This document shows positions 1-64,000 of a DNA stretch of 64,000 nt, piece by piece. Numbering within the stretch: the stretch's first letter is position 1; every line of letters begins with the position of its first letter. This stretch comes from an uncultured delta proteobacterium. GTDB lineage: Bacteria; Desulfobacterota; Desulfuromonadia; Desulfuromonadales; JACZKF01. The stretch covers positions 345,362-409,361 of the forward strand of contig CAWKDO010000006.1 in assembly GCA_963848425.1 (NCBI GenBank), given 5' to 3'. The notes under the pieces were generated by a model. The model saw nothing but the letters and a program-made list of their open reading frames with translations, was not told where the DNA came from and did no database searches. The translations under genes and the position numbers were made by a program.

Positions 1-462
1 GCAAAACCAAGAAAAAGCCGCATTATATGTTTCATAATATCCTTAAAGTTATTTAATTGACCTAAAGAGCAATAACATAAATTTTTCGTAAAACAATCCC
101 ACCAGCGCAGGAAACCTGAACAAAAAGTTCCTGCATGCAAAAAAAACTCCGAAATCGAAATCAGCCTATGCGCAGGCAATATCAGCTGGCCGACAAGATG
201 GCGGCTGTCATTTGCCGGCAACGGTGCCCAAAAATTGTCGCTGCAACAGGGGGTTAGGATTAATTACGGTTTTAGTTGTCCAAAAACGAACAGGGAACGG
301 TAGCAGGATATTTTGTTGAGGGGATGAGCAGACCTTACTGGCTTTTTTTCTCCATCCACTTGCCGGCTTTTTGCATATCCTTGCCGGCACCGCGGACAGT
401 TTCACAACCGGATATACAAAAAAGAAAATGGAAGGCGAGGATAAGAAACAGCAAATGTCGCA

Positions 463-960
463 TCAGTTTTCCTTTCCGGTATTTTCTTTCTTCTTTTTTT
501 CTTCGAGGAAAAGATCGATGAGCATCAGGCCGACCCCGATGGTGATCGCTGAATCGGCGATGTTGAAGGCTGGCCAGTGATGTTGATACCAATGGAAATC
601 CAGGAAATCGATTACTTCGCCATAGCGGATGCGGTCAATCAGGTTCCCTGCCGCACCAGCGAAAATGAGGGAAAGGGAAATTTGTAGCACCCGCTGCCTA
701 TCGGCAAGCCGCCGCAGATACCACAAGATCCCCACAGTGGCGAGCAGGGTAACCGTGATAAAAAATGGGATGCGGACGGCGTTATCGGAGAGGATGCCGA
801 AGGCCGCGCCCTTGTTGCGCAAGTAAGTAATATGGAAGAAGTTTTCCAACACCGTGACCGATTCATAAAGCTGGAAACGGCTGTCAATATAAAACTTGGT
901 GAGCTGATCAAAAGGTACGATGATCGCTGTCGTGATCAGTAGCAGCAGATAACGGGACAC
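463..960 (-). CDS. lspA: Lipoprotein signal peptidase (signal peptidase II)
   Basis: 165 aa ORF with four TM segments and conserved LspA motifs (NKGAAFG, FNIADSAI). Lies immediately downstream of ileS, the classic ileS-lspA arrangement. Confidence 0.9.
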   Translation of the reverse strand: MSRYLLLLITTAIIVPFDQLTKFYIDSRFQLYESVTVLENFFHITYLRNKGAAFGILSDNAVRIPFFITVTLLATVGILWYLRRLADRQRVLQISLSLIFAGAAGNLIDRIRYGEVIDFLDFHWYQHHWPAFNIADSAITIGVGLMLIDLFLEEKKKKENTGKEN

Positions 961-1003
961 GAATTTTCCTTGTTCAATTCAGGAGAGTACGACTCTGCGT
1001 CAT

Positions 1004-3798
1004 CTAAACCAACGATTCAACGCAGCGCCGGCAAATGCAGGGATGGGCGGCGTTCTCCCCCACGGTTTCAGCGTAGGTCCAGCAGCGATCACATTTTTTC
1101 CCGGCCGCTGGTTCTACCCGCACCTTCAGGCCGGCTACCTCCTCGCCAGTGACAAAATTGACTAAACCGTCCGTCAATTTTGCCTGCGAGACGATGAAGA
1201 GCGTGGCCAGTTCGTCCCGGTAGTCCTCAAGCAATTGCCGCCACTCGCCCGCGGGCGCCTCGATCAGCACCCGGGCTTCCAGGGACTGACCGATCATCTT
1301 GTCATTGCGCGCCAACTCCAGAGCTTTGGAAACATCGGCGCGCACCGCCAGCAACTGCTCGTAGCGGGCCTCCAGCGCCGCATTCGAGTAGACTGTGTCT
1401 CGAAGCGCGGGAAGCCCGCCAGATGCACACTTTTCTCCCGCTCCCCCGGAAGATTCCACCAGATTTCGTCGGCGGTGAAAGAGAGGACCGGCGCAATCAG
1501 CCGGGTCAGGGCATCGACAATGCGGTACATGGCGGTCTGGGCGCTGCGCCGGGCCAGGCTCTTCGGGGCGCGGTGTAGAGGCGGTCCTTGAGCACATCGA
1601 GATAGAAGGCGCTGAGCTCGACGCTGCAGAAGTTGTGCACGGCATGGTAGAGGACGTGGAACTCGTACTCCTCGTAGGAGCGCTCCACCCGCTCGACCAG
1701 CCCTTCGAGCTTGCGATAGGGCCCAGCGGTCGATCTCCAGCAGATCGCCATCGGCGACCCAGTCGCTGGCCGGATCGAAGCCGTGGAGGTTGCCGAGGAT
1801 GTAGCGGGCGGTATTGCGGATGCGGCGGTAGGCATCGGCGAGCCGCTCGCAGGATCTCGTCGCTGATGCGGATGTCGTCGCGGTAGTCCTGGGCCGCCAC
1901 CCACAGGCGCAGGATCTCGGCGCCGTACTTCTTGATGACCTCTTCCGGGGCGACGACGTTGCCCTGCGACTTCGACATCTTCTTGCCCGCGCCGTCGACG
2001 ACGAAGCCGTGGGTCAGGACCGCCTTGTAGGGGGCGATGCCGCGGGTGCCGACGGCGGCCAGCAGGCTGGAATGGAACCAGCCGCGATGCTGGTCGCGAG
2101 CCTTCCAGGTAGAGATCGGCCGGGGCGTGAGAGTTGCCGCGCCGCTCGAGCACGGCGGCATGGGAGACGCCGGAATCGAACCAGACATCGAGGATGTCGC
2201 TTTCGCTTGGTGAAGCCGCCGTGGCCGCACTTGCCGCAGAGCGGTGCCGGCCGGCAGCAGTTCGCTCGACCTCCTTCTCGTACCAGAGGTCGCTGCCGCC
2301 GTTTTCGAAGAGATCGGCGACATGGTGCATGGTCTTGCCGTCGGCCAGGGCCTCGCCGCAGGCGTCGCAGTAGAAGACGGTGATCGGCACCCCCCAGCTG
2401 CGCTGGCGGCTGACGCACCAGTCGGGGCGGTTGTCGATCATGCCGTAGATGCGCTCGCGCCCCCAGCGCGGGATCCAGTCGACATCGTTGATCGCCTGCA
2501 GCGCCTGCTCGCGCAGGTCGTTGGCCTCCATGGAGATGAACCACTGCTCGGTGGCGCGGAAGATGATCGGCTTCTTGCAGCGCCAGCAGTGCGGATAGCT
2601 GTGGCGTGATCTTGCCCCTCTTGCAGCAGCGCGCCGACTTCCTGCAGCTTGTCGATGACCGCGGGTTGGCGTCGGTGATCTTCATGCCGCCGAAGAGCTC
2701 GACATCGGGGCGGTAGCGGCCGTAGTCGTCGACCGGGTTGTAGATCTCCAGCCCGTAGCGCAGGCCGGTCAGATAGTCGTCGTGGCCGTGGCCGGGGGCG
2801 GTGTGGACGCAGCCGGTGCCGGCTTCCAGGGTGACGTAGTCGCCGAGGACGATGAGAGACGGCCGGTCGTAGAAGGGGTGGCGGCACTGCTTTCCTCTCG
2901 AAGATCGGCGCCGCGAAGGTGGCGAGCGACCGTCGGACGATCGCCGATTCCCAGCTGGCGAAGACCGTCTCGCACCAGCCCTTCGGCAATCGACCAGCAC
3001 CTCGCCGCCGACTTCGACCGCGACATAGGGCAGTTCCGGGATTGAGGCGACGCCAGGTTGGCGGGGATGGTCCAGGGGGTGGTGGTCCAGATGACGAAGG
3101 AGAGCGGCTTGCCGGCCAAGCGCCTCGAGCTCCGCCGGCAGCGTGTCGGCATAGGGGAACTTGACGTAGATCGAGTGCGAGGTGTGGTCGGCGTACTCGA
3201 CCTCGGCCTCGGCCAGGGCGGTGACGCAGGAGGAGCACCAGTGCACCGGCTTCTTCCCCTTGTAGAGCCCGCCGCGCTCGGCAAAGCGCGCCAGTTCGCG
3301 GGCGGTGGCCGCCTCGTAGTCGTCGGTCATGGTCAGGTAGGGATTGCTCCCAGTCGCCGAGGACGCCGAGGCGCTCGAATTCGTGCGCGCTGGATGTCGA
3401 TCCATTCTGCTGGCGTAGGCGCGGCACTCCTTGCGGATCTCGACCTTGCTCATCGTCGCGCTTCTTCTCGCCGAGCTGCTTGTCGACCTTCAGCTCGATC
3501 GGCAGGCCGTGGCAGTCCCAGCCCGGCACGTAAGGGGCGTAAAGCCCTGCATGCGCCGGCTCTTGATGACGATATCCTTGAGGATCTTGTTCAGGGCATG
3601 GCCGATATGGATATGGCCGTTGGCGTAGGGGGGGCCGTCGTGCAGGGTGAAATTCGGCCGCTCGCGACCGGCTTGCTGACCTGGCGGTAGAGTGCCAGTT
3701 TCGTCCCAGTTCTTCAGCAGCTCCGGCTCGCGCTGGGGCAGGTTGGCGCGCATCGGGAAGTCGGTGACCGGGAGGTTGAGGGTGTCTTTATAGTCCAT
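1004..3798 (-). CDS. ileS: Isoleucine--tRNA ligase, split over at least 4 frames by apparent frameshifts
   Basis: N-terminal HIGH motif ([15 protein letters not shown]) in ORF 3490..3798 and KMSKS motif (KMSKSQGN) in ORF 1004..2323. C-terminal Zn-finger CDRCW..CxRC is present. Overlapping ORFs 1506..2531, 2014..3453 and 2438..3529 carry the middle of the protein in other frames. Total about 930 aa, consistent with IleS. Confidence 0.85.
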
Positions 3799-3960
3799 TA
3801 ACGTTCTCCGTGGCGGCGCCCGAGATGGAAAATCAAGCCTGATAAACTAGCAAAACGGTTGGACAAGTCAAGGGAAAAGGCCTTTGGCGCGTGGTGACGG
3901 TTGCGCGAAGCCCGGGCACTTTTCCAGCTGCCCGGAGAGAAAAGCAGGCCTCAGACGTCC

Positions 3961-4111
3961 TTGCGACAGCAGCGGGAAAGGAGCAGATAGCCCATGATTC
4001 CGGCGAGGGGGAAGCGGTAAAAATGCCGATTTTGGCCGCCGTGATCAGCTCCGGCTCGGCAAAAGCCAGATTGGTGATGAAGATCGACATGGTGAAACCG
4101 GCACGAGTCAT
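3961..4111 (-). pseudogene. nhaA: C-terminal remnant of a Na+/H+ antiporter NhaA gene
   Basis: Translation [30 protein letters not shown] matches the conserved C-terminal TM helix of NhaA (E. coli [32 protein letters not shown]). No upstream NhaA body: the DUF4124 gene starts 55 bp away. Confidence 0.45.
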
Positions 4112-4165
4112 CTTTTCAGGAGCATCCGTGAACTACGCTCCCGTTATTCCTCCGCCCGGATCGTT

Positions 4166-4648
4166 TCATTGCCCAATCTGTTTTTCGAGGGCTTTTTCCC
4201 GCTGTTCGGGTAGGTTGCCGACCTCCTTCGCCTGATCGATCAGGCGGGGGATATCCTCCAGCGGGATGGTTGTCAACGCGGGAACGGTGAGGCTTGCGGG
4301 CGCACCTTTCTTATTGCCGACCGGAACGACATTAACGTTCGGGTTGACCATCACCATTTCACATGGACCATCGGTATTGGGTTGGTCTGAGAGATGGACC
4401 GTCCCCTTCCCATCGCGCCATTTGTACATCCGCGCCGGCTTGACCGGCGTTTCCGGAAGATGTTCCCGCACCTTCTCCCTGGTTTTATCGAGAAGATCGC
4501 GGGCAACCTGAGTGTCAGGGAGTGCAATTCTCGGCGCCTGAAAGCGGTCAAGGGAGGGCAAGGGCTTGCCGCTTTTGCCACGGATAAAAAAGGGCAGGAC
4601 GCAGGCAGAAATCAGCAGTACGATCAACATTTTAGCAAACCAATTCAT
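4166..4648 (-). CDS. DUF4124 domain-containing secreted/membrane-anchored protein
   Basis: N-terminal hydrophobic segment. Central motif MYKWRDGKGTVHLSDQP is typical of DUF4124 (YKWxDxxGxxHYSD). Confidence 0.55.
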   Translation of the reverse strand: MNWFAKMLIVLLISACVLPFFIRGKSGKPLPSLDRFQAPRIALPDTQVARDLLDKTREKVREHLPETPVKPARMYKWRDGKGTVHLSDQPNTDGPCEMVMVNPNVNVVPVGNKKGAPASLTVPALTTIPLEDIPRLIDQAKEVGNLPEQREKALEKQIGQ

Positions 4649-4678
4649 TTTAACCTCCTCCTTGTTCAGATCACAATT

Positions 4679-5569
4679 TTAGCAGAACACACGTAGCCCC
4701 GCAGGGAAAGACTGCAATGACAAATGAAAGGTTTCAGCCCAGGGGCGCGGGTCGCAGACATTTCCTTCCAGCAGCATGGTCAACTGGGCACGGGAAATGG
4801 GAAAGGCTGGGAATGATTCGAAGAGGGCGAGCACCGGCCATACAAGAAAAACCGGCTGATGGATTTTCGGCACGGAACGGCGGCCCAGCGCCGTCCCGAC
4901 CAGATCGAGGATCTCGTCGTAGCTGTACTCGGCAGGGCCGCAGCAGTGATACATCTTCTCCACCGTTTCCGGTTGGGTCAGGGCACGGACGAAACCGGCG
5001 GCGACGTCCGCTACCGCCACTGGCGCCAGGCGATACTGCCCGTCGCCGATCACCGGCACGACCGGCAACCGGCGCACCAGCTTGGTCAGCATCGTCACAA
5101 ATTCACTGTCCGGGCCAAAGATCAGCGACGGGCGAAAGATTGTCCAGTCGAGCCCGGAGGCGCGGACCGCTTCTTCCGCCTGCCATTTCGTCCGGTGATA
5201 TTCCGATTCGGCGTTCGCCCGCGTACCGTTGGCGCTCATGTGGACAAAACGACGCACTCCCTGCGTTGCGGCAGCGGTCAACATATTGCGCGTTCCCTCG
5301 ACATGCAGGCGCCGGAAAGTAATCCCTTTCGCCGGATTTTCCCGGATGATACCGACCAGGTGGATCACCGCCTGGCAACCGCTCAGGGCGCCATCGAGGC
5401 TGGCGGGATCGGTCACATCGCCGCGGCGGATCTCGACCCCTTCATGGATAGCCACCCCACCCTCCGAGCCGGGGCGCACCAAGGCCCGCACCGTATGCCC
5501 GGCCGCAACCAGCTGACGCAGAATCTCGCTGCCGACAAACCCCGTTCCACCTGTTACGAAAACCCGCAT
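4679..5569 (-). CDS. NAD(P)-dependent epimerase/dehydratase family (NmrA/complex I 39 kDa-like) oxidoreductase
   Basis: 296 aa ORF with N-terminal Rossmann motif MRVFVTGGTGFVGSEI and SDR-extended fold signatures. Confidence 0.75.
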   Translation of the reverse strand: MRVFVTGGTGFVGSEILRQLVAAGHTVRALVRPGSEGGVAIHEGVEIRRGDVTDPASLDGALSGCQAVIHLVGIIRENPAKGITFRRLHVEGTRNMLTAAATQGVRRFVHMSANGTRANAESEYHRTKWQAEEAVRASGLDWTIFRPSLIFGPDSEFVTMLTKLVRRLPVVPVIGDGQYRLAPVAVADVAAGFVRALTQPETVEKMYHCCGPAEYSYDEILDLVGTALGRRSVPKIHQPVFLVWPVLALFESFPAFPISRAQLTMLLEGNVCDPRPWAETFHLSLQSFPAGLRVFC

Positions 5570-5648
5570 ACGCTCCTTTCCAGAACAGGTTTCAGGTATC
5601 AGGCCTCAGGTTTTCCTGAAATCCTGAACCTGTGACCTGACTCCTGCC

Positions 5649-7094
5649 TTACCCCTTGATCACCGCCATCGGCCGCAGACGGGCGACGATTCGGCCGATA
5701 CCCGCTTGCTGAACCACTTCAACCACCTCCATGACATCCTTGTAAGCGGCGGAAATTTCTTCCGTCACCGTTGCCATGCTCGAGGCGCGCACCAGGATGC
5801 CGCGGGCGGCCAGATCGGCGATGATGTTCTCGCCGCGCGCCAGCTTCTTGGCCGCGTGCCGGGAAAGGACGCGGCCGGCGCCGTGACAGGTGGAACCGTA
5901 GGTTTCGGAAAAGGCGCGCTGTGTTCCCACCAGCACATAGGAATAGCGTCCCATATCGCCGGGGATCAGCACCGGCTGGCCGATATCGCGATACGGTTCG
6001 GGAGTTTCCGGATGCCCGGGGGGAAAGGCGCGGGTCGCCCCCTTGCGATGCACGCATAATCGGCGGGGCCTGCCGTTGATCTGATGCGTTTCGTATTTGG
6101 CGATGTTGTGACAGACGTCATAGATGAGGTTCAGGCGCAGATCGGCCGGCCCCTTGCCTGTGACCTGTTCGAACGACTCACGCACCCAATGGGCGATCAG
6201 CTGCCGGTTGGCGAAGGCAAAGTTGGCGGCGCCGGCCATGGCCGAGAGATACTGTCGCCCCTCGGGACTGGTCAGCGGCGCACTGCACAGCTGCGGATCG
6301 GGAAGTTCGATGCCGTATTTGCGGCTCGCCTGCCGCATCACCCGCAGGTAATCGTCGCAGACCTGATAACCGAAGCCGCGGCTGCCGGTGTGGATCGTCA
6401 CCGTCACCTGCCCGGGAAAGAGGCCGAGAATCCGTGCCGCCGCCTCATCCTCGATCGCTTCCACCTCTTGCACTTCGACAAAATGATTCCCCGAACCGAG
6501 AGTGCCGAGCTGCGCCTCACCGCGCTCCTTCGCCCGTTCGCTGATCGCCTCCGGGTCGGCGTCGGGAATGGTGCCGCGCTCCTCGATATGCGTCAGATCG
6601 TTCTCGTTGCCGTACCCCTGGCGTACCGCCCAACTGGCACCCTGCACCAGTAATTGTTGATAATCGTGTGACCGCAGGCGCAGGTCGCGGCGGCGGGAGC
6701 CGACCCCCGAGGGTATATTGCGGAAAAGGGTATCGGCGATTTCTTTCAGCTGCGGCCGCAGCTCCGTGGCCGTCAACTCGGAACGCAGCAGGCGCACGCC
6801 GCAGTTGATGTCGTAACCGACGCCGCCGGGGGACACGACCCCATTCTCCTCAGGATCGAAAGCGGCCACGCCGCCGATCGGAAAACCGTAGCCCCAGTGG
6901 ATATCCGGCATGGCGATCGACGGCCCGACGATCCCCGGCAGGGTGGCCACATTGACAACCTGCTGCAGGGCATTCTCCTCGCGCAGCACCCCCATCATCG
7001 CTTCGCTGGCAAAGACCAGACCATCGGTGCGCATCTTTCCTTCGCGCGGGATGCGCCAGCGGGCCGGGCCGATTCTTTCCAGCTTGATAGCCAT
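5649..7094 (-). CDS. rtcB: RNA-splicing ligase RtcB
   Basis: About 480 aa with the full set of RtcB hallmark motifs (DIHWGYGFPIGG, GYDINCGVRL, GSGNHF, HTGSRGFG, CHNIA, HRKGAT, CHGAGR). Start taken at MAIKLERI. Confidence 0.9.
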   Translation of the reverse strand: MAIKLERIGPARWRIPREGKMRTDGLVFASEAMMGVLREENALQQVVNVATLPGIVGPSIAMPDIHWGYGFPIGGVAAFDPEENGVVSPGGVGYDINCGVRLLRSELTATELRPQLKEIADTLFRNIPSGVGSRRRDLRLRSHDYQQLLVQGASWAVRQGYGNENDLTHIEERGTIPDADPEAISERAKERGEAQLGTLGSGNHFVEVQEVEAIEDEAAARILGLFPGQVTVTIHTGSRGFGYQVCDDYLRVMRQASRKYGIELPDPQLCSAPLTSPEGRQYLSAMAGAANFAFANRQLIAHWVRESFEQVTGKGPADLRLNLIYDVCHNIAKYETHQINGRPRRLCVHRKGATRAFPPGHPETPEPYRDIGQPVLIPGDMGRYSYVLVGTQRAFSETYGSTCHGAGRVLSRHAAKKLARGENIIADLAARGILVRASSMATVTEEISAAYKDVMEVVEVVQQAGIGRIVARLRPMAVIKG

Positions 7095-7104
7095 TGTTCT
7101 TCTC

Positions 7105-7518
7105 CTACAGATCGACAAAGATCCGGGCGTGCCAGACTCCATCGCTCTTTTCGACCCGCAATTGATGGTAGGTGACCGCCTTGATCTCCCGTTCGACCGA
7201 ATGGCGTTCGGGATCGAACGGCTCGCCGATAACCCGGGCCCGCAACATCTCCGCAGTCACTTTCTCAATCCGGAAAGCAACGGGGAAAAAGCCCTTCATT
7301 TCTAAAAGAAAAAGGATCTCATTGAGCCATTTCACCATTAATTCGGCCGCGTCTCCCGCTTTTACCTCAACCTCCCGCTCCTCCAAAGGAGTTCCGCCGG
7401 TCATCGCCAGAATCTCCCGCAGGGCCAGCGCCGACTGGATATAAAGCTCGGCGCGGCTCTCGCCGCTCGCCTCCAGCCCCATATCGGCCGTATGTTCGAT
7501 CAGGCGGAAGCTCCCCAT
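7105..7518 (-). CDS. Archease (RtcB cofactor)
   Basis: 138 aa from MGSFRLIEHTADMGLEA, with an archease-family N-terminal motif and C-terminal VKAVTYHQLRV. Sits directly upstream of rtcB, the known RtcB-archease pairing. Confidence 0.8.
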   Translation of the reverse strand: MGSFRLIEHTADMGLEASGESRAELYIQSALALREILAMTGGTPLEEREVEVKAGDAAELMVKWLNEILFLLEMKGFFPVAFRIEKVTAEMLRARVIGEPFDPERHSVEREIKAVTYHQLRVEKSDGVWHARIFVDL

Positions 7519-7525
7519 TGCGGTT

Positions 7526-8074
7526 TCACTCGTTGCGTTCCCAGGCGACCCGGCAAAGTGAATGCTCGTCGCTCCAGACAACGTCGAGGTTCCCTTGATG
7601 CGCCTTGTGCAAAGCACGGCCTATATGCTCGGCGAGTTTCTCCTCCGTCGTTTCGATGACCAAGGCATCGCCCTCCGACCTGATGCTCATGATCCGGCCA
7701 AGCGGATTTTTCGCCATCGCGATATTTTCGGTATTGCGCAGAATATTGCGGATCTCCTCCTCGTGTCTCCAGAGGTACCCCCCTTTCAGGGTGACCACTC
7801 CCTCCGGATAGAGGTCGTTTATCTTCTGGCAGGCCGGGCAGACCACCTCATTGACCGTTTCCTGCTCGCGGATCTGTGCATATTCCTTATCTTTCAAATA
7901 CCACCGTTTGTTCCGAAAAATGGCGTGGCAAACGGTGCAGACGGTCGGCTCCGGCATCCCTTCGGCATTAATGTACGGATCGGTACTGCGCTGGGTACGG
8001 CCCCCCTGCGCGTTCGGCTCGAGTTCAAAACGGCCGGGCCCCTTCTCCAAATTCTGATCGCGTTTGGTCGGCAT
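7526..8074 (-). CDS. Hypothetical Zn-ribbon protein (CxxC...CxxC), first gene of the archease-rtcB operon
   Basis: 182 aa ORF with CTVCH ... CPACQ motif and good coding-strand codon usage. Ends 8 bp from the archease start. No family recognized. Confidence 0.5.
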   Translation of the reverse strand: MPTKRDQNLEKGPGRFELEPNAQGGRTQRSTDPYINAEGMPEPTVCTVCHAIFRNKRWYLKDKEYAQIREQETVNEVVCPACQKINDLYPEGVVTLKGGYLWRHEEEIRNILRNTENIAMAKNPLGRIMSIRSEGDALVIETTEEKLAEHIGRALHKAHQGNLDVVWSDEHSLCRVAWERNE

Positions 8075-8227
8075 CGGCTCCCCCTGAAAGGTGGTTAATC
8101 CACATCTTCAGTATAACACCGATTGCCGGGGCGCAAACCAAGAGGGCCGCCGCTGATACGCGGCAATGTGGGGGCATTTTAGATGATTGCATGCGGCGCA
8201 TTCAGGTCTTTTCAGCTGTTCGAAAAC

Positions 8228-8265
8228 AATAACGGGGCGCCTCCTTGCGGAGCCGCCCCGTTATT
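8228..8265 (-). terminator. Rho-independent terminator downstream of pckG
   Basis: GC-rich hairpin ACGGGGCG-cctccttgcggagc-CGCCCCGT followed on the minus strand by TTATTGTTTTCG. Lies 20 bp after the pckG stop. Confidence 0.5.
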
Positions 8266-8286
8266 TCCAAGTCTGATTGTAAAACT

Positions 8287-10188
8287 CTATTCGTTCCACC
8301 CTTCCGGATGAACATCGCCGATCTGCTCCCAGTGCTCCGGCGAGCGCCAGAGGCTGGAGAGGATCAGCTCGCGGATATGCAGGAACTCCTTGGGCAGCCG
8401 GTCGTACATCTTGACGAACAGTTCCTCGTGGGAGATGACCTCGTTCTTCCAGACATCGCGGTCAACGGACATCAGTTCGTTGAACTTCTCGCGGGGCATC
8501 TCCAGCCCTTCCCAGTCCATGTCCTCGTAGCGCGGCATCCAGCCCAGGGGCGATTCGACCGCGGCCGGCTTGCCCCTGAACGCGCTCGACGATCCACTTC
8601 AGCACGCGCATGTTTTCGCCGTAGCCGGGCCAGAGGAACTTGCCGTTGGCGTCCTTGCGGAACCAGTTGACGCTGAAGATGCGCGGCGGCTCGGGGTATC
8701 GTGCGGCCGAACTGCAGCCAGTGGGCGAAGTAGTCGGCCATGTGATAGCCGCAGAAGGGGAGCATGGCGAAGGGGTCGCGGCGGACATTGCCGATGGCGC
8801 CGACGGCGGCGGCAGTGGTCTCCGAGCCGAGGGTGGCGGCCAGGTAGACGCCGAAGTTCCAGTTGAAGGCCTGGAAGACCAGCGGCACGGTATCCTTGCG
8901 GCGGCCGCCGAAGATGAAGGCGCTCATCGGCACCCTTTGGGGTTCTCCCAGTCCGGGTCGATGGAGGGGCACTGGCAGGCCGGCGCGGTGAAGCGGGCGT
9001 TGGGGTGGGCGGCCGTGCGGCCGCAGCCGGGCGTCCACTCATTGCCCCTGCCAGTCGGTCAGCTTGGCCGGCGCCTCGTCGGTCATCCCTTCCCACCAGA
9101 CATCGCCGTCCGGGGTCAGGGCCACGTTGGTGAAGATGGAGTTCTTGGCGCAGGAGGCCATGGCATTGGGGTTGGTCTTGTACGTGGTGCCGGGGGCGAC
9201 GCCGAAGTAGCCGTATTCGGGGTTGATGGCATAGAGCTGGCCGTCGGGGCCCGGCTTGATCCAGGCGATGTCGTCGCCGATGGTGGTGACCTTCCAGCCC
9301 TTGTCCTGGAACGGTCTTGGGCGGAATCAGCATGGCGAAGTTGGTCTTGCCGCAGGCGCTGGGGAAGGCGGCGCCGACATAGGTTTTCTCGCCGTCGGGC
9401 GACTCGACGCCCAGGATCAGCATGTGCTCGGCCAGCCAGCCTTCGTCCTTGCCATGTTTGGAGGCGATGCGCAGCGCCAGGCACTTCTTGCCGAGCAGGG
9501 CGTTGCCGCCGTAGCCGCTGCCGAAGGACCAGATCGCGCGCTCCTCGGGGAAGTGGACGATGTATTTTTCCTTGTTGCACGGCCAGGGGACATCCTTCTG
9601 GCCCGGCTGCGAGCGGCGCGCCGACCGAGTGCAGGCAGGGGACGAACTCGCCGTCGCCGAGGACATCGAGAACCTGCCTTGCCCATGCGGGTCATGATGC
9701 GCATGTTGACCGCGACATAGGGGGAGTCGGAGATCTCGACGCCGATCTTGGCGATGGGCGAGCCGAGCGGGCCCATGCTGAAGGGGATGACGTACATGGT
9801 GCGACCCTGCATGCAGCCCTTGAACAGGTCGTTCAGCTTCTCCTTCATCTCCTTCGGGTGCATCCAGTTGTTGGTCGGGCCGGCATCCTGCTTGGAGAGG
9901 CTGCAGATGAAGGTGCGGTCTTCCACGCGGGCCACGTCGATCGGATCGGACCAGGCCAGGTAGCTGTTGGGGCGCTTCTCCTGGTTCAGCTTGCTGAAAG
10001 GTGCCGCTCTGAACCAGTTGATCGCACAGCTCGTCGTACTCCTCCTGGGAACCGTCGCACCAGTGAATGCGTTCCGGCTCGCACAGGGCCGCAACTTCCT
10101 CAACCCATTTCAGCAGTTGTTCATTTTCGGTGACTGCCCCGCAGGGGGAAGTGACCGGCTTTGCACGTTTTAACGCCTCGTAGCTCAT
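8287..10188 (-). CDS. pckG: Phosphoenolpyruvate carboxykinase (GTP), frameshifted
   Basis: N-terminus [13 protein letters not shown]... (ORF 8599..10188). The central PEPCK-GTP domain appears in ORF 9417..10103 ([33 protein letters not shown]). C-terminus in ORF 8287..8538. About 633 aa in total across three frames. Confidence 0.85.
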
Positions 10189-10236
10189 CCTAATCCTCCA
10201 TCCTTGATTGATTTCGAGAACGCCCGTAATCTCTGG

Positions 10237-10271
10237 GAGATGAACGGGAAATCTCCCAGAGATCTATTTTT
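10237..10271. promoter_or_regulatory. Perfect 13-bp inverted repeat in the pckG 5' region
   Basis: ATCTCTGGGAGAT-N9-ATCTCCCAGAGAT, located 50-85 bp upstream of the pckG start codon and followed by an AT-rich promoter-like stretch. Operator or leader hairpin. Confidence 0.4.
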
Positions 10272-10425
10272 TTAAGCAAAAAAAGAAAGGGGAGTTTTCT
10301 TAAAAAATTTTTCTGCCATTTAAAAAATTCATTATACCTAAAAATGTAAACATGCCAAGCAGAATGCAACCGCTCCGGGGCAAATTACCAAAGGATTCGA
10401 GAGAAGGGATTATAGTACAGATCCG

Positions 10426-11316
10426 TTATTTTCCGCGTGCGGCCCGCAAGCCATCGATCAAGGTGGGGAACTGCAGACGAACGCCAAGTTTATCCAGCAT
10501 CCGCCGGTTGTCGAGACGCCGCGATTCGCTCAGGTAAGAAAGCATGAGTGGTGTCATCGCCCCCTGCGCTTCGGTCATGCCAATCTGCGGCGGCCGCGGC
10601 AAATCGAAGGCATCGGCGACGGCGTTGAAATATTCCGTCATCGTGCCGGGATGGCCATCGCTGACATTGAAAAGATTCCCATCATCCCCTCGTTCGGCGG
10701 CAGCAAGACAGACCTGGGCCAGATCGTCGGCATGGATGCGGTTGGTGTAAGGGGCTTCCTCCTCCCGCAGCACCGGCTGTCCAGCGCGCAAGCGGTCGAG
10801 AGGGAAGCGGCCGGGGCCGTAAATGCCGGTGACCCGCAGGACGATCACGGCGACGCCGTGCGCCCGCCCCCAGCCGCGCAGCAGCGTTTCCGCATCGAGG
10901 CGGCGCCGGGCGCGAGCGGTCTGCGGCCGGACCGGCGTCTCCTCGGTCACCCAGTCGGCGCCGGTATTGCCGTAGACACCGCTGGTGCTGATGTAAATGA
11001 TCCTGTCCGGCTCTTCCCCCGGCTCGATGGAACCGCAGAAAACGCGCACCCGCGTATCGATCTCGCCGCCACCGGGCGGTGGGACAAAGTAGAAGACGGT
11101 GGCGCCGCGGGTCGGCAGACCAGCAATCGGCCCCGGCTGGTCGAGATCGGCGGCTACCGGCAAAATGCCGAATTCTTCCAGCATAGCAGCCTGCTCCGGC
11201 AGGCGAAAGGTGGCACTCACCTGCTTTCCGGCCGCGCGGGCCAGCTTAGCGACTCGCTTACCGACATCACCACAGCCGACGATCAGGATTTCCTGCTTCT
11301 TATCAGCGACTTTCAC
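10426..11316 (-). CDS. NAD-dependent epimerase/dehydratase (SDR) family protein
   Basis: 296 aa with Rossmann motif ILIVGCGDVGKRV and SDR-extended architecture. Confidence 0.7.
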   Translation of the reverse strand: MKVADKKQEILIVGCGDVGKRVAKLARAAGKQVSATFRLPEQAAMLEEFGILPVAADLDQPGPIAGLPTRGATVFYFVPPPGGGEIDTRVRVFCGSIEPGEEPDRIIYISTSGVYGNTGADWVTEETPVRPQTARARRRLDAETLLRGWGRAHGVAVIVLRVTGIYGPGRFPLDRLRAGQPVLREEEAPYTNRIHADDLAQVCLAAAERGDDGNLFNVSDGHPGTMTEYFNAVADAFDLPRPPQIGMTEAQGAMTPLMLSYLSESRRLDNRRMLDKLGVRLQFPTLIDGLRAARGK

Positions 11317-11353
11317 TTTATCTTCTTTTCTCTACCCCGAATGGTTCAGGCAT

Positions 11354-13994
11354 TTAAGCCAGACTCTTGCTTACAATCTCGAACACGTCGCGCGACAGAT
11401 TGGGCTTTGCCGCGATGCGCGCCAGCTCTCTCTTCATCAGCGCTTGTCGCGCCATATCGAAACGCCGCCAGCGGCTCAGGGCCGAGAGCAGACGCGCGGC
11501 GACCTGCGGATTGAGCGGATCGAGGTCGAGCACCTGGTCGGCGAGGAAGCGATAGCCGGCGCCGTGGCGGCGTGGAAGCGCGCCGGATTGCCTTGGGCAA
11601 AAGCGCCGACCAGCGACGCGCACCCGGTTCGGGTTTTTCAGCGTAAAAGCCGGATGCGCCATCAGCCCTGGACTTCCGCCAGCGTTTCGGCAGGCGGGAA
11701 GTGGCCTGCACAGTGAACCATTTATCGACCACCAGCGGGTCGTCCTGCTAACGCTCATAGAACTCCGCCAGAACGGTGCTGCGCTCCGGCCGCTGCGCTG
11801 TTGGCCAGACAGGCGAAGGCGGCCAGAACGGTCGGTCATGTTGTCGGCCGTCTCGAAATGTGGCGCAGACAGAACCCGACTACGATATCCTCTTCCAGGG
11901 TCACAGATAGGCCAGGCAGAGGTTCTTCAGGCTGCGCCGGCCGATCGCCGCCGGATCGATGCTGTACGCTCCGGGCGTGGTATTCCGCGTCCATGACCGA
12001 CAGAAATTCGCCATGCAGCTCGCTCGCCAACTGCCGGCGGACGCTTTCGCGCACCGAGTGCAGACCTTCCGGCTCGATCGTTTCCAGCTGTTCCCCCGGC
12101 CACGTTTCGGTGGGCAGGATCAGCGCCAGGGCCAGCAGGGCGGGATCGGCGTTTCGATCGGTCAGAGCCCGGCGAAAGGCTGCAGAAAGAGCGGATCGAC
12201 GCCGACAATCCGCCCGGCCCGCCAGTTGTCGAGCATGGCCAGCAGCATCTGGGTCGCCAGCCGCTGCCCGGCTTCCCAGCGGTTGAACGGGTCGCTGTCG
12301 TGGGCGAAGAGGAAGGCCAGATCGTGCTTCCGTCAGGTCGAATTCGAGCCGCACCGGCGCCGAAAAGCCGCGCAGCAGCGAAGGAACGGGGCGCGCCGGC
12401 AGGTCGACGAAACGGAAGCGTTTCCTCCGCCGTCCGCAGTTCGCAGCACCCGGGTTGCGCCCGATCCGGCGGCTTCCCCGGCCAAGCGCAGCGGCAGGTC
12501 GTTCCCGTCCGCATCGAGCAGGCCGAGGCCAGCGGGATAAGGAACGGTTCTTTCCGCTCCTGCCCCGGGGTCGGCGGGCAGCTCTGGCGCATGGTCAGAG
12601 TGAGTACTGCCGGTCGCCGCATCGTACTCGCTCTGCGACGCGTAGCCGCGGGGTGCCGGCCTGGCTGTACCAGCGCCGGAACTGGTCGAGATCGGCGCCG
12701 TTGGCCTCGGCCATGGCCGCGAGAAAATCGTCGGTGGTCACCGCCTGGCCATCGTGCCGTCGCAGGTAGAGCTGCAGCCCCCGGCGGAAGCCGTCGCGCC
12801 GAGCAGGGTCTGGTACATGCGGATGACCTCGGCGCCCTTGTTGTAGACCGTGGCGGTGTAGAAATTGTTGATCTCGACGTAGGCCTCGGGCCGCACCGGA
12901 TGGGCCATCGGCCCGGCATCCTCGGGAAACTGGCTGTTGCGCAGCAGGCGCACATCATCGATGCGCTTGACCGCCCGGCTGAGTCATGTCGGCGGAGAAC
13001 TCCTGGTCGCGGAAGACCGTCAGCCCTTCCTTGAGGCGACAGCTGGAACCAGTCGCGGCAGGTGACGCGGTTGCCGGTCCAGTTGTGGAAATATTCGTGG
13101 CCGATAACCTCCTCGATCGCCTGGTAGTCGGCGTCGGTGGCGGTCTCCGGCGAGGCAAGGACGTACTTGGAGTTGAAGACGTTGAGCCCCTTGTTCTCCA
13201 TCGCCCCCATGTTGAAATCGTCGACGGCGACGATCATGTAGACGTCGAGATCGTATTCCAGGCCGAAGGTCTCCTCGTCCCAGCGCATGGCCTTTTGAGC
13301 GAACGCATGGCATGCTCGCATTTGTCGCGGTTGCGCGCCTCGACAAAGATCTGCAGCAACGACCTCGCGGCCGGAGCGGTGATGAAGCGGTCCTCGATGC
13401 AGACCAGCGGCCGGCGACCAGGGCAAACAGATAGGCCGGCTTCGGAAAGGGGTCGTGCCAGCGGGCAAAATGCCGGCCCTTCTCGAGCAGGCCGCTCGCA
13501 ACAAGGTTGCCGTTGGCCAGCAGGACCGGGAAGTTTGCCCGGTCGGCGATCAGGGTGGTGGTAAAGCGGGCCATGACATCCGGGCGGTCGGGGTAGAAGG
13601 TGATCTTGCGGAAACCCTGCGCCTCGCACTGGGTGCAGAAGATGCCGCTGGAGAGGTAGAGCCCCTCGAGCGCCGTATTGGCGGCGGGATCGATCTGCGT
13701 CTCCACCTCCAAAATGAAGCGCGCCGGCACCGCCGGGATCGTCAGCGTTTCCCCGGCGATGGTGAATTCCTCGGCGGTCAGCTGGCGTCCGTCAAGCCGC
13801 AGAGAACAGAGTTGCAGCTCACATCCGTAGAGGAGAAGGGGCGCGGCGGCATCGGCGGCCGGATGGCGCCGATATTGCTGCCGGGCGAGAATCCGGGTGG
13901 CATGTGCCTCCAGATCGACATGCAGGTCAACGGTATCGACCAGGTAGCCAGGGGGGCAATAATCGTGCAGATGGATGGCGCGGGGTTGATTCAT
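11354..13994 (-). CDS. pepN: Aminopeptidase N (M1 family), frameshifted
   Basis: N-terminal PepN region in ORF 13020..13994 ([25 protein letters not shown]). Middle in 11927..13504 and 12738..12953 ([24 protein letters not shown]). C-terminal ERAP1-like domain in 11354..11839. About 880 aa. Confidence 0.85.
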
Positions 13995-14058
13995 TCCGGA
14001 GCCTCTGAAAGGCGTTGCTGATTATCCAAATTTCGTCGGAGAGCGTGGCAGTGCCAAC

Positions 14059-15079
14059 TCAGGCACTGCAAACGGTATTGCGGCTTTCTTTCGCCCGGTA
14101 CATGGCCATGTCCGCCAAGCGGATCAAATCCTCCTTGCCCTGGGCGTCATCGGGATAGGTGGCCAGCCCAAAACTGGCAGTAACCTGCAACCCTTCCCCT
14201 TCACAGGCATGGAAGCGATGTTCCTGTAACTGCTGCTGCAGCTTCGACGCCATGGTAAAGGCGCCCTTCTTGTCGGTGGCCGGGAGCAAAATGATGAACT
14301 CGTCGCCGCCATAGCGGGCGGCCATGTCAGACCTTGCGAATGCGCTCGCAGAGGAAGGCGCCGACTTCGCTGAGCAGCCGGCTGCCGACCTGATGCCCCC
14401 GGGTATCGTTAACCTGCTTGAAATGATCGAGATCGATGAAGACCAAGGACAACTCCCCCCCGTAGCGGCGGCAGCGCTCAACCTCGTGACCGATTAAATG
14501 ATGCAGGTGGCGACCGTTGAACAGACCGGTCAACTCGTCGGTAATCGTCATCTGATGGATTTTTTCGAAATTGCGGGCGTTTTCGATGGCGATGGCGGCG
14601 TAATCGGCGATCGTGGTGAGGATAGCCAGGTCGGCTTCGTCGAACTTCCCCTCGTTCAGGCTATTGATCAGTTCCATCACCCCAAGAACCCGGTTGCGAC
14701 TGCGCATCGGCACCGCCACTACCGAATGGGTGGAAAAAGCCAGAGTCTTGTCAACGCGCCGGGCAAACCGGTGATCCGCCTGCACGTCAGGAACAAGCAG
14801 TGGTTCGCCATGTGCGGCGACCCAGCCGGCAATCCCCTCGCCGACCGCCAGCCGCATCCCCTTCAGGCGATCGCCGGCTGGCGAAACGGCAATTTCAAAG
14901 ACCAGATCGCCGTTCGTTTCATCGAGAAGAGCCAGCGACCAGTTGCGCGACTGCAGCAGCAGACTGATCTTCTCCATGATGAGGTTGAGCAGCTCTTCGA
15001 GATTCAGCGTCGAGGTCAGCGCCTTGCCGATCTCCACCAACGTGGCGAGCTCCTGGTTGCGCCTTTGCAATCCCCGCAT
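14059..15079 (-). CDS. GAF-domain diguanylate cyclase (GGDEF), one apparent frameshift
   Basis: ORF 14327..15079 encodes a GAF domain followed by the start of GGDEF (TGLFNGRHL, VFIDLDHFKQVND). ORF 14059..14481 encodes the GG(D/E)EF active-site segment RYGGDEFIILLP and C-terminus. Confidence 0.8.
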
Positions 15080-15397
15080 GTTCGATCAGCCCCTTCGCTG
15101 CGAAGCTCCGTCCGACGACCCGTTTAGCCGTTTATTATAGAATTATTACCGGGCGGAACAAAACACCTTTTTTCGCTACGAAAAATCGGGGGGGGGAAGC
15201 GTAGCTGCGATCGTCGGCACGAGCGAAGGCCCCGGGGGGAAACTGTTCAAATGCGCACTGCGGGAGGGTTCTTTTCATCGCAAAATTATACGAGAATCCA
15301 CGTGGTTCGGCGATTCACAAGCCATTATATTATCAACCAAGGCGAGGCTGCGGGGCAGCAGTCGAACCTCTTCATCACCTTCTTACTTTGGCGCGTC

Positions 15398-15440
15398 GCA
15401 GTTACCCTCCTGTGCGACGCGCTTTTTTTATTTTGCTCAC
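15398..15440 (+). terminator. Strong plus-strand intrinsic terminator at the end of a 300 bp non-coding region
   Basis: GCGCGTCGCA-gttaccctcct-TGCGACGCGC followed by TTTTTTTATTTTG. Oriented against both flanking minus-strand genes. Confidence 0.5.
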
Positions 15441-16267
15441 TCCTTTAGTGCAAGAAAGGAATGCCCCTCAGGGGCGATAATAGCGCTGCGCCTCCGGGAT
15501 GCTTTCCTGGATGTTTTTGATCCGCGTCTGGTCGGCCGGATGCGTGCTGAGGAATTCCGGCACCCGGCCTGGCCGCGGGCCGCCATCCCCTGCCAAACCT
15601 CCACGGCAGCCTGCGGATCGTACCCGGCCATGGCCATGAAGATCAGCCCGAGACGGTCGGCCTCATTCTCCTGCAAGCGGCTGAACGGCAGAAGCACCCC
15701 CACCTGGGCGCCGGCGCCGAAAGCGGTCATCAGCAACTGCTGAGTCGCTTGCGGCTGTTTGGTCAGCGCCGCGGACAGGGCGGCTCCCCCCATCTGCGCC
15801 AGCAATCCCTGACTCAACCGTTCATTGCCGTGCCGCGCCACCACATGGGCGATTTCATGGCCGACCACCGCCGCCAGTTGCGCCTCCGTTCGGGCGACAT
15901 CGAGCAACCCCTGGTAAACCACCACCTTGCCGCCGGGCAAGGCAAAGGCATTGACCTCCGGGCTCTCCACCAGGCTGAACGCCCATTCATAGCCGGCAAG
16001 GGCCTCCGCTTGTCCCTCTTCGGCAAAATAGCGCTCCACCCCCGCCTTGATACGCTCTCCGACCCGCTGCACCATGTCACTTTGCGGGGTGTTGCGGATG
16101 ACTTTGTTCTGCTGCAGAAATTCTTCATACTGCTGAAATCCGGCCTGCAATAAACTCTCTTGCGGCACCAGGCTCAGCTGATGCCGGCCGGTCACCGGCA
16201 CCGTGCTGCAGGCGGCAAGGAGGAGCAGAACCAGAACAATCCCCAAGCGAACGGCAGAAGCGAGCAT
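15437..16267 (-). CDS. M48-family Zn metallopeptidase lipoprotein, C-terminal frameshift likely
   Basis: Signal peptide plus lipobox (LLLAACS) and HEIAHVVARH zinc-binding motif. Last 45 residues look out of frame. Confidence 0.8.
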   Translation of the reverse strand: MLASAVRLGIVLVLLLLAACSTVPVTGRHQLSLVPQESLLQAGFQQYEEFLQQNKVIRNTPQSDMVQRVGERIKAGVERYFAEEGQAEALAGYEWAFSLVESPEVNAFALPGGKVVVYQGLLDVARTEAQLAAVVGHEIAHVVARHGNERLSQGLLAQMGGAALSAALTKQPQATQQLLMTAFGAGAQVGVLLPFSRLQENEADRLGLIFMAMAGYDPQAAVEVWQGMAARGQAGCRNSSARIRPTRRGSKTSRKASRRRSAIIAPEGHSFLALKE

Positions 16268-16323
16268 GGCACACCTCCTTTGGTTTTTCTCCGTTCAAGT
16301 CTAGCAGGGGAATAGTTTTTTGC

Positions 16324-17286
16324 TCAAGGCTTGCGGCCGACGGTATCCGCCATACGCGCCCCTCGGCGACCCAGCGGCTGCTCTTCTCCATGGGTCGTAT
16401 CTTTGCGGGTCTGATGCTCCATCTCGGCATTGAACTCGGCGCCGATCAGGACCGCGTAGGAGGTGAGAAAGAACCACATCAACAGGATGATCACCGCCCC
16501 CATCGAGCCGTACGTCTTGTTGTAACTGTCGAAATTGGCCACATACACGGAGAAGAGGATCGAAACGATTAGCCAGAGGACCGTGGCAATAACCGCCCCC
16601 CAGCTGACCCATTGCCAGCGCGGCTGGTCGCGATTCGGCCCCAGACGATAAAGGACCGCCAGGGCCATGATGACCAGAATTGCCAACAGCGGCCAGCGCA
16701 GGTAGTTGACCAGCGCTTCAATCCAGGTGGGCAGACCAAGAAAGTTGATGAGGATGGGAATGGCGACGATCGTGGTAATGGCGACGAGGAAAAAAAGGAG
16801 GCCACCGACAGTCAGCAGCAGCGCCATGCCATTGAGCTTGAAAAACCCCCGGGATTCCCCTTCTTCGTAGGTAATGTTGAGGGCGGTAATGACCGCCTTC
16901 ATCCCCTTGGCGGCGCTCCACAGGGCAAGCAGGATGCCGACCGCCACGCCGATGCCGAGTGCCTGCTGCGGCTGCTGAACCAGAGACGTAAGCTGCCGGT
17001 CGAGGATCTGGTACGCCTGCTGCGGCAGGATCTGGCTGAGGGATTGGAGCTGCTGCTGCAGCTGCGCCGGATCGGCCACCAGGCCATAGATCGAAACAGC
17101 CGCGGCCAGGGCCGGGAAGATCGCCAGCAGCGAATAGAAAGCCACCCCCGCCGCCACGATCGAAAGATTGTCCTTTTTCTGTTCGTCTTTCACCCGCAAC
17201 AGGATATCGCGCCACCCCCGTCGGGGAATCTGCCACGGTTTTTCCGCCTCCCGGCCGCGGCTGTCTTGCCGTTCCAACCTGTTCAT
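16324..17286 (-). CDS. YihY/BrkB family inner-membrane protein
   Basis: 320 aa with six TM segments and the YihY/virulence factor BrkB signature (LSIVAAGVAFYSLLAIFPAL). Confidence 0.8.
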   Translation of the reverse strand: MNRLERQDSRGREAEKPWQIPRRGWRDILLRVKDEQKKDNLSIVAAGVAFYSLLAIFPALAAAVSIYGLVADPAQLQQQLQSLSQILPQQAYQILDRQLTSLVQQPQQALGIGVAVGILLALWSAAKGMKAVITALNITYEEGESRGFFKLNGMALLLTVGGLLFFLVAITTIVAIPILINFLGLPTWIEALVNYLRWPLLAILVIMALAVLYRLGPNRDQPRWQWVSWGAVIATVLWLIVSILFSVYVANFDSYNKTYGSMGAVIILLMWFFLTSYAVLIGAEFNAEMEHQTRKDTTHGEEQPLGRRGARMADTVGRKP

Positions 17287-17376
17287 AACGCCTCCAGGTA
17301 ATGCCGGAAGCCCCCGGCTTCCAGACCCTCTACCTGAACGCTTACCACCCCTCTCATCCTTGTCAAGACGGGCGGA

Positions 17377-19197
17377 TCAGTCCGGTCCAATCCCGCTCCG
17401 CCAGCCGCGCACCGAATTGATCAGCCACACGGCGCTGGCGCGCTGCAGATCCTCCCGTCGCACAATCCGCTCCCGGAGCACGCCCTCTTTCAACAGCCGC
17501 GCGCGCAAGGTGCCGGCAAGCAAACCACAACCGACCGGCGGGGTAACACGCTCGCCATCGAGTTCGACAACAAGATTGCCGTTGCACGCTTCGGTCAATT
17601 CCCCCCGTTCGTTCCAAAGAAGAACCTCATCGGCATCCGGGCATTCCTGCTTCGCCCGCTCATACACCTGGCGGTGCGTCGTCTTATGAAAAAGGAAGGG
17701 ATCGGCGGAGTCGACCGGCGTCGCCGCCAGTCCGAGCCGGACGGGTCCCGCCGGATTCGCTTCGAGCGGCGCGCCGCGGCAGTCGAGCGTACCGTCGCCG
17801 GCGAGGAGAAGCCGGATCTTGTGTGGGCCGGGCGGCAGGGTGCTCGCCATCTGCCGCAGGTGGGCGCGAATTTTTTGGAGATCGCACGGAAAAGCGAAAT
17901 AGCGGGCCGAAGCCGCCAGGCGCCGCAGGTGCTCCGGGAGGAGGACAAAACCTTCCGCCGGCGTCCAGAGAAGCGTTTCAAGCAGGGAGAAGTCGGGGAT
18001 GCGCCGCTCAAGGATCGCCGCCTTGATCAGACACTCGCGGTACTCAGCAGCCGCTTGCGAGCCCCAGGTGATTCCCGCGCCGACCCGGTACTCCCCCCTC
18101 CCTGCCTCGCGGTCGAAGAGGGCGGTGCGAATGGCGACACCGAAAGAGGCGGTGCCGTCCGGCCCGAGGTGGCCGAGAGCGCCGGTATAGATGCGGCGCG
18201 CCTCCCCTTCCAGGGCGCGAATGATCTGCATGGTGCGGACCTTCGGCGCGCCGGTGATCGAGGCGCAGGGGAAGAGGGCGGTGAAGATCGCGGCGAGGGT
18301 GGCGGTACTCCACGTTTCGGCGCTGAACGTCAGCTGCCAGACGGTAGGGTAGCGTTCGAGTTCGTACAGGGCGCGCACCTCGACCGCCCCGAGCCGGCCG
18401 AGATCGTTGCGCACCATGTCGAGAATCATCACGTTTTCCGCCCGATTCTTTGCCGAGCGGCGCAACTGGTTGGCACGCGCCCGGTCTTCGGCGCTGGTGC
18501 GTCCGCGCGGCGCCGTCCCCTTCATCGGCCGGCAGGTCAGAAGACCATGGCTACGCGAGAAGAAGAGTTCCGGCGAGGCCGAGCAGATGACGAAGCGGCC
18601 GGTATCGAGATAGCCAGCATGCGGCGCCCGCTGGCCGCGGACCAGGTCGAGGAAGAAGGGCCAGGTGTTGACGGCGGCGTTGCAGCAAAGGGGAAAACTG
18701 AAGTTAACCTGATACGTTTCGCCGCGGGCGATATGCCCTTTGATGGCGGCAATCGTCTCGGCAAAAGCGGCGGCATCGAGTTGCGGCTGCCATTGCGGGC
18801 GGGAAAAACCAGCCGGAGTCGCCGGCAGATCGATCGGTTGCGGCGGCCCGTAGAGACCGAACCAGAGGAGGGGGAAATCGCCACCGTCGCCGACGGCCGA
18901 TACGGGATCGAAGGCCGGCGCCGCCTCGTAGGCAAGAAAACCGGCGGCATGCAGCCCGGTCGCCGTCGCCGCCTCGACCTCGGCCAAGGCCGGCAGCACC
19001 TCGTCGGCATGCCGTGCAATGATGATCCGCTGTGGCCGGTTAAAATACAGCCAGCAACTCCGCCGGGAGTCGTACAGCACCGCGCTGCCGGGATCGGGAC
19101 AGTTCACGCGAGCACCGCCAACGCCTCCGACAACAGTTCGCCGGCACCGTTCAGCCAATGGATGGCGACCCCTTGGCGTTCCATGCGGCGGAACCAC
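17377..19197 (-). CDS. pabB: Aminodeoxychorismate synthase component I fused to aminodeoxychorismate lyase (PabB-PabC)
   Basis: Chorismate-binding domain motifs (YQVNFSFP, CASITGAPK, GALGHLGPDG) followed by a class-IV aminotransferase-like C-terminal domain. The 5' end overlaps miaA; the true start is probably internal (near 19100). Confidence 0.75.
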   Translation of the reverse strand: MVPPHGTPRGRHPLAERCRRTVVGGVGGARVNCPDPGSAVLYDSRRSCWLYFNRPQRIIIARHADEVLPALAEVEAATATGLHAAGFLAYEAAPAFDPVSAVGDGGDFPLLWFGLYGPPQPIDLPATPAGFSRPQWQPQLDAAAFAETIAAIKGHIARGETYQVNFSFPLCCNAAVNTWPFFLDLVRGQRAPHAGYLDTGRFVICSASPELFFSRSHGLLTCRPMKGTAPRGRTSAEDRARANQLRRSAKNRAENVMILDMVRNDLGRLGAVEVRALYELERYPTVWQLTFSAETWSTATLAAIFTALFPCASITGAPKVRTMQIIRALEGEARRIYTGALGHLGPDGTASFGVAIRTALFDREAGRGEYRVGAGITWGSQAAAEYRECLIKAAILERRIPDFSLLETLLWTPAEGFVLLPEHLRRLAASARYFAFPCDLQKIRAHLRQMASTLPPGPHKIRLLLAGDGTLDCRGAPLEANPAGPVRLGLAATPVDSADPFLFHKTTHRQVYERAKQECPDADEVLLWNERGELTEACNGNLVVELDGERVTPPVGCGLLAGTLRARLLKEGVLRERIVRREDLQRASAVWLINSVRGWRSGIGPD

Positions 19198-20006
19198 GTT
19201 TCCTGCCGCTTGGCAAAATCGTGGATGGCGCTGGTCAGCTTCTGCACCATATCGTTGCGGTTCAACTCCCCTTGCAGGTGGCGGGCGAGGAAGCGGTATT
19301 CGAGGCCGTAGAATTCGAGCGTTTCCCAGGGGACGCCGGCAGCGTGCAGGGCGGCGACTTCTTCGAGCATGCCCTGTTGCAGGCGCTCGTGCAAGCGGGC
19401 CGTGATGCGCCGGCGCAGCTCATTGCGCTCCCAGCGTACTCCGAAGATTACCGGCCGCAGTTCCGGCAGCGGCGGCAGGTCGCCGGCGGCCGCCGTCTCC
19501 CCTGCGGCGATCTCGATCGCCCGCACCAGCCGGGCGCGCTCCTGCAGGTCGGTGGTATTGTGCAGCTGCGGCCGCAGCGACAGCAGCCGTGCACGCAGCT
19601 GCTCGTCGCTGAGATCGGCCAGCTCCTGCCGCAGCCTCGGATTTTCCGCCACTTCGATCAGGCGATAGCCGCGCAGCACCGCATCCAGATACATCCCGGT
19701 GCCGCCGACCAGCAGCGGCAGGCGGCCGCGCCGTTCGATATCGGCGAAAACGTCGAAGAAGCGCCGCTGGAAGTCGAAGACGCTGAACGGCTCGCCGGGA
19801 TTGAGGATATCGATCAGATGATGCGGAATCTCGGCATATTCAAGCAGATCCTTGCCGGTGCCAAGATCCATCCCCCGGTACACCTGGCGCGAGTCGGCGG
19901 AAATGATCTCGCCGTTCAGCCGGCGCGCCAGCTCCACCCCTAGGCGGGTCTTGCCGGAGGCGGTGGGACCGAGAACGACGATCAGGTTGGGCGAATAGGA
20001 TTGCAT
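19104..20006 (-). CDS. miaA: tRNA dimethylallyltransferase
   Basis: P-loop LIVVLGPTASGKT, SADSRQVYRGMDLGTGK and IPHHLIDIL motifs. Start taken at MQSYSPN. The upstream in-frame extension to 20123 is probably not translated. Confidence 0.85.
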   Translation of the reverse strand: MQSYSPNLIVVLGPTASGKTRLGVELARRLNGEIISADSRQVYRGMDLGTGKDLLEYAEIPHHLIDILNPGEPFSVFDFQRRFFDVFADIERRGRLPLLVGGTGMYLDAVLRGYRLIEVAENPRLRQELADLSDEQLRARLLSLRPQLHNTTDLQERARLVRAIEIAAGETAAAGDLPPLPELRPVIFGVRWERNELRRRITARLHERLQQGMLEEVAALHAAGVPWETLEFYGLEYRFLARHLQGELNRNDMVQKLTSAIHDFAKRQETWFRRMERQGVAIHWLNGAGELLSEALAVLA

Positions 20007-20310
20007 CAATAGCAGCTCCGGAGTGATCGGCGGGCGCTGGCATCCCTGGTGAACGCTCAATGCCGCCATTCTTGAACACACCTGCGTAGCATAAGGGAAA
20101 AACGGGAAAAAGGCGATATCCATGCGGCTGGCCTGCCGAGGATAGCGCCTGCTGTCCTACGCATCACAAAGAGCCTTGTGTTGCTTAGTTTGCTTGACTA
20201 ATAAACTATATTGGAATAAAGTTTATTAGCTTTTGATGGAAAGTAACTTTCGTTGTTTAGTCTCGAACGCTACGCAACAAAACTGCCGTAACGCTTTTCA
20301 GGAGTGCTCA

Positions 20311-21477
20311 ATGTTCACCGAAGTCTCACCCCGTGGTGGCCGGCTGGTCGTGCAGCAACAAGGACCGGAAGGGTACCGCGCCTTTGTTCCCAACCCGCTG
20401 CCGCCCACGCCGCCACTGCAGATCGACGCCGAGATGAGCCGGCTTATGGAGCGGGCCAACCGCGCCCTCGGCCGTCTGGACGGCTGTACCTGCATCCTCC
20501 CCAATCCCGACCTTTTTCTCTACATGTACGTTCGCAAGGAGGCGGTCCTCAGTTCGCAGATCGAAGGGACGCAAGCCTCCCTGGCCGATCTGCTGGAATA
20601 TGAAGGAGAGATCGAAGGCAAAAGCTCGCAGGACGACATCAACGAGGTCTCCAACTACGTGGCGGCGATGAATTACGGCCTGGAACGGCTAAGGGAATTC
20701 CCCTTGAGTCTGCGCCTGATCAAAGAGATTCATGCCCGCCTGATGTCCGGCATCCGTGGCGGACACAAGAATCCCGGCGAATTCCGCACGACGCAGAATT
20801 GGATCGGCGGCACCCGGCCGGGAAATGCCGTCTTCGTGCCGCCGCCGGCTCATGAAGTGCTCCCCTGCCTGAGCGAGTTGGAGAAGTTCCTCCATGACGA
20901 AACCCTGCCGCCATTGCTCAAGGCCGGGCTTGCTCATGCCCAATTCGAAACGATCCACCCTTTTCTCGACGGCAACGGCCGGATGGGACGGCTCCTGATT
21001 ACCCTGATCCTCTGCCACGATCAGGTTCTTGAAAAGCCTCTCCTTTACCTGAGCCTCTTTTTCAAAAAACACCGCCAGGAGTATTACGAGCGACTCAACG
21101 GCGTCCGCCGGGATGGCGACTGGGAAGGGTGGATCAAATATTACCTGGAGGGAGTCGCCGAAATCTCCAAGCAGGCGACCGACGCCGCCAGGGCGATCAT
21201 CGATTTGCTGGCCGCCGACCGGCAGAAGGTCGCCTCCCTGGGCAGGGCCGCGCCAACGGCTTTGGCGCTTCTCGACGTGCTCTGTCGCCATCCCTACGTC
21301 TCGATTCCATTCGTGGCGCGGCAGCTCGGCATCAGCGCCCCGGCGGCGGGGAAAGCGGTCGGCAATCTAGTGTCGCTCGGGCTTCTCAAAGAGGTAAGCG
21401 GCAAGAAGCGCGACCGGGTTTTTCTCCATGAGGCGTATCTGGCGATTATTAAGGAGGGGACGGAGGTTTGGGGGTGA
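20311..21477 (+). CDS. Fic/DOC family protein with C-terminal winged-HTH
   Basis: Canonical Fic motif HPFLDGNGRMGRLL and a C-terminal wHTH. RBS AGGAG 7 nt upstream of the ATG. The gene lies in an AT-rich islet. Confidence 0.85.
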   Translation: MFTEVSPRGGRLVVQQQGPEGYRAFVPNPLPPTPPLQIDAEMSRLMERANRALGRLDGCTCILPNPDLFLYMYVRKEAVLSSQIEGTQASLADLLEYEGEIEGKSSQDDINEVSNYVAAMNYGLERLREFPLSLRLIKEIHARLMSGIRGGHKNPGEFRTTQNWIGGTRPGNAVFVPPPAHEVLPCLSELEKFLHDETLPPLLKAGLAHAQFETIHPFLDGNGRMGRLLITLILCHDQVLEKPLLYLSLFFKKHRQEYYERLNGVRRDGDWEGWIKYYLEGVAEISKQATDAARAIIDLLAADRQKVASLGRAAPTALALLDVLCRHPYVSIPFVARQLGISAPAAGKAVGNLVSLGLLKEVSGKKRDRVFLHEAYLAIIKEGTEVWG

Positions 21478-21659
21478 GTACTTTAAATATGGAGAGCGGC
21501 GGCTACATACGCTTCCAATAACCACCTGACGCCCGTTGTCTCGCACATCAAGGAAAGCAATTGTACTAAGGTAACATCAACTGGTAGTATGCTGATTAAT
21601 CGAAGGAAATAGTTTAATTTGAATTGACAATTCACTAAAAGGCCAAAACAAACATACCA

Positions 21660-22412
21660 ATGAGTACGAATACTTCAATTGAATGGACAGAACAGACCTG
21701 GAATCCAGCGATCGGTTGCAGCAAGGTGTCGTCGGGATGCGCCCATTGTTACGCCGAGGTTATGGCGCGGCGGTTGAAAGCTATGGGCGTGAAAGGTTAC
21801 GAAAACGGTTTCCAAATCAGACTGTTGCCATATCGACTCAACGAACCACTGAAGCGAAGACGCCCGACGATTTACTTTGTCAATTCCATGAGTGACCTCT
21901 TCCACGAAGCGATTCCAGACGATTATATCCGTCAGGTTTTCGACGTCATCCGCCAAGCACCGCAACATACCTTTCAGATCTTGACCAAGCGGGCCGAGCG
22001 CATGGCCACTTTTTTCGACAGCTACGGCACAGCGCCAAACAACGCATGGCTGGGAGTGACGGTCGAAGACCGTGCTCACGGCGTTCCGCGTCTCGACTGG
22101 GTGCGCCAAGTTCCGGCACGCATCCGTTTTGTCTCCGCAGAGCCTTTACTCGAAGACCTCGGCACACTTGATCTTTCCGGAATTCACTGGGTGATTGTCG
22201 GCGGTGAATCCGGCCCGCAAGCCCGGCCAATGCAGAAGGAATGGGTCATGAACATCAAGGGTCAGTGCGAAACTCAGCACTCGGCTTTCTTCTTTAAACA
22301 ATGGGGTGGGTGGGGGGTTGACGGGAAAAAACGAGCAAAGAGACAGAATGGTCGTTTGTTACAAGGAAGAACGTGGGATCAGATGCCGCTCAGTATGATA
22401 GACAAACTATAA
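21660..22412 (+). CDS. Phage protein Gp37/Gp68 family (DUF5131) three-Cys-motif protein
   Basis: 250 aa with N-terminal WNPAIGCSKVSSGCAHCYAE (C-x6-C-x2-C) and conserved HTFQILTKR and WVIVGGESG segments characteristic of PF07505. GC is about 50%, against about 62% genome background. Confidence 0.8.
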   Translation: MSTNTSIEWTEQTWNPAIGCSKVSSGCAHCYAEVMARRLKAMGVKGYENGFQIRLLPYRLNEPLKRRRPTIYFVNSMSDLFHEAIPDDYIRQVFDVIRQAPQHTFQILTKRAERMATFFDSYGTAPNNAWLGVTVEDRAHGVPRLDWVRQVPARIRFVSAEPLLEDLGTLDLSGIHWVIVGGESGPQARPMQKEWVMNIKGQCETQHSAFFFKQWGGWGVDGKKRAKRQNGRLLQGRTWDQMPLSMIDKL

Positions 22413-22422
22413 AGGAGGGGAT

Positions 22423-23697
22423 ATGGCAGAGACTCATTACCAATGGGGGATTGGAGAAAGACCACCCATTATCAAACAGCACAGCATCGCAAAACATGAA
22501 ATTTTACGTGCATATTTGGTTTCTTATATTCAGACGTTAACTACCTCTCCGAGACAAGATGAATTTCGTCTTACCCTGGTTGATGGGTTCGCAGGTGGTG
22601 GGATTTATCGACACGAGAAAACTGGGGAAGAGATACTTGGGTCACCCCTTATAATGCTTGAAGCTGCAAAGGAAGCAGAATTTATAATCAATCAACAAAG
22701 ACAAAAGAAAATTCATTTTGATATCACTTATTTTTTTATTGAATCAAACAAGCAAGCAGAGGCACACCTTCGCCATGAGCTTACATTGCGAGGTTACGGC
22801 TCAAGTTTGAATGATACCATTTTTTTAATTTGCGACAAATTTCACAATCAATCTGATAAAATCATAGATTTTGTTAAAAAGAAAAGTCCGAGGTCAACAA
22901 AAACAATATTTTTGCTCGACCAATATGGCTACACAGATGTACCAACAGACTTATTAAATACTTTGGTTTTTAGCCTCTCTGGTTCAGAAATAATTCTTAC
23001 CTTCGCGGTAGATTCGTTTTTAAATTTTGCTGGTGATCATCCGATCACAAAAAGAGGGTTGGAAAGAATTGGTTTATCTGATCTGCTTAACGGTAGAAGC
23101 TTTGATGAAATAAAACGTAGCGATAAAAAATGGCGACTTTTTATTCAAAGCTGTTTGTATAAAGAATTAGTTGACGCAAGTGGTGCAAGGTTTTATACGC
23201 CATTTTTTATAAGATCTACAAACGGTCACGGAGATTACTGGTTATTACATTTTTCGCAAAGGGCACGAGCGCGCGATGTTATGACACGCATTCATTGGGA
23301 AAAAAATAATTATTTTATTCACTATGGCGGAGCTGGTTTGAACATGTTTCAGATGCTTGGTTATATTCCTGAAAAGGATAGTCAATACACCGGGCAAATG
23401 GACCTTGGCTTTTGTTTTGATGATCTTGCAAAAACAAGCAGCATCAATGCCCTTTCAGAACAAATCCCTCATCTGATTTATCCAGATCCTGAAGGCATGT
23501 CATTTGGTGAGCTTTTCGCGTCAACATGTAACTCCTCTCCCGCATCAGCTGCTGTGTACCGAGAAGCTTTAGGAGTCTTGCTTCAGCATAAAGAAATCGA
23601 AATATTTGGGCAAGATGGTGCTGAACGACGTTCTGCCAACAGGATTCACGATAATGATCAGATTATCCCGCCAAAACAGCGAACATTCTCTTTTTAA
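22423..23697 (+). CDS. Three-Cys-motif partner protein (TcmP)-like, partner of Gp37/Gp68
   Basis: 424 aa, about 38% GC, strong RBS AGGAGG. N-terminus WGIGERPPIIKQHSIAKHEIL...LVDGFAGGGIY resembles TcmP (a MTase-motif-I-like FxGxG). Found immediately after a DUF5131 gene, as TcmP is defined. Confidence 0.6.
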   Translation: MAETHYQWGIGERPPIIKQHSIAKHEILRAYLVSYIQTLTTSPRQDEFRLTLVDGFAGGGIYRHEKTGEEILGSPLIMLEAAKEAEFIINQQRQKKIHFDITYFFIESNKQAEAHLRHELTLRGYGSSLNDTIFLICDKFHNQSDKIIDFVKKKSPRSTKTIFLLDQYGYTDVPTDLLNTLVFSLSGSEIILTFAVDSFLNFAGDHPITKRGLERIGLSDLLNGRSFDEIKRSDKKWRLFIQSCLYKELVDASGARFYTPFFIRSTNGHGDYWLLHFSQRARARDVMTRIHWEKNNYFIHYGGAGLNMFQMLGYIPEKDSQYTGQMDLGFCFDDLAKTSSINALSEQIPHLIYPDPEGMSFGELFASTCNSSPASAAVYREALGVLLQHKEIEIFGQDGAERRSANRIHDNDQIIPPKQRTFSF

Positions 23698-23711
23698 ATC
23701 AATTTTTAGCC

Positions 23712-23745
23712 GGGAGCCCACACTCGATGGGCTCTTTCCTCGACA
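23712..23745 (+). terminator. Putative terminator after the TcmP-like gene
   Basis: Hairpin GGGAGCCCA-cactcg-ATGGGCTCTTTCC 15 bp after the stop. Weak T-tract. Confidence 0.3.
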
Positions 23746-23766
23746 GAAAATATTTTTCAGCCCGAT

Positions 23767-26373
<2,607 letters not shown>

Positions 26374-26566
26374 GGCCATCCTCTCCGCAGGTGTTATCCC
26401 ATTATAACGGCACCGGACAATTTCGCCGGTCCATTCGATAGAGATACAACCGACGTGCCAATAGATAAAATCTGTAAGTACAGGCACTTAGGTTCGAAGA
26501 GCGGACTTGCGACGCTGCAGAGCGGTCGCCGGGAACGTCTGCGACGCCGCAAGGTGCGGATGCAGG

Positions 26567-27547
26567 CTAGGCGGGAGACTCCGGATCGAGAATCGGGGAT
26601 ACGGGCAGGGACTGGCGTAGCGGGCCGCGCCGGAAAGGAAGGACGCGCACCAGCAGGGGGAGGAGGACGGCCAGAAAGATCAGCAGACAGCCGCTCCATT
26701 CCTGTAGACTCAGCCGTTCGCCCAGGAGCAGGACCCCGCCAAGGAGGCTCCAGATCGGATCGAGGGTGTAGATCAACCCCGCCTGAGTGGGAGTGGTGTG
26801 CGGCTGAAAGGCATTCTGCAGGGTGAAGCAGATGATGGTAGGGAAGATGACGCAATAGCCGAGAGCCGCCGCCGACACCGGGCCGAAGGGAGCCGGCGGA
26901 CCGTCGATCAGCAGGGCCAGAGCGACGCCGATCACCGCCACGGTGGCGAACTGCACCAAGGTGACGAGGTAAAGATCGACTTCGCGCAGCAGGCGGGAAA
27001 CCAGCACGATATGCAGGGAGATGAAGAAGGCGCAGATGACGGAGAAGAGATCGCCGCGGCTGAACCCCGCGACCCCGCCGCCGGCCAACCAGCTCAGCCC
27101 GGCGATGGCCAGAAGGACCCCGGCCCAGGTGGCGCGGTCGATGCGGGACCGCCAGAGAGCCAGGCAGACGATCGGCACGATCAGCACGAAAAGATTGTTG
27201 AGAAAACCGGCACGGGAAATAGTGGTGCCGCTCACCCCGAGGACGAAGGTAAGATTGGCGCCGGCCAGCGCAATGCCGACCGCCGCCCCTTTGCGCACAC
27301 CGACGAGGGTCGGCCGACGACGACGCCAGAGGCAGAAAATGCCGAGCAGCAGCGTCGCCAGGGAAAAACGCAGCGCCATGAAGGTGATCGGCGGGATCTC
27401 GCGAAAGCCGATCTTGTTGAAAACAAAACTACCACCCCAGAGCAGGGTGGTAACGATCAGCCAATAAGGAGCCTGTCTGGCCAGCGTCTCCGGAGAACGT
27501 TCTTTCACCATGCGGCCATTTAACGCGCATTCGGGGGTGCGCGTCAA
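26567..27547 (-). CDS. EamA/DMT superfamily transporter
   Basis: Ten predicted TM helices in two EamA repeats. Confidence 0.75.
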
Positions 27548-27556
27548 GAGGGGGCG

Positions 27557-29011
27557 TCAGCGCTTTTCCAGTTTTTTCCGCGACAGCGCCAGCTTGTCCA
27601 AATGCCGGTAAAGGGTGGCGCGATGCACGCCGAGCAGGCGGGCGGCGGCGCTCAAATTGCCGGCGGCGGCATGCCAGGCGCGGCGAACCTCTTCCGAATC
27701 GAGCTCGGCCGGGCGGGTGCTGCGCCGGCGCTTCGCCGGCACGAGTTCCGCCTCGAAAACGCCATCGCGGCCGGCGGGCAGAAGGCGGCGCTCGGAGCTG
27801 AGCGGATAGGGCGGAATGACCGGCGCCGCCTCCCGCTCCAGCGCTTCCATCCCCCAGCTTCCGGGGGAAAAATCCTGCCGTTCGCGAATCCACTCGCGAA
27901 AGGCGCGGGCGCCGACCACCTCCGCCTGCGTTTCGACAAAAACCCGCTCCAGCACATTGCGCAGCTCGCGCACATTCCCCGGCCAGAGATAGGACTGCAG
28001 CAGCGTCAGCGCCTCCGGCGTCAGCCGTTCGATGTGGCGGCCGTAGCGGCGATTGAAGATCCGGAGAAAATGCTCGACCAGCAGCGGGATATCCTCGCTG
28101 CGCCGGCGCAGGGGGGGCATGTGGATGCGCAGCACGCAGAGCCGATGATAGAGATCGGCGCGGAAGCGGCGCTCCCCCACCGTCTGTTCCAGCGGCAGGT
28201 TGGTGGCGCCGACGATGCGCACATCGACCCTCTTCTCCACTTCCGCCCCGACCCGCTCGATGCTCCCTGTCTCCAGCACCCGCAGCAGTTTCGCCTGCGT
28301 GTGCAGCGGCATGTCGCCGATCTCGTCGAGAAAGAGGGTACCGCCGTCCGCCCGCTCGAAGCGACCGCGGTGCGTGCGTATGGCGCCGGTGAACGCCCCT
28401 TTTTCGTGGCCGAACAGTTCCGATTCGAGCAGTTCGCCAGAAATGGCCGAGCAGTTGACGGCGACGAAGGGGCCGCGACGGCGGAAGTTGCCGTCGTGCA
28501 GAGCGCGGGCAACGAGTTCCTTGCCGGTGCCGGTTTCGCCGGTGATCACCACCGCCGCCTCGGAGGGGGCATAGAGGGCAATCTTGCGATAAACTTCGCG
28601 CATCGCCGCACTCGCGCCGACCAGGCCGTGAAAGGGAGCGAGCGCTTCCGCCCGGGCGGGCGAATGAAAGCTGAAGGTGACCGTCCGCCCGCTGTAGCCT
28701 TCGGCCAGACCGCCGGCGCGCACCTCGGCGACGAGGAAGACCGGCGGTTCGCCGGCAAAGCGGACGTGCACGCCGGTCAGTGGCTCCGGGCGGGCCGCCG
28801 CCTCCCGCGCCAGCTCCGGCAGCGGTGGAATCGTCTCGGCAAAAAGGCGGTGCAGCAGGCGACCGCGCCCCTTCTCGGGCGCAATACCAGCCAAACGGGC
28901 CAGCTGCGGCGAAAGGCGCAATAGCCGCCAGCTTTCCCCGTCGGCGCTGACGACCACCAGATCGGGGGAAAGGGCGGGCAGTTGATTTTCGTTCCGCTGC
29001 GAATCGGGCAT
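27557..29011 (-). CDS. Sigma-54-dependent transcriptional activator (bEBP) with non-receiver N-terminal sensor domain
   Basis: AAA+ sigma-54 interaction domain ([36 protein letters not shown]) and C-terminal Fis-type HTH. The 130 aa N-terminal domain is unrecognized. Confidence 0.8.
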
Positions 29012-29104
29012 GAATCCCTCATGAAGAGTAGAGAACCCGATTCAATTTAACCCTTCCGGCACCCACGCGCAAGAGAGCTCTAAACGGAACTCATGACTCC
29101 CACT

Positions 29105-29225
29105 GTCCAAGGCTGATCAAAAATGCCCGAATGCAAGGCGCCCGAGTCCGAAGACCCGAGGCGTACCGAAAGGTACGTCGCAGGGTCGGAGGGCGAAGGG
29201 CAACGCCGCAGGCGGGCGTTTTTCA
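29105..29225. repeat. Copy 1 of a 120 bp palindromic intergenic element with 19-bp terminal inverted repeats
   Basis: 5' GGCTGATCAAAAATGCCCG ... CGGGCGTTTTTCATCAGCC 3'. Internal hairpin GGCGTACC-GAAA-GGTACGTC. About 80% identical to the copy at 58661..58778. Sits between the phoU stop and the bEBP gene. Confidence 0.5.
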
Positions 29226-29237
29226 TCAGCCCCCTCA

Positions 29238-29879
29238 CTAAAAGGTGTGGCGGACGATCTCCCCTTCTATCATATAAATCACATCCTCGGCGATATTGGT
29301 GGTGAGGTCGGCGATCCGTTCCAGGTGGCGGGAAACCGAGGTGTACTGGATGAGCGAGTCGATCCGCTCGGGATATTGCCGGATCTGCTCTTTGACCAGT
29401 CGGTAATTGTCCTTGTGGAGGGCATCGACCCCATCGTCGAGGCGACAGACCTCCCGCGCCACCTGGGGATCGAGGTTGACCAGTGAATCGATGGCCTTGT
29501 TCAGCATGACCTGGGCTTTTCCGCCCATCTCTTCGACATCGAAGGGAACCGGCACGCGCCCTTCGGCGGCGATGCCGATCGTGCGTTCGGCGATATTCAC
29601 CGACAGATCGCAGATCCGCTCCAGATCGTTGTTGATCTTCAGCACCGAAACGATGAAGCGCAGATCGATGGCGACCGGCTGGTGCAGGGCGAGAATCTTC
29701 AGGCACTCCTCTTCAAGATCGACCTCCATCCGGTCGACCTGATCGTCGCTGGCAATCACCTTCTCGGCCAGCGCGACATCCATCCGCTCCAGAGAATGCA
29801 CGGACTGCTGCACACTCTCCTCGGCGACGGCGGCGAGTTCCAGAATCATCTTCTTGAGCTTTTCCAACTCCCGATGCAT
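29238..29879 (-). CDS. phoU: Phosphate transport system regulator PhoU
   Basis: About 213 aa, starting [15 protein letters not shown], with two PhoU repeats. RBS GGAGGAAC upstream. The upstream in-frame extension comes from the pstB frameshift. Confidence 0.85.
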
Positions 29880-29899
29880 GTGCCCCACGGCGTTCCTCC

Positions 29900-30736
29900 T
29901 TAACCGAACCGGCCGGTGATGTAATCTTCCGTCTGCTTCTGCGCCGGTTTGGTAAAAATCTGCCGGGTCGGGCCGAACTCGACGATCGTTCCCTGGTAGA
30001 AGAAGGCCGTGTAGTCGGAAATGCGCGCGGCCTGCTGCATGTTGTGGGTGACGATGACGATGCGTGTAGCGTTCCTTGAGCGTATTGATCAGTTCCTCGA
30101 TCTTGGCCGTGGCGACCGGGTCGATGGCCGAGGTCGGTTCGTCCATCAGCAGCACCTCCGGCTCGACGGCGATCGCCCGGGCGATGCACAGCCGCTGCTG
30201 CTGCCCGCCGGAGAGCGCGGTCCCCGGGTGGTCGAGCTTGTCCTTGACCTCGTCCCACAGCGCCGCCTGCCGCAAGGCCTTTCTCCACCCGCTCCGCCAG
30301 TTCGCCGCGGTTCAGCCGGTAGTGCAGCCGCAGCCCGTAGGCCACATTGTCGAAGACGCTCATGGGAAAGGGCGTGGGCTTCTGAAAGATCATGCCGATG
30401 CGGCGGCGCAGTTCGATGACGTCGCAGCGCGGGATCGAGGATATTCTCGCCGTCCAGCAGGATTTCTCCTGTGGCCCGCTGGTCGCGATAGAGCTCGAAG
30501 ATCCGGTTGTAGGTACGCAGGTGGGTGGATTTGCCGCAGCCGGAGGGGCCGATGATGGCGGTGACCTTGTTGGCGGCGATCTCCAGGTTGTTGTCGAACA
30601 GCGCCTGGTGCTCGCCATAGAAGAAATTCAGGTTGCGCGCCGCAATCTTGGCGGGGATCTCCGGACCCGAGCGGCGCGGAACCGTGGCGACGCCGAAAGA
30701 AACCTGGCCGCTCGCGCCGCTGTCCGGGTTGTTCAT
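29900..30736 (-). CDS. pstB: Phosphate ABC transporter ATP-binding protein, frameshifted
   Basis: N-terminus MNNPDSG...[37 protein letters not shown] (Walker A) in ORF 30146..30799. ABC signature [32 protein letters not shown] in ORF 29238..30275. C-terminus ...EDYITGRFG. Confidence 0.8.
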
Positions 30737-30779
30737 CTTCCGATGATCGCGAAGGTGCAAGAAACGATGCTTTTCCATT

Positions 30780-31628
30780 ATTTTCGGCTCCTGAACCATA
30801 ACAGGCTGCGGGTGAGAACGGTCGCTCCCAGGACGCCGGCGGTGATCAGAAGCGAGGCGCCCCAGGCCTTCGCCTGCCAGTCCGGATAGGGCGACATGGC
30901 GTAATTGAAGATCGTGACGGTCAGATTGGCGGTCGGCTCAGTCAATGAGCTGCGGCCAGTACGGGCTGTTCAGCGCGGTGAAGAGCAGGGGCGCCGTCTC
31001 GCCGCTGACCCGGGCCACCGCCAGCAGGATGCCGGTGATCAGCCCGGCCTTGGCGGCCCGGAAGACGATGCCGAGGGTGACTTTCCAGCGCGGCGCGCCC
31101 AGGGCCAGGGCCGATTCGCGCAGCGTGTTCGGCACCAGGTTGCAGCATGTCCTCGGTGGTGCGGGCGACCACCGGCAGCATGATGATCGCCAGGGCCACG
31201 GCCCCGGCATACCCGGAAAAACCGCCCCAGCGGCACCACCAGGATATGTAGACGAAGACGCCGATGATGATCGACGGCATGCCCATCAGGACGTTGGCAG
31301 CGAAGCGGACCGCACTCGGCAAAACGCGAGTCCCGGCCGAACTCGGCGAGAAAGACGCCGGCCAGCAGACCGATCGGCACGCCGATCAGCCGTCGCCATG
31401 GCGGTGATCATCAGCGTGCCGACGATGGCGTTGCCAGGCCGCCCGCCTCGATGCCGGGCGGGGCGGGCAGCTCGGTGAAGAATCCCAGTTGATCGCCCCG
31501 ATGCCGCGCGCCAGGACCACCGAGAGGATCCAGCCAAGGAAGGCGATGCCGACCAGCGCCGCCAGACTGGCCAGACACCGGATGGCCAGATCGCTGCCGC
31601 GGCGAATCCGGATCGAACGCGCTTTCAT
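30780..31628 (-). CDS. pstA: Phosphate ABC transporter permease PstA, frameshifted
   Basis: N-terminus [11 protein letters not shown]... overlapping the pstC stop. C-terminal permease region [51 protein letters not shown] in ORF 30938..31210. Confidence 0.7.
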
Positions 31629-32598
31629 TGCCCCGTCCCCATTCTGCGCCGGGTCCGCTTCAGCCAGAGCTGGGCGGCAACCTGGATGAGGAAAGTGATC
31701 ACGAACAGCACCAGTCCCAGTTCGACCAAGGCGCTGAGGTAGAGCGGCTCGGAGGCCTCGGTGAATTCGTTGGCCAGGGTCGAGGCGATGGTGTTGCCGG
31801 CGGCGAAGAGCGAAGGCGGAAATATCATGGTCGTTGCCGATGACGAAGGTCACCGCCATCGTCTCGCCGATGGCCCGGCCCAGGCCCAGGAAGCAGGCGC
31901 CGACGATCCCCTGGATGCCGTACGGAATCGTGACTTTGCGGGTCACTTCCCAGGTGGTCGCGCCCATGCCGTAGGCCGATTCCTTGACAACCGCGGGGCA
32001 CCATGAGAAACACGTCGCGCATGACCGCGGTGATGAACGGCAGGACCATCAGCGCCAGGATGATGCCGGCGGTCAGCATGCCGATGCCCATCGGCGGCCC
32101 CTGAAACAAGGGGAGCCCGCCGGTGACTCGCCGAGGAACGGCTGGACGTGCTCGGCCATGAACGGCGCGAAGACGAACAGCCCCCACATGCCGTAAATGA
32201 TGCTGGGGATCGCCGCCAGCAGCTCGATGGCGCCGCCGACGATACCGCGCGACCCGCGGGGGCGCCAGCTCCACCAGGAACAGGGCGATGACCAGGCTGA
32301 GCGGCACGGCGAGGACCAGGGCGATGAGCGTGGAGACCAGCGTGCCGTAGATGCTGCTGAGAGCGCCGAAATCCTCCGTTACCGGATTCCAGGCCCGGTT
32401 GACAAGAAAACCCGCCCCGAATTTCTCCAGCGCCGACCAGGAACCGCGCACCAGTTCGATCAGGATGCCGGCGACCGCCAGCAGGAGGAGGCAACCGCAG
32501 GCCACCGTCAGCCAGCGGAAGGCCGGATCGAAATTGCGGCGGGGGGCGGCAGACGTTAGCCGTGGTGAAGCGGCCTGCTGGTGCGATGCGTTATCCAT
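31625..32598 (-). CDS. pstC: Phosphate ABC transporter permease PstC, frameshifted
   Basis: N-terminal TM region in ORF 31825..32598. Middle in 31943..32494. C-terminus ...[26 protein letters not shown] in 31625..31828. Confidence 0.75.
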
Positions 32599-32616
32599 AC
32601 TTCTCCGACGTACGAA

Positions 32617-33687
32617 CTAGCGCAGCGGCCGGCCTGGTTTCCAGACCGGCTGGCCGTTGGCACGAATTTCCTTCGACCAGGCCGCTTCGACCAGGTCGAC
32701 CACCTTCTGCGGCATCGGTACGTAATCCAGCTTGACCGCCGCCGGGCTCCCCTTCGTGTAGCACCAGTCGAAGAAAGCGAGCATGGCCTGTGCTTTGGCC
32801 GCATCCGCTTGCTCCTTGTGGACCAGGATGAAGGAAGCGCCGGTGATCGGCCAGCTCTCCTCCCCCGGCTGGTCGGTAAGGATGACATAAAAAGCCGGCG
32901 AGCCGGCCCAGTCGGCATTGGCCGCCGCCGCCTGAAAGCTCTCCGCCGTCGGGGCGACATAATTGCCGGCCTGGTTTTTCAGCTGGGCGTGGCTCATCTT
33001 GTTCTGCAGGGCATAGGCGTATTCCACGTAGCCGATGGCGCCCTTCATCCGCTGGACATAGGCGGCGACGCCTTCGTTGCCCTTGCCGCCGACGCCGACC
33101 GGCCACTGCACGGCCTTGTCGTTGCCGACCTTCTGCTCCCATTCCGGCGACACCTTGCTGAGATAATTGGTGAAGATCCAGGTGGTGCCGGAGCCGTCGG
33201 AGCGGTGTACCACAGTGATTGCCTGGGCGGGGAGCTTGCGGCCGGGATTTTCCGCTTGAATGCGGGGATCGTTCCATTTGACCATCTTGCCGAGAAAAAT
33301 ATCCGCCAGCAGCGCCGGAGAAAGGCGCAGTTCGCCCGGCTTGACCCCCGCGAGATTAACCACCGGCACCACGCCGCCCATGATCATCGGAAACTGGATG
33401 AGCCCGGCCTGCGCCAGTTCTTCGGCTTTCAAAGGAGCATCCGAAGCGCCGAAATCGACGGTTTTCGCCTTGATCTGCTTGATGCCGCCACCCGAGCCGA
33501 TCGACTGGTAATTGAGCTTGGTGCCGGTCTCCTTCTGGTAGAAGTAGGCCCACTGGGAATAAACCGGATAGGGGAAGGTCGCGCCGGCGCCGTTGATGGT
33601 GACCGCCGCCGCAACCGGCAGGGGCTGGTGCAGGGCCAGCAGCATGATCGCTGCCGTCATGAGGGTTTTGCCGCAGTTCTTCATCAC
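32617..33687 (-). CDS. pstS: Phosphate-binding periplasmic protein PstS
   Basis: 356 aa intact ORF with signal peptide and PstS signatures (GAGATFPYPVY, SIGSGGGIKQI, SDGSGTT). Confidence 0.9.
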   Translation of the reverse strand: MMKNCGKTLMTAAIMLLALHQPLPVAAAVTINGAGATFPYPVYSQWAYFYQKETGTKLNYQSIGSGGGIKQIKAKTVDFGASDAPLKAEELAQAGLIQFPMIMGGVVPVVNLAGVKPGELRLSPALLADIFLGKMVKWNDPRIQAENPGRKLPAQAITVVHRSDGSGTTWIFTNYLSKVSPEWEQKVGNDKAVQWPVGVGGKGNEGVAAYVQRMKGAIGYVEYAYALQNKMSHAQLKNQAGNYVAPTAESFQAAAANADWAGSPAFYVILTDQPGEESWPITGASFILVHKEQADAAKAQAMLAFFDWCYTKGSPAAVKLDYVPMPQKVVDLVEAAWSKEIRANGQPVWKPGRPLR

Positions 33688-33739
33688 CGTTTCTCCTTTT
33701 TGCCGTTCACATGATCATCGAGGTTTATTATCCGCTTCG

Positions 33740-33757
33740 ATGTTAGTGTCATGTTAG
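33740..33757 (-). promoter_or_regulatory. Putative Pho box (two 7-bp direct repeats at 11-bp phasing) upstream of pstS
   Basis: Minus strand reads CTAACAT-GACA-CTAACAT, matching the PhoB-box architecture (CTGTCAT-N4-CTGTCAT). A GATAAT -10-like hexamer follows, about 55-70 bp upstream of the pstS ATG. Confidence 0.35.
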
Positions 33758-33939
33758 GAGACGGTGAGAAGATTGCAAGCTGCCCCTTGACGTTCGCCAG
33801 TGCGATTGCCGGTCCTTTGCACATGCTTCATCCCTGGCCCGCGGGCCCTTCCGGCCCCAGAGTTTTTTCCCAAAGGCGTTTTTTTCATGCTATTCTTCCG
33901 CTACTTTTGGCGGTTGCAGCCGCCGCCGGGCAAGTAATT

Positions 33940-33948
33940 TCAATGTTA
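33940..33948 (+). promoter_or_regulatory. Extended -10 promoter element (TGnTATAAT) for the methyltransferase gene
   Basis: TGTTATAAT lies 28 bp upstream of the ATG at 33977. Confidence 0.3.
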
Positions 33949-33976
33949 TAATTTGTGTCTGGGCTCAGGAGACTTC

Positions 33977-34765
33977 ATGCCGAAGGGATTCAAGGACAAG
34001 GTGAGAGAGCAGTTCGGCCGGACCGCCGACGGCTACGTGCGCAACAGCGGATTTGCCCCTGGCGACGATCTGGCCGAAGCGGCGCGCCTGCTGCACCCCA
34101 CCCCCGAGGATTCCCTGCTCGATGTCGCCTGCGGCGGCGGCCACACGGCGCTTTATTTCGCCCCGATGGTGCGCAGCGTTGTCGCCTCCGATCTGACGAT
34201 GCAGATGCTGAAAAAAGCCCAGGAATATATCAGCGAGGAAGGCAGGGTGGAGAATGTCACCTTTCGCGAAGCCGACGCCGAGGATCTCCCTTTCCCGGCC
34301 GGCGCTTTCACTTTGCTGACCTGCCGTATCGCACCGCATCATTTCCCCGATCTGCCACGCGCTTTGCGGGAGTTCTATCGGGTTCTGCGCCGGGGCGGGC
34401 GCATGGCAATTATCGATACACTGCTTCCGGAAGATCCAGAAATTGCCGAATTCTATCAGGCGATGGAGAAGCTGCGCGATCAGACCCATGTACGCGCCTA
34501 TACCCGCGCCGAGTGGACCCAGCTGGCCGAGGAAGCCGGCTTCATCGTGCAAGAAACCAAGATGTTCCCGAAAACCCATGATTTTCAGGAATGGGCCAAA
34601 CGCGCCGGCCTGAATCGCGAAGGGATACAGCGCCTCAACCACTTCTTCATCAACGCCCCGCCGAAAGCACACGAGTTTTTCCAGATCGAGACCTTTGCCG
34701 GCGAGGTGGAAAGCTATACCGATCAGAAACTGCTGCTGGTCGCCTCCCGGCCGGAAAAGAAGTAG
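33977..34765 (+). CDS. Class I SAM-dependent methyltransferase (Methyltransf_11 type)
   Basis: Motif I LLDVACGGGH and motif post-I VVASDL. About 262 aa from MPKGFKD. Confidence 0.75.
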   Translation: MPKGFKDKVREQFGRTADGYVRNSGFAPGDDLAEAARLLHPTPEDSLLDVACGGGHTALYFAPMVRSVVASDLTMQMLKKAQEYISEEGRVENVTFREADAEDLPFPAGAFTLLTCRIAPHHFPDLPRALREFYRVLRRGGRMAIIDTLLPEDPEIAEFYQAMEKLRDQTHVRAYTRAEWTQLAEEAGFIVQETKMFPKTHDFQEWAKRAGLNREGIQRLNHFFINAPPKAHEFFQIETFAGEVESYTDQKLLLVASRPEKK

Positions 34766-34784
34766 AGATTTTTCCCGCCAACCA

Positions 34785-34822
34785 ACAAAAAACCCCGGCA
34801 AGCATGCCGGGGTTTTTTGTTG
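34785..34822. terminator. Bidirectional rho-independent terminator
   Basis: AAAAACCCCGGCAAGCATGCCGGGGTTTTTTGTTG: an 8-bp GC stem flanked by an A-run and a T-run. Lies between convergent genes (methyltransferase on plus, PRC-barrel on minus). Confidence 0.6.
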
Positions 34823-34846
34823 CTGCGCTTTGGCGCGTCTGCCGGG

Positions 34847-35386
34847 TCACCGGACCTCTTCCCGCTGGCCGGGATAAGTCAGATTTCCGCCGGGAATAGT
34901 GCTGCGGTTGACCGGCACATTCCCCGGCAGGTCGCTCCACGGATAGCTCACACCGTAGAAATCGTGCAGGTTGCGGTCGTACTCCTGCTCGGTCATCCGG
35001 ACATCACGCTTCGGCAGTGTCGCCAACTGCTCCCGACTGACGGTCAGATTGACGTATTTGCCATCAGGAGACGCAGTCAGGGCACTCAGCGGCACCAGGA
35101 AGATCTTGTCGATCTTCAGCTCTTTATCGCTGGAAACCACGGCGTAGCCGGCCCCCCGGTTGAAATCGAGAGCGACGTCCTCAATTTGGCCGACCTTCTG
35201 CCCGGCGCTGTCCCGTACTTCCGTACCGATGAATTCCTTGCCTGAATGCAGCGTCTCAGCCGTTACTCCGGTCGTTTTCCCCTGCTCCATATTCTTCACG
35301 CCGGTCACACAGGCCGCAAGCACGTTACCGGCCGAGAGGAGGGCGAAGAGGAATACAGTCAGAGTTATCGATGCGATTCTAGCCAT
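34847..35386 (-). CDS. Secreted PRC-barrel domain protein
   Basis: Signal peptide (MARIASITLTVFLFALLSAGNVLA) followed by a PRC-barrel-like core (IGTEVRDSAGQKVGQIEDVALDFNRGAGYAVVS). Confidence 0.5.
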   Translation of the reverse strand: MARIASITLTVFLFALLSAGNVLAACVTGVKNMEQGKTTGVTAETLHSGKEFIGTEVRDSAGQKVGQIEDVALDFNRGAGYAVVSSDKELKIDKIFLVPLSALTASPDGKYVNLTVSREQLATLPKRDVRMTEQEYDRNLHDFYGVSYPWSDLPGNVPVNRSTIPGGNLTYPGQREEVR

Positions 35387-35546
35387 ACTTAGACTCCTTT
35401 CTTCTGCTGGATGAATCTGCAACCGGTCTCACCGATTTTACTACCAGAATAGCGGTTAATGACCGATTGTCCAGCGCACGAAAAATCAGCCAGGCCCCAT
35501 TTTGCGGGGACCTGGCTGCCTTCTATCCGCCAGCCGGAAGAGGAAC

Positions 35547-36914
35547 CTACGGCTTTGCCAGGGTGGTATAAAAAAGGCTGTCGCCACGCTGGATCAACAG
35601 GCGCAGCAGCGCCCCCGGCTTGAGTTGCTGGAGGCTCTTGCGAAAAGCGTCGGCATTGGCAATCTCCTGCCCGTTGACCTCGGTAATCAGATCGCCGGGG
35701 CGGATATTCGCCTCGGCCGCCGGTCCGGCCGGATCGATAGCCGTCACCAGGGCACCCTTGATGCGGTCGAGCCGATAATAACGCTGCGCCTCGGGGGTAA
35801 CATCACCGACCGTCAACCCGAGATTCTGGCCGACTTCGCCAGCCGGTGCGGCGCCTTTTTCCCCTTCATCGAGGCGGGCCACAATCACCGGCAGCTGCAA
35901 GCGCTTGCCGTTGCGGAAGACCTCGACCATCGCTTTTTCGCCGACCGGTGTGGCGGCAACGACGCGCGGCAGCTCAGAGACGTTCTGCACCGGTTTGCCG
36001 GCAAAGGAAAGAATGATATCGCCGCGCTGCACCCCGGCCTTGGCCGCCGGCGATTTTTCGATCACCTCCGAGACCAGCGCCCCTTTGGCCTCCTTAAGCC
36101 CAAAGGACTGCGCCAGCTCCGGCGTCATTTCCTGCACCGCCACGCCCAGCCAGCCGCGCGTTACCTTGCCCGTTTCCCGTAGTTCAGGGAGGATCAGTTT
36201 GGCGGCGTTGATCGGGGTGGCGAAACCGATCCCCTGCCCGCTGGAGACGATCGCCGTATTGATTCCCACCACCTTGCCCTGTGTGTCGAAGAGCGGGCCG
36301 CCGGAGTTGCCGGGATTAATCGAGGCATCGGTTTGAATAAAATCGTCGTAGGGGCCGGCGCCGATCACCCGCTCCTTGGCGGAAACAATACCGACGGTCA
36401 CCGTTTCTTCAAGCCCGAAGGGATTGCCGATCGCCATCACCCATTCACCGACCTGCAGCTTGCCGCTATCGCCGAGTTGCGCTACCGGCAGATCGGTGCC
36501 GGCATTGATCTTGAGCAGGGCGACATCGAGTTTCGGATCGAGCCCCTTGACCTCGGCGACAAAGATGCGGCCGTCTTCGAGAGTGATCTTGACCTCATCC
36601 GCTTCCGCCACCACATGGTTGTTGGTGAGAATAAAACCTTCCTTGGAGATGATAAAACCGGAACCGAGGGAGCGTTCCTTGCGCGGCATCTCCTGGGGAC
36701 CGCCAAAGAAATGTTCGAAGAAATCATTGAATTGATCCTGTTGCGGCGCTTGTGGCCCCGGCATCATTGGCCGCCGCGGCTTGATGTTCTTGGTCGTGCT
36801 GATATTGACCACCGCCGGTTTCAGCTGTTTGGCCAGATTGACGAAATCGGGGAAAGTCTGCGCTCCCACTGACGGAACACCCAGAGATAAAAAAACAATA
36901 ATCAGACATGGCAA
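35547..36914 (-). CDS. degP: DegP/HtrA (Do) family periplasmic serine endoprotease with two PDZ domains
   Basis: Trypsin-like catalytic motifs (TNNHVV, GNSGGPL) and two PDZ domains. Confidence 0.85.
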   Translation of the reverse strand: MPCLIIVFLSLGVPSVGAQTFPDFVNLAKQLKPAVVNISTTKNIKPRRPMMPGPQAPQQDQFNDFFEHFFGGPQEMPRKERSLGSGFIISKEGFILTNNHVVAEADEVKITLEDGRIFVAEVKGLDPKLDVALLKINAGTDLPVAQLGDSGKLQVGEWVMAIGNPFGLEETVTVGIVSAKERVIGAGPYDDFIQTDASINPGNSGGPLFDTQGKVVGINTAIVSSGQGIGFATPINAAKLILPELRETGKVTRGWLGVAVQEMTPELAQSFGLKEAKGALVSEVIEKSPAAKAGVQRGDIILSFAGKPVQNVSELPRVVAATPVGEKAMVEVFRNGKRLQLPVIVARLDEGEKGAAPAGEVGQNLGLTVGDVTPEAQRYYRLDRIKGALVTAIDPAGPAAEANIRPGDLITEVNGQEIANADAFRKSLQQLKPGALLRLLIQRGDSLFYTTLAKP

Positions 36915-37060
36915 CCATCAACGTCCATTTTGCATCGCTTTTCCTCCTGTAAAAGAACAAACCAACCACAATTTAAGCATTCGAAATCGTATTGTCAAAG
37001 GATCACGATAGACCGGGGGGAAGCGAAGACGGGAGGAAGAAAGGTAGGGTAATAGTTAAG

Positions 37061-37095
37061 AAAAAAGGCGGCCTGGGCGGCCGCCTTTTGTTGCT
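37061..37095. terminator. Bidirectional rho-independent terminator downstream of pilT
   Basis: AAAAAAGGCGGCC-tgg-GCGGCCGCCTTTTGTTG. Confidence 0.55.
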
Positions 37096-37116
37096 GGCAA
37101 TGCGGTTGCGGCCGGA

Positions 37117-38187
37117 TCAGCTGGTGAAATTGAGTTTGCGCTCGAGATCCATGGAACGGGTGAGGCGCTTGGCTTCGGCGAAATCGATGATGTTGCCTTG
37201 GCACAACTCGACCAGATGCTGGTCGAGGCTCTGCATCTGATACTGGGCGCGGCCGTTTTCGATATGCTTTTCGATCTCGTTGAGACGCCCTTCGCGGATG
37301 CAGGCCTGGATAGTGGTGGTAGAACGCATGACCTCAATGACCGGGATGATGTTTTCGCCGGTCTTGTCCTTGATCAGGCGCAGGGAAACGGTGGCGACGA
37401 GGATATCGGCCAGGCGCTGACGGATAACCTCCTGCGAATCGGGAGGAAAATAGCCGATCAGGCGGTTGATGGTGGAAGCGGCGTTTTGCGTGTGCAGCGT
37501 CGAATAGACCAGGTGTCCCGTTTCCGCCGCCTTGATGCAGGCATCGATCGTCTCCAGATCGCGCAACTCACCGACCATGATAACATCGGGGTCCATGCGT
37601 AAGGCGGCCTTCAGGGCGGCGCTGAACCCCTGAGTATCGATACCGACCTCCCGCTGGATGATACAGCTCTTGTTGGAGGTGAAGAGGAATTCGATCGGAT
37701 CTTCGACGGTGATGATGTTGTAGTTGAAGGTATCGTTCACATACTGCAGCATGGAGGCCAGGGTGGTCGATTTTCCGTTGCCGGTAGGGCCGGTGACGAG
37801 GATGAGCCCGTTCGACGCCTTGGAGATTTCCGCCAGCACGGGCGGCAGATTCAATTCGTTGAAGGAGCCGACGCGCGGGGGGATGATCCGCATGATGATG
37901 CCGATGTTGCCGCGCTGGCGGAAGATGCTGACCCGAAAGCGCCCGCCGTTCGGCAGCGCATAGGAAGCATCGATCTCCCGCAGGTCCTCGGGAAGCTGGC
38001 GGTTGTTGTAGGCCAGAATACTTTTGGCGATAAACTCGGTATCCTTGGCCTGCAGCGGCGGCAGCTTGGAGCGCACCAACTGGCCGCGGGCGCGGAAAAA
38101 TGGCGGGTTGTCCACTTCGAAATGGAGGTCGGAAACCTTTTTCTCGAAAGCGATTTCGAGAATCTGAGTTAATACTTTCATATCCAT
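37117..38187 (-). CDS. pilT: Type IV pilus twitching-motility ATPase PilT
   Basis: 356 aa with Walker A GPTGNGKST, Asp box, His box, and PilT-specific AIRNLIRE-like motif. Confidence 0.9.
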   Translation of the reverse strand: MDMKVLTQILEIAFEKKVSDLHFEVDNPPFFRARGQLVRSKLPPLQAKDTEFIAKSILAYNNRQLPEDLREIDASYALPNGGRFRVSIFRQRGNIGIIMRIIPPRVGSFNELNLPPVLAEISKASNGLILVTGPTGNGKSTTLASMLQYVNDTFNYNIITVEDPIEFLFTSNKSCIIQREVGIDTQGFSAALKAALRMDPDVIMVGELRDLETIDACIKAAETGHLVYSTLHTQNAASTINRLIGYFPPDSQEVIRQRLADILVATVSLRLIKDKTGENIIPVIEVMRSTTTIQACIREGRLNEIEKHIENGRAQYQMQSLDQHLVELCQGNIIDFAEAKRLTRSMDLERKLNFTS

Positions 38188-38570
38188 GGCAATGACTCCC
38201 TGACGCTTGGCACACCCCCGAGGCTATATCTATCGAGGGGGATTTTCGAGTTTTTGCGGAAAATGCATTCTCCAGCAGGATGCTCGCCTGCCGTGGCGGA
38301 CTGCTCGCCGAACCAAAGATACTCCTGCAACAATTGATCCTCCTCGGACCGAAGAAAAGCCGACTAGGGCTATCCGGTCGAAGATCGATCTTCACCAGCA
38401 GATGCGGACATTGATTCCGCCTTCGGCCTCAACCTATGTCAAGCCTTTGTCGTCAACCGGTCCGGTAGGGCGACGACGACCATGGTGAGCGCCCGCGGGA
38501 AAAGACTGTCGGCGAAGCGCAGAATGGTCAAGACCATTACCGTCTCGGCCGTTCGCAAGAAGTCAGCCAA

Positions 38571-39835
38571 TCAGTCGTTAATGCCTTTGTCCTCTTGCGC
38601 CCGCGAAAAGCCTTGCAGGTGGGTGCGGAAACTGGTGAGAAACTGACTGAAATCGGCAACGAAGGTATCGACTCCATCGGCGCGTAGCGGCCGGGGAAAG
38701 ACGGTGCGAATGCCATCGTTGAACGCCTGCAGGGTAAAGGCGAAACTGCTTGGCGGTGCCAGCTGGATCACCGGCAGACGCGGATACCCTTCCTTCAGCC
38801 GACGGCGCAACTGAACCAGCTTTTCTTCGCTGAAGGGAGGTGCGAGCGAACTCGGCCGATCGAGAACCAAAAGGGTGCCGTTGTCGGTGCCGAGCGATTG
38901 CTCGATGATCGGGATAAGATCCTGTTCGTCATTGGTGGCGAAGATGAAAACTCCCGAATCCTTGCAGGCCGCCGTCAGCATGTACTGAAAGAATTCGTCC
39001 GGGCTGAAGAGAACGACCCGCCCCTGCTCGCCACCGGCCGGTAGCGTCGTATCCGCCATTATCCGTTCGGTCAGCTGCTGAAGGAAGGTCAGCAGCTTCT
39101 CCTGCTCGCCCGAAGCGAGCTCGGGCGCGACTTCCTGCAGTTTCTGCCGGTGCAGATCGAGCGGATTGATATCAACGAGCGAGCTGAAAACGCCGGGAAT
39201 CTTCTTCTCCAGCTTATCGAGATCGGCCAGGCCGAGATCGTCAACGGAGACCTCCCATCCGGCAGCCCTGCCGGCACTTTCCGGAGGCGGCGCCTCTTCC
39301 GTTTCCCCTTCATCGGCGAGCACGCCATCACGTTTCATCTCATCATAGATGCGCAATGCATCCATCAGGATATTCTGGGTGCTGAAAACGGTTTCCTGCT
39401 GCAGATGCTGCTGAAGGTCGTAATAACCATCGAGCAGGTCAACCCGGTCCACTTCCAGGGTAAAAATCCCTCCGGACCAGGTCAGAACGTTGACAATTGC
39501 CATTTCGATCAGCGTTTCGAGCCCTCTGACGACCCCTTCCTTCTTGACGTGTCCCCCATAGAGGAGGAGTGCAGCTAGCGATTTCCCGCTTTTGGCATGC
39601 TCCTGCAGAATACGGTCGTGAACCTCTCCGCGCAACACCTTCAAATCGACAAGAACCTTGCCGAGATTAAAGCCTTTTTTCGCTGGCCGGCCGCTGACGA
39701 TATAGCCAGCCGAAAAGACGAGGACGCATTCGCCGTGTCGCCCCTTGATAGTGAGAGTTCCCGATTTTTTGGTGGCGTGCAGCAGCTGAATGACATCGAC
39801 AATCGGCAGATGCTTGAGGTCTCCGGTAAATGACA
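38571..39835 (-). CDS. DUF4388 domain protein with C-terminal receiver-like domain
   Basis: N-terminal DUF4388 (PatA-like) segment MSFTGDLKHLPIVDVIQLLHATKKSGTLTI. C-terminal CheY-like fold (GTLLVLDRPSS...). Confidence 0.6.
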
Positions 39836-39974
39836 TCTTCCACCTCGTCCGGCAAAAATTAATACATTGGTTCAACCGTGCTATTTAACCGAAAAAAGGC
39901 GCGCAAGACAACCTTTTCCGTACCTGAAAATCGAAATGGCCCAAACAGGCTATTTTTGCTAGCCTCCAGGGCTT

Positions 39975-41012
39975 TTAGGAAAAGGTGCGGTTTTCCTGTT
40001 CCGCCACCCGGATAAAGGTGGTGCGTTTGGTCAGTTCCTTCAGTGCCGAGGCGCCGACATAGGTGCAGGCCGAGCGCATGCCGCCAAGGACATCCTTGAC
40101 CGTTTCCTCGATCGGTCCGCGATACGGCACCTCAACCGTTTTCCCTTCCGATGAGCGGTACTCGGCCACACCACCGGCATGTTTCTCCATGGCGGTCGAT
40201 GAACTCATGCCGTAAAAGAGCTTGAAATGCTGACCGCCGCGCTCCAGCAGTTCGCCGCCGCTTTCGTCGTGGCCGGCAAACATGCCGCCGAGCATGACGA
40301 AATCGGCGCCGCCGCCAAAAGCCTTGGCGACATCACCGGGGCAGGAACAGCCGCCGTCGGAAATAATGCGTCCGCCCAGTCCGTGGGCGGCGTCGGCGCA
40401 TTCGATCACCGCCGAGAGCTGCGGATAACCGACCCCGGCCTTGATCCGGGTGGTGCAAACGGAGCCGGGCCCGATTCCTACCTTGACGATGTCGGCACCA
40501 GAGATGAGCAATTCCTCCACCATTTCTCCAGTGACCACATTGCCGGCAACGATCGTCTTGTCGGCGAAGGTCTGACGCACCTTGCGCACGAAATCCACGA
40601 ACGCTTCGGCATAACCGTTCGCGACATCGATGCAGATGAATTCGATTTTCGGATGCTGCGCCAGGATACGGCCGAGCTTCTCGAAATCTTTCTGCGCGGT
40701 GCCGGTGCTTACCATGATCCGGGCATAGATTTCATCGCTTTCGCCGGCGAGAAATTCCGCCCAGTCTTCCAGGCGGTAATGCTTGTGAATCGCCGTCAGC
40801 AGCTTATACCGCGCCAGAACCCGGGCGACTTCGAAGGTGCCGACCGAATCCATATTGGCGGCGAGCACCGGCACCCCTGTCCACTGCCGGCGGCTGTGCA
40901 GGAAAGTAAAGGTGCGGTCAAGTAGCACCTGGGAACGGCTCTTCAGGGTGGAACGCTTGGGGCGGATCAGCACATCCTTGAAGCCAAGCTTGAGATCGTT
41001 TTCAATGCGCAT
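39975..41012 (-). CDS. guaC: GMP reductase
   Basis: N-terminus [27 protein letters not shown] is nearly identical to E. coli GuaC. IMPDH/GMPR TIM-barrel with catalytic Cys loop [11 protein letters not shown]. Confidence 0.85.
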
Positions 41013-41147
41013 GCTCTTACCTCCAGTTTCTATTGGTAACCGATCTTTTGCCGGGACCAACCCTTCTCATTGCATTATTAAAAACGTTGATTCCTTTTCT
41101 TTCAGCATGCTAACTTCGCATACATTCTTAATCCTCAAGGAGAAAAT

Positions 41148-42035
41148 ATGAGATTTAATTTTTTGCATTGCAGCAAGGCCACCCGTTCGCACCGGATTTT
41201 TTCTTTCATTCTCTGCTCCCTGTTGCTCCTTTTGTCGGTAACTCAGGCCGCTGCCGAGCAGTTCCGCATCGGCATCATGCAGGCGGAAAAAGGGGTCGCG
41301 GAAAAGTTCGCCCCCCTCGAAAAATATCTGCGCGCCAAGGGCCTCGATATCAAATTCGTCGAAGCACCCAATTATCCCGCCGCCGCCCGCATGTTCGCCA
41401 ATGGCGAAGTGGACGGCATGTTCAGCGGCTCCGGGGTCGCCGGCAGCATGTTGATCAAGGATGTCGCCTACCCCCTGGTACGGCCGATCAGCCAGGATGG
41501 ACACAGCACCTATTGGGCCACCGTGGTCGCACGCAAGGGGGCAGCGAAATTTACCCGGGACGGCAGTTACTTCAAGGGGAAGAAAGTCACTTTCTGCTCC
41601 CTCGCCTCCTCCGGCGAATTCTATTTCCGCGCTCTGCCGGGGGCGGTCGAGGCCGCGTCGAATATCTCTCTTGCCAAATCGCATGGCGACGCGATCAAGG
41701 CGGTTTCCGAAGGGAAAGCCGATATCGCCATCGTCAAAAACTGGGTCTGGGATAACTCGCGCGGCAGCTATCCGGAACTGGAGCAGGTGGGGAACGATTC
41801 GGAACAGAACCCCGATAATACCCTGATTATCTCAAAGAAAGCCGAGCGCAAAACAGTTGAGGATGTAGCCAAAGCACTTCTGACATTGAAAGGGGATAAC
41901 GGCGCGGAAGCGGCCGCCGTACGCAATCAGCTGAAAATCTCTGGTTATGTCATTACGACTGCCATCGATTTTAAACATACACTGGAAATGCTGAAGGCTG
42001 CCGGCGTCGGTCCCGAGTTCAACTTCTCCTTCTGA
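41148..42035 (+). CDS. PhnD/SsuA-like ABC transporter periplasmic substrate-binding protein
   Basis: Signal peptide plus a Phosphonate-bd (PF12974)-like fold. Confidence 0.65.
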   Translation: MRFNFLHCSKATRSHRIFSFILCSLLLLLSVTQAAAEQFRIGIMQAEKGVAEKFAPLEKYLRAKGLDIKFVEAPNYPAAARMFANGEVDGMFSGSGVAGSMLIKDVAYPLVRPISQDGHSTYWATVVARKGAAKFTRDGSYFKGKKVTFCSLASSGEFYFRALPGAVEAASNISLAKSHGDAIKAVSEGKADIAIVKNWVWDNSRGSYPELEQVGNDSEQNPDNTLIISKKAERKTVEDVAKALLTLKGDNGAEAAAVRNQLKISGYVITTAIDFKHTLEMLKAAGVGPEFNFSF

Positions 42036-42055
42036 TCCCGGGTATTCTTTTAACA

Positions 42056-42092
42056 TCAGAAAAAACCCCGCTTTAACAGGCGGGGTTTTTTC
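42056..42092. terminator. Bidirectional rho-independent terminator between convergent genes
   Basis: AAAAAACCCCGC-tttaacag-GCGGGGTTTTTTCTGTTT. Confidence 0.6.
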
Positions 42093-42107
42093 TGTTTGGA
42101 CAGATCG

Positions 42108-43037
42108 CTATTCAGGATTTCGGGGTCGTTCTTCTTCCGACAATGGCGCGTCATCCTTTTCCGTTTCCGGCGCAAGCTCCGGCTCCGCGTGCGGTACCAG
42201 CTCGGTTTTCGGTTCCGACGCAAGCTCCGGCTCAGGTTCGGACGCCAGTGCAGGCGGCGGGAGCACCGGCCGTCCTTCCAATTGGGCCAGGGCGGTCGCA
42301 TGGTCGGCTGCGGAGAGGATCCCCCGCCCGGCCAGCAGCCGCAGAATCCGGACGGCGCGGCGCCGCACCTTCTCCGGTTTCACCTTTGGATTATAGGCGA
42401 TGCGCGGGCCGGGGAGGATGGCGGCGAGAAAGGCGCATTCGGCGGGAGTCAATGCCGCCGCCGGTTTGTGAAAGTGATAGCGCGCTCCCTCCCCGATGCC
42501 GTGAACCAGGGGTCCGAGTTCGACCACGTTGAGATACAGTTCAAGAATCCGCCCCTTGCTCACCTCCCGCTCGATGCGCTGCGCCAGGATAACCTCTTCC
42601 GCCTTGCGCAGCAGACTCTTCTGCCGCGACAGAAACACGTTTTTCGCCAACTGCTGGGTGATGGTGGAGGCGCCCCTGGCCAGACGCTTCTGCTCCAGAT
42701 CGTATCTGAGGGCATCCTGCATCGCCTGCAAATCAACTCCTTGATGTTCGTAGAAGTTGGCGTCCTCAGCAACGATCACCGCCCACTTCATCGCCTCGGG
42801 CAGGTTTCCCAAGGGGATCCAGTCGCGGTTCTTCGGGCCGAGCAGAAAAGGGTGCTCGCGCCCCTGCCAGTCGCGGACCGGGATGGTTAGGGTCGCCCGG
42901 CGATCCTTGAGGATGGCCACATCGGGAAGGGACAGGTAACGCCAGCCGGCCAGACCGGCCAAAGCCAGCAGCAGCAGGGGAGCGCCCCACCGGGCAATTC
43001 GGAAGAAACGGCGCAAAAAATTTGGGGACATGGTCAA
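42108..43037 (-). CDS. mtgA: Monofunctional biosynthetic peptidoglycan transglycosylase with low-complexity PE-rich C-terminal tail
   Basis: GT51 motifs (EDANFYEHQGVD, GASTITQQLAKN, RILELYLN) after an N-terminal TM anchor. C-terminal 60 aa are a PEPELA repeat tail. Confidence 0.8.
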   Translation of the reverse strand: MTMSPNFLRRFFRIARWGAPLLLLALAGLAGWRYLSLPDVAILKDRRATLTIPVRDWQGREHPFLLGPKNRDWIPLGNLPEAMKWAVIVAEDANFYEHQGVDLQAMQDALRYDLEQKRLARGASTITQQLAKNVFLSRQKSLLRKAEEVILAQRIEREVSKGRILELYLNVVELGPLVHGIGEGARYHFHKPAAALTPAECAFLAAILPGPRIAYNPKVKPEKVRRRAVRILRLLAGRGILSAADHATALAQLEGRPVLPPPALASEPEPELASEPKTELVPHAEPELAPETEKDDAPLSEEERPRNPE

Positions 43038-43154
43038 CAGTGTTTTCCAATCAGTACCCGTTTGTCAAACCTCTTGTCGCTGCGGCGGCTGACTTTTCGC
43101 CTGTTATGCTGATGATGGAAACTGCGGAGGGAGGCGCGTCTGCTGACCCTGTTT

Positions 43155-44239
43155 TTGTGCGGTGACATCATGACCGGTCGCGGCATCGATCAAGTTCTGC
43201 CGCATCCATGCCCGCCGGAAATCGATGAAACGTATTTGCGTGACGCTCGCGACTATGTCATGCGCGCCGAACGGGTGCACGGCACGATCCCCCGGCCGGC
43301 CGCTTTTCGTTACATCTGGGGGGACGCCCTGGCGGAATTGGAGCGGCTGGCCCCCGAGGCGCGCATCGTCAACCTGGAGACGGCAGTGACCGCCGCCGGC
43401 GAGCCTTGGCCGGGGAAAGCGATCCACTACCGCATGCACCCCCGTAATCTTCCCTGCCTGACCGTTGCCAACATCGACTGCTGTACCCTCGCCAACAACC
43501 ACGTCCTCGATTGGGGCTACGACGGCCTCGCCGAAACCCTCGCTACCTTAGAGGCGGCGGGTCTCCACCGGCCCGGCGCCGGCCCCGACCGGCAGCAGGC
43601 GCAAGCGCCAGCGGAATTATTGCTGCCGGGGAAAGACGGGTGCTGGTCTTCGCCTGCGGCGCCTCTTCCAGCGGCATCCCCGCGGAGTGGAGCGCCGGAA
43701 CGGAGCGGCCCGGGGTCAATCTGCTCCCCGATCTTTCCGAGCGCACGGCCATGCACCTGGCGGCGACGATGCGCAGCGCCCGGAAACCGGGGGACGTCGT
43801 CGTACTGTCCATCCACTGGGGGGGGAACTGGGGCTTCGCCATCCCGGCCGTGCACCGGCAGTTCGCCCGCCGTCTCATCGATGAGTCCGCTGTTGACGTG
43901 GTGCACGGGCACTCCTCGCACCACGTCCTGGGCATCGAGGTTTATCGCAAACGGCCGATCCTTTACGGTTGCGGCGATCTCATCAGCGATTACGAAGGGA
44001 TTGGCGGCTACCATGCCTTCCGTGGCGATCTGGGGCTGCTCTATTTCGTTACCATCGATCCGGTTGACGGTCTCGTCCGTCTGCGCCTGAGCCCCACACG
44101 TCTGCGCCGCTTCCGCCTGGAGCGGGCGGCCGGGGGCGAAGCCGGCTGGCTGCTGGAAACGCTCAATCGTGAAGGAGAGACGCTCGGCACCCGTGCCGAG
44201 TTCCAGGCGGACGGCAATTTGGAATTGCACTGGAAATGA
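43155..44239 (+). CDS. CapA/PgsA family metallophosphatase (poly-gamma-glutamate synthesis-like), one frameshift
   Basis: N-terminal half in ORF 43155..44090 (CGDIMTGRGID, TLANNHVLDWGYDGL). C-terminal half in ORF 43511..44239 (VVLSIHWGGNWGF, VHGHSSHH). Confidence 0.7.
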
Positions 44240-44263
44240 ACGGAACAGGCCGGATGGAAGGGC

Positions 44264-44821
44264 TCACGGCTCGGAGGAGAGGGAGGTACGCTTTTCTTCG
44301 AGACTGCGGCGCAGCTCCGGAGGCGGCGCCTGCTGCAGGGCGCGTTCGATGAGCGCGGCGGCCGCCTGATCTTCGCCACGCGCCAGGCGGATCGCCGCCA
44401 GCGTATCAAGAAAGGCGGGATCGGCTGGCACACGGTCCACAGCAGTTTCCGCCCAGGGGAGCGCCCCCTCGCTGTCGCCCGACTGCAGCAGAACCCAGGC
44501 CAGGTTGTTCATCGCCTCGGCATTCTCCGGCTCCCGCTGCAGCGCCCGCCGGTAGCTGCCGGCGGCGGCGACAAAATCTTCGCGGGCAGCGAAAACATTG
44601 CCGAGATTAATCAACGGCCGAGCCCAATTGTTCGCTAAATCGGCGGCGCGGGCATATTCGCGCTGTGCCAGATCGTCCTCGCCGCGCGCCTGATAGCTCA
44701 CCCCGAGATCGTTGTGCCCGGCGGCATCGAGGGGATCGTTGAGCACGATTAGCTGCGGCACGGCGCACCCCGTCAGCAGAAGATAAAGGAGGAAGAGAAG
44801 CGGCAGACGCATCGTGGTCAT
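44264..44821 (-). CDS. TPR-repeat lipoprotein
   Basis: Lipobox LLLTGCA followed by three TPR units. Confidence 0.6.
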   Translation of the reverse strand: MTTMRLPLLFLLYLLLTGCAVPQLIVLNDPLDAAGHNDLGVSYQARGEDDLAQREYARAADLANNWARPLINLGNVFAAREDFVAAAGSYRRALQREPENAEAMNNLAWVLLQSGDSEGALPWAETAVDRVPADPAFLDTLAAIRLARGEDQAAAALIERALQQAPPPELRRSLEEKRTSLSSEP

Positions 44822-45347
44822 TCCAGGTAAAGATAAACTCGGCTCATCTTCTCCCAGCGCGCCAACAGGTCCGGGGCCTGCACGAGGACACCCCCCCGCA
44901 CCCCGGCATGGACGAGAAAACGGTCCGGATCGTAACCGTACACTACCAGATAATGCGGGCGGGAGACGACGCGCCCGGCCTGGATCGGAATCAGCACCGG
45001 CCGCCCGGCATCGATTAGTTGCCGTAACAGCATCGCATCGCCTCTGCCGGCACGAGTGACAAAGCCTTGCCCGCGGGCAAAATTCTCCAGATCGGGCGCC
45101 AAGGTGCCGCCGAGAACGGGAGAGACGACCGCCCGCCGAATCTCGGCTACCGAAATCTCGCGCCCGCGGTGCGCCAATAGAGAAGCGAGAGCGGCCGCGC
45201 CGCAGTCGTCCCGCCCCGCCTGCGGCCGAAAAGGAACGCCGGGGATCGCCCGCATGCCAGGCGGCAGCGGGTCCCCGATACTGTCGCTGAAAGGCGAACA
45301 GGCGGCCGTCAGCAGGAGGAAGAGCAGGAAGAGCAGGCGGATCACCG
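44818..45347 (-). CDS. Peptidase_C39-like (PA2778-type) cysteine peptidase domain lipoprotein
   Basis: GTG start overlapping the upstream gene's stop. Lipobox LLTAACS. Conserved Cys in GRDDCGAAALASLLAHRG and a papain-like fold. The upstream in-frame extension is spurious. Confidence 0.5.
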
Positions 45348-45746
45348 GATGATGATTTCCTTGCCCGAGACCTTCAGAATCAGCACCACCAGCAGGACAA
45401 TAACAAGGATGGCAATGACCCCGCCCAAGGCATCGCCGGCGACGATATCGTCGGACATCGAGGCGAGTTGATGCAGCTGCGCATCGTCCAAGGCCGGGAG
45501 TTTCGCCAGGATCTCTTCCTTGCTCAGGCCGTAATCGGCCAGGCGCTGACTGACGACCTCCCGTTCCAACGCCTGCCGAATGGTGTCGATCTCGATGCTC
45601 CTGGCGGAGAGGGTCTCGCCGGCGGCGAGCCGGCTCTCGACCAGCGCCGCCCGGGATTGGGCGGGAAAAAGAACGAGGCAGCAGAAAGCGAGCAGCACGG
45701 TCCAGCAGAGGCGCAGATCGAGAATCCAGGGGCGGTGTGGGCGCAT
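45342..45746 (-). CDS. PA2779-family small protein (N-terminal signal peptide, C-terminal TM)
   Basis: 134 aa with the architecture expected of the PA2779 family. Partnered with a C39-like peptidase and a TPR protein, as in the PA2777-2779 trio. Confidence 0.4.
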   Translation of the reverse strand: MRPHRPWILDLRLCWTVLLAFCCLVLFPAQSRAALVESRLAAGETLSARSIEIDTIRQALEREVVSQRLADYGLSKEEILAKLPALDDAQLHQLASMSDDIVAGDALGGVIAILVIVLLVVLILKVSGKEIIIR

Positions 45747-45821
45747 AAAATCCTCCAGTGTTTACAGGCGCAGTCTGCTGGAAGTTTAGCGGGGAAAGTG
45801 GCGGCGGCAAGCGGTCATTGG

Positions 45822-46517
45822 CTAAAACAAGTTGCCGGCGAGGAGCCGGCCGATCGCCTCCCGCACTCCGGCGCCGGCGGCGCCGGCGGTGACGAGATGT
45901 GCCGCCCCCCGCACCTCGGGAAGAGCGTTGCCGACCGCCACTGCGAGCCGGCAGCGGGCAAGCAGCGGCAGATCGTTCTCGGCGTCGCCAATCCCCACTG
46001 CCTCCTCGCCGGTGAGGCCGAGAGCCGTAAACGCCTGCGCCAGACCGCTGCCCTTATCGACTCCGGCGGGCAGGATCATGACCGCGTCGCGATTCAGGCT
46101 GATCGTCATTTCCAGCTGCAGTTCGGCGATGGTCCGCCGGACCGTCTCCAGGTGCGGCAGGAGGGTGGCGACGATCACGGCGCCGACGGCGAGCGGCTCG
46201 ACGCCGCGGCGGCGCAGCGCCGCCAGCAAGGCCGCTGGCGGCCGTGGGGCGAGTTCCAGGCACTCCCCGCTGGCCGGCAGGTACAGCAACGCACCGTTCT
46301 CCGCTACCACGGCAGCGAAGAGCTCGAGCCGCCGGCAGACGCTTTGCAGATCGTCGAGCTGGCGGCCGGTCACCAGCAGCAGTTGCCAGCCGGCGGCGCG
46401 CAGCCGCTGCAGTTCGATGGCGGTCTCCGGCGCCAGCACCCCATGCTCGGCCAGGGTGCCGTCGTAATCGGCGGCCAGTGCCCGCAATTTCAGTGACGCC
46501 ACTTCCTTCTGCATGGT
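45822..46517 (-). CDS. HAD-superfamily hydrolase (Cof/IIB-like)
   Basis: HAD motif I LAADYDGTL and motif IV GIGDAENDLPLL. Start taken at MQKEVASLK. Confidence 0.7.
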   Translation of the reverse strand, partial: TMQKEVASLKLRALAADYDGTLAEHGVLAPETAIELQRLRAAGWQLLLVTGRQLDDLQSVCRRLELFAAVVAENGALLYLPASGECLELAPRPPAALLAALRRRGVEPLAVGAVIVATLLPHLETVRRTIAELQLEMTISLNRDAVMILPAGVDKGSGLAQAFTALGLTGEEAVGIGDAENDLPLLARCRLAVAVGNALPEVRGAAHLVTAGAAGAGVREAIGRLLAGNLF

Positions 46518-46573
46518 CCCGATTCTATCGACATTGCCCCGCCTTGCAATCGGCGAAACAAGGGGAGAAACGA

Positions 46574-46604
46574 AAAAGGGCAGCCACGTGGCCGCCCTTT
46601 TCGG
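46574..46604. terminator. Bidirectional terminator downstream of the flotillin gene
   Basis: Near-perfect palindrome GGGCAGCCAC|GTGGCCGCCC flanked by AAAAA and TTTTCGGTTTT. Confidence 0.5.
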
Positions 46605-46629
46605 TTTTAGGAATCTGACTGAATCGTCG

Positions 46630-48174
46630 TTATTTGACCGGTGTCTCCGGGCCAGCTTCACTGGCCGCTACCACCTCGCCAAGGTACTTCGGCAGTTCGA
46701 TGCCGGCCATGCCGGCGACTTCGTGCAAGGGAGGCAGGCTCTTGATCAGCCCGGCAAGAAAATTCGCCGTGCCGCTGCCATCCTTGCCGCTGCCGGAATC
46801 CCAGACGGTTACCTTGTCAATCTTGATATTGCGGATCGCCTCGACCTGCAGCTGCACGATATGCTCGATTTTCTCTGTCATCAGCAACGTGGCAACCGCC
46901 TTGGCGTCGCCGTTGCACCCCTTGACCAGCTCCAAATAACCGGCCGCCTTGCTGTCGAGCACCTTGCGGATACCTTCCGCCTCGGCCTCGTACTTGAGCA
47001 GGATGGCATCGGCCGTGCCCTTGGCTTCGCGGCGGATGCGTTCGGCTTCGGCTTCGGCGGCAATTTCCACCTTGCGCTTGTCGATCTCCTGCCGGACCAC
47101 CTCGGCGGCCGTCAGCCGCTCCTGCTCGGCCATCGCCTGCGCCTTCTGGATTTCGACATCGGCCATTCGCTTGGCGACTTCGCCGCGCTGCAGCGACTCT
47201 GCCTGGCGTACCGCCAGTTCAGCGTTGGTGGCCGCGATCTGCGCCTTGGCCAGGTTTTCTCCCTCGACCGCCTGCGCCTCCTGTCCCTGGACGAAGATGC
47301 GCTGATCGGCTTCGGCCTTCTTCTTCCCTTTCTGCGATTCGGCCACATTCTCGGCGACCCGAATCTCCTTCTCCCGATATGCCTCCGCCTCGCCGATCAT
47401 CGCCGCCGTCTCCTGCTGCTGCACATAGACGCGCTGTTCGGCTTCCGCCTTCTTCTTCCCTTTTTCCGATTCGGCCACATTCTCGGCCACCCGGATCGTC
47501 CGCTCCCGGGTCGCCTCGGCCTCGCCGATCGAACCTTTCTTCTCCTGCACGGCGACATCGACCTTGGCCTGATTGATCGCCTCCGACGCCGCCTTCTTGC
47601 CGATCGAATCGATGTACCCCGATTCGTCGGTAATATCGGTGATGTTGACGTTGATCAGATAGAGGCCGATTTTGTTCAACTCCGGCGCCACGTTCTTGCG
47701 AATCGATTCGAGGAAGCTTTCGCGGTCCTGATTGATCTGCTCGATGGTGAGGGAAGCGACGGTCAGCCGCAGCTGGCCGAAGATAATCTCACGGGCCATC
47801 TCCTCGATCTGGCTCTGGGTAAGGTTGAGCAGGCGCTCCGCCGCCGCGGTCATGATTTCCGGCTCGGTGCTGATGCCGACGGTGAAGGTGGAAGGAACGT
47901 TGATGCGGATGTTCTGCATCGACAGCGCCTTCTGCAGCGGAATGGGAATGGTCATCGGCGTCAGGCTCATGTAGGAGTAATCCTGGATGAGCGGCCAGAC
48001 CAGGGTGCCGCCGCCATGGATGCAGTTGGCCGACTGGCCGGCGCCGACCTTGCCGTAGATGACCAGAATCTTGTCCGATGGGCAGCGTTTGTAGCGCGAT
48101 GCCAGGAACATGATGGTGGAGATGATGAGGATGACCAGGGCGAGAACGGGAAAAATCCAGATATCGAACAACAT
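46630..48174 (-). CDS. Flotillin-like SPFH/band-7 protein (YqiK/FloT type)
   Basis: N-terminal TM, SPFH domain, and long EA-rich coiled-coil with an internal 44-aa tandem duplication. Confidence 0.85.
   Translation of the reverse strand: MLFDIWIFPVLALVILIISTIMFLASRYKRCPSDKILVIYGKVGAGQSANCIHGGGTLVWPLIQDYSYMSLTPMTIPIPLQKALSMQNIRINVPSTFTVGISTEPEIMTAAAERLLNLTQSQIEEMAREIIFGQLRLTVASLTIEQINQDRESFLESIRKNVAPELNKIGLYLINVNITDITDESGYIDSIGKKAASEAINQAKVDVAVQEKKGSIGEAEATRERTIRVAENVAESEKGKKKAEAEQRVYVQQQETAAMIGEAEAYREKEIRVAENVAESQKGKKKAEADQRIFVQGQEAQAVEGENLAKAQIAATNAELAVRQAESLQRGEVAKRMADVEIQKAQAMAEQERLTAAEVVRQEIDKRKVEIAAEAEAERIRREAKGTADAILLKYEAEAEGIRKVLDSKAAGYLELVKGCNGDAKAVATLLMTEKIEHIVQLQVEAIRNIKIDKVTVWDSGSGKDGSGTANFLAGLIKSLPPLHEVAGMAGIELPKYLGEVVAASEAGPETPVK
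47299..47562. repeat. Two tandem, 85%-identical, 132-bp direct repeats inside the flotillin coiled-coil region
   Basis: Units begin GCGCTGATCGGCTTCGGCCTTCTTCTTCCC (47299) and GCGCTGTTCGGCTTCCGCCTTCTTCTTCCC (47431). Period of 132 bp equals 44 codons. Confidence 0.6.
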
Positions 48175-48198
48175 CGGTGGCTCCTTAGGCTGTGGCTA

Positions 48199-48759
48199 TT
48201 AAAACTTTTCGACGATCAGGATATTCGCATCCACCCGGACTACCCGAATGGGGGTGCCGGTGGCGATTTCGGCTTTATCCACAGCCGCGGCGTCGAATTC
48301 GCGCAGCCGGCCATTGAAATTGATCGTCACCCGACCGGTACCGCCCGCGGAAATGTTGCTATAAACGGTGCCGGTACTGCCGACGGCGGCGGCGGTCTCC
48401 AGCGTGCCGCTCGATTGCAGCCGGCCGGCAAAGCCGAAAATTCTGCCGATAATCCACACCGAAGCGAGGCCGGCGGCGACTGCGCCGACCATGGCGATGA
48501 GGGCGCCGGCACGGTTTTGTCGATAGAGGGCCAAACCCACCAGCCCGAACATCATCAGAAAAGAGGTCAGGCCGTGGAAGGAAAGAAGCTTGAAGCCGAC
48601 ATCGGAATCGGGATGATGCGCGTCCAGATGGGTATCAACGTCGCCAGCGGCGCCCATAAACTGCAGCACCAGCTTGATGCCGACGAAAATGGCGCCGACC
48701 ACGGCGCAGCTGACGAAAAAGATTTCTAGCCCATTCAGATTGGAGAAGAGATTGGCCAT
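48199..48759 (-). CDS. NfeD-family membrane protein (YqiJ-like), partner of flotillin
   Basis: Three N-terminal TM helices and a C-terminal OB-fold beta-domain. Directly upstream of the flotillin gene. Confidence 0.75.
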   Translation of the reverse strand: MANLFSNLNGLEIFFVSCAVVGAIFVGIKLVLQFMGAAGDVDTHLDAHHPDSDVGFKLLSFHGLTSFLMMFGLVGLALYRQNRAGALIAMVGAVAAGLASVWIIGRIFGFAGRLQSSGTLETAAAVGSTGTVYSNISAGGTGRVTINFNGRLREFDAAAVDKAEIATGTPIRVVRVDANILIVEKF

Positions 48760-49125
48760 TCGGTACTCCTTACGCAAATGTGCATGGCGGAGTTAATCCA
48801 GCGGGCCGAATCATAACTCATATTTTTCATCAAAACAATTTGAGAGTTCTTCCCCTGCAATGGGAAGCAAACGAGGAGGGAGAAGCTGGCGAACGCTGCT
48901 GACAAAAATGACAAATGAGGAATGCCGATTCATAACAATGTTAATCGCTGATTTAGACCCGGATCATCCCTTGCTGAAAATGAGAAGATCCCCGGGCATT
49001 GAGTTATTGACAATGAAGATTAATTCAATGTAGAACATTATTTCCGCAAAGAGTTAATGAGATTTTTAGCGAGGGCTCCGGGAGCCGTCTCTAACCGCTA
49101 TTTTGTCACACAGGAGCTCGAACCG

Positions 49126-50735
49126 ATGAAAACAGGGATCTACTTTTCAAGGTGCGGCGACGTGTTCGCGGGGCTGTTCCAGCTTGAAGAATTGGCCGAA
49201 CCGTATCGGAAGAGCTTCTCGGTAAAAATTTTCGACGATTTTTTCGCTGCCGAAGATTTTGCCGCTCTTCTGGCCGATGTCGAAGAAAATGGCATCGAGG
49301 CCGTCGTACTGGTCGGGGATTCGCATTTTTCCTACCTGCAGACCAGAAATGGCGAATATCTGCTCAAATGCCTGGAAGAGCGCGGGCTTAATCAGAACAA
49401 GATCGAAATCGTCAATCTCAAAAACATGCTGGCGTTACCGCACAAGCTGGAATCAGGCGTGCTGCTGCTACAGAAGGCGCGCCTGCTGCTCGATGCCGGC
49501 ATTGAGAAACTCAAACATTCCCATGCCATCGTTACCGTCGAGGTGTCGCCGCGCAAGTCCGTGGCCATCGTTGGCACCTCCTCGGCCGCTTTTGTGGCCG
49601 CCCAGCACTGTCTCGAAGAAGGCTACAAGGTATTTCTGATCAACGATCGCCAGGAGATTGTCATCCCCGAGGCGGAATTGCCGCTGGTGCGGCCGACGAT
49701 GGTCTTTGTCTTGCGCCATCCGCGCCTGACCCTGTTCAATAACGCCACGCTGATCGATTTCGATGGCTATCCCGGCGATTTCGTCTTGACCCTTGCCTCT
49801 GGCGGCGCAGAGTCGGAACTGCAGATCGGCGCGGCGATCCTGTCCCCGCAAAACAACTCGTCTCTGGTCAAGGTCTTTCAGGCCATCTTTCATGTCGACG
49901 TCGACCGGGAAGGTTCCTTGGCGGCCCTCGACGAAGTCACTTCCCGTTCGCAGACCCAGGATCGGGGGGTTTACGTCATCAACCCGCCCGATATCGGCAA
50001 AAACGAGATCGGGCATGCTTTCATGGCCGCGGATGCGGCGGCGTCCCTGGTCGTCAATCTGCTCAACAAGAGCGAGATTTACCATACCGTCAAGGTCAGC
50101 GAGGTCAGAACCGAATTGTGCAGCGGCTGCGGCGCCTGCGTGAAGACCTGCATGTTCAAAGCCGTTTCACTGACCGGCACCCCGCGGGTTTCGACCATCA
50201 ATCCTCGGCGCTGCCGCGGCTGCGGCAATTGCGTGACGGCTTGTCCAACCGACGCCCGCGATCTGGCGACCACGCCCAATGCCTTTCTCTTCAGCACCAT
50301 CGACATCTTTTCGCAATTGCAGGCGGGGATCAAAATTCTCCTGATCGCCTGTGAGGGATGCGGCTATCGCTGTCTGGACAGCGCCGCCATTGCCGGACAA
50401 ACTGGCCGATCGGCATCCTCCCCCTGAAAGTCGTCTGCGGCGGGCAGATCGATACCCGGCTCATCCTGCACGCCTTCAATCTTGGCTTCAATGGCGTCGG
50501 CCTCGTCATCTGCGGCGAGGGCTGTTGTCACAATATCATCGGCAATGTCGATCTTGAGCGGCGCGCCAATCTGTTGCGGGAGATCCTCGTCAGCCGGGGG
50601 ATCGCCGAGAGCCGGATGCAGGTGATTGCCACTTGCTCGCGCGGCGGCAAGGAGTGCATCGAGAACGTCCACGTTTTCCACCGGCAATTCGAATCGACGG
50701 AAGCGGTCGATTCGACGGTCGTGCGCGCTAATTAG
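49126..50735 (+). CDS. HdrA-like protein with ferredoxin (2x[4Fe-4S]) domain fused to C-terminal MvhD domain, one frameshift
   Basis: Degenerate dinucleotide-binding motif SVAIVGTSSAAF. Ferredoxin clusters CSGCGACVKTC and CRGCGNCVTACP. MvhD/FlpD domain begins in ORF 49057..50427 and continues after a frameshift in ORF 50358..50735 (VVCGGQIDTRLILHAFNLGFNGVGLVICGEGCCH). Confidence 0.65.
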
Positions 50736-50744
50736 GAGAAGACC

Positions 50745-51761
<1,017 letters not shown>

Positions 51762-52580
51762 AAAATTCGAGGACCTGGTCAACGACATCGATATCCGTTT
51801 CACCTATCTGATGGATGTGAAGCAGATCCCGAAAGTCGATATTGCCATCGTCGAGGGATGCGTCGCCAATCATGAAAATGAGGAGCGGCTGAAGCTGATG
51901 CGCGCCAATTGCGAGATCCTCATCGCGCTGGGGAGCTGCGCCTCTTTCGGCGGCATTCCGGGGCTGAGAAATCTCCATTCGGCGGATGCCGTCATCAGGC
52001 GGGCCTACCAGGAGTCGGAAAGCACCGGTAAAAACGGGGAGCTCCCGCATCCGCAGCATGTTCCGGTTCTGACCGATGCGGTGCGGGCCATCACCGACGT
52101 CGTCAAGGTGGATTTCATTATTCCTGGTTGCCCATCTCCCCACGATCTGATCCTCTCCGCCCTGGCGCAGATTCTGCGCGGCACGAATCCGAAGATGCCG
52201 ACCCGGGCCGTCTGTTTCGAGTGCGGCCGGGAACACCGGACTCTGCACAACGGGATGAAGGAATTTATTGCGCCGAGTATCAATCCGATCATGTGCGTCG
52301 AAAAGATCGATGAGAACCAGTGCTTTCTCGAACAGGGGATCCTGTGCATGGGGATTGTGACGATGGAGGGATGCCGGGCGCGCTGCCTGAAATCGAATTT
52401 CCCCTGTCAGGGGTGCATGGGACCGGCGCCCGAGGTGAAGGATACCGGGGCGAAGTGGATCAACACCATGGGCTCCCTTCTGCCGAGCGGCGCCATGCGT
52501 TTCCGTGACGATATTGTCGGCGTCGGCTATCGCTATACGTTGCCGGTGGCGATGGCGCCCGGCAAGAACCCGCAGCGAGG

Positions 52581-54030
52581 ATGACAGGAATGGGGATGAA
52601 AAAGCAGATCACAATCGATCCAGTCACCAGAATCGAAGGACACGGCCGGGTCGTCATCAATATCGACAAGGCGGGTGCGGTCGAAGACGCCTATCTAACG
52701 GTGGCGGAATTCAGAGGTTTCGAAAAATTCTGCGAAGGGCGGATGCTCTGGGAAATGCCGACGATCACCAGCCGGATCTGCGGTTTCTGCCCGGTCAGCC
52801 ACCATCTGGCTTCGGTCAAGGCCTGCGAATCGCTCCTGGGGGTCGAGCCGCCCCCGGCGGCGGTCAAATTGCGCGAACTGCTGCATATGGGGCAGATCAT
52901 CCACTCCCACGCCCTGCACTTCTTCTTTTGCGCCATGCCCGATTTTCTGGCGGGGGATACGGCCGCCACCACCCTGATGCCGAACCGTTCGGTTTTCGGA
53001 CTGTCTGCAGAGCAACCGGAATATCGCGCAGAATGCGATCAAGCTGCGCAAGGCCGGGCAGGACATCGTCGATCTGGTCGGCGGCGGCCGGCTGCATCCG
53101 GTGGCGTGCATCCCCGGCGGCATGACCAAGCCCCTCGACAACTTCACCCGTGTCGAGCTGCTGCGCACCCTGCTGCCGGCGGTCAAGATCGCCCAGATGG
53201 GGATGAAGATGGTGAAGGACATCTATGCCCGGCACCAGACCAGGTTCCAGGATTTTGCCTCTTTTCCCAGCCTTTACATGGGGCTGGTCAAGGATGACCG
53301 GCTGGAATTCTCCGAGGGGCAGGTGCGGATCGTCGATGCGGCCGGGCAACAGGTCTGCGACTTCTCGCCAAAGGACTATCTGAAGAATCTCGAGGAGACG
53401 GCCGACGCCAAGAGCTGGACCAAGGCGGTTCACTACCTCGCCAAGGGCGATGGCGATCGCGCCTATCGGGTGGGGCCCCTGGCGCGCCTGAACATCGCCC
53501 AATCGCTCTCCACCCCCCTGGCCAATGCCGAATTTCGCGAGTACCGGGATTTGGGCAATGGCAAACCGATGCAGCAGAGTCTCTTCTATCACTATGCGCG
53601 CATGATCGAACTGCTCCATGCGGCGGAACTGGCCAAGGAACTCCTGACCGATCCCGAGATCCTCAGCCCCGAAGTGCGGATTCCGGTGAAGCGGCAGGCG
53701 GGCGAGGGGGTCGGTGTCCTGGAAGCGCCACGCGGAACCCTCTTCCACCACTACTGGGCGAACGACGACGGGCGCATCGGCAAGGTCAACCTCATCGTCT
53801 CGACGGCGCACAACAAAACCGCCATGAACGAGGCGATCAAGAGCGCGGCGCAGTCGGTGATCAAGGACGGCGATATCCAGGAAAAATTCCTCAACCGTAT
53901 CGAAATGGCCATCCGCTGTTACGACCCCTGCCTTTCGTGCAGTACCCACGCCTACGGCAAGATGCCTTTGGAAATCATCGTGCAGTCGGCCGGCGACATC
54001 GTCGCAACCCACCGCTACGGTCAGCTGTGA
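52581..54030 (+). CDS. [NiFe] hydrogenase large subunit (MvhA type), one frameshift
   Basis: N-terminal Ni-binding motif RICGFCPVSHH in ORF 52581..53297. C-terminal DPCLSCSTH plus a cleavable extension in ORF 53101..54030. Confidence 0.85.
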
Positions 54031-54034
54031 TGGC

Positions 54035-54520
54035 GTGGTGACGCCCCCACCCAATGAGCTGCTCGTCATCGGCATCGGCAACCCGCTGCGCGAGGACGAT
54101 CGCGTCGGCCTCTACCTGTTGGAACGCCTCAAGGCGCATTTCGGCGCGCAATTTCCCGGCATGATCGTCTACGAGCCGGATATCGGGCTGGCGGAAGCGA
54201 TCGCTTCCTGTGCGACGCTGGTGGTCGTCGATGCCTTGGCGACGGAAACGGAGACACCCTTTCGCCTCCTGCCTCTTCCTGCCGCGGCAACGATCTTTCC
54301 TGCCGGCGGCTGCAGCTCGCACGTCTTCGATTGGGGGATGATCCTGGCAATGGCGCGGGATCTGTTCGGTCACGCGCCGGAAGCCTTCGTTTGCGGCGTC
54401 AGAGCACGCTCTTTCGGCATTTCCGAGGATCTTTCCCCGCAGTGCCGAGCCGATGCGGAGGAGGCTTTTGTCATGCTGTGTGAATTTACGGCGGAGCGGT
54501 CGGGAATGGAAAAGGGATGA
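54035..54520 (+). CDS. Hydrogenase maturation endopeptidase (HybD/HycI/FrhD family)
   Basis: 161 aa with the LVIGIGNPLREDDRVG motif typical of [NiFe] hydrogenase C-terminal processing proteases. GTG start 5 bp after the large-subunit stop. Confidence 0.8.
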   Translation: MVTPPPNELLVIGIGNPLREDDRVGLYLLERLKAHFGAQFPGMIVYEPDIGLAEAIASCATLVVVDALATETETPFRLLPLPAAATIFPAGGCSSHVFDWGMILAMARDLFGHAPEAFVCGVRARSFGISEDLSPQCRADAEEAFVMLCEFTAERSGMEKG

Positions 54521-55462
54521 TCAGGGCAGTGCGGGCGGTGCGGACTCGCTATGGCCGGCAGGAAGAATTTCAAAAATTTCGGTGGTCGATTTGACCCCCT
54601 TCAACTGCTTGCGGCCCACCGGACGCACCTGCAGCTGATCGGCCTGGCCGAGATTCTGCCGCAGAGTCCCGGTAATATAGATCCGTTCCGGCGGGGCAAT
54701 ATCCTGAACCCGCGAGGCAATATTGACGGCATTGCCAAAAATGTCGTTGTTTTCGAAAAGAACGCTCCCCATGTTCATGCCGATGCGCAGGTAGTAACGC
54801 TCGGAGGCGTCCGCGGCAAGATTGTACTCCCTGATAACCTGCTGCATCTTCACGGCCGCCATGGCCGCCGGGTGCGGATCATCGAAAATGGCCAGCATGG
54901 CATCGCCGATGTCCTTCAGATGGGTTCCACCGTGTTCTTCAATGATTGCCGTCAGCATGCGGAAAAGTTTAAAGATCCAGTTTTTGCCAATGATCGTGCC
55001 GCGCTCCTGAAAGAAATCGACCGATCCTTTAACATCGGCAAAAAGGATGACCAAGGTGCGCCGGTTCGGATCGACCGGTTCCGTTACAATAGTCGTTTTC
55101 ACCGGCGCCGGTTTGACGATTCTGGCCGTGAGACCAAGAACGGCGGAGAAGCCGATCCGCTGGCCATCCGCAAAGGGGGTCGGCCGATTCGGCGCTATCT
55201 TTTGCCCATCGATAAAGGTGCCGTTGCTCGATTTCAGGTCGATGACAAACCAATGCTCGCCCCGACAAAGGAATTGGGCCTGCCGCCGGGACACCTCGAC
55301 GTACGGTTCGAGAACATCCCGACCGATTTCGGCACGTCCGGCCACGTCCCCGTCCCTGACCGAAAAGTGTTTGCCATCGGCGGTTTCAAGGATGACTACA
55401 CCCTCTTCTTTTTGCTCCCGGAGTGGGGCAACGAGGGTTTTGTCTTCGGGATACTCACTCAT
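54521..55462 (-). CDS. FHA-domain-containing class III adenylate/guanylate cyclase
   Basis: N-terminal FHA domain followed by a CHD cyclase domain (LVILFADVKGS, IGDAMLAIFD). Confidence 0.8.
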   Translation of the reverse strand: MSEYPEDKTLVAPLREQKEEGVVILETADGKHFSVRDGDVAGRAEIGRDVLEPYVEVSRRQAQFLCRGEHWFVIDLKSSNGTFIDGQKIAPNRPTPFADGQRIGFSAVLGLTARIVKPAPVKTTIVTEPVDPNRRTLVILFADVKGSVDFFQERGTIIGKNWIFKLFRMLTAIIEEHGGTHLKDIGDAMLAIFDDPHPAAMAAVKMQQVIREYNLAADASERYYLRIGMNMGSVLFENNDIFGNAVNIASRVQDIAPPERIYITGTLRQNLGQADQLQVRPVGRKQLKGVKSTTEIFEILPAGHSESAPPALP

Positions 55463-55676
55463 CGGGTTCCTCGGGAGAGATTGCCGCGCAAGGAAATTGA
55501 CAAGAATGGAATGGGCTGGACGCGGTCACGGCAATCTCGCACAGCTAAGACAAATGTCATTTGCCCACATGAATGTCAAGTATTAAATCCGCTCCTTTGG
55601 CGGATCTAATCCGTGCAATAATAACGTGAATTATTTTCTACACGCCTCACCAACACGCCAGGAGGATTGCCATCGT

Positions 55677-56438
55677 ATGCGATTGCGAGCTGCAGGTTTG
55701 ACCGATGTCGGGAGAGTCAGGGCACACAATGAAGATAATCTTGCCGTCGTCACGGAGCACGGTCTCTTTGTGGTTGCCGATGGCATGGGAGGCCAACTTG
55801 CCGGTGAGGTGGCCAGCCGCATGGCGGTCGATTCCCTTTGCGAGAAGCTTCTTTGCCCGGGCGGCGCCGAAATCCCTCCCGGCTTGATCGATCCGCGTCT
55901 TTCGCCCGCCGCCAGCCGGCTCGACGCCACGATCAGGCTGACGAATCGGTCCATCTATACTGCCGGCCAGACCAATCCGGACTGGAGCAACATGGGAACC
56001 ACCATTGTTGTTGCCGAAGTCACCGGCGAGCGCCTGCTTGTTGCCCACGTCGGCGACAGCCGCTGTTATCTGCTGCGTGACCATGGCATCACGCAATTGA
56101 CCGAAGATCATTCTCTGGTGAGCGAACAGCAACGTATGGGGCTCATCAGCAAGGAAGAAGCGGCGACCTCCAAAATGAAGAATGTGATCACCCGGGCCGT
56201 TGGCGCCCTTCCCGATGTCGATGTCGATCTGGGAGAACAGGAGCTGATGGCGGGGGATCGGATCCTGCTCTGTTCCGACGGATTGACCAACATGGTGACG
56301 GATGAGGAGTTGCTGGCAGTCGTCGACAGCCACGACGATCCGGCAGACGCCTGCGCCAAGCTGGTTGCCATGGCCAATCAGCGGGGGGGACGGGATAACA
56401 TCACGGTGATTCTGGTGGCGGCCGAAGCCTCGGGGTAA
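55677..56438 (+). CDS. PP2C-family Ser/Thr protein phosphatase (Stp-like)
   Basis: PP2C motifs: GRVRAHNEDN, VADGMGG, HVGDSRCY, CSDGL and NQRGGRDNITVILV. Confidence 0.85.
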   Translation: MRLRAAGLTDVGRVRAHNEDNLAVVTEHGLFVVADGMGGQLAGEVASRMAVDSLCEKLLCPGGAEIPPGLIDPRLSPAASRLDATIRLTNRSIYTAGQTNPDWSNMGTTIVVAEVTGERLLVAHVGDSRCYLLRDHGITQLTEDHSLVSEQQRMGLISKEEAATSKMKNVITRAVGALPDVDVDLGEQELMAGDRILLCSDGLTNMVTDEELLAVVDSHDDPADACAKLVAMANQRGGRDNITVILVAAEASG

Positions 56439-56482
56439 AGTTTGTCCGGGGGGGTGTTTAGGTTAGTCGCTGGAAGGAAGAA

Positions 56483-57475
56483 TCAGAACACCTTCAGGCG
56501 CGTTTCGCCGATGGTCACCAGATCGGTGGGGGAGAGGGTCGCCCGCATCGTGGCGCAATCATTGACGAGGGTGCCGTTGGTGCTCCCCAGATCTTCAATC
56601 ACGATCTGCCCGGCGATCAGGCTGAGGCACGCATGGCGCCTGGAGGCGAGGCCGTCGTTGATGATGATGTCGCAATCCTTCCGGCCGATCGTGCAAGGCA
56701 GGGCCACGGTCAATTGCGCGCCTTTCTGGACTCCCGAGACAATCTCGACGTTGATGGTCTTGCGTTCTGTGGCGGCCGGTGGCGGCGCCGGGGACGACGG
56801 GCGCGAGCGGGGAGATTTTGCCATCTCCAGCAGCTTCTTACTGTCGATATGCTCGACATCGCTGGATCGCGAGGTCTGGATATTGCGATAAATATGCGCC
56901 ACCACCGGAGGGGTCGGGGCCTCGAAAGCATAGAGGAGAATCTGTTCCTCGAAAGAAAGATCCTGCGCCGGAGCACAGGCCGGATCGGCATAATGCGGAT
57001 GGGCCGTCTTGCCGTCCTTGATGAAGAAGAAGTTGAACATCCGCTCCTTTTCCAGAACGATCAGCGCATCCCCTGCCTCGGAGAAGATCTGGCGCACGAT
57101 CTGTTCCAGATCGATCAGACTGACCGGCGCCTTGGCGGTCGGTTCATCCTGAAGAAAGATCAGCATGCTTTTGATCAGAACGGGATCGGTTTCGTGCAGG
57201 GAAAGGCGCGGGGCGGTCAGGGTGAATATCTCGGTGACAAACTCGGAAACGGTAATAATAAACGGCTTTTTCCCATTGAACTTGCCGGCCGCATACGGTT
57301 CGTTTTTCAGAAAGAAGAGGAAATAGATCGTTCCGCCATTGCCATAGGCTTTGAGAAAACCGGTAAAGGCGTTAGTGCGCCCGGAGAGCTCTTCGAGAAT
57401 CTGCGGAAGCGCTTCTGCGGTGAGCGGCCGGTCGGCAAAGCTGGTTTTTTGTTCGGGAAATTTGTAGGGAACCAT
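56483..57475 (-). CDS. FHA-domain protein with uncharacterized N-terminal domain
   Basis: C-terminal FHA domain (CTIGRKDCDIIINDGLASRRHACL, STNGTLVN). The N-terminal 230 aa have no recognized family. Confidence 0.7.
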   Translation of the reverse strand: MVPYKFPEQKTSFADRPLTAEALPQILEELSGRTNAFTGFLKAYGNGGTIYFLFFLKNEPYAAGKFNGKKPFIITVSEFVTEIFTLTAPRLSLHETDPVLIKSMLIFLQDEPTAKAPVSLIDLEQIVRQIFSEAGDALIVLEKERMFNFFFIKDGKTAHPHYADPACAPAQDLSFEEQILLYAFEAPTPPVVAHIYRNIQTSRSSDVEHIDSKKLLEMAKSPRSRPSSPAPPPAATERKTINVEIVSGVQKGAQLTVALPCTIGRKDCDIIINDGLASRRHACLSLIAGQIVIEDLGSTNGTLVNDCATMRATLSPTDLVTIGETRLKVF

Positions 57476-57625
57476 AGTGTTTCTATATAGCGGAAAAACA
57501 GCGCCTCTGTCAATACAAGATCATGAAAAAACAGTGAAAATAGCAAAAATAATCTTTCCATATCCTGGTGATTTTCTCCCCTAAGGACGTTCGATAAAGG
57601 GCGGCGTCGGAATGGCTGAAGTCGG

Positions 57626-58642
57626 TCAAGCGCCGACGCGGATCTCCCAACATTCATCAGCAAGACGCTCCGTCGTGATGGCGACCGGGAGAAAACGCTG
57701 GATCGCTTCGATATTGGTGGTCACGTGCAGGGAGGGTTTGAGGGTGCGAAAGGCACCGCCGCCAGCCAGGGCGAGGGGGAGCAGCAGCTGATCGGCGAGA
57801 TGGCGCCCCACCGGCACGCCCGCCTCCAAGTATTCCCGCACTTCCCGCACCGCCTGCAAGGCAACCTGCTCGGCCGGCACCCCGCGTTCGCCGAAACCGG
57901 TAAAGACCTCGGTTACATGCTCGCTCCCAACCTCGATGACGAGGACGTTCCCCGGCCCGGGCGAGCTGGCGATCTCCTCTATCCGCAGACCGTCGGACCA
58001 ACCGAGTTCCGCCTCGACCATCCGTAATTCCCGTTCGCCGATATGCCGGGGAAGGCGCGCCAGCAGCGCCGTGGCCCGCCGCTCAACGAGCGCGCCGCGC
58101 TCCGGCAAATCGAGGCGGGACAGCCGCGGCGCCGGTTCGATCCGCACCCGGATCTTGCCGCCGCCGGCCGGATAAAAGCCCGGCTGTTCGAGGGTAGCGA
58201 TGACCTTCGGCCCCATGCGCTGCAGCAGCGGCAGGAAGGCGCGGGCGAGAAATTCGAAGGGGGGCGCCGTAGTATTGTGCGTCCCCCCTTCGAGAACCAG
58301 TTCCGATGGACCATTGGCCGTAAGAAGTGGCAGCAGCAGCGTCTGCAACACCAAAGTGCAGCTGCCGGCGGTACCGATAGCAAAATGATAGCTGCCCGCT
58401 CGCACCGGACCGGGAACGAAGGTGAGCTCGCGCGAGCCAAGATTATGGCCGGAAATCTCCGCACCGCCGATCGCCGCCGCCGCTTCCACGGCGGTCAGAT
58501 GCTGGCGCAGCAGCCCCGGCTTAGGGCGGCCGGCGCGGATCTTTTCGATGCGGAAGGGCTGGCCGGTGCACAAAGAAAGGGAGAGGGCGGTGCGCAAAAC
58601 CTGCCCGCCGCCCTCTCCCCGGGAACCGTCGATGATCAGCAT
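57626..58642 (-). CDS. rtcA: RNA 3'-terminal phosphate cyclase
   Basis: 338 aa from MLIIDGSRGEGGGQVLRTALSLSL, with RtcA signatures including the adenylation His region. Confidence 0.85.
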   Translation of the reverse strand: MLIIDGSRGEGGGQVLRTALSLSLCTGQPFRIEKIRAGRPKPGLLRQHLTAVEAAAAIGGAEISGHNLGSRELTFVPGPVRAGSYHFAIGTAGSCTLVLQTLLLPLLTANGPSELVLEGGTHNTTAPPFEFLARAFLPLLQRMGPKVIATLEQPGFYPAGGGKIRVRIEPAPRLSRLDLPERGALVERRATALLARLPRHIGERELRMVEAELGWSDGLRIEEIASSPGPGNVLVIEVGSEHVTEVFTGFGERGVPAEQVALQAVREVREYLEAGVPVGRHLADQLLLPLALAGGGAFRTLKPSLHVTTNIEAIQRFLPVAITTERLADECWEIRVGA

Positions 58643-58660
58643 ATTTTTCTCGCTCCTGCA

Positions 58661-58778
58661 GGCTGAGCAAAAATGCCCAGATGCAAGGCGCCGAAAGCCT
58701 GAGGACTGAGGCGTACACCGGTACGCCTCAGGGACGAAGGGTGAGAGCAACGCCGCAGACGGATGTTTTTCATCAGCC
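58661..58778. repeat. Copy 2 of the 120 bp palindromic intergenic element
   Basis: 5' GGCTGAGCAAAAATGCCCAG ... CGGATGTTTTTCATCAGCC 3'. Internal 11-bp perfect hairpin CTGAGGCGTAC-ACCG-GTACGCCTCAG. Lies 19 bp upstream of the rtcA start codon. Confidence 0.5.
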
Positions 58779-58780
58779 TG

Positions 58781-58969
58781 CTAGACGCCAGTGAACAGGG
58801 GCGTACAGATATCCTCAGCTTTGTCGCTTCTTTCCTTTCCCGACGCCGGATCGACGTTCAGTTTCGCGCGCGCTTCGGCGCCGCAGCTGCTGACCTTCAG
58901 CGAACAGAGATGTTCGGGATGCCGAAGCAAATCGTTTTTTTTGTTGACGACTTTGAGATCCTTTTCCAT
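58781..58969 (-). CDS. Small ORF (62 aa) with strong RBS immediately upstream of the repeat element and rtcA
   Basis: GGAGG 5 nt before ATG (MEKDLKVVNKKNDLLRHPEHL...). No family recognized. Confidence 0.3.
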   Translation of the reverse strand: MEKDLKVVNKKNDLLRHPEHLCSLKVSSCGAEARAKLNVDPASGKERSDKAEDICTPLFTGV

Positions 58970-59146
58970 ACGACCTCCGTAGCAATGTTCCTATAAATTA
59001 TTATAGCACTATCGGCCAATGGCCCGCTCATCCCACCCACCTTGTTGCCTCTCCCCGGCAAGCGTAAAATCGTAAGCAAGACCCTTTGCCTGCCTTGGGC
59101 GGCCACGGGGGGCATCTGATACAACAGATTGCGGAAAGCTGACCGC

Positions 59147-60064
59147 ATGCACGACTTCGAACCCGCTTACCTGCAACTGCACCGCAGCGGCGAACTGGCC
59201 GAACGCGCCCGCCAGGCCCGCGAGCACCTGCGCCATTGCGATCTGTGCGCCCGCGGCTGCCACGTCAACCGCCTTCTCTCCACCCGCGGCGCCGCCTGCC
59301 GCACCGGCGAACGGGCGGTCGTCTGCAGCGCCGGCGCGCACCATGGTGAGGAGCGCCCCCTCTCCGGCCGACGCGGCTCGGGAACGATCTTCTTCTCCTG
59401 GCGCAATCTCGCCTGCGTCTTCTGCCAGAACTGGCAGATCAGCCGGCGCGGCGAAGGGGAGGAAGTGAGCGACGAGGAGTTGGCCGCGATCATTCTGCGC
59501 CTGCAGGCGGACGGCTGTCATAACATCAATTTCGTCAGCCCGAGCCATGTCGTCGCGCCTATTCTGGCGGCTGTGGCGATTGCTGCCGACCAAGGGCTGC
59601 GCCTGCCGCTGGTCTGGAACAGCGGCGGCTACGACAGCCCCGAAGCGCTGGCGCTCCTCGACGGGGTGATCGACCTCTACATGCCGGACATGAAATTCGC
59701 CAACTCGCAGGTCGCCCGCACCTATCTGGGCGTCAGTGACTACGCCGAGGTCAATCAGGCGGCGGTGCGCGAGATGCACCGTCAGGTGGGGGATCTGGTC
59801 CTCGATCGCCAAGGGATTGCCCGGCGCGGTCTGCTGGTGCGCCATCTGGTGCTGCCGGAAAATCTCGCCGGCACCGACCGCATCCTCGCTTTTCTTGCCG
59901 GCGAAATCTCCCCCGCGACCTACGTCAACCTGATGGATCAGTACCACCCGTGCTACCGCGCCGACGAGTACCCGCCCCTCGACCGCCGTCCCACTCCGGC
60001 GGAGCTGGCCGCCGCCCGCGCCCTGGCCAAGGCGGCGGGGCTGACGCGCCTGGATACCGGCTGA
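59147..60064 (+). CDS. PflX-like radical SAM protein (pyruvate formate-lyase activase homolog, COG1313 type)
   Basis: Conserved blocks CRTGERAVV, GSGTIFFS, CVFCQNWQIS, GCHNINFVSPSHV and RHLVLPENLAGT. The first Cys of the canonical CxxxCxxC is replaced in the reading (SWRNLACVFC). Confidence 0.7.
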   Translation: MHDFEPAYLQLHRSGELAERARQAREHLRHCDLCARGCHVNRLLSTRGAACRTGERAVVCSAGAHHGEERPLSGRRGSGTIFFSWRNLACVFCQNWQISRRGEGEEVSDEELAAIILRLQADGCHNINFVSPSHVVAPILAAVAIAADQGLRLPLVWNSGGYDSPEALALLDGVIDLYMPDMKFANSQVARTYLGVSDYAEVNQAAVREMHRQVGDLVLDRQGIARRGLLVRHLVLPENLAGTDRILAFLAGEISPATYVNLMDQYHPCYRADEYPPLDRRPTPAELAAARALAKAAGLTRLDTG

Positions 60065-60070
60065 TCCTGC

Positions 60071-60547
60071 ATGTTCACCCCCCTGCATGTAAAAAGCGAT
60101 TATTCCCTCGGCTACGGCACCGCGGCGGTCGATGAACTGGTCGCCGGAGCGGCGGCGCTCGGCTACCGGACGCTCGCTCTCACGGCGGCATCGGAGCGCA
60201 CCCGATGGCCCTGCGGCCGGAGGCACAGCGCTACGCCTGTCGATCGATCTTTGAGACGGTCGCGGCCGGCCGGCACGAAGCTGTGTCTCGTCGTCATCGT
60301 CGCCGCCATGCGCCGGGTGCCGACCCGGCAGGGACCGATGCAGTTTCTCACCGTCGAAGACGAAACCGGGCTGCTCGAAGCGGCGGTCCTTCCGCCGGCC
60401 TACCGCCGCCTCGGCGAGCGGATTTCCACCCCCGGTCCGTTCCTGATCGAAGGCCGCCTGCGCCGGCAGCAGGACGCCGCGCACCTCGATGTCAGCGACA
60501 TCACCCCCTTCCATGAGCGGGAACAGCCTTACGGGTTAAAGGTTTGA
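60071..60547 (+). pseudogene. dnaE2: Internally deleted remnant of error-prone DNA polymerase III alpha (DnaE2/ImuC)
   Basis: N-terminal 40 aa MFTPLHVKSDYSLGYGTAAVDELVAGAAALGYRTLALT equals the PHP-domain start of DnaE2. The last 75 aa PMQFLTVEDETGLLEAAVLPPAYRRLGERI...IEGRL equal the C-terminal OB-fold of DnaE2. The intervening 900 aa are absent. Confidence 0.6.
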
Positions 60548-60846
60548 CACTGAAGCTTCGCTCAAGGGTTACTGGGTGAGATTCGAAGCGCATAAAATTG
60601 AACCCACAGCCGGTCGCCCCGCATGGGATTGCCTATTCCCTCACCCTGCATGACCGGAACAACACACGGGTCATCGGATTCGATAATGCCCACGGATGCC
60701 CGCCGCCCCGGCGCAAGAGGACGCCGCATCGCTTGGGATCATCGACACCAGCACACTCTGGTCGTCCCGTATGAATACGAATCGGCCGCTCGGTTGCTGG
60801 AAGATTTCTGGCTGGAAGTGGAGCGCATCACGCAAGGAGGCGCATC

Positions 60847-61235
60847 ATGACACGAGACAGCATCAAGATCGGGATCATGTCCCGCGAAGAGTTCAAGCGC
60901 CGGACCTCGCCATTGCCAGAGGCGACTGCCGTCCGGGGAAGGACGAGCCGAAAATCTGGTTTGAATCGCTGCAGTCGTTTGCCCAGGTGCTCAACGATGA
61001 CAACTGATTGTTGCTGCACATTATCGATGAGCAAAAACCGAAATCGATCCGCGAGTTGGAAGAGTTGCCCGGCCGCAAGAAGAGCAACCTGTCGCGGACG
61101 CTGCGCACCCTGGCCGATTATGGCATTGTCGAGCTGATTCGGCAGCCGAGCCGCGAATTGACCCCACGGATGAATGCAACCCGCTTCCGTCTCGAACTCG
61201 GTCTGCCGCAGGTATGCGCGCATTGCGCGGGGTAG
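60847..61235 (+). CDS. Hypothetical winged-HTH DNA-binding protein, apparently frameshifted
   Basis: MTRDSIKIGIMSREEFKRRT... continues in other frames as ...KDEPKIWFESLQSFAQVLNDDN and LLHIIDEQKPKSIRELEELPGRKKSNLSRTLRTLADYGIVELIRQ. Possibly an antitoxin-type regulator. Confidence 0.3.
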
Positions 61236-61350
61236 CGGAGGATTGGGGGAACGTTATTGTTAATGGACAAATAAACAACGTCCCTCGAATTCCCTTTTCC
61301 TGTGGCCATACCCTTGGTGTTATAAACGTCCCGCTCAGCCCATTCCACGA

Positions 61351-61695
61351 TTACAGCCGCGCCTGCTCTAGAATTTCGGCCAAATGCTCATCACGGAGGT
61401 TCCTGTAGAAGGAATCCCGGGTCACGTTTAGGTGCAGAACCAATCCCTTTATGCTGGGGATCGTGTCGGTTGTTTTGCACCAATCGAAATACTTATTAAT
61501 CGCGTTCCGCAGTCTGGCAGGGGTGAACTTCTTGCGGCCCTTCTTGCGTAAGGAAGTGGCCCTAAGGATTTCGTTGCTAACCCTGCCTATCGGGGTGGTA
61601 ACGGCTTGATTTTGTTCTTTCAGCCTCTGCCGACGAGCGTTATACACCTGTATGTTAGCGGTCACAGCAGCGATCTTCTTCGTGGTATTTGCCAT
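61351..61695 (-). CDS. Phage terminase small subunit-like protein
   Basis: Motif FTPARLRNAINKYFDWCKTTDTIPSIKGLVLHLNVTRDSFY resembles the conserved YF..C...PT..GLAL.LG.SR.T.Y block of Terminase_2 small subunits. Lies at the boundary of a low-GC segment. Confidence 0.4.
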   Translation of the reverse strand: MANTTKKIAAVTANIQVYNARRQRLKEQNQAVTTPIGRVSNEILRATSLRKKGRKKFTPARLRNAINKYFDWCKTTDTIPSIKGLVLHLNVTRDSFYRNLRDEHLAEILEQARL

Positions 61696-62113
61696 AACCT
61701 ACCTCCGTTGTCTGAAGGAAGTCTGGAAGAAATCCCTTTTATGTAAAGCAAATACGTCTTTTGGCGACTTAAAAAATCTTGTGACAACAAAAAATTAAAA
61801 GTACAATGATTGGAATATCACCCCTCAAAATGTCGCCTTTTTTAAGTTCTCGACCGTTCATACCTACCAAAATTGAAGAACCACGCCCACAAAGGTAAAT
61901 ATTACAAATGGAATTTAGCTTAGATGGCCGAACAGATATTCCAGGCAGACGTTTATGAGATCCGCCAAGCGGTAGTGTAAGGTGATAACTATCTCTGTAC
62001 ACTCTGTATGTACAGTCATGGCAAATAATAAGTAATTTAAAAGTTATTTGCTTGTCGGTAGGTGTAGATTGTATTAATTATGCCAATTTGCAGCATTGTT
62101 TGCCGGAGGTAAT

Positions 62114-64000
62114 GTGGAGTACAGAAGAGAGATTGACGGATTGCGGGCTATTGCCGTTTTGCCAGTAATACTATTTCATGCCGGCTTTAGTGCGTGTAGT
62201 GGTGGGTTTGTTGGCGTTGATATTTTCTTCGTTATAAGTGGTTATCTAATAACAACAATCATTCTCTCTGATATGGAGAAAGGTAAGTTTTCAATAATTA
62301 CCTTTTACGAAAGAAGGGCACGTCGTATACTCCCATCTTTATTCTTTATTATTTTTTGCTGCTTTCTGTTCGCATGGTTTTGGCTTACACCATTTCACAT
62401 GAAAAAGTTTTCTCAAAGCATCGTTGCTGTTTCTGCATTTTCGTCAAATATCCTTTTCTGGTTGCGAACTGGTTATTTTGATGGTGAGTCTGAGTTGATT
62501 CCATTGTTGCATACATGGAGTTTGGCGGTTGAAGAGCAATTTTATCTGCTTTTTCCTGTTTTTCTTTATGTATTGTGGTCCTTTCGAAGAAAACTGATCT
62601 TAAGTTCTCTTGTTTTTATTGCGATAGCTAGCCTTATTTTTGCCCAATGGGGTGCCTACAATCAACCTACAGCGAATTTTTATCTATTGCCTGCACGAGT
62701 TTGGGAGTTAGCCATAGGGGCTATCATTTCTTTTTATTTTTTCTACAAGAAAGAACATTGCAATTTCATAAATACTCATAAAGGGATTAGTGAAGTATTT
62801 GGTTTTATAGGAATTATGATGATAGTTTTTTCTATTATTTTTTTAAATGAAGCAACTCCCTTTCCAAGTCTTTATGCCCTTATACCAACAATCGGGACAG
62901 GTTTGATAATCTCATTTTCTAATCAAAAAACCATTATTGGTCGTTTTCTCGGTACTAAGATTCTAGTGGGTATTGGGATGATTAGTTATAGTGTCTATTT
63001 ATGGCATCAGCCAATTTTTGCTTTTGCTAGACATACAAGTTTACATGAACCAAATATGTATCGCCTATCATGTCTATCAGCACTTTCCATAGCCTTAGGT
63101 TATTTAACATGGAGATACGTGGAAAATCCTTTCCGTAGTAAAGATTTTATCAATAGGAGAAAAATATTTTATTTTACTTTAACTGCCACTTTATTGTTTT
63201 TCTCTGTCGGTATGTTTGGTCACAAAACTTTTGGTTTTCAAATGAGAGAAGCAGCTTCATCATTGCCAAGAGATTATTTTCTTAAAGCTATTAATTCTCC
63301 ATCAAACTTTGGCACGAATGGCGATAGATGTGTTTCAGATGAAAAAGCAAATATCTGTCATTTTTATGATGCAAAATCAGAACAAAATTTTTTGCTTGTC
63401 GGAGATTCCCATAGTGCTGATTACTCTTCAGCGTTTAATTCTTTTGTAAGAAGCAACAAAGCCAATGGATGGCAAATGTCGCTTGCTTCATGTAGCTTTA
63501 CCGAGACTCGAGAAAAGATATATGGAGGAGAATGCTATAAAGCAATAGGTTTATTAAAAGAAAGTATAGATATATACAATTTTCAAAAGGTTTTTCTTGT
63601 AGTTACTTTTATTGATCGTACAATGCAGTCGAATCAATTAGACAGGCAGAGAGATATTGATTCATTTGTTAGCTTAATAGACTATATAAGAAAAAATGTA
63701 CAAGAAGTTATAATCTTTGTTCCAAGATACACCCTGGCTGCTGGAAATCCTCAGCAATACGCAGCCACTGGCAATATCGACAGCATAAAAGTCATAGAAA
63801 AAGTTGATAAAAATGAAGATGATTGGAGTAGTGCCTTGCTCAATATAGCAACGTTTGAAAATGTTATTTTATTTAATGAAAGGAAGGAGATGTTATTATT
63901 AGGTTGTGGAAATGTAGAGTGCTTTGATGGTCATACAAAAGAAAAATATCCTTTTTATATCGACTCAAACCATCTAACTGAATATGGCGCTAACTTATTG
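62114..64000 (+). CDS. OafA/YrhL-type O-acyltransferase (acyltransferase_3 membrane domain plus SGNH domain), 3' partial
   Basis: GTG start with GGAGG RBS. Sequence DGLRAIAVLPVILFHAG, HTWSLAVEEQFYLLFP, about 10 TM helices, then an SGNH-like domain (LLVGDSHSADY). About 33% GC. The ORF runs off the window end. Confidence 0.8.
   Translation, partial: MEYRREIDGLRAIAVLPVILFHAGFSACSGGFVGVDIFFVISGYLITTIILSDMEKGKFSIITFYERRARRILPSLFFIIFCCFLFAWFWLTPFHMKKFSQSIVAVSAFSSNILFWLRTGYFDGESELIPLLHTWSLAVEEQFYLLFPVFLYVLWSFRRKLILSSLVFIAIASLIFAQWGAYNQPTANFYLLPARVWELAIGAIISFYFFYKKEHCNFINTHKGISEVFGFIGIMMIVFSIIFLNEATPFPSLYALIPTIGTGLIISFSNQKTIIGRFLGTKILVGIGMISYSVYLWHQPIFAFARHTSLHEPNMYRLSCLSALSIALGYLTWRYVENPFRSKDFINRRKIFYFTLTATLLFFSVGMFGHKTFGFQMREAASSLPRDYFLKAINSPSNFGTNGDRCVSDEKANICHFYDAKSEQNFLLVGDSHSADYSSAFNSFVRSNKANGWQMSLASCSFTETREKIYGGECYKAIGLLKESIDIYNFQKVFLVVTFIDRTMQSNQLDRQRDIDSFVSLIDYIRKNVQEVIIFVPRYTLAAGNPQQYAATGNIDSIKVIEKVDKNEDDWSSALLNIATFENVILFNERKEMLLLGCGNVECFDGHTKEKYPFYIDSNHLTEYGANLL

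Follow-up and report, generated by a model that had tools for sequence, protein, structure and literature searches.

The two palindromic elements in the window, as we call the whole 64-kb stretch of DNA from an uncultured delta proteobacterium that was analyzed, are best read as copies of a nonautonomous, IS5-like MITE, which is probably cotranscribed with its neighbors as a hairpin in a 3′-UTR or between cistrons. They are noncoding and shorter than 300 bp, have conserved inverted termini, belong to a family with many dispersed copies, and are present or absent at orthologous sites. A miniature mobile element was among the suggestions of the initial annotation of this DNA, and the dispersed copies, the inverted termini, the empty sites and a preference for YTAR and stop codons all speak for it. 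A MITE is an ordinary kind of element; this family seems not to have been described previously.

RESULTS

Copy 1 occupies positions 29111..29231 (+ strand, 121 nt) and copy 2 positions 58661..58778 (+ strand, 118 nt). For copy 2 we recovered the coordinates already annotated; copy 1 is present as well, but had been placed about 6 nt too low, at 29105..29225. Searches of the 64-kb window by motif and by covariance model found exactly these two copies, the number claimed, and no third one. A chance origin of the two copies is excluded by the motif count, the covariance scores and the folding z-scores. The 5′ motif has three matches in the window against 0.32 expected (the three include a reverse-complement match, which is the other end of copy 1), the covariance model scores copy 1 at 118.9 bits (E ~1e-26) and copy 2 at 95.8 bits (E ~1e-20), and the predicted folds reach -77.8 kcal/mol (z = -10.2) for copy 1 and -50.7 kcal/mol (z = -4.9) for copy 2. 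The - strands fold more weakly than the + strands, at -61.2 kcal/mol for copy 1 and -48.4 kcal/mol for copy 2.

The two copies have a G+C content of 59-64%. Their identity is 84% in the aligned block, and at either end about 35 nt are almost the same in both; the shared ends GGCTGAKCAAAAATGCCC (5′) and GCAACGCCGCAGRCGGRYGTTTTTCATCAGCC (3′) had been correctly reported. Copy 1 is a long imperfect hairpin, and its '+' orientation is the strand that reads ...ATGCAAGGCG.... Its left terminal inverted repeat (29111..29129, +) is GGCTGATCAAAAATGCCCG, and its right one (29213..29231, +) is CGGGCGTTTTTCATCAGCC, which agrees with the complement of the left arm at 17 of 19 positions (GGCTGATCAAAAATGCCCG versus GGCTGATGAAAAACGCCCG). 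In copy 2 only 13 of 19 positions are matched. The basal stem of copy 2 is degraded, with GGATG in place of GGGCG (two stem-breaking substitutions), and CA...TG flanks this copy, extending its palindrome to 58659..58780. The apical hairpin is GGCGTACC-GAAA-GGTACGTC in copy 1 (29160..29179, +) and CTGAGGCGTAC-ACCG-GTACGCCTCAG in copy 2 (58706..58731, +). That of copy 1 is kept throughout the family and includes a conserved G-U pair (helix 5, 95.6% paired).

Both copies lie on the + strand and all flanking genes on the - strand; the genomic context given in the initial annotation (the same orientation for both copies, 5′ of the minus-strand genes for a bEBP and rtcA, with phoU on the other side of copy 1) is accurate. 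The phoU gene (29238..29888, -) reads into copy 1, and its stop codon TAG is 6 nt from the element. This stop is part of a CTAA in the + strand reading (29238..29241, the gene being on the - strand), 6 nt off the right end of copy 1, which is possibly the YTAR target of this copy. The gene for the sigma-54-dependent activator, or bEBP (27557..29011, -), starts 100 nt beyond copy 1, and the phoU-bEBP synteny recurs in relatives. Copy 2 is entered by a 62-aa ORF (58781..58969, -) that is conserved in a related genome (L125). The TAG stop of this ORF is contained in CTAG (58781..58784, -), which fits YTAR and lies 2 nt off the right end of copy 2. Directly downstream of copy 2 follows rtcA, encoding RNA 3′-phosphate cyclase (57626..58642, -, with the ATG at 58642), after an 18-nt spacer (58643..58660, -) that reads TGCAGGAGCGAGAAAAAT on the - strand and carries the Shine-Dalgarno sequence AGGAG. 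Copy 2 is probably inside the ORF-rtcA transcript, because an extended -10-like sequence, TGcTATAAT, was seen by eye upstream of the 62-aa ORF. Sigma-70 promoter and terminator scans of both copy regions gave nothing within the elements.

Judged from the orthologous sites, the two window copies were inserted at places that are empty in related genomes. At the rtcA site, the element is absent from L125, whose RtcA is 91% identical and whose sequence reads ...ggcgtTTAAATGctg: the small ORF, a homologue of the 62-aa ORF that is translationally coupled to rtcA, ends with ...ggcgtTTAA and is followed directly by ATGctg, such that its stop codon abuts the rtcA ATG. The window has ...ggcgtCTAG, the 122-nt palindrome, CAGGAGCGAGAAAAAT and the ATG at the same place, and the 18-nt spacer between copy 2 and rtcA is missing from the empty site of L125. 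Copy 2 thus appears to have split a translationally coupled ORF-rtcA pair. Two more distant relatives (L129 and L130, with RtcA identities of 75% and 70%) also have an rtcA site without the element.

The phoU site is more varied. In L121 and L122 (PhoU 78% identical) phoU and the bEBP gene are still neighbors, separated by a 71-nt spacer that lacks the element; in L123 (77%) a canonical terminator hairpin stands in the place of copy 1, and Desulfuromonas carbonis (L128, 73%) has no element after phoU. A full copy (122 bits) abuts the phoU stop codon in L127 (74%), in the same orientation as in the window, and L119 (82%) has a decayed remnant at phoU, in which GGGTGA provides the stop codon, and another copy at the pstB stop codon. 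Insertion polymorphism between relatives, which had been proposed as a check, is present: both sites are empty in some relatives and the phoU site is occupied in L127. Occupancy of the phoU site is out of step with PhoU similarity, which implies either recurrent insertion at one stop codon or repeated loss. This irregular occupancy, and the lack of a clean target duplication at the window copies, count against the MITE reading.

The termini of the family were used to scan one genome per species with the pattern GGCTGA-NN-AAAAA, 80-110 nt, TTTTT-NN-TCAGCC, which occurs at at least 118 loci. A window-type interior (ATGCAAGGCG ... GGCGTAC-loop-GTACGYC ... CAACGCCGCAGATGGGCG) is present in 69 of 122 pattern matches (120 in other loci and the two window copies) among the matches listed. 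The covariance model R1, run on 66 sources (65 related loci and the window), finds 79 copies in about 38 genomes among the matches listed. Ten of these were missed by the exact pattern; they also carry the termini, with few mismatches. The element is, as had been suggested, dispersed and multicopy, with more than two copies and representatives in relatives. Hosts among the matches listed are mainly Desulfuromonadales (Geothermobacter hydrogeniphilus, Trichloromonas, Desulfuromusa, Desulfuromonas and many MAGs), and further ones are Bdellovibrio, Nitrospira, a Rokubacterium, a Binatia MAG and Desulfobacteraceae. Geothermobacter hydrogeniphilus HR-1 alone has at least 12 copies, and the copies of G. 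hydrogeniphilus lie on 11 contigs.

Family members end in GGCTGA-NN-AAAAA ... TTTTT-NN-TCAGCC, mostly extended outwards by CA...TG. In 69 aligned copies, which were chosen by that very pattern, GGCTGA, AAAAA, TTTTT and TCAGCC do not vary. The core is noncoding and about 120 bp long, and a long form of about 150 bp is also found. Copy lengths range from 109 to 123 nt with differences that are not multiples of 3, and variation tracks base pairs, not codons. About one-quarter of the copies have an extra left arm of about 28 nt (CAGGtTGtTGAAAAAG plus a 13-nt spacer), which repeats the terminal motif a third time, in direct orientation. The remaining 53 pattern matches belong to Bacteroidota, Ignavibacteria, Acidobacteria/Terriglobia and others; they combine these termini, usually as GGCTGA-YY-AAAAAG, with unrelated hairpin-forming interiors. 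The termini are therefore a module common to several element families. From these sequences, the occurrence of the same GGCTGA-NN-AAAAAG termini around unrelated interiors hints at one widespread transposase lineage that may serve many MITE families.

The family was not found in other collections. Rfam gave no match at the gathering score in the window and eight related loci, and permissive searches (E <= 10) returned only spurious miRNA and lncRNA models. None of 2.9 million viral contigs matched the termini pattern, and blastn with a long-form copy found nothing in a plasmid collection. The terminal sequences matched only unrelated primers in the literature, where AGGCTGA combined with "terminal inverted repeat" and "IS5 family" gave nothing, and the supplements of the Pelobacter carbinolicus and G. 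metallireducens genome papers contain no exact matches to the termini. The suggestion of a structured RNA, if taken as a free-standing RNA gene, found no support: Rfam has no match, no promoter was seen, and read-through from the upstream gene usually covers the element in the orientation that folds more weakly.

Covariation was measured on 72 copies aligned to the model. Standard pairs make up 92.0% of the cells, versus 34.6-45.2% after a shift of the 3′ partners by 1-3 columns. Both sides have changed in 32 of 46 pairs, and cells with changes on both sides number 294 versus 47-76 in the slid controls; none of 500 shuffles reached the observed values. This shows that the interior hairpin is maintained by compensatory substitutions. 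The middle stems (helices 2-4) vary freely in sequence with pairing kept, and the conserved parts are about 30 nt at either end and the GTAC-containing tip. The covariation proposed from the two window copies is real, and it survives, strongly, in the larger alignment of 72 copies; the example cited for it, GGCGTAC...GTACG(T/C)C, is the conserved tip and does not covary. True covariation sits in the stems below the apical hairpin.

Several noncanonical features are conserved as well: position 8 is a C.C mismatch, the A-tract is followed by a U-G pair, AGAU faces AGAU to give a tandem G.A/A.G, there are two bulges, AA and AAC, and the tip keeps its G-U pair. Interior features such as the G.A pairs, the bulges, the C.C mismatch and the apical G-U are conserved across phyla and are not needed for mobilization in trans, which counts against a MITE. 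Two known RNA motifs were rejected. A hammerhead ribozyme was suggested by CUGAUGA...GAAA on the '-' strand, but these motifs do not enclose a stem II, and the NN at this place is complementary in relatives; a kink-turn would need bulges next to the G.A pairs, which the element does not have.

Syntenic copies were compared across species with 360 nt of mostly coding flanking DNA. The copies are 84-100% identical, versus 60-91% for the flanks. In Nitrospira the values are 84-92% for the copies versus 76-82% for the flanks, in Bdellovibrio 97.5-100% versus 78-91%, and in two Desulfuromonadales pairs 92-93% versus 77-91%. Selection on the element could produce this excess conservation, as could conversion between copies or the repeated arrival of similar copies at one site. 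The greater conservation of syntenic copies than of flanks, and the usual position of the better-folding strand outside the mRNA, count against a MITE.

The target preference is seen at the right end, which in the '+' orientation typically reads ...TCAGCC-TG-CTAG. YTAR is found at most 10 nt from the right end in 27% of the copies versus 1.7% of random 10-mers from the same loci, a 16-fold enrichment with a sharp peak at offset 2 (13 cases). In long forms the 4-mer beyond the outer arm can match the 4-mer at the right end, and perfect 4-nt direct repeats are found in L076 (CTAG/CTAG), L065 (TTAG/TTAG) and L016 (TTAA/TTAA). Relatives from Acidobacteria have direct repeats of CTAG (L110), TTAG (L042 and L026) and ATAG (L032), with NTAG in four of five cases. 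Because N is identical on both sides of these repeats, a 4-bp duplication is favored over a longer inverted repeat. A matching 4-mer on the left is lacking in most short-form copies, the two in the window among them.

IS5 duplicates YTAR (PMC5009759). MITEPsy1 of P. syringae, a 100-nt element with the inverted repeat GGAAGGTCTGAAAAAGCC, has a 4-nt duplication of CTAG or YTAA; its parent is the IS5-family element ISPsy2, and its transposition was shown experimentally (PMC3189936). By analogy, the published behavior of IS5 and MITEPsy1 fits the target motif and its offset, which a minority of the copies show. The apparent likeness of the family termini to the IS5 ends of E. coli (GGAAGGTGCGAAYAAG) and to those of MITEPsy1 is limited to AGG..TGAAAAAG and is greater for the long form's outer arm. 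A search of the window and the related loci (about 1 Mb chosen around MITE copies) revealed no autonomous IS bounded by the family termini, which counts against the MITE reading. In the related loci, inverted end pairs 0.7-2.6 kb apart that enclose ORFs were merely chance pairings with a MITE end, and tblastn of E. coli IS5 InsH against the DNA of these loci found nothing.

Neighboring genes were called with a crude GC3-based ORF caller that was checked on the window. In 56 of 75 cases the right neighbor is directed into the element, its stop codon mostly lying at a distance of 0-9 nt, and co-directional gene pairs have the element in the window-type orientation in 34 cases versus 12 in the opposite one. 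In most cases the better-folding '+' strand is antisense to its neighboring genes and differs from the mRNA strand. The YTAR target leaves unaccounted for this orientation bias, the better fold of the '+' strand, the G-U excess and the bias toward the C-rich strand, which are taken up below.

DISCUSSION

How would a MITE come to lie at the ends of genes? We propose that an IS5-type DDE transposase mobilizes the element in trans. Such enzymes would insert it at YTAR (CTAG, TTAG, CTAA or TTAA) with duplication of 4 bp. The position at stop codons would follow from the target, because YTAR is rare in GC-rich coding DNA and yet is found at stop codons, holding TAG or TAA, and because the duplication restores the stop; insertions could therefore build up harmlessly at gene ends. 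An inserted element would be transcribed as a long hairpin by read-through from the upstream gene. As this hairpin places a GC stem between A5 and U5 tracts, it is probably a partial terminator or a protector of the 3′ end. The canonical terminator scan, which calls nothing in either copy, speaks against this. The '+' form, with its uninterrupted basal helix beside U5, would be the stronger terminator and might therefore be purged from operons; the '-' form would be leakier, and hence tolerated between co-directional genes. Copy 2, which is operon-internal and has its basal stem broken by two substitutions, fits this reading. Copy 1 would take the place of the ordinary terminator seen after phoU in a relative.

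An alternative that we consider unlikely is that the element, like REP, BIME or ERIC sequences, is mainly an RNA structure acting in cis and selected by the host, which terminates transcription, insulates genes or protects 3′ ends, and that mobility is incidental or ancient. Strong covariation is consistent with this idea, as are the better conservation of syntenic copies compared with flanking coding DNA and the position 0-9 nt after stop codons; however, the conserved termini common to elements with unrelated interiors are left unaccounted for. The A5-stem-U5 arrangement resembles the window's own bidirectional terminators at 34787-34818 and 42060-42091, yet a simple scan calls no terminator, and the element less often has the orientation that puts its stronger hairpin into the transcript, the excess of G-U over A-C being on the strand that is usually not transcribed. 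One relative has an ordinary terminator exactly at the site of copy 1, but close relatives lack the element at both sites, and copy 2 is situated in an operon with the rtcA ATG 18 nt downstream, so that an efficient terminator would shut off rtcA.

The structure itself also differs from those with which it might be confused. Bidirectional intrinsic terminators share with it an A-tract, a GC-rich stem and a U-tract just after stop codons, whereas the element forms a stem-loop of about 95 nt that is interrupted by internal loops and clamped by a further GGCTGA/TCAGCC helix, and one of its copies is within an operon. The canonical intrinsic terminator (a short GC stem, a loop of 3-8 nt and a T-run) was rejected, as the scan calls none in either copy: a GC stem does stand beside T5 in the element, but the structure that it encloses is about 85 nt long. 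REP/BIME sequences, which are associated with RAYT, measure 20-40 nt, have a 5′ GTAG foot and often cluster, were rejected as well; the family has a 120-nt unit with no GTAG, found as single copies and not in arrays.

We regard as improbable the claim that the element has a strand-specific function under purifying selection across at least five phyla and is not merely selfish DNA. Cited for it are the usually antisense and C-rich '+' strand, the conserved noncanonical features and the syntenic conservation. If the claim were true, the element could be a substrate for an unrecognized mobility or recombination system based on ssDNA, or an orientation-dependent transcriptional insulator domesticated at gene ends.

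Less probable still is a strand-specific single-stranded element, either an antisense RNA made from the '+' strand or an ssDNA hairpin for a recombinase or transposase of the HUH/Y1 type or like those acting on integron attC sites. The '+' strand is the more stable one in 69 of 72 copies, with means of -63.1 versus -52.4 kcal/mol, and G-U/U-G cells outnumber A-C/C-A cells by 209 to 37. These asymmetries point toward a strand-specific element but are suggestive only, because the G-U excess comes largely from 2-3 founder positions multiplied by copying and because the alignment was fitted to the '+' strand model. The noncanonical features conserved across phyla also favor it, and so does the orientation, which is biased with respect to both the genes and the GC skew (51 to 19): the '+' strand is the C-rich strand of the locus in 51 of 70 loci, and the bias could therefore follow replication instead of transcription. 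No promoter was seen on the '+' strand, however. The target tetranucleotide is mostly one-sided, as this alternative would have it, but several copies have true 4-nt direct repeats at both ends, which are typical of DDE transposition. The attC core sites RYYYAAC and GTTRRRY are absent, and the copies are dispersed beside housekeeping genes and do not form cassette arrays. The integron attC site itself was rejected as an identity for the same reasons, the ends being GGCTGAKCAAAAA and GTTTTTCATCAGCC (with GTTTTTC, not GTTRRRY).

A regulator binding site, for instance an upstream activating sequence for the adjacent sigma-54 activator, was also suggested in the initial annotation and is very improbable: copy 1 is indeed upstream of the bEBP gene and its palindromic shape is compatible with binding of a dimeric protein, but the neighbors in dozens of genomes are unrelated (ssb, tRNA, pstB, phoU, rtcA and others), a relative with the same phoU-bEBP synteny lacks the element, 120 bp with variable, covarying stems are unlike a protein operator, and reading the sequence by eye in both orientations revealed no sigma-54 -24/-12 motif and no suitable spacing.

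We return to the nonautonomous IS5-like MITE, which may work like the ERIC, Correia or MITEPsy1-type intergenic palindromes, to judge by analogy. ERIC/IRU and Correia elements exert orientation-dependent effects on mRNA. Like the family described here, ERIC/IRU and the Correia elements of Neisseria are imperfect palindromes of about 105-155 bp that are intergenic and transcribed (Table 1 in PMC3184786), and they are cotranscribed with flanking genes as long hairpins (PMC3184786). They are found in other hosts, have no sequence similarity to the family and target TA instead of YTAR, and the copies of the family abut stop codons.

A close parallel is MITEPsy1/ISPsy2, a noncoding element that measures about 100 nt, carries inverted repeats (about 18 nt) containing ...TGAAAAAGCC, inserts at CTAG or YTAA with a 4-nt duplication and likewise is a small palindrome tolerated at gene ends. 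The outer arm of our long form (CAGGTTGTTGAAAAAGTC) is similar to the MITEPsy1 repeat. However, only the A-tract part of the ends is similar, the family having GGCTGA-NN-AAAAA, and there is no detectable similarity between the interiors; the family has a covarying interior of about 45 bp and a third, outer left arm. The parent IS and transposition are known for MITEPsy1 and putative for the family.

Chunjie, from Geobacter uraniireducens, is a MITE of a related deltaproteobacterial lineage that forms a very stable hairpin and has one copy in a phosphate-uptake operon that stays intact (PMC3184786, PMC10969869). As described there, it is 178-235 bp long and A+T rich, with 21-bp inverted repeats and 9-bp direct repeats (PMC3184786). 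These published properties set it apart from the window elements, which are 118-121 bp long with 59-64% G+C, a 4-bp YTAR-type target and no 9-bp repeats, and on this basis identity with Chunjie was rejected.

A set of "predicted short RNA elements" of G. metallireducens, Gmet_R1001-R1024, also consists of intergenic, multicopy hairpins of about 112 nt (PMC2700814, Additional file 4). Their central palindrome, GRCGTAGC-GCT-GCTACGCC, is like the tip GGCGTAsC...GsTACGYC of the family (PMC2700814); in the conserved unit of about 112 nt it appears as GRCGTAGCGCTGCTACGCC, with a similar tip motif. CAAGGC and CGTTG motifs are common to both, in the same relative orientation. The termini are different, TTTTCCGCAA...TTGCGAAAAA, with no GGCTGA/TCAGCC. 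Local alignment is marginal (scores of 29-48 versus a null of 23.5 +/- 4.3), and nhmmer matched one of 13 sequences (E = 6e-4). On these comparisons the Gmet elements would be distant cousins at best.

Strand asymmetry and syntenic conservation are the only features of the family that could go beyond the ordinary, and they would matter if a strand-specific RNA or ssDNA function proved true. As a mobile element, the family illustrates how one that targets YTAR colonizes GC-rich genomes, using stop codons as safe harbors. Its copies mark places where operon structure has been altered, as in the coupled ORF-rtcA pair that was split and in the changed 3′ end of the pst-phoU operon. Blocks of about 120 nt also account for puzzling conserved intergenic sequences and for spurious ORFs in Desulfuromonadales and related MAGs. 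A 374-aa ORF that runs through copy 2 is an example of such a spurious ORF. Nearby, a 501-aa ORF (59009..60514, -) is spurious too, and the genuine genes there are on the + strand.

Element copies and other mobile DNA at gene ends

In a relative, MAG38 (JACZKF01; locus L119, with copies of the palindromic element at L119:895-987 and L119:135-228), the stop codon of phoU comes from a decayed copy (GGGTGAtga), and the stop codon of pstB is overlapped by a second copy, the gene ending ...TTC GGC TGA within the element's GGCTGA. The terminal GGCTGATGA of the element holds two in-frame TGA codons. The end of phoU also has another mobile element beside it in Desulfuromonas carbonis: phoU is followed there by the gene for a reverse transcriptase of the group II intron type (RVT_1, GIIM; L128:2820-3654), which stands in the place of the sigma-54 activator gene.

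At the phoU locus of a further relative, which carries a full copy, the public assembly contains a run of N exactly within the element (L127:2194-2293), with flanking sequence duplicated on both sides. This assembly break was evidently caused by the element repeat and illustrates how such elements fragment MAGs.

Copy clusters and elements sharing the termini

Two to three element copies, together with fragments, are clustered within 1 to 3 kb at two loci from other genomes (L081:4036-5108 and L112:2636-5843). One right end in L081 stands by itself, directly outside the outer arm (the extra left arm of long-form copies) of another copy, an arrangement that suggests nested or tandem insertion.

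The termini GGCTGA-YY-AAAAAG ... CTTTTT-RR-TCAGCC are also found on elements of 106 to 136 nt with unrelated interiors (L001, L005, L026, L043, L080, L110, and about 47 more loci), hosted by Bacteroidota, Ignavibacteria, Acidobacteria, Terriglobia, and others. Some of these contain a widespread GTCATTCTGAGCGAAGCGAAGAATC-type hairpin. The Acidobacteria copies have NTAG direct repeats, in place of which some Bacteroidota copies have inverted flanks of 7 to 10 nt.

Genes and repeats elsewhere in the window

Upstream of rtcA lies a 62-amino-acid minus-strand ORF (58781-58969) that had no match in a Pfam search; it is kept in a relative (L125:2-175), whose copy of the ORF shows translational coupling to rtcA via TAAATG. 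The 501-amino-acid minus-strand ORF at 59009-60514 has poor codon-position GC and no hit in Pfam. The plus-strand ORFs opposite it (59129-60064 and 60071-60547) look real, with weak Pfam matches, one to Radical_SAM and the other to PHP/OB-fold. Because these appear to be the genes and the 501-amino-acid ORF is poorly supported, rtcB does not precede rtcA in the window.

Two canonical bidirectional terminator-like hairpins, at 34787-34818 (AAAAAACCCCGG...CCGGGGTTTTTT) and 42060-42091 (AAAAAACCCCGC...GCGGGGTTTTTT), exemplify the ordinary terminator form in this genome. Separately, a 132-nt unit occurs twice in tandem at 47269-47532, with 80% identity between the two.

What the first reader, a model, noticed from the sequence alone, without database searches (positions are those of the whole stretch)
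61236..64000. Low-GC terminal segment with terminase-small-subunit-like gene and OafA-type O-acyltransferase: likely prophage or serotype-conversion remnant
After 61.2 kb, GC falls to about 33-48%. A 114-aa protein carries the conserved Terminase_2 small-subunit block (KYFDWCKTTDTIPSIKGLVLHLNVTRDSFY). A long membrane acyltransferase_3-SGNH fusion (OafA-like) follows and runs off the window. OafA-type O-antigen acetylases are classic cargo of temperate phages. The boundary coincides with a degraded dnaE2 remnant and a frameshifted HTH gene, consistent with an integration scar.
Basis: partly seen in the sequence, partly recalled or inferred. Interest (0 to 1): 0.55.

Follow-up and report, generated by a model that had tools for sequence, protein, structure and literature searches.

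The report
Phage scrap plus IS-framed sugar acetyltransferase gene
The low-GC end of the window is a 3.3-kb patch of foreign DNA made of a dead fragment of a phage packaging gene and an intact surface-sugar O-acetyltransferase gene framed by two leftover insertion-sequence ends; it is an ordinary genomic scar, not a prophage.

Summary
GC falls from 60.5% to 34%. The 114-aa ORF matches a small-terminase family (Pfam PF16677, not Terminase_2). An AT3-SGNH acyltransferase gene runs off the window.

- **terS is a pseudogene.** Intact relatives are 197-198 aa. Here a 1-nt deletion makes the stop, and homology ends at 61296 (nt 395 of 597). No terL or portal gene follows.
- **The acyltransferase is intact.** An identical public contig completes it at 643 aa, with every OafA/OafB catalytic motif present.
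- **It is framed by insertion-sequence ends.** Two solo right-end repeats of an ISAs19-like IS481-family element flank it. Each is 25/26 identical to the consensus, and their tips point toward the gene. No transposase gene is present.
- **Host chromosome resumes quickly.** About 520 nt past the gene the sequence is 79% identical to host-type DNA of related bacteria.

The island is therefore about 3.3 kb. It sits beside a decayed DnaE gene and a decayed TumE/HTH toxin-antitoxin pair. It is a remnant patchwork assembled with insertion-sequence involvement, not a prophage. How the inward-facing ends arose is unresolved. Everything beyond window-equivalent position 64802 is unseen. Novelty and interest are low.

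The parts
60071..60547 (+). Remnant of a DNA polymerase III alpha (DnaE-type) gene. About 40 N-terminal PHP residues are fused to the OB-fold region, implying an internal deletion of roughly 900 codons.
   Evidence: Pfam PHP matches residues 5-42 and the OB-fold model matches residues 74-146. NCBIfam DnaE models match only positions 1-38 and about 950-1080.
60598..60850 (+). TumE-like toxin pseudogene (frameshifted).
   Evidence: The fragment scores 21.6 bits against PF20126. After conceptual repair of the frameshift it scores 33.4 bits and covers profile positions 19-81 of 81.
60847..61235 (+). HVO_A0114/MarR-like winged-helix regulator pseudogene, the likely antitoxin partner. It has a frameshift near 60905 and an in-frame TGA at 61005-61007.
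   Evidence: The C-terminal piece alone scores 41.1 bits. The repaired 123-aa product scores 67.7 bits over profile positions 3-76 and spans the stop codon.
61236..61295 (.). 60-nt junction between the last host-side gene and the terS remnant. It contains motif 'M' (61266-61284, GACAAATAAACAACGTCCC).
   Evidence: M is identical over 20 nt to L005 517-536, a contig that carries a 53%-identical acyltransferase homologue. A 16/19 inverted copy lies at window-equivalent 64481-64499. Its meaning is unknown.
61296..61695 (-). Phage small-terminase (terS) pseudogene. It keeps the first 395 of about 597 nt. A 1-nt deletion near 61353 creates the stop of the 114-aa ORF.
   Evidence: PF16677 and phrog_606 hits. 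Intact relatives are 197-198 aa. DNA alignment to the L002 and L003 terS genes shows the single-base gap and the end of homology at 61296.
61696..61961 (.). AT-rich spacer upstream of terS (37% GC).
   Evidence: Composition. No DNA similarity to the spacers upstream of terS in L002-L004.
61962..62001 (+). Left solo end of an ISAs19-like IS481-family element. It is of the right-end (IRR) type. Its tip is at 62001 and points toward the acyltransferase gene.
   Evidence: It forms a 36-nt, 89%-complementary inverted repeat with L001 2760-2795. It is 25/26 identical to the IRR of a complete IS in L093. Homology to the IS runs over 61962-62003.
62114..64000 (+). AT3-SGNH (OafA/OafB-type) O-acyltransferase gene, intact. 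It runs off the window. The full gene is 643 codons and ends at window-equivalent 64045. The matching right IS end lies outside the window at equivalent 64192-64219 (L001 2768-2795).
   Evidence: Pfam and PHROG hits. P0009 on L001 is 100% identical and 643 aa. Catalytic motifs are invariant in a 12-sequence alignment and match those defined in PMC7448272.

Best explanation
Window 61236-64000, continuing to about 64566 on the identical contig L001, is a roughly 3.3-kb patchwork of horizontally acquired DNA. It is not a prophage.

**Piece 1: a dead phage gene.** The first two thirds of a small-terminase gene remain. The gene is inactivated by a 1-nt deletion and cut off at nt 395 of about 597. 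None of the packaging or structural module follows it.

**Piece 2: an intact acyltransferase gene.** It is 643 codons long and extremely AT-rich. The enzyme most likely takes an acetyl group from cytoplasmic acetyl-CoA through its ten-helix AT3 domain. Its periplasmic SGNH domain then transfers the group onto a cell-surface glycan such as O-antigen or exopolysaccharide. That would change the surface seen by phages and other cells.

**How piece 2 arrived.** The gene is framed by two solo right-end repeats of an ISAs19-like IS481-family insertion sequence. Their tips face the gene and no transposase is present. The simplest history has two IS copies once flanking the gene, as in a composite transposon with inverted arms or two nearby insertions. 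The IS bodies were later deleted.

**What is shown and what is inferred.** Shown: the pseudogene lesions, the intact enzyme motifs, the identity of the repeats as IS ends, and the return to host DNA. Inferred: the enzyme's substrate, its expression, and the order of events.
For: **terS.** PF16677 scores 36.5 bits against a cut-off of 29.4, and phrog_606 matches. Relatives are 197-198 aa. The frameshift and the truncation point come from DNA alignment. In viral contig L004 the intact relative sits next to a large terminase and an SU10-type portal.

**Acyltransferase.**
- Both domains score above their cut-offs.
- The full 643-aa product was recovered.
- R11-X10-H22, GGF-x-GVD (30-36), FFVISG (38-43), RRARR (67-71), S111, GDSH (430-433) and D617-x-x-H620 are all invariant in the alignment.
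- These are the residues shown to be essential in OafA (PMC7448272).

**IS ends.**
- The 36-nt inverted repeat is 89% complementary.
- Eight metagenome contigs share the sequence up to ...CTCTGTACA and diverge immediately after it.
- L093 holds a complete 1223-nt copy with a 7-bp target duplication. Its transposase scores 263.8 bits against NF033577 IS481 (cut-off 224).
- The same end occurs in annotated ISAs19.
- There are only two copies and no transposase homology in the 64.8 kb examined.

**Composition.** The strata coincide with these borders.

**Right flank.** It is 79% identical to host-type contigs that carry nitroreductase and nicotinate phosphoribosyltransferase genes.

**Physical continuity.** Contigs L095 and L001 confirm it.
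Against: - Only 802 nt beyond the window could be read. More phage DNA could lie further downstream, after the host-like gene.
- The inward-facing geometry of two right-type ends, with both IS bodies gone, needs several events. No target-site duplication supports any particular route: the inner flanks are CTCTGTA and TTCAGGG.
- Low GC is common for this gene family. The L005 homologue is 42% GC in a 53% GC contig. Composition alone therefore overstates how recent the transfer was.
- No close relative genome was available to show an empty site.
- Expression and substrate are untested.
Confidence: 0.72

Rival explanations
1. The segment is the edge of a real, perhaps intact, serotype-converting prophage whose other genes lie beyond the window.
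For: terS is phage-derived. AT3-SGNH genes are frequent prophage cargo. Sequence beyond window-equivalent 64802 was not available.
Against: terS points away from the unseen side and is truncated and frameshifted, so its packaging module is gone. Host-type DNA resumes at about 64567. The window holds no tRNA gene. No integrase was seen in the island or in the adjacent ORFs.
Confidence: 0.1
2. The acyltransferase is a long-resident host surface-polysaccharide gene whose low GC is typical of its class. The terS scrap and the IS ends are unrelated debris that happen to lie nearby.
For: Homologues also have lower GC than their surroundings (L005/L006). A 47%-identical homologue is chromosomal in Geomonas sp. 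RF6. The nearest relatives are not demonstrably viral.
Against: GC3 is 27% against 75-84% in host genes, an extreme gap. The low-GC block is delimited almost to the base by the two IS tips. In related contigs L100/L103/L104 the small membrane-protein gene is preceded by a 132-aa gene, not by an acyltransferase.
Confidence: 0.12
3. A circular DNA carrying the acyltransferase gene was captured between two abutted IS ends (a reactive end-to-end junction of two IS copies), as happens in replicon fusion by IS dimers. This would directly produce ends whose tips face the captured DNA.
For: It is the one known route that yields inward-facing tips in a single step. This rests on established knowledge of copy-out-paste-in elements such as IS30 (abstract of PMC9333248, listed). 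The low-GC block fits exactly between the tips.
Against: It predicts a direct 7-bp target duplication at the two inner flanks, and none is present. Both arms are right-end type, whereas a standard junction pairs a left end with a right end. The IS bodies are still missing.
Confidence: 0.05
4. The low-GC end is an assembly or binning chimera.
For: The GC contrast is extreme. The source looks like a metagenome-type assembly whose contig may end near here. The two public contigs leave a 9-nt gap at 61416-61424.
Against: L095 crosses the join from host DNA into terS. L001 crosses terS, the acyltransferase gene and the host-like right flank. Both are 100% identical to the window. The terS alignment to relatives is continuous across the 9-nt gap.
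Confidence: 0.01

Closest known systems
OafA / OafB of Salmonella enterica (AT3-SGNH O-antigen acetyltransferases; PMC7448272)
   Same: Same two-domain architecture (PF01757 + PF19040). Every residue shown to be essential in OafA is conserved: R-X10-H, GGF-x-GVD, FFxISG, RXXR, S112, and the SGNH Ser/Asp/His triad.
   Different: No detectable sequence match to any solved structure by phmmer. The host is a Desulfuromonadales-like bacterium. The substrate is unknown.
O-antigen acetylase genes carried as extra cargo by temperate phages (Pseudomonas phages PAJU2, FBPa47, YA3; Salmonella BTP1 gtrC)
   Same: Same gene class. In FBPa47 the gene is inserted singly on the opposite strand to its neighbours, as it is here relative to terS.
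   Different: Identity is only 35-43%, and mostly over the AT3 part. Here the surrounding phage is reduced to one gene fragment, and the gene is framed by IS ends rather than by phage genes.
Small terminase family PF16677 (GP3_package), as in SU10-like viral contig L004
   Same: The N-terminal DNA-binding region is conserved. Identity is 46-82% to full-length relatives, one of which precedes a large terminase and an SU10-type portal.
   Different: The window copy lacks the C-terminal third and is frameshifted. No large terminase is adjacent.
ISAs19 (IS481 family) and the 1223-nt relative in L093
   Same: Both arms are 25/26 identical to the element's 26-nt right end. Similarity continues about 15-20 nt inward, into the non-coding stretch after the transposase stop.
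   Different: There is no transposase, no left end and no target duplication. The tips face each other across 2190 nt instead of facing outward.
Composite transposons with inverted IS arms (Tn10/Tn5 type)
   Same: A cargo gene sits between two inverted copies of the same IS end, with the inside ends facing the cargo.
   Different: Only about 30-45 nt of each IS is left, so the unit cannot move. Whether full copies ever existed here is inferred.

Membership tests
Phage small terminase (Pfam PF16677 GP3_package) | Profile match above the curated cut-off | tested here: met
   36.5 bits against 29.4 for the 114-aa ORF, and 39.4 bits for the frame-repaired 134 aa.
Phage small terminase (Pfam PF16677 GP3_package) | Full-length protein including the C-terminal part | tested here: not met
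   Relatives are 197-198 aa. The window copy stops at 114 aa through a 1-nt deletion, and homology ends at codon 135 or so.
Phage small terminase (Pfam PF16677 GP3_package) | Adjacent large terminase and portal genes | tested here: not met
   Host-side pseudogenes follow directly. The feature is met in relative L004.
   Not among the hits at E <= 1 for either the 114-aa or the repaired protein.
OafA/OafB-type AT3-SGNH O-acetyltransferase | AT3 domain followed by a fused SGNH domain | tested here: met
   PF01757 scores 114.7 bits (residues 6-333) and PF19040 scores 59.1 bits (residues 406-627).
OafA/OafB-type AT3-SGNH O-acetyltransferase | AT3 motifs R/K-X10-H, GG-F/Y-xGV-D, FFxISG, RXXR and the Ser of the TMH3-4 loop | tested here: met
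   R11/H22, G30-D36, F38-G43, R67-R71 and S111 are invariant among 12 homologues. The motifs are as defined in PMC7448272.
OafA/OafB-type AT3-SGNH O-acetyltransferase | SGNH catalytic triad (block I GDS, block V DxxH) | tested here: met
   G430-D431-S432-H433 and D617/H620 are invariant.
OafA/OafB-type AT3-SGNH O-acetyltransferase | O-acetylation of a surface glycan | not testable with these tools
   Needs genetics and glycan chemistry.
IS481-family insertion sequence (ISAs19-like) | Terminal inverted repeat of the family | tested here: met
   Both arms are 25/26 identical to the right end of a complete copy. The same end occurs in annotated ISAs19.
IS481-family insertion sequence (ISAs19-like) | DDE transposase gene between the ends | tested here: not met
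   tblastn and blastx with the L093 transposase find nothing in the 64.8 kb.
IS481-family insertion sequence (ISAs19-like) | Outward-facing ends flanked by a direct target duplication | tested here: not met
   The tips face inward. The inner flanks CTCTGTA and TTCAGGG differ.
Prophage | Integrase, att repeats, structural and lysis genes | tested here: not met
   None in the island or in the 802 nt that follow. The window holds no tRNA gene. Sequence beyond 64802 is unseen.

The most novel reading that the evidence does not exclude
The two inward-facing solo right ends are not random debris. They would be the signature of a gene-capture route in which an IS481-family end-to-end junction took up a free circular DNA carrying the acyltransferase gene. 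Alternatively, together with the outer 'M' inverted pair at the island's borders, they could mark a small nested mobile cassette type that moves AT3-SGNH genes between genomes. The same M motif lies beside the homologue in L005.
Probability: 0.07. Interest if true: 0.45.

Novelty: new member of a known kind. Interest (0 to 1): 0.17.

Why it matters
This finding mainly serves as a correction. A low-GC patch containing a terminase-like ORF and an OafA-like gene looks like a prophage edge. Here it is a 3.3-kb scar, and only the acyltransferase is likely to be functional.

The case shows that surface-glycan acetyltransferase genes can persist as the sole survivors of mobile DNA. It also shows that insertion sequences, and not only phages, can be involved in placing them.

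If the enzyme is active, it would modify the cell surface of a Desulfuromonadales-like bacterium and could affect phage adsorption. Nothing here opens a new question of broad interest.

Tried and rejected
**Attempts to read further downstream.**
- Exact look-ups of the 114-aa product, the radical-SAM protein and the FHA protein found nothing.
- The 409-kb source contig appears in the index but was not returned.
- The source genome is not among the species-representative genomes.
- The closest representatives (Desulfuromonadaceae/Desulfuromonadales assemblies, 72-75% protein identity for the radical-SAM gene) share no gene order, so no empty-site comparison was possible.

**Readings of the 36-nt inverted repeat that were rejected.**
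- It was first read as the ends of a transposase-less cassette containing the gene. This failed once the metagenome copies showed that the conserved side lies outside and the tips point inward.
- An invertible segment was considered. No recombinase gene is nearby and the repeat is an IS end.
- A degraded transposase next to either arm was sought and not found.
- A second repeat that would make each arm a miniature element was sought and not found.

**Other negative searches.**
- The repeat and the M motif are absent from IMG/VR. M is also absent from the plasmid collection.
- Rfam finds nothing in L001 or in the IS-bearing contigs.
- Promoter and terminator scans do not exceed shuffled controls.
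- No solved structure matches either protein by sequence.
- A larger decayed palindrome around the gene was tested. Only the IS arms and the 13-nt M core stand out.
Full report
**Observation.**

The composition change is real and sharp. Window 1-61235 averages 60.5% GC. The next 60 nt are 45%, 61296-61695 is 51%, 61696-61960 is 37%, and 62002 onward is 34%. Third-position GC of the long ORF is 27%, against 75% and 84% in the neighbouring RtcA and radical-SAM genes.

The 114-aa ORF (61351-61695, minus strand) carries the quoted block. It scores 36.5 bits on Pfam PF16677 GP3_package (cut-off 29.4) and matches phrog_606 'terminase small subunit'. Terminase_2 was not among the hits at E <= 1.

The long plus-strand ORF, starting at GTG 62114, matches Acyl_transf_3 (114.7 bits), the AT3-fused SGNH domain (59.1 bits) and phrog_6705 'O-antigen acetylase' (E = 1.6e-154).

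**The terminase gene is a pseudogene.**

Eight database relatives were found. The full-length ones are 197-198 aa and 46-82% identical. The window protein aligns only to their first 114 residues.

DNA alignment to the relatives in L002 and L003 shows a single missing base near 61353, which creates the TAA stop. Homology then continues in another frame (EWAERDVYNTKGMATGK) and ends at 61296, which is nt 395 of 597.

The family is a genuine packaging family. In JGI/IMG-VR contig L004 the 198-aa relative is followed by a 500-aa large terminase (Terminase_6N/6C), an SU10-type portal and an SU10 adaptor. In the window nothing of that module follows.

**The acyltransferase is complete and looks functional.**

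A Logan contig from run ERR10755943 (L001, 3378 nt) is 100% identical to window 61425-64000 and extends 802 nt further. The gene is 643 codons and ends at window-equivalent 64045.

In an alignment with 11 homologues the following positions are invariant:
- R11 and H22 (R-X10-H)
- G30-G31-(F32)-G34-V35-D36
- F38-F39-V40-(I41)-S42-G43
- R67-R68-A69-R70-R71
- S111
- G430-D431-S432-H433
- D617 and H620

These correspond to the residues whose mutation abolishes OafA activity, and to the SGNH triad (PMC7448272).

The inferred mechanism is the one proposed for OafA/OafB. The AT3 domain passes the acetyl group across the membrane, and the periplasmic SGNH domain transfers it to a surface glycan. The substrate cannot be deduced.

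The nearest relatives (57%, 53%, and 47% in Geomonas sp. RF6) are from unknown or chromosomal contexts. Phage and IMG/VR copies reach 35-46%.

**The gene is framed by insertion-sequence ends.**

A 36-nt inverted repeat, 89% complementary, lies at 61974-62009 and at L001 2760-2795 (window-equivalent 64184-64219).

A metagenome scan with its core found eight contigs. In all of them conservation runs up to ...GGTGATAACTATCTCTGTACA and stops there.

L093 holds a complete 1223-nt element:
- left end TGTTCTGAGATGGTTATAACCTGACA
- a 349-aa transposase
- right end ...TGTCAGGTGATAACTATCTCTGTACA
- a 7-bp target duplication, GCCAATA

The transposase scores 263.8 bits on NF033577 'IS481 family transposase' (cut-off 224). 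The element is 72-74% identical to annotated ISAs19 copies, which end in the same repeat.

Both window arms are 25/26 identical to the right end and only 21/26 to the left end. Their tips (62001 and 64192) point toward the acyltransferase gene, so the gene lies outside both ends. No transposase homology and no further copy of the repeat exist in the 64.8 kb examined. Solo right ends of the same group occur elsewhere, for example L091 between mrcB and an IS91-like element.

The 33.9% GC block fits exactly between the tips.

The most economical history has two inverted IS copies once flanking the gene, with their bodies later lost. Capture of a circular DNA by an end-to-end IS junction would give this geometry in one step. 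That route predicts a direct target duplication, which is absent. The history remains open.

**Borders of the island.**

*Left side.* The island abuts three decayed genes:
- a DnaE-type polymerase reduced to its PHP start fused to its OB-fold region
- a frameshifted TumE-like toxin gene
- an HVO_A0114/MarR-like regulator with a frameshift and an in-frame stop

Conceptual repair raises the profile scores of the last two from 21.6 to 33.4 bits and from 41.1 to 67.7 bits.

*Right side.* GC climbs to 51% after the right IS end. From 64567 the sequence is 79% identical to Logan contigs L100-L104. In those contigs the same small membrane-protein gene sits between a 132-aa gene and nitroreductase and nicotinate phosphoribosyltransferase genes, in DNA of 57-62% GC.

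The foreign patch therefore spans about 3.3 kb. L095 (window 59993-61415) and L001 confirm its links to both flanks in a separately produced assembly. The terS alignment is continuous across the 9-nt gap between those two contigs.

**Verdict.**

The remnant is a mosaic in which insertion-sequence activity, not only a phage, framed the one gene that survives intact.

The remaining uncertainty has two parts. The first is whatever lies beyond 64802. The second is the route that produced two inward-facing right ends.

All components belong to well-known classes, so interest is low.

Noticed in passing
window 61266-61284; L001 3057-3075 (window-equivalent 64481-64499); L005 517-536: A 19-nt motif (GACAAATAAACAACGTCCC) sits in the 60-nt junction at the island's left border. 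A 16/19 inverted copy lies near the right border. The left copy is 20/20 identical to a site in groundwater contig L005, which carries a 53%-identical acyltransferase homologue. There too the motif follows an HTH gene at a GC drop. It could be an outer pair of element ends or an operator.
   Followed up: partly
window 62002-62009 and L001 2760-2767: The inverted repeat continues 8 nt past the IS tips (CTCTGTAT versus reverse-complement CCCTGAAT, 6/8). This is not expected for two independent insertions.
   Followed up: partly
window 20233-23697: A second low-GC islet (34-46% GC over 21.5-23.7 kb). It holds a Fic/DOC protein gene, a DUF5131 gene (355 bits) and a 424-aa gene with a GMT-like wHTH domain.
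   Followed up: partly
window 23767-25161 (minus strand): The clpB-like gene next to that islet appears split into two ORFs. The AAA_2/ClpB_D2-small part is separate from the upstream part, which suggests a frameshift.
   Followed up: no
window 60071-60547: The polymerase remnant keeps an intact-looking start and an OB-fold end joined in frame, as if by one clean internal deletion. It matches DnaE models better than the error-prone polymerase model.
   Followed up: partly
L003 8239-8742: A 77%-identical terS relative (167 aa, N-terminally shorter) also sits alone. Its neighbours are a multihaem cytochrome gene, a PAS sensor kinase gene, a deaminase gene and a split seryl-tRNA synthetase gene, with no large terminase. 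This is a second orphan copy of the same terS lineage.
   Followed up: no
L002 3034-9610: Upstream of another terS relative, on the opposite strand, lie defence-like genes: NERD, Mrr-type nuclease, and an HxsD plus two radical-SAM genes of a His-Xaa-Ser-type system. The spacer before terS may be a cargo site in this phage group.
   Followed up: no
L088 1128-2436: One metagenomic copy of the IS481-family element has a 1.3-kb insertion near the 3' end of its transposase gene.
   Followed up: no
window 61416-61424: The two Logan contigs of run ERR10755943 stop 9 nt apart inside the terS remnant. This hints at a variant or a coverage break there.
   Followed up: no
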